Under the pieces are notes generated by a model, which saw only the letters and a list, made by a program, of their open reading frames with translations, was not told the origin of the DNA and did not search any database. The position numbers were made by a program, and so were the translations under genes. A stretch of DNA of 62,943 bases, filler included, from Collodictyon triciliatum (Eukaryota): assembly GCA_043381765.1 (NCBI GenBank). It is 4 parts of 4 records of this genome, joined end to end, with 100 filler letters (N's around TTAATTAATTAA, not from the genome) between each part and the next. Parts side by side here need not be neighbours in the genome. Positions count along the whole stretch, not along the records: positions 28,123 to 55,898 come from JBHJMP010000986.1; 3 more parts are not named here. One strand, given 5' to 3'. Every line of letters begins with the position of its first letter. Position 1 is the first letter of the stretch. Below are positions 1-62,943 of the stretch, piece by piece.

Positions 1-98
1 GGCATATGCGATGGATGAGATGCCACATTCCACGCTGCCAGAATCCTTTCGGATGGGTAAGCATATCTGTCCACCATCTCATCGTGAGTGATGTCCAT
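1..98 (-). CDS. Possible 5' end of an unknown gene running off the window
   Basis: ATG at 98 opens 32 codons (MDITHDEMVDRYAYPSERILAAWNVASHPSHM) to the window edge, divergent from the next gene. No homology recognised. Confidence 0.25.
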   Translation of the reverse strand, partial: MDITHDEMVDRYAYPSERILAAWNVASHPSHM

Positions 99-403
99 GC
101 GTATTGCACGAAAAGTTATTTTTCTTTCTTGCGGCGGTGGCGAGGTACCGTACTGATTCAACATTTTGTTGAAGCATACCAAATATGTATTTCGTGAGCG
201 CATTTCAGAACCGCTTCTCACCGCGTATTTCCACATCCAGATTTTTTCACTGAATCTCCTGACATCAGCCAAAAGCGACACAGATCAGAGGAAGGAGAGA
301 CCGCCATCAATGATCAGAACCTGGCATAAGGAAAGAAAAAAAAAAAAAACAAGCAACCAAATGACACAGCCACTTTTGCTCTTCTCAAACGCAAGCAACC
401 CGG

Positions 404-2743
404 ATGTGTTTACGAAATCGTCCTCCGTTTGTAGTGGTCAAGGTCGAGATGCTCCCGGCACATCCCCCCACCACGAGAGTTATGTCATACTCGAAGACTC
501 GGTTTGCTCTTTCTCTTTGTTATTTTCTCATCTTTTTCATCTTTCTTATTTTCCTCATTTTCTTGTTTTCTCATTTTTCTCATTTTCTCATTTTTCTCAT
601 TTTTCTCATTTTTCTCATTTTTCTCATTTTTCTGTTGAAATTATCTTGCAACTTGGTCTAGGCATCATATCATTTGGTCAAAGTCGTTCGCCCTCAGATG
701 CTGGTGGTGACAAATGTATATTATACACGCACTAATTTATTTTCACTGGCCACTAGAATCATTCTTCTTGGTGCATTATTGACGTTACTGTTCGGTGGAA
801 TTGGTCACCTCTTTTACCATCTGGAGTTGGAGCAGATGGTCACGCAGATCAACCCTATTACCATTGGAATAGATGCCGCTGAACCCAAATCTCGTCTCGT
901 TGAAAATTTTCAAGGTAATCAAAAATCACTACCAGACCCACAGCACCAAAGGGGAGACAATCCCCATGCGCTTCTGCAACTTTCTGTCCAAGAACTCGAA
1001 ATGTATGGCGGAATAGAGAAAAGCCGTGTTGGTGAAGATGACGCCGGCGTCAAAACTGTGCCATTTCATCATTCAGTTTCCCTCACTTCCGCAAAAAATG
1101 ATAATTTGCCCCTCGGAGAGAGAAAGACTTCCATTCATGGACAGAGAACTGAAAAAACACCGCCAGAATCAGATCGTAAAGAAATGTCGATCGAACAACA
1201 GAACCAGCAGCTACCAGTCCGAGAAAGAATTTCAGGAGACCAGGCATTAAAGGAGGCGCCCACAATCAGCTATGAAACGAATGATGCCGATGCCCTGAAA
1301 AAAGTCATTGCTTTGGATGACACTCAGGCATCAAATAATTCACCCCATAGACTGGCGATGAATAAATTACTCGAGGGAAAGGATTTGTTGGGCTCTGACA
1401 TGAAAAAACAGTATTCAAGTAATTCAAATATCGATTCAAGTGACGATACTGACAAAGCAAAAACGCGATTTGATGAATTTCATGTATATATAAAGCAAAC
1501 CGTCAAGAAATTTTTCTTTGAAAGTCACCAAGAGGTGAGACTCATTGGGGATTCAAAAAACAAGGGTGACTTGGACCACTCAAATATTCCTAAATCAGAG
1601 TTTATTTTTCACAACAAAACCGCTCTTCGTGGCACCTTTAAGAATGTATGCATGGAAAATAACAGGATTTTGTTTTTTGGATGGATGCCAGAGCAGCGTT
1701 GGCTTTGGGACACATTTACATACCTAGGTGTTTGGGTGCGAATGGGGACTCCAAAAGAATGGAAGAATGCTATACATGTAAAAGGACCGTCTGTTACTCT
1801 CATAGCAGACACTCCTGGAAACAATAACTTGCACCATTTATGGTACGGAAAGCACTTCCCTACTATCACTCGTGTTATGCAAGCAAAAGAAACGGGAGAT
1901 ACTCCTCCTTACTTTGAAAACATCATCCGTGACGGCTCCATAGTCAACATGGGACCTATTGACTTCAACCTCGGGTCTATCGGACTCATTATAAAGCTCT
2001 TGCAAAACTTCAACATCCAAAACAATTTACCGCCGATGAAAGATTACATCGCCAATAGCAAGCAAATAGTATGTGCTGAAACGCTGGCAGTCCAAGGAAC
2101 TAAAGAGGATTTGATTCGATCAGCCATGATGGATATTGACCTCGCAAAGAAAATTATTCAGGACTATAGGACATTGGCGTACGAACAAGCCGGCATTGCA
2201 GCACCGACACCAAATAGGTGCCCCAAAAACGCCCTGGTTTTTGCAAAATTTGACTCGAATCACAAAAGATGGTTGAATGCAAAGGACTTTTATCAAGCCT
2301 TCAAGACTACACACCCACACATGCACGTAGAATATTGGGATGTTGTGGATGGAAAGATGGGCTTTGAGGAGCAAATCCGATACTTTTCCAACATTGACCT
2401 CTTCATATGTCCTAACGGGTCACATCAGCAGGTGGCGCTATTCATGGCGCACGGAGCCACTGTGGTAGAAACATTAGACGAGGGATACTTTGCTCCGTCA
2501 TGGAACATTGATTTTTCGATGAACTATCTTGTTGGGATTCACGGATTCCAGATACGCGGCAGACTTGCTACAGAGGCAGAATACGAAGCCAGCATGGCCG
2601 ACTACGCCCCACAGGACGTTAAATCGCACAAGAACATGTCGATGTCGTATCTTGTGGAAGTGGACCAGGCGGTCCATATTATTGATAAGCATATTCATCA
2701 CATAGGTAAATATTGCACAAATGATAACCCAAGGAAGCACTGA
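404..2743 (+). CDS. Type II membrane glycosyltransferase, GT61/DUF563-like (2 exons)
   Basis: Exon 1 (ATG 404, 449 or 482 to 501) joins across intron 502-756 (GTTTGC...CACTAAT branch...CTAG) in frame to the long ORF: SYSKTR|IILLGALLTLLFGGIG (TM anchor), then a low-complexity stem. The C-terminus has the GT61 pattern RWLN...MGFEEQIRYFSNIDLFICPNGS...LFMAHGATVVE. Confidence 0.75.
523..630 (+). repeat. 9-bp tandem repeat (TTTTTCTCA)n in intron
   Basis: Directly visible; it generates the spurious FSH/FLI ORFs. Confidence 0.95.
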
Positions 2744-2803
2744 GACCCAAGCAACAGCAGCCGAAGAAAAAAACACACAGAATAAATCCCCCTGGGGTGG
2801 ATG

Positions 2804-3407
2804 NNNNNNNNNNNNNNNNNNNNNNNNNNNNNNNNNNNNNNNNNNNNNNNNNNNNNNNNNNNNNNNNNNNNNNNNNNNNNNNNNNNNNNNNNNNNNNNNN
2901 NNNNNNNNNNNNNNNNNNNNNNNNNNNNNNNNNNNNNNNNNNNNNNNNNNNNNNNNNNNNNNNNNNNNNNNNNNNNNNNNNNNNNNNNNNNNNNNNNNNN
3001 NNNNNNNNNNNNNNNNNNNNNNNNNNNNNNNNNNNNNNNNNNNNNNNNNNNNNNNNNNNNNNNNNNNNNNNNNNNNNNNNNNNNNNNNNNNNNNNNNNNN
3101 NNNNNNNNNNNNNNNNNNNNNNNNNNNNNNNNNNNNNNNNNNNNNNNNNNNNNNNNNNNNNNNNNNNNNNNNNNNNNNNNNNNNNNNNNNNNNNNNNNNN
3201 NNNNNNNNNNNNNNNNNNNNNNNNNNNNNNNNNNNNNNNNNNNNNNNNNNNNNNNNNNNNNNNNNNNNNNNNNNNNNNNNNNNNNNNNNNNNNNNNNNNN
3301 NNNNNNNNNNNNNNNNNNNNNNNNNNNNNNNNNNNNNNNNNNNNNNNNNNNNNNNNNNNNNNNNNNNNNNNNNNNNNNNNNNNNNNNNNNNNNNNNNNNN
3401 NNNNNNN
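2804..3407. other. Assembly gap (604 N)
   Basis: N run. Confidence 1.
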
Positions 3408-3757
3408 TCCTCTTTGCACGATACCCTTTCTCCTTTCTCCTCCTCTGATCTCCTTCCGAGCCCGTGACGGGCGCAAGGAAATCATTAAACACTACTCGCT
3501 CTTTCCAAAAAACTAGTTCCAAGACAAACTCGCAGTCGTCGGACGGGACGGATCGTTGATCGGAGCCAATGGAGCCACAAACGGCGCGTCGATCGTCGCT
3601 TCTGCTCCACCTGCTCGGATTCACCCACCCGCACCCTTGTCCACGCACTCTTCTGCTGGCGCCGATCGCTCTACCCCAAAAATGCACGCCTTTCTCTTAC
3701 GATGATATAATTATATGTAACATCACCTCATTATCATATACGCACGATCACAAGCAC

Positions 3758-3932
3758 AATCATCACAGCCATCACAATCATCACAATCATCACAATCATC
3801 ACAATCATCACAATCATCACAATCATCACAATCACCACAATCACCACAATCACCACAATCACCACAATCACCACAATCACCACAATCATCACAATCATCA
3901 CAATCATCACAATCATCACAATCATCACAATC
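3758..3932 (+). repeat. 9-bp tandem repeat (CATCACAAT/CACCACAAT)n
   Basis: Directly visible; reads as (HHN)n in the 3569 ORF. Confidence 0.95.
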
Positions 3933-3939
3933 AAAACAG

Positions 3940-5557
3940 GGGGCGAAGGTCCACACCACAGGAAGCACCCACAATACCACCCACATCCACACCAACATAC
4001 AAGCATATGGAAAACGACAACGACAGCAATATCGACAATAACAGCGACGACTACAGCGACGATGACGGCCATACTGGCTACCGCCCCTCAGACGTGACAA
4101 GCCACCGCCGTCGAACACCACAGCAGACAGACACACACATCACGCATACCACACACAACGCGGGGCGACCGTCCGCTCGGGATTTGCAGGCGATGGAGGC
4201 GGCTCTATACGAGCGAAGCCGGCCGCACGAGCCTTACATACAGCGAAGGACACCAACCGGAACAGATGCAACCACGCACAACCCACACGATATACACGAC
4301 CCGCGTGCTCAACACAACATATACAACCAATTCAACATGCAGAATCCGCAACATCTACAGAATCAACACATCCCGCACAACCAGCAAAATATCTACAATC
4401 AATTCAACCAGCAGAATCCGCAACACGCACAAAACCAACACAACCCGCAAAATCTACAAAATCATGTGAAGCCCAGAGACTCCAACAGAGTCAGCGCTCA
4501 TCCGCTCATGGCTCCGAGTGCGGTGCAGAGAACTCCAGTCGCGGCTGCGGAGTCTGCACCAAAGCAGCGGCCCGAGCCGAGTCTGCGCCGTGCAAGCAGC
4601 GTGACTGATGAGTGTCTCCACACTGCGCGCTCAGACTCATCGGGGCGGGCACAGGCACGGGCGAGGCCAAGCGTTGAATACAAACCCATCACGCTTGATG
4701 AGTTCAAGGAAAAGTATCCCGAGTATCGCAGAAAGTATGTGCAGCTTGGACGACTCGGCCCCGATTTGGCATCAGAGGAGCTGCTGCAGAAGGTGAGTTT
4801 ATGGTGATTTTCTTGTTGCTCTTTTCCATCTTTGCTTGCTTGTTGACGTCCTTGTTCTTTTCTTTTCTTCCCTTCTCTTTCTACATACAATCACAGCTCC
4901 CTCCCTCCCTCCCTCCCTCCCTCTCCCTCTCTCCCTCTCTCTTTTATGCCGACGGCGGTTGTCATGACGTTGATTGTAACTGCGGCCTGTTGAGCAGAAG
5001 GCAAACGCCGAAAAGATGAAGGATTACAGCAAGCATCTACGCAGTCTAGCCCAACCCCTGACAGAGGAAGAAAAGAAGAAGCTGGAAGAAAAGAAAGAGC
5101 GCGCAAAGCTGGAGAAGGCGCAGGGTCGACAAAAGGTATCCCAGCCTCCGACCCACACCCTCGCTCTTGCGCTGTTGTCTTTAATTCTTTTATTTATCTT
5201 TTGCTTATTTTTGTACACAACAACAACATCATCATCCCTTCCCTTCCCTTCCCTTTCCTCTCCTCTCTTCAGTAACCCTGACCGAAGGAACGAAACAAAC
5301 AAACAAACAAACACACAAACAAGGCTGCCGAGTATGCGGAGAAGGTGCGCGAGCAGCGTCAGCGAGCAGTGGCCGAGCGGCAGAAGCGGCGCGAACTGAA
5401 CCGCAGCAACAGCGAGCCAGCATTCTCGGAGAGCGGCTTGGCCGACGACTTTGCCGACGAGGAAGAGCAGCGGCTCATGTCGCAGTTGGAGGAGCTGCAG
5501 CTCAAGCATCAGCAGTACCAGGCCAATGTGCGCGGGATCAAAGGCGAATACTCGTAG
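3940..5557 (+). CDS. JHY: JHY (C11orf63)-like ciliary protein, 5' end uncertain
   Basis: Exons ~3940-4792, 4998-5135 and 5324-5557 splice in frame. YKPITLDEFK...VQLGRLGPD...EKMKDYSK, QKAAEYAEKV and LEELQLKHQQYQANV match the JHY C-terminal pattern (YTLKDY..LGGLGPD..KEYAK; KALEYAK; L..LQ.RHE) as recalled. Confidence 0.65.
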
Positions 5558-5857
5558 AGACCGGACTGAGGGCTGAACAAGGCAGGTGCTCCACACAATT
5601 CCCGCTTGGCTCCCATTAATCGCTGCCGCCCGGTTCTGCTCTCGTTGCTTCAGGCAAAGGCATAAAGTATATGTACATGAAGTGCGGCGAGACAGCGTGT
5701 AAGTCTGACAGGAGCGTTGAAGGCAGTGGTTGATTGGAGACCTTTTTATTCATCTGGTAGTAGAAGGTACAACCCAGGCAGCCAGGGACAGGCAAGTGCA
5801 CAGGCAGCAGGGATGGTAGATGAACTGCAAGACTTGCACCAGGGAAGGACAAGAAGT

Positions 5858-6444
<587 letters not shown>

Positions 6445-7337
6445 CTAAATACTGGGCAGCGGGTCGATCAAAAGAGCTCAGCACCACACACAGCATAAGC
6501 GACTTGTGGCTCATTATTAATTTTTGGCTGTGAGGAATTCCAGGATTGTGTGGGATTCGAGACTGAGTTATGCAAAATGAGGCATTGGGGCTGGATATAT
6601 TCCACAGCGCGATGGGCGCGATAGACACGACACTATCGTGAATGTAGCGTGTGCCACTGTCTCATAAAGACCGTTCGAATTATTATCTTTTACAATCTTA
6701 AACGATTGAGGATTTGGGCGGCAGAGAGTGGGTTTAGGTGGACTCGGGGTGTGTCATCAGGGCTCCTTACTTGCGTTGGGTGTCGTGGACGTTGTTCCGA
6801 GGAAAGCGTCTGGAAACGGAAGTCAGAGAATTCGTGATTGAAAGCCAAGGAGCCGATCGGATGCTGTTTTGTTCTCACACAAAATTCTGTCCTAATATGG
6901 ATAAAGATGGCCAAGATTTACATTCAAATACGGAAAATATACGCAATATCATAAATACCTGGTAATAAATGAGGAACATGACAACCAACCCGAAAATCAT
7001 ATGATTTATATTACATGATTGTATAATATATGTGATGAACATGTTGTTGTGCGCGAAGCAGACCAACCCCAGGTCACGCGACTTTCTCGCACAACTCTAA
7101 GCATCATCCTAGCAAGCAGCAAAAACCAAAGCATGCCTGTAAACTCCTGCCTCATTCTCTCGGCTTTTCTCGCACAATTCTCCCAGACCCTTTGCAATGC
7201 GGCGAGCTTCATTACTGCATTCGAGCGGCACTGCTGCTGGCCAAAGCAGCCCGGGCCCTTCAATCGTAGTTCGCACGAAAAGTGGGGAGCCTAGGATTCC
7301 ATATTCTACTACACAGGTCGACCTTGGCCACGAGACG

Positions 7338-10300
7338 ATGGAGGTTTGACTCTTCTTCAGAAATGCCATCTGTCTTGCACACATTGGGCCTAATCTTTAA
7401 AAAGAACACACACGATCATATGAATAATCCTAGTCTCTATTACGCTTCGTTATTATAATTTTAATTTTAATTTTTATTATTTTTATTTGTATTATTATCA
7501 TCACTACCACTTTACTCGGGATCAATTGACCTTTGTGTTTTATTTACTATCCGCCTTATACGCTTTTACACTCCCAACTCCAAATACAATTTGATGGTAC
7601 GCTGTGTTATAGAAAGAACCCGAGATGCTATACTCTCGCGAAGTAAGTGTTTTATCCTGACTTACAGAATCACTCGTCATTGCTCGGATACTTCTGATAA
7701 TTTTAATACTTATACACCAGGACTACATGAGTTATGTTCACAATGGTAAATTCATGTCCTCTCATAATATCATAAAAAAAATTACATGCAGCATTCAATG
7801 GTTGAAATTTTATCTGTTATATGTGCTTTTCAACTTTGTTTTTATTTTCCCTGTAATGAAGTGGCATTACACGCATAATACTTCAAATAATTAGATTATT
7901 CGTGTGCTCTATAAATATTTTTATAATACTTATTATCAAACTCAAGTTCCTCATAAAATATTGGACTCTTTCCGTTACATCCTGGACAACTTATCTTCTA
8001 ATGCTGACCCTTGGAAGATTGCGGCCATTCATAAGGTTTTATCTTAAATAGCAGCAGACACCTTGAAGAGTCCGACGCTTTCTTCCATAAAATTTTGCAT
8101 TTTTTCCCCAGTAAATTTTATTCTTTACAGATTGTACAATTTAACATTCAAACTTCAATGAACAGAAAAACACCATCGCAATTGTCGGAATAAATTCAAT
8201 AAGATTAGTAGATGCAGACCAAAGGGAAAAAGACTATGTTCTATCACCGCGTAATAGAGAAACGATAATGAAACGAAATTATGAGATTCAAAAAACAAAG
8301 AAAATAAGTTCGACATATCAAAATTTTGATTATCTTCCAAAAATAGTACCACTCGATCCGCAACCGCAACTCCGAAAAGTGGCTATAAGTCCTTGCTCTC
8401 TCTACGTAGCCATTGGATTTTCCGACGGTTCAATATGCATCATAGACAGGTTATTGCTTACTCAAATGAAAATAACTTGCATAAGCGTCATGAAAAAACA
8501 CATGTAAAATTTATCATACACCAGAAAACACCTTTCAATGGAAATAACGAATTCAGTTTTTTTTTCTTATAAAAATCAAATAAAATATCGCTCTTCGCTA
8601 CAAAAGGAGAGGAAATAGCCAAGTAAAGCATGGGAAGGTCCATAGTGGGGCTCAACCTTATGCCGGTCTATTTTGGGTTGCAGGAAAATCATCTGACGTG
8701 GGAATGTATGCCGATAGTATCCACATTATGAAATTTTAACTATGAAAATAAATCACCTTATCTATCAGTGAGTTCATTGTCATTTTCTACCTCATCGGAT
8801 CATTCACTTATTTTTTATCACTAGGAAACTTATAACTGTTTCATTTCACGCCAAAATATGCCTATATGATTTTATTCCATCCCAAAGCGTATCTGAGACA
8901 AAGTTTGTCATGTTGGAATCTATCAGCACTTTTTTGCATCATTCTATTATCACCTGCGCTGACATATCCCCCGATTATTCCTCACTTCTTCTATCCGGAG
9001 GCATCACTCGAGGTACTTTTACATTACGTGTACATAGAAAAAAACATTTATAGAATCAAGAATACGTTTTTTTTTGTTTTGTTCTTGTTTCATACTTTGA
9101 CCAAAAAAGCAGGGTCGTGGGAACCATCCTTTAGTTGCTGGGTGATTCAATCATCCAAACCCTATATCTACCCTAAATCAGAAGGCACACTCACAACCGT
9201 TTCAAATACTTGGATCAAGTCGCTTTATGAAAACATTCATATGTATTTCAAGGCGATAGAAGGAGGGTCTAAATTAATCAAAAAGGTATTGTACCATGGC
9301 CATGTTCTCTGTTATCTTCTACAGTAAACAGTATTCCATTCGTGAATTATCCATATTCGGAACATATACCCATTCTAGGTTCTTGTCTGTCCTGCTGGAG
9401 AGTATTTCGCATGCCTAGATTTTGAAGGTCGATTGGAAGTCCGTAGTCTCGAGTCGCCAGAGGCAACTATCAGAATGGAAAATCTGGAGGTATGAATTCT
9501 TTACGTTTTCTTGCATACAACCTTCATTTCATTTCATTTCATTTCATTTCATTTCATTTAAACAAGCAATTATTGATATATGCAACCGTATCTTAGACAA
9601 TGTTGTAATAACATTTAAGATAAAATACAAAATTTCTATACAGAAAATAAATGCAGAATTCGGTGGGTGGTGACGCAGCTTTTCAACTATAATTTTAAAC
9701 CTATATGCAAACTCATGAATAAAAGTAACGATACCCACCATCCTGCACAAAACTGAAAGGAAGAATAAAAAAAAAAGTAATGATACCCACTTATCTATCT
9801 TGTGAACAAATATACAGTTGATGATATTTCATGGTGGACAGGCTCTGTTCTAAATATTGTATCGAACAAGAAGGTTACTCTGTTTTCTAATTTTTTTCGG
9901 TCATTTAACATAGATTTATAATTCACAAATTGAAAGGAAGAAAAAAAAGAAATACTGATTTGTAATTCTTTTAAAGACATGCGCTCAATAAAAGAGAATT
10001 GAAATACCCATAGTAATGCAACTATTTTTTCATGATTGCATAATACAGATAAAATTTCTAATCATCGAGTCAACGCCTTTGGAAAAGATTGCTATTATCA
10101 TAGGTTTTTCTCTTTCTTTCCACTGAAAGGAATTATACTTTTTTTTTTTAAATATTTTCTTGATTTTTTTCAAACTTGGCTCTCATACCCTCCAAAAAAT
10201 TACATTACAAAGAAGCGCCACTTTACCAATCTTTGCACTAGCCTATTTTTTTTTTAATTCACGCATATTTTATCATACCTTATATTATTCGTAGATGGAC

Positions 10301-13300
10301 TTTACTGCAAAGAAGATGTTAGTTCAAAGAGAATATTTTCTCTAACAAGCTCCTCAACAGGACGGTTTTTTATCCTCCAAAATGAAGAAATCAAGTAATT
10401 GATCTAAAATCAGAAGTGAAGCAAATCAGCTCATGAACAATTTCATAAACATAATATTAAAATCATATTCTTTTTACTCTTAGTCAGAAGGATCGAAGTC
10501 CAGTGTTTGTTGTTGGTAAGAGTTAGCTTTCATCTTATCAGGAGGAGCCTTATTTAATTTTCAACTTACACAGTCTCCGAAGAGGTTGAAATGTTCGATT
10601 TTCCTACACGAATTGCAAATAGTATCTGGAATTTCTTGGTTGGAATGTTCTATCGAAAGGCAACTCCAATTTTTTTTCACTATTCATAGTAAATGTATCA
10701 TTTGCCTCATGTTACATTATATTTGTATGGAAAATGTCTAAATACAAGGGAAAAAAACCACAGTAAAACTGAACTGGCAAATATTAGGGTCTCGCGTCTT
10801 ATTTGAACGAAGATATTGGATCTCATCAGCTAGTTATCATCAAAAATATTTCGCTTGAAGAGGAATACAAGAAATTAATATCCGAAAAGAAGTAAAATTT
10901 CACTACTTTTGGTTCAGATACTCAAAGCTTTGATATTAATCAAGGAGTTATACTTTACGATTCATTTAAATCTTTATAGATAAGAATAATATATTTCTAT
11001 GAATTTACAAATGCACTTCCAAAATTTATAATTTTATTATTACAAGACACTTTCACTTTTTTTCATAAAAAAAAACACAGTTATGAAGAAGCTTTAGCAC
11101 TATCGAATGATTTCGGGTTTTCTCAAGATCTTATATTCAAGAAACGTTGGGAAGATAAAATTTCACCTCAACCTAATTCCACAGGAGAAGACATAACGCC
11201 TGAACTTATAAGGGTTCTTCCATTTTTCATTTTCATTTTTTTGTTCCCTATTTTATTATCATTAATTCTTTTTGAAACGGGTTGAAAAAAATATGAATTG
11301 CTCTTATGCAATAAAGGAATATCTGGATGAAGTTTCTGATAAACCATGGGTACTTCGTGAATGTGCAAAGAGAGTTCTCAACGAAAAGGACTCTATGAGA
11401 AAACTGCTTGAATATGGAATCGACGTTGCTCGACATTTTCCTATCGGATCTGAAGGATTAAGGTGCCTCGAGCTATAACATAGCAGATAAAAATCATTTA
11501 TGCGTGTGCATTTTTCTAAAGTCTAACAGCCAATAATATCTACACAAGACGCCAATTGAAATCTTATGAAGATAGATTTCGAGAAGATCTATACAGGCTT
11601 GAAACTTTATGTTCTGTTGGTTAGTAATCGATAGCTTCATGTCCTGCCACCCTTTTTTTTTAACCACATCTATATTGCACATTATTGCTTAATCCGTTTA
11701 TATGAATTAAAATTAGTCTTCTGTTAAATAGCTCCATATAGCGCAAGTGAATTTACAGTATTTCGAAGGAGTTCAATACTAGATGTTGCCAAGCACTGTG
11801 CTTTGTACCAGAAATTTGATTTGCTGCAGGTTTGATATATGTGTGATGTCTTTAAAGACGACATTACAATTTGTAATCGGTTGGGTATCTGAATTGTGAG
11901 ATTTGATCGTTATTTTTTTACTATCATTTTTACTGCCAAACCTACAGTTTAACATATCGTTTTCGTATTGTGCAGAGAATTCTTTGCTGCCATGAGTCAG
12001 AATTAAGAAACCATTTCTTGGAAATATTATCAAGCATACCCGAAACAAAGAACCCTTACGATTATAAATTTCTACTTCCATGTGCTGAGTCTGGTCAAAG
12101 TGAAGAAACTCAATCATCTGTTTTGTAAGTGTGCGGAGTCTTCTCTATATAATATGCATTTAGCTGATTTATTTAGTCAATTTAACTGCTTAATCATACT
12201 GAATGCTCGACCCTGAAGGATAAGAAATTTACAAGGCTCATTCACTCCGTATTATTTACATCTACCACATATGACCAATTCTAATTTTTCTCTTCGAATA
12301 TCTTAAGTTCGTTTCGGCATCACATGTCTCCACTTCTCCATTTAACATTATCGCTCATATATCAAACAATCATCAGAGACGAACTGGCAGGTTGGTACAT
12401 CGAAAGAGCTTTTCAAATAGATGAACGTTCAGGGCAGGTAGGGATGTCATGAGAATCTGAATGTAATGTGGACTATGTATTGTCCTATATAAATGTAAGA
12501 AGTTTTATGGTATTGATCGTTTCGCTCTTTTCTTTTTCGCGTTGAATATGTAATAACATCACTTAGTTGAAATTCAGTTGCTGTCTGCTCGAAATTGGCA
12601 AAGAAAACGGATTCGAGGCTCTTGAATATTCGTTTCTTGTTTGCTGCTCATTGCTCGAATTCGTTCGAGAGTCACCTAGCCAAGTTCATTTAAGGACGTA
12701 TCCTAAAAATTTTTTATTCAATTCCTTTTCTTAATCATCACCATGGCTTTTCTTCTTGTTCTTCTTGCATTCGGGTTGCTACGACAGAGAACAGATCTAG
12801 TCCCAAGCTTTGATTATTTTTTTTTTGGTTTCTTTTTCCCAAGCTTTGATTATATTAAGTAATAATTCAAAAGGACAATGTTAAATTCATGCTCATGATA
12901 CTACATACAAGAAAAGAAACATGAGTTATTGTCTTTGATAGACTTCGACAATGAAACTAGATTTTATAATGCCCCTACCACTGAGCAACTGCAATTCATG
13001 TTCCAAAAAATTGACACAAATTCTGTAGCCAGGAAATTCATGGTATATCTTGCATTTAGCCAATTTAATCATGATTTAACGATATATACCTTTCATTTTA
13101 TACATGAAAATTTGTTCCTTACTGACGGGCAATTTTGCTTGATAATACCATTAATAGAAATTTGCGCCATTTTCTCTGCACCCAAAGAATAGAAATGGAT
13201 TTATTGAATATTTCAAGTCACAAGCGAGAAAAGGAAACATTGAGCTTATTAAGCTGATAATCGAGTTATCCCAACAAAATAGCACTGATTCCAAGATCCA

Positions 13301-16300
13301 TATTCGAGTCGAAGATGTTCTGATATATTCTATTGGCCACAATATCAACTGATACATTACTGCATATTCATCACCACAACGAGTTATCCTATTTTCCGTC
13401 CTTTATCATTTTTTGTGAAGCTAAATAATCACTTTTCTAACGGTAATGCAGATGATTAGACTAGTCATCGAATGTTGTTACGAATGTTCGAGTACTGATT
13501 GCTGGGGTGATATGCTCACAATTATTTCAGTGAGTTTTTAAAATATCAAAAGCGTCCTGTGTGAATTTGATTTCATTTAAAAGCATTTTTCAATTGAGCA
13601 GCTATATTTTTCTTTATCATTACATAACAATTACAGGAAAATTCAAAATTTCCAATATTACTTATTCTTATCCTAATCCTAATCCTAATCCTAATCCTAA
13701 TCCTAATCCTAATCCTAATCCTAATCCTAATCCTAATCCTAATCCTAATCCTAATCCTAATCCTAATCCTAATCCTAATCCTAATCCTAGTCTTATTCCT
13801 TTTCCTATTACTTACCTCTCTTATCCCCAGTCTCTCCCGAAGCCTGGCGCAGATGAGACGTGTGAGGAGTTCATGTAATGGGTGACTATTTTACATAAAA
13901 GCAATAACTTCGCTATTAAATCTTGAAAAAAATTTAAATTAGAAAACTAGACATCGAAGCAAACCAATTGAAGGACAACGTCAACTCAGCCAGCGTTCTG
14001 AATAGATAGTATTTGCTTTATCACTTTCGCTTTTTCGATATAAAATATTCTAATATATTTCCTTCATTGTATTGAAGCAATTACAAGATGACACTGGGAG
14101 AGTTAAGGGCCATTACCAACGATGAGCAAAGCTCCAACATGCTCATTCGAAAATTTTCGAGACAGGTACGTCACATTTATCTTTTTCCTTTTGATTTTAC
14201 AAGTTGGGCATGAGGCTCTCATTCTCAAGATGTACATCTTAATCGAATAAACTCTAATTCTCTATTCCTTAAAATATGTCACCAATATTTCGTCTTGAAT
14301 CAAAAATTAGTATATTTCAAATCCGAAAGCTACCGAGCAGGACATCCAATATCTACTACAAATAATGCTCAAGCTTCATCCTTCTTTTCCTAGAATTGAG
14401 AAAAAGTTTATTTATGACGCTTACCTAGAGTCTCTCATATTCGCAGGCAGTAAGGGATTTCTTTTCCTCCTTTTTATCTTCATTGTAAATTTAATTGTGT
14501 GGGAATATTTACTTTTATTTCATCACCACATTACATGTGCCGATTTAAAATTCCGGTTATATATTTGAATTGAGCATTAATAAGCCAACAACGATCTATG
14601 CATTTAGAATTCAGTGCTGCAAGAAAATTTGTCTCCGATATGATCCGAACGGGAGCATTTATTGTAAATATTATATATGTAGTATGTTGATGGTTTTTCC
14701 CCTTCATTAGATTCGGTATCTAGTATGTTGATGTTGAAAATAAATTCAAGAAAGGCATGTGTACTTTTATGCCATTCCCTTTTTCTAATTTTTTTTTCAA
14801 TCAGAACTCTAACATGGTATTAAGACTTGCTCGCGACTATTTCAGCTCGTCATCAGATTCAAAAGACCCAGGAATGGAAATAGCCAAACAATGGTATGGT
14901 AGTATATACTTTATCATCTAGTTCCATTATGTACATCCACACCCGTTTCACCCTTGAGAAATGATTGTCTTTTGTATATCCCGAAAGACCTTACATGCGT
15001 ATAATCGAATAGCCTTCATTTGATTCCTGAGCTCCCTGAGAGCCAGGCCGAGTTACAATTGATAACAGGTAGGTATTTTTCAGATATAATGAGTCTCACA
15101 TCCTTTCATAATGAAGAAAAGATGAAATAGGCTTGTATTGCGAATTTTAGCATATTCTTTGCTCATATTGCCAACCTTAGCCGTAGAAATATTGGATGAG
15201 TTTGGATGCGATGTCCTCCCTATACAGGTTGTGAATAGGGAAAACAGATTGACACTAATCGAAGAGGCTCTTTCGTCTAAAAGGAACCCTGAGTAAGACT
15301 AAATGGTTCCATTTCTGACTATAATAGTGTTTTTTTTTTTATTATTATTATTTATAGTTTTTCCCTTTATTCGATACAAATTTATTACATTTATTTTTTG
15401 AAGCATTTGCGTAAATACTAGAATAATTATTCTATCTTTCTAACATTACGAGTACAGATTATACTTGGAAGATGAAAAATTAATGAGACTAGGAAGCTGT
15501 TTGGGACTCAATTCTTTGGAACAAAAGCATCACATTAAATTGCTCGCAGCTTCATGTGCTTTTCATCATATGGATTACGAAATGGTATGTACAAAAAGAA
15601 AAACTGGGGATTTTTTGAATGGATTTATGTATGAACTCATCAGTATTCACTTCGTCACAGTTGAATCCTACATAATGAATCCTTTTCTGTTTCGTCTGAT
15701 GGTGCCTAAATTTACTTACCATGCTGCATTCAAATAAAAGCGCTAACAAAATTCATTACAATACAAAGGCGTCAAAGTATTTGCAAGAGCTGACATTGCA
15801 AGATTTTGAACCATGTTGGAAATTGAGTATGGAGCTTGGATTTTGTGAGGATTTCAACCAATATTCTGACCGACATAAATTGGTTTGAATTTCTTTATTA
15901 TACCAGAAAATCGCTGTACAGTTTACATCATTTATCTTTCCTTATTACTATGTTTTTATGAACTTTATTTAGCTTTCTTTTTCGCTAAGCCATTGCGATG
16001 TCGATGACATCACCAGAATATTGAGAAAGGTCTTTAATATTGTCATTTCCTCTTCTTTTTTTCAAATTATACTGCTTAATCTTATACATGAATATGTGAT
16101 TTTTTTGTCGTTATTTATCTTGACTGATGCCATTCAGTTTCAGATTTATGCATCTATGTGTCTCTTTGTTCTCCAAATAATCTCTCACAAATTCATTCAG
16201 ATGGAGAATCTCTTTTGTATGATTGAGGTTTCAGCAGAATCTCTCGTCAGAAGTAAAGAAAAGGATGAATCAGAAGATTATTCGACTCGAAGTTTGCCTT

Positions 16301-19300
16301 TATTGGATATGTAGTCTAAAAATAATTCACTCTGTCTAATGTTTCAGTAATTTCATCTCAACTTTATGCGATTTTGAAAAGTAGGAGTTTTCGATGATAT
16401 CCGTAATGAGGAAGGCACGAATAGCAAAGAGGAAGAGTATTTTCTAACCCTAGTCATTTTCATTTCAAAGTCCAAATTTGAAGTTCACTACCCTGGTGGA
16501 CTTAATCTTGTGAGCAATATTCTATTTTGAAATTTAATGTTACTCTACTTATGTTGATGTTATATAAAAATATATGTGGGTTATTCTATTCCTTATCTTC
16601 TTTTTTTTTATATCTATTTATTTGTGAGAAACTGAGTATTATCGGGGTTTAGAGATAATAACGAATACAAGGTGCAAGAAAAGTTCATTTTTATCAAACA
16701 ATCGTAGCAAAAAAGCGTCAGAACACTCCCATTAGGTCGCTCTTCCTTCTCTGAAGAAGAGTTGGAAAAATTTCTAGATAATTATAGTCAAAGAAATCCC
16801 ACAACTGACGAACTACACGAAGCAAAGGCCAAAACAGCTCATATTATGGACTTATTTTCTTTCAATCCGTACCTGGTGGCACATACTATGACATACATCT
16901 CAAATAAAGGAATAGATATCCCAGCAAATCTGTACACGACATTTTGCTCGCAAATGATGCATATAAATCAGCCTCTATTCTTTGCGTCGACAACAACGCT
17001 CATTCAAGTATGTATATATCTTGTAATGTATGTATATAAATATTTACAAGGTCTTTGAGGATTGCCACGTAAACCAGATTGTCAAACCACTGAATCATCT
17101 AATTTATCACAGAATTACGGGGTGCATCATGCCATTATGCTCGTGGATAACGCAATCGAGGAAACACAGTCAAATACAGATAGCCTTCAGTTACTGATGA
17201 GGTCATCATGCTATATCGCGGCGTTGGCTTCAATCGTTAGTAGTTTTTCACAACACTCTGAAAATTTGGATTTAATCCAAGCAGGCAGTAGCCAATCTGA
17301 TGTGAGGTCCTTTGCAAGTTTTCACTCTGGTCTTCATGTTGGTGATATCCCAAGTCTATCCCCAACCGATGTCTACAGGGTTTACTTATCTGATTTTAGA
17401 AGGCGAGATGAATTCATGTTGAAATACGAACGCATACTGCATGGAATTTCATGCTTTGATGCCGAATCGGTATTTATTAATCATATGGATTAATATTTTG
17501 AACAAAGATTATCTTATAAAATGACATTTATTGGTTTTTAATTATTTTTTTTTTATGGTTGTTACAGAGGAGGTCACATAATGTGGACATGGCAAAATTT
17601 GTAACAAGCGAAAAATACAGGAAAGAAACGGCATTTCGATTGGCGAGGTGATCTTCATTTTCTTGCTGTCCATGAACAATTAAATCATTATCTATGAGGA
17701 GTTGAGTTTAAAATAGTACACTTTTTTTTTTTTTTTGCAAAAAGAAGAAAAAAACCAAAATAAATACCACTTTTATTATTTGATTAAAGGTCGTCATCTC
17801 CCCAAGATTTTGAACGCGCAATATCGATGGGAAGGTCCAACGGAATACCAGACATAGAAGTTTACTGCGAGCACATAAAATGGCTTTTTGCTAATCGCGC
17901 TGATACAACTATAATCGATAAGTTCACATCAAAAGCCCGCGGTACTTTGCTTGAACACAAAAGCCAATTTGGTCGTGCAGCTCATCAACGCATATACCCA
18001 GTGGTATGAGCATATGAATGAAGTTTATTTCCTGCTATGAGTTTTTCCCCCTAATTAATGAAGAAAAATAGGATACATTTTGTGTTCACAGATAATATTT
18101 GTACATAACTGTGGATCTGATTTATGATCAATCTCAAGGTTTCTGGGACTGATGTCAACATTTTCATCAAATTTATCGAAATATGCATCGAATATACTAC
18201 CGATTCTGCTGTTTTTTTCACGGATTTGACTGGGGTGGTAAGTGCTTGAATCTTTATTGAATTCTTTAGTTTAGAAATAATTGAATGACTAGAAAATGGG
18301 GTTGTTTTTTTTTTTTTAAAAAAAAAATAAAAAAGAATATGGCACTTTTCATAGGAAATCGATGTTGAAGATATTCAGCTTTTTAAAGCATTAGCCATGA
18401 TTCTCCCTGGTATTGATATGAAAGCTTTTCTTAGCCATGTTAGTATTTCTCACCACTCACCATCTCAAAAATTTTAAGCATTACAAAAACGGGACTCTGT
18501 TATCTTAAAAAAACTGAACGCAATATACATATATTTTTAAAAATTACCTCCTGTTTTTTCCCCTCTCTTCCGTCCCCGTTACTGAACAGCCAATGGAAGA
18601 GCTAGTTCGGTGCGCCACTTTGGATTCGGTCGGGGATATACACACGACTATAATAGGGTAGCTATCTCGATGAATGCTTATGATACGAAAATGAGTTCAT
18701 AATCTCATATTTTTGGAAATTGTTTTTGTTTGAACCCCCCCTTTTTTTTTTTATTTTTATTTTTTTATTTACTATTATTCCTTCAGAGTACCGAAATTCA
18801 AGTCCAGGATTAGTTTTAGTGGTATGAGTATTCGATTGATTGAAAAATGGATTCAAGAGAAGACCCAGCGGTAAAATCTTTGTTTTTGCACATCATACAC
18901 AAGGGATTTTGCAAATGAATGACGTAATTCACCATTAGTTAGATCTCTCTTAAATGAGTTTCTTTTTTTTGGTTCAGATCGGCGTTGCCCGTTATGGCAA
19001 ACCATCCAGCTTTCCAGTTCGTCACCACGACAGATTTTGTAGTTTTGTGTGAAAAGCTAGAACATGTTTGTAGCTAAAAAAAAAAAAAAATTCCATGCTT
19101 TTATCCCTTCAATATAATTTTTTTTTTTAATGTCTGAGAGACAAATTTCAGTTCAACTATGATTATTATTATAATTATTAATTAATGAATTAATTAAACA
19201 AGGTACAATTAACTAATCTTGATGACAGGAAAAAGTCCCAGTCGATCTTAAAACACCGATTTTATCGTTTCTCATGGACGTCGTGTATTCAAATGTAACA

Positions 19301-22300
19301 ATAGTTGAGCCTTTTATGATTGTATATTTATTCTATTTTTATTCTCCGATATCTAAGTTTGTTTGTTGATAGTGTACTGTTCTATCATTTTGCGGTTCCA
19401 TTTTGGCTTTATGCATGATTAGCCATTTCTGAGAAAAAATTGTTTATTGGTATCATTTCAAATATAACCTTGCAGCAACAAACAGCAAAGTCCGATAGCC
19501 AAAGTGCCGAATTTCGCCACAAAGAAAAGGTCCATCTTCGCTCACCTGCACTTATTCATTTGTCATTTTCTCATCTTCATTTATTTATAAATTTATATTT
19601 TATGTTTTTATGTTTTTATGTTCTATGTTTTTATGTTTTTATGTTTTTAAGTATTTACTCTTTTTGTCCTTTTGTCCTTTTGTCCTTTTGTCCTTTTGTC
19701 CTTTTGTCCTTTTGTCCTTTTGTCCTTTTGTCCTTTTGTCCTTTTGTCCTTTTGTCCTTTTGTTCATTTCTTCTAATTTTTTCTTTAAATGATTATGTCA
19801 AACATATATATGAAGCAAAACATATGTAGGAGAATGCCACATATTCGTAATATATCCTGATTAGACTTAACTCGATTGGCCACAGGTCCATCAAAGGTCG
19901 ATAAAGATACTATCTCACATGGCAGAATCAGTTTTTTGTTCTGATAACAAGTTGCTCAACAGTTTTGAAAATGCCATTATGACAGAGGATAAGGTGCTTA
20001 GTAAAAAAAAAAAAAAAAAAGCTAGATTTTCAATTTTAACCAATAAAAATAGAAAATTGGGAATGCATTCATCAAATATATCTATTCATATACATTTCTA
20101 AAATGAAAGGATGAAGCAGCTAAAATCCTTTATGAGTTGGCCGAATCATTTTTATCAATCAACACGATGTCGCTCATCCTTGACATATGGAGTCCATTCT
20201 CGGATGAGCATGATTCTGTCCATGAAAACGAAAGTGTGAACCATGATGCCATTTTATGTGATATTTACATGGATGCAGTGAGCTCAGTTATGTCCAAGTG
20301 TGTACCCCCTGAGTAAGTTGAATTTATTCCCTAATCCTACCCTTTTCCAATAATCTGTCCCAATATTTTGAAGAAAAACTCTAAACCTCTAAATTTCTTC
20401 ATGTCCAACTCCTTACCTAGATTTGATGGAATCATCGAAAATTTACACAAATTCTTGAGAGCAATATCTGGCGTTGATGGTTTTACTACTTTTTTTTTTT
20501 TTAATTAATCCCACATAATTTCGTTGGCGTCATTATCTTTCCCTTGTAAATCAGTATGCGACACTACTAATACGCTTTCATTATTTTAATAGAAATCACT
20601 TCAAAAAAGTTTTCAGATGGAATCATATTGTTTGCAAAAGATAATGACGTCCCCCTAAGAACTCGTAAAGAAATAGCAAATATTTTGATAGAGTATTTCC
20701 CAGCGTTAAAAGGCGCATTGCATGTAATACTTGGAGTCCTATCGCTCGTCTTCATTATAACAGATATATTTCATGAAAATTCAATATGACTGCGATATTG
20801 CTTCAATTAATGACCCACGAAACTGATTCATATTTTTCCAACATTTCTATTGCGCAGGAAGAAATACGGAGCCTGCGCCTATCTGAATTCCAGAAAATTG
20901 TATTTGACATGTGGGGTATTCGTGTGCGTATCATATAATAGTTTTTCCATAGAGCAACGCATACCATCAAATGTGTACATTTCAGACGTGAAGTTGTGAT
21001 GAGATAAAGTACCCCTTTTTAAGAAATTTTAATAATTCAATAATAAATTGTGTTAAAAAGGTTGACTCCGCTGAAATCAAAGAAACCGAGAAGCGCTTTC
21101 AGTATTTCGAATTTTTGTTGGGAAAGTCTGACTCCCGTCATTTCCCTTTCTTGACCAAAATATTGATCGACTGGGAAGTCTTGGAAATCAGACCCGAGCA
21201 AATTGTCGCTATAAAAGGACTTTGGAAGTCGCTCTTGAGCTTCAGTCTAAAAAAGAGTGACAGGCAGTGGATGATATATATGAGAAAAAGACCAATCTGG
21301 GATGAAGAGGTTTAGTTGTGCTAATGTTATACCAACATTTTCGGTGCTAGCGAATACATTAAAATTATACGTTTCCCTATTTTTCAACATCTAGTGCCTA
21401 TCGATACGCTCAGATTTTGAGATAATATATATTCTTTTTGTTACCAATTAAATTGACATGTCTTTTATAGTATGACATGGGTTTAATTGACCAACTCAGC
21501 ACTTCGGGACACCACGACGAAATGCTTTGCTGCGGGATGCTTTCAAATCACACCACTGTTCGAGAAAAAACATTGGATATCTTTATTCGTATGTCCTTTA
21601 TAGCAAATCAAAAATATGGATATTATTTCCATTGTTTCAAAAAGAAGTTACATGATAATATTATAATATCGGTGCATACAAAAGAAATAAAAGAAGGAAA
21701 ATCAAAGTCATATTTGTGGTATGTGTTGATATACAGCCACTATTATCATACGGTCTAATTCTTTCCCTCTCGCTGTGATTATATAGCGCACATTCAAGCA
21801 CACCCAAACACAAAAGTGACATTCGACTTTGATCTCATGGAATCTATCGTGAACCACAATGCTGCCCAGAGATTTTGCATGCCTTGTATTTGGTCTCGTA
21901 TTTCTCGGTATTTCCGATACAGCGACCAACCACAGGCAGCACAAAAGGCACAGACATCACACCAGTCAACCCCAACCGACACTTTAACGCGCCTTCGTCT
22001 CCAATACTCTTTTGCAAGTCACAACGCACCAGAGTCTGCACACAACACAACACATGCAGAACCGCCACAAACACAAACAAGGCACCTTTACCACCGCCAA
22101 ATCCTGGGCTTCCTTGTGCAGTTGGTGATATCCCATCGAATCACCCACGCAACGATGCTCCACGCCGAATGGGCCAGAATTCCACATCTCCTAAGAACCA
22201 CTGTGGGTACGCAACTAGCTCTTCTCGGTTTCCTGGATTCGAGTCTGAGCCAAATCCAAAAGAACCAAAAAGGCGATTTGGGACACTTGCCAATGCATTC

Positions 22301-22358
22301 TCTGGCAGAGTCTGTGCAAATCATGAAAAGAACTTGCTCTGCAGTGCTTTCTGTCTGA
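7338..22358 (+). CDS. NBAS: NBAS/Sec39 (NRZ tethering complex subunit), roughly 55-60 exons
   Basis: Spliced exons give, in NBAS order: PLDPQPQLRKVAISPCS, YEEALALSNDFGFSQDLIFKKRW, YLDEVSDKPWVLRECAKRV..MRKLLEYGI, FLEILSSIPET.NPYDYKFLLP, WYIERAFQIDERSGQ, LVIECCYEC, LSFSLSHC. The start (ATG 7338 spliced to 7613, or ATG 7625) is uncertain. Last exon 21787-22358. Confidence 0.9.
13671..13789 (+). repeat. (TCCTAA)n hexamer array, ~20 copies, telomere-like (TTAGGA on minus strand), in an NBAS intron
   Basis: Directly visible perfect array. Confidence 0.95.
19598..19762 (+). repeat. Adjacent 8-bp repeats (TTTTTATG)n then (TTTTGTCC)n in an NBAS intron
   Basis: Directly visible. Confidence 0.9.
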
Positions 22359-22604
22359 GATTCGACACATAAAGATTTAGTCGCCGGGATAGAAAATCTT
22401 GGATGTGAATTCACACGAAGAGCTGAGAGTTTGTGAAACTTGTTGGTTTACGAAAGAGTACTTGGTTGCTCCGGGATGCCCTTTTATTTTTACATTCGAT
22501 TTTGGTTTGCTTTGCATCTTTTTTTCTTTCTTTTCAACAGTTTATTGAGAGAAAACAAAGCCGAGGAAACCGCCTTCGCCATGCTTTGCATCTTTTTATT
22601 ATTG

Positions 22605-25335
22605 TTATTCCTTGTATGTAATGATAAAGTCTGTGATGGACTTGTCTTGGGCTTCGTCGCGTGGTGCACATTCTAAATGACTGGGTCTGTCTGTTTGCCC
22701 GAAAGAACGCAGAGTCGGCGGCATCGGCGCTTTGGAGTGGGCGCTCGCACGGAGAATCTTTTTGCAATAGACGCAGTTTGCAGAAAAGAGGCTTCTGTGA
22801 CTCTCGATAAATACCTGTTTCATTATTATTTTTATCTACAAAAGTCATCATCGCGATTATACCAGTATTTATAGTCAAATGTATAAATGGATGAAAAAAT
22901 ATATTACACATTTGTAGCCGAGCAGTAAAGGAGGAAAAGTGCAAGGTTATGTATTGTGAGATAAAAGAATATGTGTGGGTGTTTTGGTGGAGACACATTT
23001 CGAGATAAAACGATTCAGCTCTAGTTGTAGCATTAGCATCATGTATATGTGTTGGATTTATGGAAAGTTTACCAGGACGCAGTGAAAAATTCCTTTTGCA
23101 GCGTGCTTCGATACAGATGAAATATGTTGGATTGCGTTGTCATTCAAGCATGAGAAAAATGGCGAGTTTGTGGACTTTGCTTTTGACTGTGGCATCATGT
23201 AAGGAATGAAATAATGAAAAATCAGTATTGGTCCATTAGAACGATTCAAATATTCCTGGTGAGGCCTGCATAATAGTGAGACTATTTTATTTATTTTTTT
23301 GTTGTTGTTTTTGTTGTTGTTACCCTTATATATTTCCTTTCAATGAATAAGTTATAAGGATGTTGTGTTTATCTCCTACGAAAATTGTTGCCGTGGTATG
23401 GTTGAATCATTCAAAAATTATATAAACGTTTCCTGATTACCAAGGGAGTGAATCTTATGAAGTCAACACTGATAAATTCTGATGAAAGGTCGAAAGAAAT
23501 GGTGGCCTCTAGAATGAATGGAAGCGTGAACTAAAACAAACAATAATAATTAAGACGTAAAAGGCATCAGATGGGAAAATATAAATTCATGTAATCACAC
23601 TTAAAAAAAAAAAAGAGGAAGTGAATATCAGGGAATATAAGTGGTGTGACATCTGTTGTGGCACATATTATATATTTTAAAAAAAATAAGCACAAATTAA
23701 TCATTCAGGAGATAAGAGTTTCAAATCTATTTATCAATCGGTTGTGTGAACCTTGACGAGTGCGGATGTGGCTCTCCTTTTTGTGACCTCTGCAACCATG
23801 TCTTTTTTTGCATTTACCTCGTCGATATAGTCATCAAACTTGCTGATGAGTAAGAGTATTATTGAATAAGAAAAGCGTGACTCTTGCTTCCTTTCCCTCA
23901 CAACATAATGTAATCTACTATTCCATCAACTATACGAATCAGAGAGTGGCTTGAATACAAAGGGAGGGGATGGTGATTGTGTCGGCTAGCTCGGTTGTGT
24001 TATGTTTGATTATCATCGATATTTTTGAAATAAAAAATACCTTGACTTGCTTTCTGGGATTGACAAGGTAATAGTTTTCCCTTCTTTGCGGATGCACTGT
24101 CTTTTTGAAGCGTTGCGTAATTCATCAGCCGTTGAAAGATTTCTGAGAATGGATGTTTTTGGTAAGTGCCCAACATGCATAAGGCCAAGTATGAGAAAAA
24201 GAAACAGGTCGATTGATGACATTTTAATTCATCAGTCATTTTTTACATATCTACTTCATCAATCATTAATATGCATATTGTCTTTTGATTGATAAATTGT
24301 GTCATTCATATACCTTGCTAAGGTCCCCATCTTTCTTATATGGCTGAATTTCATTTCTTGTGTTTCATAATCATTCAGTTTACTGGATAGGTTGGGAATG
24401 CGACCTATTTGCGAACTAACGAGAGGATCAATGATAAAACAGAAATACGCAAAATATTGGACATGAAAAATTGGAATGGACATCGCAAAAGTCATAAAAG
24501 AGTAGGAAACCAAATAAATATTTCAAGAAAAAACAATAAATTGATTGATTGAGCTTAAAAGAAATAGAAGCTAAAATTAAAAAAATAAAATGGGAAATGA
24601 ATAGATTGTATTCATATATGTATTTAATTGTTTGCATACATAAAACTATCCACAAGGACCGATGGCCTGAGCTCGCCTATGATATGAACGAAGATATTGA
24701 GGGAAATTCATTACATACAAATTCCTTTGAATCAGGTATGGGTCATTTTATCTGAAAACGTTTACTCGAACGGAGCTCTGCATTTATTTCGGCCATTTCT
24801 TTGGATTTCTTTTCGATTTGCTTCATCGTTTCCTGAAAATTCTCTGTAGATATCAAACACAATAAAAAAAATAATTAAAAAAGCACTGGACATATGTTAA
24901 AGAAAAGGGGATACTATGATAAAAAAAAAACCTGTTTGTTCTGTAAAGACACTCAAAAGTAAGAATCAAAACAATAATTGTTCTTTTTTTTTTTTTTGTT
25001 TTTTTGTTTTGTTTTGTTTTTGTTTCGTTAGTTTTTTGTTAGTTTTTTTTTTAGTTTTTTTAGAAAAGTAGCTCACCTGGAGAGACATCTTTGAACAATT
25101 CTACTCCGACATGCGGTCCACCAGCGCTCTTAATAGACAAAAAAGATGGTACATAAAGAGAGAACACGACAGCGAACAAATGAAAGTGAATAAATGATTG
25201 AAGCCCGAGCACAGCAACAACAAGGCAAATAGAGACTCGTACGAAGTCTGAAGCCCGCCTGAGAAACTGAGCAGCAATGTCGGGCCTCAAAGGCTGCACC
25301 TGGCTTTGAGCCACTCGGCCGCCCTGAGGATTCAT
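22605..25335 (-). CDS. MED27: Mediator subunit 27-like (about 9 exons)
   Basis: ATG 25335 (MNPQGG). The last exon VFIESHRSLFSANCVYCKKIL...PMPPTLRSF...HLEC matches the MED27 C-terminal Zn motif (LF..PC..C.K.L...PPT.R.F....H..C). The intermediate exons splice in frame. Confidence 0.75.
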
Positions 25336-25948
25336 CCTGTGGAGCACAAAAATAAAACAATAAGAAAAAACAAGAACGAAAAGAAAGTAAGAAGAAAAAC
25401 ACAAACAATAAGAAAATAAAAAAATAATCAAAAACAAAAAAAAATAAAAATAAAAACAGAGTAGTCGATTAACTACTTATTCAACTCAGATCTGCCAGTA
25501 AAACGCAAGAGAGGTCGGCCACTTTGTCCACACAAACAGTTTTATTGCAACGCTCTGCCGCCTTAATCCTGCGAACACAAACGCCGAGCAAACATCCAGA
25601 CAGAAGCCAACAGCAGGACGCGCATCAAAACATCAGAGACAGAGAGAGAGAGAGAGGGAGAGGAAGAGAAAACGCGCAAGAGAAAACTCGACAAAAAATA
25701 AAAGAAAAAGAAAAGAAGCCAAAAGAAGCAAGTAAGCAAGCAAGCGAGATAGCAGCAGCAGCAGCAGCAACAGAGTGAGTCATGCAAAAACAGAAGCGAC
25801 TGCCACAGATGGGCAGCGCAGAGACATTAGATTCCGCGGCATCAGCCCAGCACAAAGAGGAAGAGGAAGGGCGGGTGAAGAAAAAGAACAGAAAAAGTAG
25901 AAGAAAAAAAACAAACAAATCATATTGATATGAAAAGACTAGAGTAGA

Positions 25949-27251
25949 CTAGACAGCGCAGTCAGACTTGTGCTTCCTGGCCTTTTCGCCCGCCTCGCCC
26001 TTGACCCTGGAGTAGTAGAAGGCGCCGAAGATGGAGAGGGCGATGCCGAGGCCGTTGAGAGGGGAGATGAGGTTGCCGAAGTAGATGACAGACGCGACAA
26101 TCACAAAGACGCGCTTGAGCGTGCCGGCCACGGAGTAGGTGAGGGGTGCGACCCAGGACATGACGACGAAGGCAAGGATATTCTGCCCGTAGTACGCAAG
26201 CGCATTCACAAGCAGCAGCGACCACGCCTGGTGGAAACGCACGGGCTGCGCCATCAGCGCAAAGAAGAGGTCGGCCTCCCACACGGCCCACAGCGGCAGC
26301 ACGCACAGAAACGCGGCTATGCTCATGTTTGTCTGCAGCTGCATCGGGTGCAGCCGCCGCGTGCGGAAGATGTGCTTGGATGCAATCTGCTGGCTGCTGA
26401 GGATGAAGGTGGAGAGCAGCGCAGCCGCAAAGCCCTCCATGTCAAAGTCATGCTCCGTCAGACTTGCAAGCATCACGCCCACAATGATTGGAATCAGTGC
26501 TGTGTACACGCGTCGGCTGTATGATTCCCGCAGCCAAACTCGGGCGAGAATCACCGTGAAGATCGGCCCGGTGGACTGTGTTGAATGTGGGTGAGGAGAC
26601 TTGTTTTTGTTGTTGTGATTTATGTGATTGATGTGATTGGTGTGATTGGTGTGATTGATGTGATTGGTGTGATTGATGTGATTAATGTGATTGGTGTGAT
26701 TGGTGTGATTGGTGTGATTGGTGTGATTGATGTGATTGATGTGACTGTGCTATGATTGAAACCTTGACAGTGTGCGTAAAGGACACGGGCACGCGCTCCA
26801 AGCTGACTTGGCTGAGGATGTTGGAAAAGGCATAGCCCAGCCCCAGGGGCAGGAACGTCAGAATCCAGTCGGACAGAGAGACAAACGAGATGGGGGCTGA
26901 GCCTTGGCCTTGGCCTTGGCTTGAGCTTTGGCTGTGGCTGTGGCTGTGGCCTCTCAAGTGCTGCGTGCATTTCAGCATGGTCAGGCCGATCAGCGCGCTG
27001 CCCCCAAACTGGCTGATCGGCAGCGTGATGGGCAGATCAATGACCTGCAGGAAGGACTTGTTGATGATGTTCGTGGTCATGGAGCTTCCATACCAGATGA
27101 AGATGCACAAAAGCACAACGCCAAAGTTTGGATTGGGATCGTCTGGTTGGCTGTTGAGAGAAGAAGCGCCGCTGTGTTGTGTGGGATCGGACGGCTGACG
27201 AGTGGTCAACGTGCTTGTGTGCGTGTTTGCCTGAGCCTTTGGCGTTTGCAT
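25949..27251 (-). CDS. SLC35E1-like triose-phosphate/nucleotide-sugar transporter (2 exons)
   Basis: Exons 27251-26763 and 26575-25949: IWYGSS...IINK, SQVSLERVPVSFTHTVK|STGPIF, LIPIIVGVMLAS.TE, PLTYSVAGTLKRVFVI. Confidence 0.92.
26622..26743 (-). repeat. 9-bp tandem repeat (ATCACACCA/ATCACATCA)n in the transporter intron
   Basis: Directly visible; related to the 3758-3932 array. Confidence 0.95.
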
Positions 27252-27691
27252 TTGGTGGCTGGGCGCGGATCCCTGTGAGAAGGCAGACTGGTACGGTCAC
27301 ACAAACACAAACACAAACACAAACACAAACACAAACACGAAGAACAAAGCACAATACCCACCTCGACATAAAAGACAATCAGTACGAGAGAATATAGAAT
27401 GATAACAACGACTAAAGAAAAAGGAGGAGAGTTATGGCGCACAATGTCTGAGGAGCTGCCTACTCGGCAAAGAGCAGAGCAACCACCGCCGGCGAGTTCA
27501 GAGGATATCCCCACACACAAGGAAGCAAGCAAGCAGGCAGCCAGATCAAAGAAAACTTGCGGTCTACCGCGTTGCGTTTGGAGATGAATCAGCATCCCAA
27601 CCTTTGCATAATACACCCGCTTCTGCTTCCATCACGCTCCGCGCCGCGTGTTTCCGATGTTTTCAAACACCGATTCTGCAGGGCTCCAGCG

Positions 27692-27931
27692 ATGCAGAGA
27701 CTCCACAGCAACACAACTGTGCCGCTGCTTCGGTGCCTGCAGAAACATCCGCGTTTTCGTCCGCTCCAACTGCATACTCCAGCATTTGCCGTTCGCCGTT
27801 TCTCCCCAACCTTTGCGACACAAACGCGGCTCTTTTCCTCACAGCCAAACAGCAGCGCAGACAGAAACAGTCCGGTTGACCCACCGCCTCCACCATCCTG
27901 GGTTGATCGCTTCGCTCCAGCCTCAGTACAA
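27692..27931 (+). CDS. COQ2: First exon of a mitochondrial 4-hydroxybenzoate polyprenyltransferase (COQ2-like), truncated at contig end
   Basis: Arg-rich presequence ending RLFSS, then SWVDRFAPASVQ, the motif that precedes PY..LAR.DKPIG in COQ2/PPT1. Donor at 27932; the remainder is lost at the linker. Confidence 0.6.
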
Positions 27932-27991
27932 GTACAAAAAAAAAAAAAAAAAAAAAGAGAAAAGAAAAAAAAAATTTTTAGAAGAAGCTTC

Positions 27992-28022
<31 letters not shown>

Positions 28023-28122
28023 NNNNNNNNNNNNNNNNNNNNNNNNNNNNNNNNNNNNNNNNNNNNTTAATTAATTAANNNNNNNNNNNNNNNNNNNNNN
28101 NNNNNNNNNNNNNNNNNNNNNN
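28023..28122. other. Artificial contig linker 44N-TTAATTAATTAA-44N
   Basis: Six-frame stop spacer, exactly 100 nt, repeated identically three times in the window. Confidence 0.97.
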
Positions 28123-28380
28123 TTCTCTCTTTTTTCTCTCTTTTTTCTCTCTTTTTTCTCTCTTTTTTCTCTCTTTTTTCTCTCTTTTTTCTCTCTTTTT
28201 TCTCTCTTTTTCTCTCTTTTTCTCTCTTTTTCTCTCTTTTTTCTCTCTTTTTTCTCTCTTTTCTCTCTCTTTTTTCTCTCTTTTTTCTCTCTTTTTTCTC
28301 TCTTTTTTCTCTCTTTTTTTTCTCTTTTTTTTTCTCTTTTTTTTCTCTTTTTCTTTTCTTTTCTTTTTTTCTTTTCTTTT
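28123..28380 (+). repeat. Pyrimidine repeat (TTTTTTCTCTC)n
   Basis: Directly visible. Confidence 0.9.
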
Positions 28381-28431
28381 AACTCGTGCCCTTCTCCTTT
28401 TGTACGTGTTCCTCATAGGACCAAGATAAGG

Positions 28432-30803
28432 ATGGCTGTAGACTTTGAAGGATTGGGTCCAACCACAACTGATGCAGTGACGGGAGTAATCTTTTTCCTT
28501 TGCTTGGTTGTGTCAGTTGCGAACCTCAACCGTCATTTCGAGGAGTGGCGCTCTCCACAGATTCAGGTTCTTTTATTTATTTATTTATTATTTATTTATT
28601 ATATATTTATTATATATTTATTATATATTTATTTTTGTTTCTTTCCTTCTTCCACTATGATTTTTTTTATTTTGTTGTGTACACATCCTCCGATTGTATG
28701 TCTGAAGCTTAACTGAACTACCAGATTCTATATTCCCGGCTGATTCTACTTCCTGCGGTAAAGTATTCTCAATGCGTTTTTTTTTTTTTTTCATTTTTGG
28801 TGACATATTTTCTTGTCTTTGGTACGCAGGTCAAGAAACACCAAAATCCTGTTTGCATCTTTGTTGCACTCTAGAATTTTACTATGTGTTCGTCATCTAA
28901 CCATTCAACGAAAAAGATATTTTCGTTCACGGGTATGTTTACCGTCCTGGAAACACATTGGGGCGAATATGCGGAGATAATCCGAGGAGCGTGAGTCGTT
29001 ATTTTCTTTTCCTCTATGTCTGCCATCATTGATAAAGTGTGTGTAGTCCTATTTTGACCTATCGATCCTCGCAGATTCGAATCTTACTGTTTGTACTGCT
29101 TCTTTGCTCTCATGCTTGTATTTGGTGGCGGAGAGAAGAGAATTACAAAAGAATTAGAAGACACTGTATGTTGATATTTCATGCCAATGACTTTAATACA
29201 TAAATCTTAATTTTTTTTCATCCGACAGCAAGTATGGTATATAAATATTGTTTTGATATTACTCGCCCAATAACTACTAAATGTTCGAACATGTCTCCAG
29301 AAAATGGCTCCTGCTGAGGGCCGTGCAAAACTCTCACACGCTGGTAGACTATGCCGGTCATTTTGCCCTCCTTTTCCCACAGCAACGTCTGTTCTCATAA
29401 AATACACCATCATAAACTTCACTGCTATTTACCTTTCTTTTTTATCTTATTGTTGTTGTTATTATTATTGTTATTATTGTTATTATTGTTATTATTATTG
29501 TCATCGTTATTGTTATATATAAATTATATGTTCGGGTATTCACAGAAATAGTTTCTCAAATAGATTCTTCATGAGATTGGCTAAAATCGCATTGGTCCAA
29601 TTTATGGTTCTGAAACCTTTATTCGGACTTTTAACTGCTTACTACGTCAACCAAGACAGTGAAACAAATGATACTGGTAGCGCAGTTTTGGCTTTCAAAA
29701 TTTTGGGCTTTTTTTCGATGTTTGTATCCTTTGAAAACACGCCTTTGGTTTCATATCATGTCGAAAATCATATGTAACCTTCATTCATTTGTAAAATGAG
29801 CTAGAGCTCTGTCCTATTTTATTTCAACAGTAAGTCACATAGTTACTAATATGAGAGAAAGAGTGATTTGAGTCCATTATTATCTTTAACTATTTCCTTA
29901 GTTAGCGTTCTACTTTTTGCTCAACGTATACCTTTGCATCAAACCCCGGCTAGAAGGTTTTTCAATGCAAATATGTTGAATAAAGTAAAAGATAGTATTT
30001 CGTTAACTAGCTCTTTCATGGCGATATTTAGGATTGGGTGCTGGGACGAAATTTTTGTTGATTAAGCTCATCGTGTTCATCATCATTTTGTAAGTAATGA
30101 AATCATGGATTCTTTTAATTTTATTTTTGATTTCCAATTTAAACTGCATTATTCATTAATTGTATCGCTTGGCATCTGATTGCTTTGGTGCTTTTTATAT
30201 ATAAAACATTCTTTGTATAGTCAAGGACTTGTTGTTTCTTCCCTTGTTGACAGAGACAAGATTAATGCTAAGCATGGATTTTCTGCAGAGAAACGAGGCG
30301 AACGCATCCACGTAAACACATAAAAAAAAAATTGCTGTTTCTTTATACTACCTTTACAAAGATATCGCTCCCACCAGAGTCATCTGACTCGAAACGGTCT
30401 GAGCATCCATCCACTTAAACACTCCATTTCTAGTCTTTTCTCATCACGCTAGAGATGTTCATCTTCTCGGTCGTTTTTTGGTTTTCTTTCAGCCCCCATG
30501 ACCGCCACATCAAAGAAAGAAATCGCGCATCTGCAACTATGGCTTACAAATACTTTAAAGTACGTTAGTCTTTCAATAATTAAGCATCCTACCCATTAAG
30601 TAATTCTTGCCAACTCTATTACTTCCTCTTGTTATTACCTCAATTGAAAAAGAAAATGTATGGGTAACTATTTGGTCTCATCTCTTCAATATCCTTCTGA
30701 CTTTACGCATAACTCCCCCAAGCTTTTCGCTTTCTACGACATTCTTTACACGCCATTGGAGCCGGCCACGGTGCACACCATTGAGGAGCTTGGTGAATTA
30801 TAG
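28432..30803 (+). CDS. TMEM184/organic solute transporter alpha family protein (about 11 exons)
   Basis: Spliced product: RHFEEWRSPQIQ|ILYSRLILLPA|IFS...EIIRGA|FESYCLYCFFALM...GG, LVQFMVLKP, KFLLIKLIVFIIIFQG, FLITLEMFIFS. The simplest stop is TAG at 30801-30803. Confidence 0.88.
29724..29901 (+). other. Candidate U12-type (minor spliceosome) GT-AG intron
   Basis: Donor GTATCCTTT; branch-like TCTTTAAC ends 11 nt before the intron end. Removal gives in-frame FSMF|LAFYFLL. Confidence 0.65.
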
Positions 30804-31367
30804 AAATCTTTCATGAAGATTCTGTTTCGCTTTTTTTTTTTTCTCGTTTTCTTTGGTCAAGCAACTCCATCAATATTCGCGTCTCGCATCATGCACTACG
30901 CAGCGATGGCTTGGATGTGTGGTTGATCCCACCACCGAAAGAAAATAAACCGAGCAAAGATTCCATTTAAAGAAAACACTTGTTTCTTTGTCCACCGCTT
31001 CAGGGGCGCCGCAAATCCGGATTTTTTAGAACTTTACGTTTTTGTATGTTGTTTCTGTTTATTCAATAAAATTCATACGAAATGGGAATATGTCTATTGT
31101 CCTTTTTGATTATTTTCATTGAATATTCTGCCCTGTGTCCATAACCCCTCTTACTCCCGCAGCTGTCCGATAAGCCTCGCCCGGCGTAAACTAACGTTGT
31201 GGCATCAAAGAAGTCGGCAACAACTCGGGCGATTCGTTACTCAGTCGCACAGAAGCGCGGACGTGTCTCCATTTCATCGATTATATCGCGTTTTTATTAC
31301 AACACATACTTTCCTATGACTTTTTATGCTTGTTAATTTTATGGCTTATTTTAATCCTTTTTTTAAG

Positions 31368-32674
31368 GTCTATCAAGCGGATGTACCTGATGCTGCGCAA
31401 TTTGGTCTATTCTACGGGTGGATTGGCGTGTTTATCTTCTTTGGTAGTATCATGGTTGGTTCTATAATCTTCAAGATTATCAAGGTTTGTCTAATCTGAC
31501 ATTGAGAAAAGAATCTATGTCCTTCAATACGGATAGTGGTCTGAAAAGGGACAAATTAGCAGGATAACATGCATTCGTTTTAAAATAAAGTCGCTCGGGA
31601 TAGGTTACAAGGGCTGCTCGTGGGAACGCCCGTAATTATCGGCAATACTTTCGTCTAATGGTTCTGTGTTGCATGGTCATGTTTGTGTTTATCTTCATCT
31701 TCGCTTACCGTTTCCACATGTGGGTTGTTCGTGAGGGAATTGAGGTATTTATTTATATCGGTATATCGTTTCTATCCTTCAACCGCCTTTCTTTTGAAGC
31801 ATATTTTATACAGCATCAGCATTTGCAAATATTGTAGCTAAGGTATATGATAGTTTGTGTGTCAAATGGAGTTTGGTCTATTTCTTGCCGTTAACTTTTT
31901 CACTACCAATATTTTTTTATCTTTAGAATAGCATAGCAGATAACGTGCGCTGCCGAGGGTCTCAGTTCGATACAGAGTGTCCACCCACAAAAGAGCCTTC
32001 TTTCACTCTATGGATTCTCGGTGCCATCAGCCCTGCATCTCAAGTATGAGATAATTTATATATTCCAAGGTTGCCTACACCTTCTATTTTCAAACTGTAG
32101 AGTAACTCGTCGAATAACAGGAGGAATTCAAAACAGATTGTACAGAAGAGTGGGAGGAAAAAAGTCAAGATTTTTATTATTTCCCATTTATCTCTCGTCA
32201 CAGGGCGTTCTTGTCTTCATATTCTTCGGACTGACCGAAGAGAACTTCAAGTTGTGGAAAAGCCTCATCCTCGACGGAAACACCGGCCTTATATCTGAGC
32301 GCCTTTCATCAAAAAACAAGTCCACTGGCAGGTCCGGCATTGAGATGGAGAGACTGCGCACGTCCCCATCTGCAACAGCAAGCGGATTCAATGCTGCATC
32401 CAAGAGCGCCTCTAAGGCTACAATCTCAAAGGCAGACAGCACAGGGAAGACCTCAGGCAGCTTAGGCGAGTCTTCACCCTTGGCCGAGCAAACTCAAACT
32501 CCGCCAGCGTCTCCAACACAGCAAGACTCGTTCCAAGTATCACCTGCCGCAGACCCAAGGGAGGACGAAATGCACGCCAATCCCAGACACGGCCAAGAGA
32601 CAGCGTCTATTTCTGTAGAAGCCCACGCCAATACTGACCCTGTCCTTTCTCCGGGCCCGGTGGACTTGGACTAA
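31368..32674 (+). CDS. C-terminal half (TM5-TM7 plus tail) of a Frizzled/Smoothened-like receptor; 5' half not found
   Basis: Exons 31368-31484, 31604-31744, 31927-32043 and 32204-32674 splice in frame: FGLFYGWIGVFIFFGSIMV, RLMVLCCMVMFVFIFIFAYRF, extracellular C..C.P pair, SQGVLVFIFFGLTEENFKLWK (KTxxxW-like), then a Ser/Thr tail. Confidence 0.7.
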
Positions 32675-33740
32675 CCCCATGCATTCTTTTCTCTCCGTCC
32701 ACCAATTGGTGTAGATGAATCTTATTCTTCACTATGATTTTTTTTTTTTTTTTTTTTACTTCTCTTTTACTTCTCTGCTAGTCATTCTTTCTGCTTACAG
32801 ACGCTCTATGTCTCCCAGAGGACTCATAGAAAACAAGAAAATACGACAAACGAATGATTTATGAATACATGTCTTCTGCTATCATTTCTTTGTGTCGGTT
32901 TGTCCATCTTGCCTCCGTATTCACCCACATCACAGACGAACCCCGATGACACAATTCCCCGAGAGGAGCGGACAGCGCGTAGCGCGAGTGCCGAATATCT
33001 TAAGTTGTGACAAATATGTATATTGATTGTCAAAATTATATTATAAAAGCTCCATCAGAATCACTTAAAGCAACTAATTAATAATATGTAGTATATTCCA
33101 TATTTAGTATATTGACCTATGTCGTTTGTGGATTTTCTTACAGAGCATTTTTCAAAGAATCTTCTGCAAATGGGCATCTGTCCGTTGGCTGCACGAGCGG
33201 TTTGGTTCATTCGATCTCCCAAATAACGCGAATGATTGCACTAAAATGGTATGGACTCTCAGATTGAGGAAGCCTTTGATCAAGTCAGATTAATCCGAAT
33301 CTCGGGCGACGAGCTTGAAGCACCTTTATGCCGAAGAGAGCGAAAATACCAAGGAATAATATAAAATAATAATAATAATGATAATAATAATAATAATAAA
33401 GAGGTTTACTGGCCTGCCACACGATTCCCACTGCAAAAGCTACAAGAAGAGCATTAGAATCAGAGAGAGCTATATTTATTTTCCTCTTTTCCGACAACTC
33501 GACAAAAATCCTATGTCTGATCACTAGCACCTGCGCATCGCTGGATGCTCGCACAAAACTTGTTCATGTGCCTAACCCCTCCCATCTGGAGTTGTTTGTC
33601 AAGTTTCTGCGTTGGATAAGAAGCACATTTTTTTTATGTGGAGAGATCAAAGACATATTATTTGGCTGTTAGTGATCTGTTTTCTATCTTCCCACAGGAG
33701 AAGGGAAAAGAAAGAAAGGCTCCTTCAGTCGTGGACGCTC

Positions 33741-36700
33741 ATGTCGCAATCTCCTTCGGAAGAGCTTATTCGTAAAGTGCGTGCATCCTTTTCCCAAGTT
33801 GACACCGAGGACACCGGGCGCATCGATCTGAATGGATTTAAAAGGGTATGCAAACTCTTTTCTTTCCCGTACTTTTCAATCAATTAGGTTCGCTGTTTAA
33901 CCTCATTCAACCGGCCCTCTTTGTTGATCTCGTTACTTATTTTAAGGTGGTCATGTCCTTGTCCTTGTCATTTACGGACGGGCAAGTGGAAGAAATGATG
34001 GAAAATCTGGATGCAGGTATCTTTTAGTTCAAAAAGCATCCACGTTCATATCCTCCTGTTTGCATATGAATTCTAATTTGCTCGATTGTTTGATTTTGTG
34101 TGTTTTGTTTATTATTATTTTGTATCGGTAATAGCCTGGACATTTTTTTTTCATAAAATGAATCATAGATCAGGATGGTTACATAACCCTGGACGATTTT
34201 ATTGATGGGATATGCTCCATGGTCCAGCCAGGTTTATAATCCTATCGTCATATCTTCTTTATCTTCACACTCCTGATAAAGGATGATATTTGATGCTTCC
34301 TGTGTTGTAACTTTACCCGGACAACTTATATTCATAGCTCCAGACCGAGCATTTCCCATATCTCCCTTTCGCCCAAGAGCAAGAAAATCTCTAACAAAGG
34401 TAACTTGAATTCTGTCGTTTTATTTTTTTAAGTAATGTACCAAATCCATTGAATCAACAGCGCAATACTATCATGACAACACTCACCATCAATATTACAC
34501 AACAGGAACAAAGTGAGGAACTTAAGCGGTTAGAAGATTTCTATGAAAAGGTATCAAGTAAAGGAATCCCGTCATTCTCTCTTGAATTTTAATTATTTTT
34601 TTTACCAGCCATGCAATATGACTACCTATCTCACAGTGTTTTGGTATATTGCTCGTTAATAGCGCATCGAGCGTCTTCAGAACAAATTAATGGAGTCAGA
34701 AACTAGGGAGAGTCTTGCGGTTCAAGAAAATAATGATACGATTATTGAGAATGAATCATTAAGGAGGAAAGTTGCTAATCTTGAAAACAAGAACCGTGAA
34801 CTTGAGTCTGAGGTGTGGTGATGCGCATTAATAGTCAATTATTTTACTTTGATATGCTATTTGAGCGAGCATCACGTCTTCATGAATTAAAGCAAGTTGT
34901 ACAATCATATCAAAGATTATGAGACTTGATACTGAAGCATCCAGACTGGCAGACGAAGTTTCCATGCTTCAGAGCGCAAGTCGAAAGACTATAGAGGACA
35001 TGAAAGGTGTCTTTTTTGTTTTTTGCTCATATTTTCACACCTACTTTTATTACTTATTATTGGCACTGTATGATGGATTGCATAATTTCGCTTCAGTTTG
35101 AAATACTAGCTTTCTGGCTCATGAAAGAATACCCAATCCAGGTCAGCATGTGAGCGAAACCACACTGAAAGATAGGATTAAAGACCAGCTTACTAATGAT
35201 AAAGTGGAGCTGGAAAAAAAAGTCCAAGACATACAATTGAAATTTCGCGAGTTACAACGGACCAATGCGGATGTCAGTATATTGTTATCTCCTTTTTAAT
35301 GGGTAACTAGACAAATACTAAACGATAATCATTAAAAAAAAAATTGCCCATAGTTAAAGTCAAATTTTGAATACGTTGAAATGGAGCGTGAACAAATTCG
35401 AGTACAGTTACAACATTCTACTGTGCAAATCAGAGAACTTGAATCACAAGTACATTCTTTCTTTATTTCATTTCATTTCGTCTATTCATATTTCCAGTCA
35501 TCTTTTAATCACAGTAGTATGATTAAATGAGATTAGGAGTCCTAGTATCTCCTACTATCCTTAGAATTCGTTTATCATGCTGAAATTACCAAAAATAAAC
35601 ATAGCTACTCAAACGCGAGGCAGCTCTTCAAACATGTGAATCAGAAAAGGCCAATCTTGCCCAGAGTGTAAATACGTAAGATTCATTAAAATTTTATATT
35701 ATCATTTGCTCATAAGGTGCACTTAAAGGATTGTTTTTCAATTTCTAACTGCAATTAAACTGCTAGACATGAAGAAAAACTTGAGCGCATGAAACATGCT
35801 TTTCAGGTATTCATACATCAACGATTATTCCTACGAACGTGCTCGGCTGCTGAAGAAAAAAATATTTCCAATTAAGTTTGAATGTATCTGTCGACTTTGA
35901 CATGGGAAGCCTTATTCATTCATTTGTCATAACCATACATATATCTTTTAGGAGAGGATTCATGAATTCCAGAACATGTGTGTCACTAAGTTAGCTGAAA
36001 AGGATACCGAACTGCAGAAACTTAAAGAGGTTGAAAGGAATTATATGCACTCCAATAATCTATCACCAATTTTTCTCGTATTATTATTGTTATTATTATT
36101 GTTATTATTATTGTTATTATTATTGTTATTATTATTGTTATTATTATTGTTATTATTATTGTTATTATTATTGTTATTATTTTTGTTATTATTTTTGTTA
36201 TTATTTTTGTTATTATTTTTGTTATTATTTTTGTTATTATTTTTGTTATTATTTTTGTTATTGTTATTATTATTGTTATTATTATTGTTATTATTATTGA
36301 AAATTGTCAGAAATATGATGGATACTTCATATTGCAGGAAACCCCTTCAAACTCCAAGAACTATGGTCAACTGAGTCCTAATTTTTTTCAAGCCATCCGC
36401 AGCATCCTATCCTTTCTTAAGAAATCAACTATTTCGACCAGGTTTAGCACCTATATATCGATTATTTTATTTTCTCTGCGTCCTGGGAAATTATATATTG
36501 TTATTTTCCAATATCTTTGTGTCGATACCATATACAGTATTTCATGCAATTATGACGCTGTGGTTTATATTGTGGTTGACACATATGATTTCTGGGCTGA
36601 AGAATGACGTGCGATTGAAGGAATTTTTTATGATGTAGGGAGTCTGTTCCGGTCGACCAGAGATGGGTATCATTAGTATCGGGTTTAGAATCGGGTCTCT

Positions 36701-39700
36701 CTCTCATCGAAACTTTTGTCCATTCATCTGAATCTGAAGGGAATCCTGGCCTTTCTCAAGAGGACCATCATTCTAGTTTGTTGGCTCGCTCGGTGAGCTT
36801 TATGGAAGAATTTGAAGATTCGCTCAATCAACCCATTCTTCAACTCGCATCTGAAGGTACTTCATCTTCTTTTTTATCTTTTTTTATTGCTCATAATGCG
36901 GTAACTTTTGTTTATAATAATTTGCTATCCTCTAACTAGTGGAGGCAGATGGAATTGCGTTAAAGAAAAAGTTGGATGAAGGTCGCTCAGTCATCAAGAG
37001 TCAGCAAAAAAATGTTTGATTTAGTCCTTTCCATTATATTTTTTAATTTTCTTACCAATTATAAACTGCATAGATTACACATATGACCTCTATATGCCAA
37101 TCTATCCAAGAGCAAATGAATGAATTTAGAGATATTATCGATATTCTGTTAAAGAAACTTATATCACAGCTACCAGAGTGAGTCCTACATTAGCTTTTCT
37201 TCTTTTCTTTAAAATAAAATTAGAGGAAACATAAAACTATTCCAATCTCGTATATAAAGCTATTATATCCTCTCTAACCAATCATTGCAATGCATAGGTC
37301 TCAAGCCTACATCTCAGATGAGTCAGAGGACCCCAGCCAAGGTCATTCTGGGGCTGAATCTCTTCCATTTCACAATTTACTCAGACTCGCCCAGTCCAAT
37401 ATGAAGAATTTCAAGTTATATGGATATTACACCAAAAAGTGGCTTGCTCTCAAGATTAAGCAAGTAGAAGCCGATTCAATTTCGAGTTTCAAGCAAAGCG
37501 CGAACAGCACTCTGGACCTAAGCATGAATGGATCTACATCTTTCTCGAAGAATTCTGCAACAACTCCATCGACTTCAAACTCGGATGCTATTGCAGCTTT
37601 GGAACTAAAGAACAATATGCTGCAAAACGAAATACACGAGAAACGTAACATGATTCAAGAACTAAGAACATATGTTCAACACCAGTCCGAGAAAGAACGA
37701 CGATTGGTCAACGAAATCTCCGCTCTACAATCCCAACTTTCTGACCTGAAAAAAGACAAGATTGTAGTTGAAGAGTCTGTAAAGAGACTGTCCCTAGAAT
37801 TATCGGATGTTCAAAAGAAAGGAAATGAACTCGAAAGGAATTTGACTCATACATTCCAAGAAAATGACAGGATTGCCCTAGAAAACAAAAAAATGACCCT
37901 TCAGTTAGAAGAGTTGCAGGACCGTTTAAGATCTTTTGGTAACCCCTATGGCGGTGGTGAACTTGGTCTTGACTACGCATCTCTGGCAACGGCCTGTGGG
38001 GATATGGAGAAGGTCTTGTCAGAAAAAACTCGCCTTGTCGAACACCTTGAGGCCGAGTTGAGAAAGAGAAATGAACAGCTCTCTCAATATTCGAATATGC
38101 TACAGGAGAATATAAAGATAAAAGAAGTCATGGTAGCACAAAAGCAAGACTTGGAAGAAAAGACTATTAAAATCTCAGAGTATGAAAGTGCCTTGGAAGA
38201 GAAGAAAAGCATCATACAATCCTTGGTTCTAGGCAATGAAAAGTCATCAAGCGACCTGTCTCTACAGACTGGTAAAGTCCTATTTTTGGAGTCAAAGGTT
38301 GAAGAACTAGAATTTCTACTGTTGGAAGCACATGAAACAACTAATAGGTTAAGAGAAGATAACTATATGCTGGAAGAACAAACAAATCGGCTTTCAAACG
38401 AGCTTTATGCTCTGATACACCATCAACAAATCCTCCCTGTGCCGTCTCATCCTCCAGCCCCATCGTCTCTATTTGGTTCAACTGCAAGCCATAGCATACA
38501 ATCTAATGTCCCGCACAATCAGGGCCCTTTGGATCAAAATGGAGCTTCAAATGAAGTGTGGATTAAAAATGGTGTCAGTGACAGTCACCTCCATTCCATT
38601 GGGATATCTCCGCCTTGTAGCCCGACAGAGAATCTCAAACAAAGCATTTTGTTTAGGCCTGCATCATTTGATAATCAACTAGGAATTTATCCAAACCAAA
38701 CTTCAAAAGCTCACGATAACATGAAGAAACACGCGCCATTGCAACCCATTAAGGAAAGAGATGGAATATTCGATGTACCTGCTCAAGTTTCTGAACTAAA
38801 TCCCAATATCTATTCAAATGTTAATTATGAATCTAGTTACAACACAAAAGGATTAACTGGCCAATTTTCTGAAGCAAATACCGGCGTAAACACCCAAAAC
38901 CATATTAAATCTGGTGCTCAATACAATAGTGATGAAAGCGAGGAGACAGAGGATACTGAAACAACCCAAAGCGATACAACGGATGATGACAGTGAGGGAA
39001 GTTCCGACGTTGCAAACTCCCAGAAATCAGCATTTTTCTATCCAAGCCATCCACTACGCAGACAAAAGTACCAAAGCGAAGATGACGAAGAGGAAGAGGA
39101 TTACGATTCCTTGGAGTACAACCTAGCCTGGGCACCTGAAGAACCTACCCCAATATTCAGGCGCTCGACTCCTATTCCTTTACTTCGAATTGAAAGTGTC
39201 TTAAACCCTGAGCCCAGTAACAAGAGTGGGGCTGTTGGTGCAGGTCCTGCTGGAACTGTGAGTTCTGTGGTTCAAAACTCAACTAACGTTCCAATGAACG
39301 CATCCGTGGCTTTAGGTCAATCCTCATCGGGTGATACAAACTACGTTCCATCTGGACAATACCTGTTGGCTAAATCCCAAAGTTCTTCAGATAATGCATA
39401 CCAACCGCCACAGCATCCAACTGTCCCAAAGCTTGTGGGGTATCAAAATGCACCTGCTATGACGCAAAGCCCTCAATTCATATCACCTGCTCCAAAACCT
39501 GGGTTGTCACAATCTGTTGGTTCCTCACACACAACAGGCGTGGGCTCGAGTTCGAACCAGACATTGCTGTTTGGCTTATCTCAATCCCATGTATCTCAGC
39601 AACAGTATCAGCACCAATCCCAACAGCAATCCCAACACCAGCATCCACAATTCAATGAGCATAGCCCACCCTACGCACCAGCGCCTAGCCATTTTCCTAC

Positions 39701-39830
39701 TTTCCCACCAACACAGGGAAATCACCCAGGCCAAACTCCACCTCAGCAACACCCTTCCAATCCATCCTCGCGACCAGCTGGCAGCCTTTCTTCTCAAGGA
39801 AAGATTCCTCACGGCTCATTCCGTTACTAA
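33741..39830 (+). CDS. Large protein with two N-terminal EF-hands, long coiled coil and a low-complexity P/S/Q tail
   Basis: ATG 33741. EF loops DTEDTGRIDLNGF and DA|DQDGYITLDDF. About 16 short exons splice in frame into the 2.5 kb terminal exon (ORF 37290-39830). Confidence 0.8.
36078..36298 (+). repeat. (TTATTATTGTTA)-type intronic microsatellite
   Basis: Directly visible. Confidence 0.95.
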
Positions 39831-40064
39831 TGAGAACTGCTATTTAGTAGCCCACTTAATCTTTCCCCCATAACATCATTCCCTCTGTTTCTTATTTTCT
39901 CGCTTTCTCGCTTACTCACTTTCTCGCTTTCTCGCTTTCTCTTTGGCAATATATAGCTGGATTAAAGAAACTTTCATGAAGAAATGAAATATTGCTGTAT
40001 GTGATTGTGATTCCATCAAAGTCATTTACAAAATAACACTATACCCCTTCCTCTTTTTTTAACT

Positions 40065-40191
40065 TTTTCTTTTTCTTTTTCTTTTCCTTTTTCTTTTTCT
40101 TTTTCTTTTTCTTTTTCTTTTTCTTTTTCTTTTTCTTTTTCTTTTTCTTTTTCTTTTTCTTTTTCTTTTTCTTTTTCTTTTTCTTTTTCTT
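40065..40191 (+). repeat. (CTTTTT)n microsatellite
   Basis: Directly visible. Confidence 0.95.
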
Positions 40192-41256
40192 TGAACCATT
40201 ACCCCTCTGCCGAAATGGATTAAAATTGGAAAGAAATAAAAGACCACCAAGTATCTAATGGATGGAGATTCTCTGATGGTTTTTTTTTTAAAAAAAAAAA
40301 TGTCGAGGAAAAGTATGTTGGGGCGCGGTGGGTGCTTCGCGGGTGTAGGGAATAATCTCATTATGTGTATTGTCAAGGGGTGGGGATGAAAGCACTCTAT
40401 TCTTCTACATTATTCGTATAATGGGGTGCGCTATCTATTCTCCTGTTTGTGCAAACCGATGAGGCGGAGCGGGATACTATCTGATTGGGCTCCTAATATC
40501 TTTGCTATCTTCCTAGGCCAATCGTGTCAGAGCCCGCGTGATGTCTGTTATATTTTGCGGCGAGAGAATGCAGATGCGGAAATATAGAGAATTACATTTA
40601 TGGAATTTATAATATAATTTATAAAGTTCTATTTTTTCATTTAATAATTATTATATATAAAATAAAATATATTATCATAAATATATAATAAATTAGCGCC
40701 GACGTACATTTGGTGGAGCAAAAAGGGCTGGCCAGAAGGAGACAAAAACCCAATCCGTACAGTGCGGCCTTTCTGGGGAATTTCTTAAAGCAACATCCTC
40801 CAGAAAAGTATTTCCCATATAAAGAAGTAAATAACGAAGGGGATTTAGGAGATTCCCATGAATATTGGAATTGCCAAAGAATATTTCCTTAATGGGATTC
40901 ATTTCTGCTAAGAAAAGGCCATATGTAGACAATGTCGACAGGTGATGACGTGGAATTTGTAAGCAAATGGCGGGAACTTCGGGTAATTTGCGAGTATATA
41001 TAGTGGAAAGTGCGAACGTCCCCAAAATGTGTGCCATTAGTCAATATCCACTCACAACAGACGCGAACAATCAAGAAAGCGCAAGTGACGCCCAACAAGG
41101 AGGGAAAACACCAACACAAGCAAAAACCGCCCGGCGAAACGAGGCGCTAGGGAAATGAGACAGGATACGGAGGGGATAGAGAGGGAGAGACAGGGTACGT
41201 GCCAGAGGAAATGAGTGGGACTAACGCTCCTCCTTCAGCATACCACCAAGGAAAAG

Positions 41257-41937
41257 ATGGAGACAGCACCGAGCAAAATGAGCCGCAGCGAGATACATGC
41301 CGACATAGCCGAGTACCTGCGCCTAGTAAGTGAGCAGCAAGAACAGCAGCAGCAGCAGCAACAGCAACAACAAAGCAACAAACGGGCCCGAGCAGAGACG
41401 CCCGAGACAGATGCGCAAGACATGAGCAAAGCAGGGAGCGACAAACACAAGGACGCCAGAACAGACAGCAGGAGCGACCAAAGCGGAGCGGACGAGGAAA
41501 GGGAAAGTGCAGAGGAGACTGCGGCGTGGGCGAGTGCAGCCGTGCCGCGCAGCGTGGCGGAGCTTCTGCAGCGGATGCGGACGTACGGGATTGTGGAGGA
41601 CTACTGCGTGTACGGCGGGCTGCTGCTGCTCCACCGGTTCCTGCAGGCACGGCGCTGCGCACTGACTCCGCACACCGTCCGCCCGCTCTTCCTTGTCGCC
41701 GTCCTCCTTGCCACAAAGTTCCTCGACGACGTCACCTACAACTCGGCCACCTTTGCGTCCATGGCCGACATCCAACTCGTCCTCCTCAACGCCCTCGAAG
41801 CCCGCTTCCTCCGCGCCCTCCGCTTCAACTGCTGCCTCGCCCTCCCCCACCTCCTCGCCGTCGCCCGCCATGTCCACGCCGCCGTCCGCCCGCCACAACC
41901 ACAACCACAGCCACAGGCCGCCCCTCTCTCTGTCTGA
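41257..41937 (+). CDS. PHO80/U-type (P-type) cyclin with N-terminal poly-Gln
   Basis: SVAELLQRM, LTPHTVRPLFLVAVLLATKFLDDVTYNSATFA...LNALEARFLRALRF. Probable 44-nt 5'-UTR intron 41195-41238 (GTACGT...CTAAC...CAG) and a TATA-like element near 40995. Confidence 0.9.
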   Translation: METAPSKMSRSEIHADIAEYLRLVSEQQEQQQQQQQQQQSNKRARAETPETDAQDMSKAGSDKHKDARTDSRSDQSGADEERESAEETAAWASAAVPRSVAELLQRMRTYGIVEDYCVYGGLLLLHRFLQARRCALTPHTVRPLFLVAVLLATKFLDDVTYNSATFASMADIQLVLLNALEARFLRALRFNCCLALPHLLAVARHVHAAVRPPQPQPQPQAAPLSV

Positions 41938-42829
41938 CTCTCCTCTCGTGTCCATGTATATCTCCTCTCGTGTCCATGAGTTATTCCCTCCCCTTTCTAT
42001 ATATCTATACTTGTCTGACCCTCTCGCTTTCAGTTTCTACTAATACCTCTCTCTCTACCTCTCTCTACCTCTCTCTCCCTCTCTCTCCCACTTCCCTGTC
42101 ATTAAACTGCTCGCGTTTACCCCTCGCTCTTTGCTACGCGTGATTTTATGTCGGGCACTGTCATTTGTCCCTGGATCGCTCTCATGCCAATATCACAAAT
42201 ACAAAAAACAAAAATCACAAATAAAAAAAATGCTCGAGTGGCGCTGCCAATTATTTCCGCTTTGGGCGATTGCAGCACAACTCTATTGCACTTAATGTAC
42301 TCTGTTTCACGGACTTATTTTCTGTGTATTTTATTGTTCTGCAATACATCTGTTAGAGAAATACGATATACACGTATATATTCCAAAGATAGCCACATCA
42401 TTTTTGGATAATGAACATTTATTGGCACACCCACAATGATATAATTCTTCCCTGCTCATCCTATGTCACAGCTAATATAGCATCATCGTAGCGGTTCATC
42501 ATTCTTTAAAATTGTACGATTCTGGAAAACTAATGTGGAAATATCAACATCACCAATTTTTGAGAAGTCAAGACGGTCGCAGCCTCTGGATATATATTCC
42601 GGATTCTTATTATCGGATGTTCAGGGATGCAAAATGATATGGACATTCCACCACCCGACGTTTACATTCGAACCGCAAAGGGCTTCGATTCTTTGAATCC
42701 TCCTGTCGGATGGGATACACGTCGCTTCGAAAGCATAAAATATCATGTCGCCAGGACTTTGATCAGGAGTTCTGTATATTGCAGCATATCAGTCTCGAAA
42801 AGAGGGAAAGCTCTTGGTCAGAACAAGAA

Positions 42830-43419
42830 CAAGAAAAGAAAAAGAGAAGAGAAGAAAAGAAAAAGAGAAAAGAAAAAAAGAAGAAAAGAAAAAGAGAAGA
42901 AAAGAAAAAGAAAAAGAAAAAGAAAAAGAAAAAGAAAAAGAAAAGAGAAAAAAGAAAAGAGAAGAAAAGAAAAGAAAAAAGAAAAGAAAAAGAAAAAGAA
43001 AAGAAAAAGAAAAGAAAAAGAAAAAGAAAAGAAAAAGAAAAAGAAAAGAAAAAGAAAAAGAAAAAAGAAAAAAGAAAAATGAAAATGAAACAGAAAATGA
43101 AAAAGAAAAAAGAAAAAACGGAAGGAATTGGCCAAAGAGCAAGACACGTCCCGATAGTTCAGACCAAAACAGACCAATTCTTGGATCAGAATGGGATGAA
43201 GCCAGAAACACATCTTCGCTCAGTCTCTTACCCAGCCACACTGTCCTTCTCACAATCCGTACCCAATGCCATCAAACGCCTTCCCATCCTCGGCTTTTGG
43301 CAAAGTCTAAATCTCTAGGAGTCATCCAATCTAATAAGAAAAAAAGAAAAAGAAAAAGAAAAAGAAAAAGAAAAGAAAAAGAAAAAGAAAAAGAAAAAGA
43401 AAAAGAAAAAGAAAAAAAA
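42830..43419 (+). repeat. (GAAAAA)n purine tracts (42830-43118, 43337-43419)
   Basis: Directly visible; source of the K/R/E-rich ORFs. Confidence 0.9.
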
Positions 43420-44076
43420 GTTAAGGGTCTTTAATTGTCGTTTATCGGTCTGCCTGTTGCGTTGTACATTCATTTGCTGCATACGTTTGACACGTTGGAT
43501 GACGACAAGATTTCTCGAAAGAACTCACATGACTAACAAATGCATACAAGACAAAGGCTGTGCCGTCAGTGTGACACGAAGTGATGCTTTCCTTTCCTTT
43601 CCTTTCCTTTCCTTTCCTTTCCTTTCCTTTCCTTTCCTTTCCTTTCTCCTCTGTTCTATTGACGAATCCATGCGCACTGCATATCCCTCAACCTTCCATT
43701 TAACCTCCCACACGTGGACTCTATGAAACTCTCCCAACGTCCTTCTTCATATTCTGTCTGCACTCTTCTTTCTTCTGCAATTAATACTGTCATTCCTTTC
43801 GGTCAGACTTTTTTGTGACTCGGTCTCGTGTCTTTCAGTTCCTGCATTCACACACATATACACATATACATATATATCCGCATATACTCTACTTTGTATT
43901 CGCAGGCGTGCATATATGCAAGTTTACATATATATACATATCATATATGTAAATTATAAACCCTTAAATCACGACTAGGAGTCAAAACGATGCATACTAC
44001 TCGAACGCTCAAGCCTGGCTCAGCTCCAAATCCCACTCTGCAGCCGCAAACACCGATACCCCGACTCTGCACGACA

Positions 44077-47000
44077 ATGTCGGACGATGAAGAACACGGT
44101 ACGCACTTTGCTTGCCCGATATTTCTCTCTGATATGGAATTGTTCATATTATATAGAATTATACATTATCATTATCATTCTTTATCTTAGTCTTTTTTCT
44201 TTTTTCCTTTTTCTTTTTTCTTTTGTCTTTTGCCTTTTTTCTTTTTTCTTTTTTCTTTTGTCTCTTTTCTGTGCGGCTAACCCACGTCTTTGCCTGCCAC
44301 TGTTTGTGTCGCAATGTGACCACAACGTCCTGTCCTTTGTCCTTTTTATACCGCACCAGCGAATATATTTACTTCTATTTATATGATAGGCTCAAAGACC
44401 TTTTGTAAAATACCACTCAATCCAACCCTTTTTTCCCCACACAATCCGCCAACTTCGTTGTGTATGAAAAACATCAACAACAGAAGACGTTGAGGCATCG
44501 GTATGTCCTTTAATGGCGTTCTCTGAATCATTTACCAATTCTTCGGGTCTTATCTTCTCTTTCTTTGGTGTGTAAATTGTATATACATAATATTATGTGC
44601 TTATCTCTAATCGTTTACCAAAGGTTCAAGCCCTTTCGCGGAGATCGAGTGTTGGGGGGCTCTTTAGCAAGTTTGCCGGGTTCAAACCAACAGAGTACCG
44701 ATTAATATCAAAACCATTCTCGACAAATCCAATCATCTTCTTGCTTTATTATATTCCTCCGGTATTGTCTGAATAGTATGAGTGAATAAAAAAACATTAT
44801 GTTTTTTTTTTTTTTAAAAAAAATAAGATGGCTCGTTTTTCTTCGTGAGCTCTGTATGATTACTCTTCATTTTCTTACTCAAATTCATCCATATCATTCA
44901 TAGAAAAAAGACCAGTCTTGGATGTCTCACATTAGCCGATCCTTGTGCGAGAGCAAAAGTATAGACCCATTCACTGTTCTCTCCTCGCTTTTTCATTCAT
45001 AATTGCTACAAACAGAAGTTGATTATCACATATGGGCCATCCTTTTTTTTCTTACTCTTTTCTTTTTTTCTTTTTTAATTTTTTTAGAACAATCCCGTTT
45101 CACTTATGCCATTATTATATCATATATGATATGCAATTCAATACGTCCCTTTTCTTCCTACGTCATCCCTCTTCCATTTTCTTTACAATAATATGGTGAA
45201 AGGCATCGACTCGAATTCCTTCAGTTTTAATATTTCTGTGCAATATGTGGACAGGAATTATCAAGATACTCAATTATAATCTCTTTGAAATATTAGAGAA
45301 TAGACGATGGGTGCATCATCGCATCATTTATGGACCCATGTAATCCTGAGTGTTGCAAGGAAATCATGTCCCGTCTTCCGAAAGCCGTCGAACAAGAAGC
45401 TGCCGATGGGGTTGCTCATTGGATTTTATTAGGTTTCTTGCTGATTTTTTCCACTTTTATCAAAATATTAAGAAAATATTCATTTTGGATAGGATACAAT
45501 GATTTCCATGCGAGTGAAAGAATCCTTATTCCCCGAAAATAAGATTATGCTTCAATTCTAGTGCTACACGTAAATCCTATTTGGTCGAGATTATCTCATG
45601 ACTCAGTCACCCATACATCTAGGCTCCCATCAGAGATTCCATTTGTTGAATGAGTTCAAGAAACTAGCTTTCTATCCTGAGCCTCTGCGTGCTCCCTACA
45701 CACTGGTTGTACACAAGTTTGTTGATTATTATTATTATTTTTTTACGAAATCTTTTCTTATATTGAACTTTCGATATAAAAACTAAATCAACTTTAGAAA
45801 CCCTAGTATTCATCTAGATTGAGTTTATTATCAAATATCCTGTTTCGGCATAGGGGTCATTAAAATCATCAAACTGAATCGTCCATTACAATCTAGGTAC
45901 TTATTCAAGGGCATAAAAACAGCACTTGAGTATATCAAGGTTAATCCGAAATCGTTGAAGAATGCTGCTGATTTGGTATAGTTCATATTTCCGTCGCCTT
46001 TATAGAATCTGCGTTTTTTTTCTTTTACATAAAAACAAAAATAAAAAATGTCCAGAATATTTGAGCACCCTATAATCCTTTTCCGATCTACCCGCATTTA
46101 GTACTATATTTGAATAATCATTTATATTTTTTTTGGAAACCTATCAGTACAACATCAAAATGTAATATCGCCCCTACTTGTAAATAACGGAATGGGCTTT
46201 ATAACCCAGTAGCTTCTCCCTCCTTGTGCTAACTGAAAATTGCAATACTTATCAGGCAAAATACACATCTGTATTTAAGAAACTTGGGGACATTCAATCT
46301 CTGTCCTCATATGAGGCCAAGAAGGCTCCTGAGGATGCACGTTCCATTATCTTAAACCCAACGGCCCAGGCGGTACTAACAGAAGCTCATTCTCTCTTAC
46401 TGAGCCCCGACTTTCACTCTGCGCTTCTTCGTTCTGTTCGAGAGCCGGATGCTTCGGCGATTATGGGGTAAAGTTGATTTACAAAAGTATCTATATACTT
46501 TGCGATGGCTTTTCTAATTTCGCCAATATATTTCCAGTTTCTACTCTACTATTCGCATTATCTTTCAGTTTGAAATTCATTTAACTACGTTTATCTATTT
46601 TTTTAAATGAATTAGTAGCCACTGTGTATTGTCCTTTTTTTTTTTTTAAAAAAAAAAACAAAAACAAAAACAAAACACATAAACTCAATACAGATTTCTC
46701 AAATCGATACCCCGGATACTGAGCTCGTCTTACATTCCCTCGGAGGCAGACATACGTAGCATCCCACCAAATTCTAATTCTTCGTCAAAGTTCTGGACTG
46801 TCCCATTCAACACGTCATGTCGGAAGTATAGGTATGTAAATAAAACACATGGATGGGTGATTCCAAGTTTCTCCATATTACTCTTTTTTTGGCGTTTCTT
46901 GTAAATTTGTCAATAAAAATCCTTCTTATCTGTTGTGTTTTCTGCCTGGTATACCCCAAAAGCTTGGCGATTATATTGCCAAGATATTATAGACATACTT

Positions 47001-48855
47001 TTGCATGCTAAATATGGATATACCTTACCTTTTTCTAAAATACCATCACGCAACTAGGGTTATCGACATGGGTTCCATCGAGTCGAATACATATAGCCTT
47101 ATCTCCAAACTTCGCAAAACGGCGCAAATGATTGTATTCTACGTGGATTTAATGGAGTTTGTTGAATATATTTCCCTATTAAATAGATGGTGTCACGCTC
47201 ATTTGTTTGTATCAATTTGTGCAGTTACTCACGCACCACCGGAGGAAGAAATAACCTAGAGTTGCTGTTCGATGTCTTTGAACATCTTTGTTGGTAAGTT
47301 GTCTTTTTGAATAATCCATACTTTTAGTTAAATATCTGGTTTTGTGATATGGTTAAATTCAATCTTTATATTTTTATTTGGTGATGCCAAAATGAGGCGT
47401 ACGAAAAAAAAAAGATGAATTCCTTTCACAATCAGCCAGTCTCTTTTCTGTATCATTTATATATATATATATTAATATTAAGACAATTAACGATAGTCGA
47501 CTCCAAATAAACCCTCATTATATTCTACCCAAAAAGCAATACCACACCCCTGAGATACATAACACTGAACCACTTTGATTGATTGTTTAGGAATGTTAAG
47601 AAAATGGGTGAAAGTCCGGGTCTTGCTGGTGAAATGGTATCTTTTTTTTTTATGAACAATTCAGCTTCATGTAATTGTAGCCATTCAGTTATATTTGACG
47701 AAAGAAAAAAAAAAGTAAAATAATTAAACCGATTCACTCGATGGGTCTTAAATATTGCTTTCACTAAATCTAATCTAATTTGCTTGTGTGCCTGTTACGC
47801 AAATAATCACCAAAGAATCAAGGTTTTTTATTTTTCAAAAGACAAAAACTACCAATATCTACAAAATAATTTTAATAACCTAATCCATTTATTTTATTCT
47901 GTTCGGAAATGATTATGTTTGGTTTGACACTTTGTCATACCTCCTTTTGCTTTTTCTAGTCTTCATTATATTTCTAAAATATTTTCTCTGTTATCACTAC
48001 TATATATATATATATATATATTAAAAAAAAAAAAAAGACTCAACGACCTTGAACTTAGCGCCTCCATCCATTTCTCCACTGCCCTCCCCTACATCGCCTC
48101 TCAGCATGGAGAGAACAACACAAACAAAGTATCGGACATTGCCACCCATTATAATCGTCTTGGACTCTATCGAGAAGGTGGAGTGTCACCTACCATCACG
48201 ACCTTTTCGTAGCGCATTTCCTGATTTTATCGGTTTGTTTTCGTTTCATTGGTTGCACCTACAACACTTTTATTTTAATTTTAATACATACATTTGATAT
48301 CTATGCAATTCGATGCAAAATTTTAAGCTACACATCTTTCTGCTGTGAAAGTCTTTTTGTCCTGCACTCTCCAAAACATATGGATGGGTATCCAGTCTGA
48401 AGGCGGTTTAAATTACAAATTAAAATACACTTAGGCCCACGCGAGGATATCAACACAGTGCTTCACTTTGTGGAAGCTCGCTTTATGGTTATTTCCAAGG
48501 GTGACTCCATGTTTAGACAAGTCAAGTGGGTGGCCCATACAAATCATTTTGATATAATTTCTATTTACACTAAATCTTGAGTGGTTAGAACAAAACAGAT
48601 ATGGTTTTTTTTTAATTAAAAGCAAAACAACGATGACAAAACACAAGGAAATAATAGTACAAACCACTGAAAACATAAGACAGAAAGAAGTAACACCACT
48701 TTATCCATCCACGTATCTATAGACATGAGCTGCATTTTGTTCGGACATCCGAGCTGTCGACATCATGCCCCTTATACTCAGGCAGCTCTGAACAGCAATT
48801 AGTTTACGAGAGTCTTCGCTCGCACATAATCGACAAAAGCCAAATAATCTCGTAG
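44077..48855 (+). CDS. Highly divergent heterotrimeric G-protein alpha-like protein (pseudo-GTPase), 15 exons
   Basis: Exons 44077-44098, 44484-44500, 44624-44694, 44904-44958, 45297-45432, 45623-45716, 45897-45975, 46256-46467, 46694-46831, 47058-47156, 47225-47293, 47591-47628, 48059-48232, 48435-48525 and 48723-48855 join by GT-AG with no stop. The product is colinear with G-alpha: AKRIDD, WILLG, FLKSIPRILSSSYIPSEADI, RVIDMG, MIVFYVDLMDY, NNLELLFDVFEHLC, PIIIVLD, PFRSAFPDFIG, VLHFVEARF, QLVYESLRSHII. Confidence 0.8.
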
Positions 48856-49664
48856 ACCAGCGCGTGCCCCTTTTCTCGCCCCTCTCTACTCAGGCGTCTT
48901 CCGTCTCCTCTGTCGGTTTCAACTCCCTCTTCCCAACCGCACCAGTGCCGCTTCACGTCCCACTGCCGCGGATGCCCGCAGACTCTGGCATTGGATTCGC
49001 TCCACGGAGGGGTGTGGCCCAATATGTACATAACAGAGATATAAAGCTGCAAAAGATACAGACACCCGCTCCGCTTGTTTGTGCTGTGCTGGACGGTTTT
49101 TGATATCGTGATAGAGGACAGCCTGGCCGATGGAATCACCAGGAAGGAAAGGAGAAGAAAGGAAGCTCTTTTTAAAAGTGTTTTATTAATCAAGATGTGT
49201 GACCGCGGTGGCTTCAAGAGTGTTCCATGTAACAGCTTAAAGAACATGAAATATGGAGGCATGAAACATATATATGAGAAGGACGAGTGTATTTCTTTTT
49301 TTTTTTTTTTCTCTCGTGAGGATGTTTGGACGTAGTAATTGTCTGAGATACGAATATGATAACATAATTTCGACAAAAGGAAAGATGATGGTGCGATTAT
49401 TAATAACAAAGGCAATCCGAGTGGTATTTTTTTTTTCCCCCGCTGGGGGATGCTGACAGGCCGATAATCAGAGCCTGGTTAACCAAAGAGCAATCGGGAT
49501 GGCAACAAGTATCACTGGGAGCCTTGTCTCACCCTATTGCCCGAAGTAACCACACCAGATTCGACCAAATAAGATAACTGAAACACAAACATAAATCGGC
49601 AGTAAAGAAGCGGAGCGAAAAATGAGGCGAAGAGAGGATAACAACAAAAGAGGCAGGGTAGACG

Positions 49665-49668
<4 letters not shown>

Positions 49669-49754
<86 letters not shown>
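49669..49754 (+). repeat. (GA)n microsatellite abutting the stop codon of the TMEM64-like gene
   Basis: Directly visible. Confidence 0.97.
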
Positions 49755-49755
<1 letters not shown>

Positions 49756-49756
<1 letters not shown>

Positions 49757-50197
49757 TAGACGAGAGTCTCGACTATGGGGACGATGCCGTGCCTATTGTT
49801 TTCGGAATGCAGCCTGTTCTGCTGCTCATCAATCTCGATGATCTTTGCGTATATCTCGTCGACAAAGCGGGTGCCGTAGCGGTAGATGCCGTAGAAGAAG
49901 AGAACGGCGCCGACAATCTGGGTCAGAAGCAGCGAACGCTCCCACGGGCCGAGCTCCACATCGCCCATCATAAAGTCAGAGATGTCCTTCATGGTGCCGC
50001 CGGCCAGCATGTAGACAAAGATTTCCGGGATGATGATGGCCAGCGAACCCACCACGTAGATCCACAGCGCCTCAGACCCGGTCATCAGCAGACTCAGCAT
50101 CACATTCTGCAGTCCGATGGGCAGCGGCGAAAGACGCGTCACAATCACAATCTGCGGCAGATATGGTAAGTGCGGTTCTTATTTTCTGGTGGGGGAT

Positions 50198-50257
<60 letters not shown>

Positions 50258-51224
50258 AAACCTTCCAATGGTGGTCGGCCAGCTCCCGATGGAGATGTTG
50301 CATGACTTCTGTGTTTGAGAACTTTGAAGTGATCCATGGGCTACGTGCAAGGAAATGAAGGAGTTCAGACAGTCGCTATTGGTGAGGAGCTTGACTTGGC
50401 ATGCCCTTTGTTTCTTTCTTTCCTTTTTTTATTTTTCTTAATATGTAAGACAGATATCCGTATCAGGCAACGTACCGGAGTCTGGAGTGGCATAGCATCC
50501 ACGTGAAGACAAGACCTGATCAGAGCATTAAAAAAACATCTTAATAGAAAAAGAAAAGAAAAGAAAAGAAAAGAAAAGAAAAGAAAAGAAAAGAAAAGAA
50601 AAGGAAAGAAAAGAAAAGAAAAGAAAAAGAAAAAAGACAACAAGTGTGTAAAAGAAAGATAGTGAGAACGAGAGGAAATATACCGAGAAAAGTGCCGAGG
50701 CAGAGTGGAGTCAGGGCAGCGGCAAAGCCGAGAGAAAAAGTAGACGTGACGCACAGGCCGATGAAGAGAAAGGGGACGGGCAGCAGCTGCGTGGTGAACA
50801 TCCCGAGACCGACCAGCAAAAGACCGACACCTGACGCGTCGCCATAGAGTTGCACATATTGAAGTAGAGGAGAGAGAAAGAGAGACGTAAATAAGAAAAA
50901 GAAAAAGAAAAAGAAAAAGAAAAAGAAAAAGAAAAAGAAAAAGAAAAAGAAAAAGAAAAAAGAAAAAAGGAAAGAAAAGAAAAAGAAAGAAAAAAGAAAA
51001 ACGAAAAAAGAAAAAGGGAAACAGAAACTAGTAAAAGACATACGGCCAAGAGACTCGGACCACAGGATGTACGAGTTGACGGCCAGGTAGAACTGCTGCC
51101 TGCAGGCGTAGAGGGCGAAGAGCGACGTTGCGCAGAGGGCAGCGACGGCACCCACAACCGGCCCACGCATCAGGCCGTCCACCCAGCTGCTTTTGTCCTT
51201 GCCCAGGCTGCCTGCAAAGACCAT
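49756..51224 (-). CDS. TVP38/TMEM64 (VTT/DedA-domain) membrane protein, 5 exons
   Basis: ATG 51224. LPVPF...FSLGF...LGTFLG|GLVFTW, HHWK|IVIVTRLSPLPIGLQNVMLSL, YVVGSLAIIIPEIFVYMLAG. Confidence 0.82.
50198..50256 (+). repeat. (TAGA)n intronic microsatellite
   Basis: Directly visible. Confidence 0.95.
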
Positions 51225-51587
51225 TGCGCTGCCCGGCCGCTGCCCAGTCAGTCTCTATTCTTTCTTTCTTTCTTTCTTCCTTTTACTCCCCTCACTTCAA
51301 CCAGATATCTCAGTGCGACATGCGTCTGTGATCAGTTTGAAGGGTGTGATCATTGTGATCGCGAGTCCTAGTATGATGCGCGCTGTGTAAGCCGCAGACC
51401 ATATCGCTTCCGGCAGGTTGACTCTGCTATGGGTTTGGCCTGTCTGGCGAGTAGACATTGCCCTGGTTGCTGAGGATTCCATGAAGGGTACCTAGTTCGG
51501 CGTGTGAATTGTGGCTGAGATTTGTCCTGTTCTGGATGTTGCCTGTGGTTCGCTCGTCGAGGGCGGAACGCGGTCTGTGTCGGGGTA

Positions 51588-51931
51588 NNNNNNNNNNNNN
51601 NNNNNNNNNNNNNNNNNNNNNNNNNNNNNNNNNNNNNNNNNNNNNNNNNNNNNNNNNNNNNNNNNNNNNNNNNNNNNNNNNNNNNNNNNNNNNNNNNNNN
51701 NNNNNNNNNNNNNNNNNNNNNNNNNNNNNNNNNNNNNNNNNNNNNNNNNNNNNNNNNNNNNNNNNNNNNNNNNNNNNNNNNNNNNNNNNNNNNNNNNNNN
51801 NNNNNNNNNNNNNNNNNNNNNNNNNNNNNNNNNNNNNNNNNNNNNNNNNNNNNNNNNNNNNNNNNNNNNNNNNNNNNNNNNNNNNNNNNNNNNNNNNNNN
51901 NNNNNNNNNNNNNNNNNNNNNNNNNNNNNNN
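51588..51931. other. Assembly gap (344 N)
   Basis: N run; probably hides COX6B exon 2. Confidence 1.
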
Positions 51932-52008
51932 AAAAAAAACGAAAAATAGAAAACAACCACGCATGACAAAAGCGAAGCGAAATGAAAAGTTAAAGAAGAG
52001 AAGCAAAC

Positions 52009-52185
52009 CCAGTAGGTGGGGCAGAGAGACGTGTAGCTTCTCTTGAAGGGCTCGCACTGGGCAGCTCCCTCGCCTTTTTGCTTGATGCATTGCTGGTATT
52101 CCACAAAGCTGTACCAGCAGTGCTTGGTTTGGTTGGTGTTTGGGAAGCGCGGATCCCATGGGGCGGTGTATGACTTGTCGGCCAT
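52009..52185 (-). CDS. COX6B: Cytochrome c oxidase subunit 6B, exon 1
   Basis: TAPWDPRFPNTNQTKHCW...Y..C...KGE....C..F...Y.SLCP..W; donor at 52008. Confidence 0.95.
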
Positions 52186-52799
52186 TGTGCGGAAGTCTCT
52201 TGCTTCTATACGGGTGTTTCCAAGAGTCGGCAGCAGAGTTTAAGAGAGAGTATATATGCATATGTTTGTGTATCTGTATGTGTCCTTCATTGGCGGCATA
52301 AGTGAGCACTGTCTCTCCCGGAGCAGCCTTCTTTTTCCTCAACGATCCACAACTTATTTTTCTCTCACTCTCTTTTTTACTCTCTTTTACTCTCTCCGGC
52401 CTGCTTCACACGTCTGGGTGAGTGTTGCTTGGCTGCCGCTGCGGGTTGATGGGCTGTTCTTGTTGGATTCAAGGCCTTCGTCTCCGATTGTGACGAGCAG
52501 ATGAATATTCAATGAAAACCGTCCTGTGTGGAAGATATATTTTTATGGGTACCATTGTGGGCTCCAGGTTGACAATACAAAATTGGTATGAATTATTTTT
52601 AATATTCAAAGAAACTCTGACATTTTCATTTACCAATCTTTCAGTAAGTTTGTTTATAAATGGAAATTATAAACCACAAAACTTAAAGCTCCACTTAGTG
52701 ACCAATGCGCATGAAATCAATAAAAGAAACCGTAAATATGCAATGCGTATTGAAATGCTTCGGCAAATGTGTTTATCCTCCATCCGGTTTATTTGAATA

Positions 52800-62943: not shown

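Follow-up and report, generated by a model that had tools for sequence, protein, structure and literature searches.

A G-alpha-derived gene of the protist Collodictyon triciliatum has lost all five G motifs and probably encodes a nucleotide-free pseudo-GTPase

The pseudo-GTPase domains of CENP-M and p190RhoGAP, which derive from small-GTPase-like folds, keep the GTPase fold as a binding module after G-motif loss. In the extra-large G proteins (XLGs) of plants, several hundred residues extend the N terminus and include a nuclear localisation signal and a Cys-rich (CxxC) region. Passages of two reports describe G-alpha action of these proteins that is independent of nucleotide and a G-alpha domain without residues critical for nucleotide binding and hydrolysis (PMC8584482; bioRxiv 10.1101/795088), and a passage of the latter describes XLGs as unique to plants (10.1101/795088). 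Here we describe a gene of Collodictyon triciliatum, a protist that has been poorly sampled, that, like pseudo-GTPases in general, has lost residues for nucleotide binding and/or hydrolysis, that is G-alpha-derived, unlike the CENP-M and p190RhoGAP domains, and for which plant XLG1-3 would be the closest functional analogue. Our literature search found no G-alpha-derived pseudo-GTPase outside plants.

The gene occupies positions 44077-48855 on the plus strand of the window, the whole 62,943-nt stretch of DNA that was analysed (filler included). Rebuilding the spliced model from the sequence reproduced the 15-exon open frame of the original prediction as a single frame of 1,428 nt, comprising 475 codons and a TAG stop, with 0 stops within the frame and 14 of 14 introns of the GT-AG type and compatible in phase. 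The features of the model are as follows.

44077..44098, plus strand: exon 1, carrying the proposed start codon; open frame, followed by a donor GT at 44099, GC 0.50 against 0.35 in the next intron
44484..44500, plus strand: exon 2, 17 nt, the weakest exon; AG/GT sites, phase bridging exons 1 and 3, GC 0.53
44624..44694, plus strand: exon 3; open frame, AG/GT sites, GC 0.54, the introns on either side having 0.33 and 0.29
44904..44958, plus strand: exon 4; open frame, AG/GT sites, GC 0.44, the introns on either side having 0.29 and 0.31
45297..45432, plus strand: exon 5, Cys-rich N-terminal segment, with the beta1 remnant (..HWILLG) at its end
45432, plus strand: end of exon 5, after base 1 of a Gly codon; this Gly aligns with the first P-loop Gly
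45623..45716, plus strand: exon 6, degenerate P-loop and alpha1; G1 remnant SHQRFHL at 45625-45645
45897..45975, plus strand: exon 7, where the helical domain starts; followed by an intron of phase 0
46256..46467, plus strand: exon 8, 70 codons, coding for helical domain; followed by an intron of phase 2
46694..46831, plus strand: exon 9, linker 2 (..RILSSSYIPSEADI), switch I/G2 remnant at 46749-46781, beta2-beta3; phase 2 intron after it
47058..47156, plus strand: exon 10, G3/switch II remnant DMGSI at 47065-47079 and beta4 (IVFYVDLM)
47225..47293, plus strand: exon 11, alpha3
47591..47628, plus strand: exon 12, optional; phase-compatible, GC 0.45, the introns on either side having 0.29 and 0.26
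48059..48232, plus strand: exon 13, beta5, G4 remnant DSIE at 48163-48174, alphaG, FPDFI(G); followed by an intron of phase 1 that interrupts the Gly codon
48435..48525, plus strand: exon 14, alpha4/beta6 region
48723..48855, plus strand: exon 15, G5 remnant (VRTS at 48739-48750 or SCP at 48763-48771) and alpha5
48853-48855, plus strand: TAG stop, in exon 15

The stop-free gene frame compares with 18 and 27 stops in the other two sense frames and with 21, 14 and 29 in the antisense frames of the spliced model, and none of 20,000 base shuffles of the spliced frame was free of stops (mean, 24.2). Across all exons and introns of the model, GC ranges from 0.37 to 0.54 in the former and from 0.25 to 0.35 in the latter, a contrast that supports the gene model independently of homology. 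The choice of splice sites was steered in part by G-alpha colinearity; exons 1 to 4 and the short exon 12 (38 nt, 47591-47628) were placed by frame, GT-AG sites and GC contrast only. The locus is an intact gene rich in introns, in which 11 exons are well defined and the total is probably 15; the predicted product has about 380 to 475 residues. An in-frame alternative skips exon 47591-47628 and uses an acceptor at 48104, and a further in-frame ATG lies upstream, at 43990, before the proposed start in exon 1. A start at the in-frame ATG at 45330 is less probable, since exon 5 also holds an out-of-frame ATG ahead of it, at 45307. An Rfam search of the window returned 0 matches.

The ancestry of the product was assessed against a profile that we built from 44 canonical G-alpha ORFs, of which 10 were tested and all 10 belonged to PF00503 (290-472 bits). 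The spliced product matched this profile weakly but significantly, scoring 9.9 to 15.7 bits where the maximum among 1,000 shuffles was 2.9 bits; the higher value was obtained for the form that skips exon 12 (acceptor 48104) and the lower for the form that includes it. These scores, from our own profile, lie far under Pfam's cut-off of 48.8 bits, which belongs to Pfam's model. Locally, the product aligns in colinear order with profile positions 130-317. Global hhalign covered 336 and 334 columns and reached both ends, with probabilities of 95.0 and 91.7 and E values of 9e-9 and 1e-7, respectively; among 40 shuffles, no score exceeded 11.8 and no probability exceeded 1.0. Identity to G-alpha in this alignment is about 15-16%. 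Both the Ras-like domain and the helical domain inserted between G1 and G2 are present in full-length colinear order, and the product shares with canonical G-alpha (PF00503) the order of its domains: N-terminal segment, beta1, helical-domain insert, linker 2, Ras-like core and alpha5.

The gene and canonical G-alpha genes also have intron positions in common. When compared with 52 canonical G-alpha genomic loci, 5 of the 10 core introns matched recurrent canonical introns in both codon and phase. The intron after exon 5 (profile 42.3/phase 1, at the P-loop Gly) occupies a site used in 31 of the 52 loci, that after exon 8 (154.7/phase 2, codon 155) a site used in 21, and that after exon 7 (104.0/phase 0), where the alignment is of low confidence, a site used in 8; the introns after exon 9 (197.7/phase 2, codon 198) and exon 13 (294.3/phase 1, codon 295) recur in 3 and 2 of the 52 loci, respectively. 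The chance of at least five matches among the nine mapped introns is about 4e-6 (binomial, with 35 distinct sites in 1,071 slots). Profile scores, global alignment and intron positions uphold the end-to-end colinearity originally predicted and show that the ancestor of the product was a heterotrimeric G-protein alpha subunit.

Could the likeness nevertheless have arisen by chance, with the gene model an artefact of pattern matching? No exon or read-through frame searched found a Pfam or PDB match, as such an artefact would predict: PF00503 matched 0 of 10 single-exon ORFs and 0 of 3 read-through frames (X at stops), and PDB sequence searches with a read-through frame and the exon 9 ORF, run at an E limit of 10, gave 0 matches. 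Moreover, exon 9 is the only exon of the gene that stands out in a blind scan of 1,885 window ORFs against the G-alpha profile, where it ranked second with 6.0 bits, behind an ORF outside the gene. Set against this, profile and profile-profile scores are far beyond those of shuffles, the alignment is colinear throughout, five introns agree in position and phase, and the GC contrast between exons and introns owes nothing to homology. We consider an origin by chance extremely improbable and close to refuted. For annotation, these data carry a warning that profile searches miss such genes, whose ancestry intron positions can recover.

Relative to the consensus of the 44 canonical ORFs, all five G boxes are degenerate, which bears out the loss claimed by the original prediction. 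At G1, canonical KLLLLGAGESGKST has become HWILLGSHQ--RFH, with 1 of 9 canonical columns identical, a two-residue deletion in the P-loop and no GK[ST]; the G1 Ser/Thr is absent, and the first P-loop Gly persists. G2 has changed from RsRVRTTG to SIPPSSSK, retaining neither the catalytic Arg nor the Mg-binding Thr (0 of 2), and G3 from DVGGQR to DMGSIE, retaining 2 of 6 columns (the Asp and the first Gly). At G4, where NKkD has become DSIE, 0 of 3 columns are identical and the guanine-reading residues are all replaced. G5, canonically TCATDT, corresponds to VRTS.. in the alignment of the original prediction or to SCPSGS in that of hhalign and is degenerate in both, with at most 1 of 3 columns identical. 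Other exons that might rescue the G boxes, a possibility that had been raised with that prediction, were sought across 43900-49100, and none encodes GxxxxGK[ST], GK[ST] or DxxGQ. Since five G motifs are replaced and the P-loop is two residues shorter, the predicted product is incapable of canonical GTP binding or hydrolysis; canonical guanine-nucleotide binding is excluded by the loss of all five motifs.

Nucleotide binding persists in some pseudo-GTPases. By analogy with those that bind without hydrolysis, the product might still hold a nucleotide through noncanonical residues, for which the persisting Asp of DMG, first Gly of G3 and first Gly of the P-loop could be cited. We regard this as very improbable given a P-loop with a two-residue deletion and without GK[ST], the replacement of every guanine-base reader of NKxD by DSIE together with a degenerate G5, and the absence of both the Mg-binding Thr and the G1 Ser/Thr. 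With every GTP-binding motif lost, the product is therefore probably a nucleotide-free adaptor and not a molecular switch.

Sixty-one columns are conserved at 90% or more in canonical G-alpha, 21 of them hydrophobic and 40 others (polar, Gly and similar). The product conservatively keeps 16 of the 21 hydrophobic columns, 8 of them identically, and is identical in 6 of the 40 others. We infer from these 16 invariant hydrophobic columns that the GTPase fold is retained. The pattern of residues that persist fits a kept G-alpha fold, and core motifs such as LLG, YIPS..DI, FYVDL.DY, IIIVLD and FPDF.G are still present.

The loss of every catalytic motif would equally be expected of an unprocessed pseudogene, that is, a dead G-alpha duplicate, unexpressed and unselected, that is still open by luck. 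Database searches, which brought up no homologue, also speak for this reading: phmmer with exon 8 against 1.84 billion representative proteins gave five matches, all of them tandem-repeat proteins matched in the repeat only and without a match to the G-alpha profile; a word-based search of longer proteins with exon 8 gave 118 candidates, none at E <=0.01; 598 pattern matches to exon 8 in metagenome contigs yielded none that was confirmed; and an orthologue search with the exon 13 core gave no candidate. The best ESM Atlas score with exon 8 was 0.89, to bacterial clusters, and was uninformative. An isolated P-loop-like ORF at 57735-57875 could, in addition, hint at decaying copies nearby. Neutral divergence to about 15-16% identity should, however, have left stops, frameshifts and damaged splice sites behind, whereas the gene has 0 stops in 475 codons, 14 of 14 GT-AG introns in phase and an undiminished GC contrast between exons and introns. 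The hydrophobic core has also been preferentially spared, with 16 of 21 such columns kept and 6 of 40 others identical. A pseudogene is therefore unlikely in our judgment, and the intactness of the gene suggests that it may be expressed and under selection. Motif and ORF scans of both strands for a second G-alpha-like gene at about 53-58 kb found only isolated short resemblances, which we do not take for a gene.

With moderate confidence, we consider this intact, G-alpha-derived gene most likely to encode a pseudo-GTPase in which the fold persists as a binding platform free of nucleotide, with partners or phosphorylation, and not a GTP cycle, setting its activity. Unlike canonical G-alpha, the product has no N-terminal Met-Gly, and it is longer at three places: by about 16 residues within the helical domain, by about 28 between alpha3 and beta5, and by about 8 ahead of alpha5. 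The second of these insertions is Ser/Pro rich, is encoded by exon 12 and positions 48059-48104, and falls in the alpha3-beta5 loop, an effector surface in canonical G-alpha; the hhalign alignment gives the exon 12 region no counterpart there. This insertion is a candidate site of phospho-regulation. Adaptor function and phospho-regulation are thus proposals, and any binding partner or role of the insertion is a guess.

A different role, as a decoy or sink for G-beta-gamma, would have the product form a nucleotide-independent heterotrimer in the manner of XLGs and compete with canonical G-alpha. Passages of one report describe binding of plant XLGs to G-beta-gamma and RGS independently of nucleotide (PMC8584482), and our product retains, in colinear order, the N-terminal segment, beta1 and alpha5. 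Switch II, the main G-beta contact, is replaced, with 2 of 14 near-invariant columns kept in columns 201-216 (Asp201 and Gly203 alone). None of 10 neighbour ORFs scanned encodes G-beta, G-gamma or RGS, which is weak evidence against a decoy because such genes need not be linked. The decoy function that accompanied the original prediction is accordingly doubtful, and we hold it to be quite unlikely. The same interpretation was sound with respect to G-alpha descent, colinearity and the absence of canonical nucleotide binding, and it was overstated in suggesting a new mode of signalling: nucleotide-independent action of XLGs is already described in passages of the published work (PMC8584482; 10.1101/795088), so the present gene is a variant of known G-alpha behaviour.

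Expression of the gene and selection on it would mean that the G-alpha fold can serve a job without any guanine nucleotide, and that this came about outside plants too. Both points would bear on how far signalling by heterotrimeric G proteins relies on the GTP cycle, and structural and partner studies would gain a natural "empty-pocket" G-alpha. We tentatively raise a broader possibility, which we think less probable than not: that in an early-branching protist, independently of plants, a G-alpha became a wholly nucleotide-free subunit whose switch was replaced by a phospho-regulated, Ser/Pro-rich loop on the effector face. Heterotrimeric G-protein signalling independent of nucleotide would then have arisen a second time, and in a more extreme form.

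A convergent origin, separate from that of the XLGs, is likely. Unlike the XLG layout, the product has at most about 100-130 residues upstream of beta1, and its six N-terminal Cys residues (positions 44, 51, 61, 70, 74 and 75 of the 475-residue model) form no CxxC series. The best matches of a neighbouring gene are to Diphylleia rotans (68% and 57%) and Stenamoeba (43%), followed by fungi at about 35%, and this single gene weakly suggests a host organism that is not a plant.

The peptides behind the original prediction lie, at 44,077-48,855 (+), on short open segments in alternating frames of a eukaryotic window with 1,700 N inside. Using only GT-AG sites adjoining these segments, we assembled a core of 11 exons (45330/45297 to 48855) with phases compatible throughout, and the four upstream exons of that prediction also fit, giving 15 exons of 1,428 nt and 475 codons that end in a TAG (48853-48855). 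This confirmed the proposed single open frame: it contains no stops, while the remaining frames hold 18 and 27 (sense) or 21, 14 and 29 (antisense), and none of 20,000 base shuffles was open (mean, 24.2 stops). All exons have a GC fraction of 0.37 to 0.54 versus 0.25 to 0.35 for all introns, a contrast that is support free of any homology argument. Together, the stop-free frame, the shuffles and the GC contrast make the gene model more than chance.

Translation may start at 44077 or at an in-frame ATG at 43990, and the putative 38-nt exon 12 (47591-47628) can be skipped in frame if splicing uses an acceptor at 48104. Initiation at a third in-frame ATG, 45330, is unlikely, since exon 5 already has an out-of-frame ATG ahead of it at 45307. 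There, in another frame of exon 5 (45307-45429, +), ATG-GGT begins a 41-codon ORF about 40 codons 5' of the LLG remnant, where the canonical G-alpha Met-Gly start falls (profile position 1 versus 41-43). This could be fortuitous or a trace of the ancestral start, and it argues that the G-alpha-like frame starts translation in the upstream exons.

Among unspliced pieces, none of ten exon ORFs and three read-through frames matched PF00503, the Pfam G-alpha family, and neither a read-through frame nor the exon 9 ORF matched a PDB chain at E values up to 10. A reference set was drawn from metagenome contigs scanned with the canonical P-loop motif: in 48 of the 117 loci the motif sat within a long ORF, and 44 were retained for a G-alpha profile, four with long C-terminal tails being left out. 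All ten ORFs tested were PF00503 members (290-472 bits). Against this profile the spliced model scored 15.7 bits (E 3.7e-7, one target) without exon 12 and 9.9 bits with it, the maximum for 1,000 shuffles and the reversed sequence being 2.9 bits. The local alignment was colinear over profile positions 130-317. Global profile-profile alignment bore out the predicted end-to-end colinearity, spanning the N-terminal segment through alpha5 in 334-336 columns (probability 91.7-95.0, identity 15-16%), whereas 40 shuffles gave scores of at most 11.8 and probabilities of at most 1.0. Single exons match G-alpha weakly: in a blind scan that scored every window ORF of 20 or more residues (1,885 in total), only the exon 9 ORF stood out among those of the gene (rank 2, 6.0 bits).

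The top ORF of that scan (9.5 bits, E 0.053) lies outside the gene, at 57735-57875 (+); its 47 codons resemble G-alpha beta1/P-loop/alpha1 (LLG..GE.G.S....KQIKLL). Motif and ORF scans found no colinear partner exons downstream, and the ORF reflects either chance or what is left of a second G-alpha copy. Isolated short strings similar to G-alpha motifs at 53595-54000 on both strands (LLLLG.., YIPS..DI, FFLN..E..L), which differ in strand and frame within 400 bases and adjoin an assembly gap (54350-54870), were judged chance.

Intron positions were compared with 73 loci outside the 44-ORF set, in 52 of which exon junctions could be resolved; the 119 junctions fall at 35 different combinations of codon and phase.

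Recurrent canonical intron sites (codon, phase, loci)
42.3, phase 1, 31/52
154.7, phase 2, 21/52
241.0, phase 0, 14/52
104.0, phase 0, 8/52
56.7, phase 2, 7/52
197.7, phase 2, 3/52
320.0, phase 0, 3/52
294.3, phase 1, 2/52

The ten core introns, placed by global alignment and, where available, hmmalign, map to 43/1, 78/2, after 104/0, 155/2, 198/2, 230/2, 256/2, inside an insertion, 295/1 and 323/2. Half of them coincide with canonical sites in exact codon and phase (binomial chance about 4e-6 for 35 sites, 1,071 slots and nine mapped introns; about 1e-4 for four coincidences without the low-confidence helical-domain site 104.0). The five shared introns probably belong to the set of introns conserved among animal Gi-class genes. 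Their coincidence with canonical sites settles that the gene descends from a G-alpha gene; that the resemblance is chance is scarcely credible.

Alignment to the canonical consensus also upheld the loss of all five G boxes.

G boxes of the gene compared with canonical G-alpha
G1: canonical KLLLLGAGESGKST becomes HWILLGSHQ--RFH; 1/9 motif columns identical, two-residue deletion
G2: catalytic Arg and Mg-binding Thr become Pro and Ser
G3: DVGGQR becomes DMGSIE
G4: NKxD becomes DSIE
G5: TCATDT becomes VRTS.. or SCPSGS, depending on gap placement

The boxes could not be restored by alternative exons, since GxxxxGK[ST], GK[ST] and DxxGQ are absent from the other reading frames of 43,900-49,100, where this potential refutation of the prediction was checked. 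Nucleotide binding by non-canonical means is very improbable. The gene lacks the G boxes that define canonical G-alpha. Of 61 columns conserved at 90% or more in the reference, 21 are hydrophobic, with 16 conservatively kept in the gene and eight identical; only six of the other 40 are identical. Compared with canonical G-alpha, the product is longer by about 16 residues in the helical domain and by about eight just N-terminal to alpha5. Its alpha3-beta5 loop carries a Ser/Pro-rich insertion of about 28 residues with four of the protein's five SP/TP sites, and it has an N-terminal extension that is acidic, then Cys-rich.

We consider it probable that this is a G-alpha-derived pseudo-GTPase, whose fold would be retained as a nucleotide-free binding platform, perhaps regulated through the Ser/Pro-rich loop. 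A dead pseudogene whose frame is still open is doubtful: an identity of 15-16% implies long divergence, and under neutrality neither 475 open codons nor 14 intact splice-site pairs, exon-like composition or preferential conservation of the hydrophobic core would be expected to survive it. From intactness alone, we infer expression and purifying selection. In its working the gene would most resemble plant extra-large G proteins (XLGs), which are missing residues critical for binding nucleotide and whose action does not depend on it (10.1101/795088; PMC8584482). It is not an XLG, differing in architecture and taxon. An XLG-like decoy for G-beta-gamma is unlikely, as replacement of switch II (two of 14 near-invariant columns in 201-216 kept, Asp201 and Gly203) weakens that reading. 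While the observation behind the original prediction stood, its interpretation is supported only in part, the decoy idea faring poorly. Among the publications searched, we found no G-alpha outside plants with all five boxes lost.

Searches of protein databases and metagenome contigs with exon 8 or the core of exon 13 found no orthologue or paralogue, which, given sparse lineage sampling and short queries, is weak evidence of absence. The gene has unremarkable neighbours (GT61 glycosyltransferase, ubiquitin-L40, PHO80-type cyclin, COX6B and a TPT-family transporter), and the ten window ORFs scanned included none for G-beta, G-gamma, RGS or 7TM proteins.

25949-27296, - strand, TPT-family transporter gene

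In database searches this transporter came closest to two proteins from the Diphylleia rotans transcriptome (68% and 57% identity), followed by Stenamoeba (43%) and fungi (about 35%); judged on this one gene, the organism would be no plant but a protist of a sparsely sampled lineage, perhaps near collodictyonids. Very long simple repeats (Lys/Glu-coding AAG/GAA runs, His/Asn-coding repeats and Leu runs) occur in and between ORFs at 42600-43650, 3700-3900, 26600-26750, 36050-36300, 50300-51000 and 61400-61900, and a TTCCT-type array lies directly 5' of the gene (43585-43650). Such repeats may be the source of small word shares in unrelated metagenome runs.
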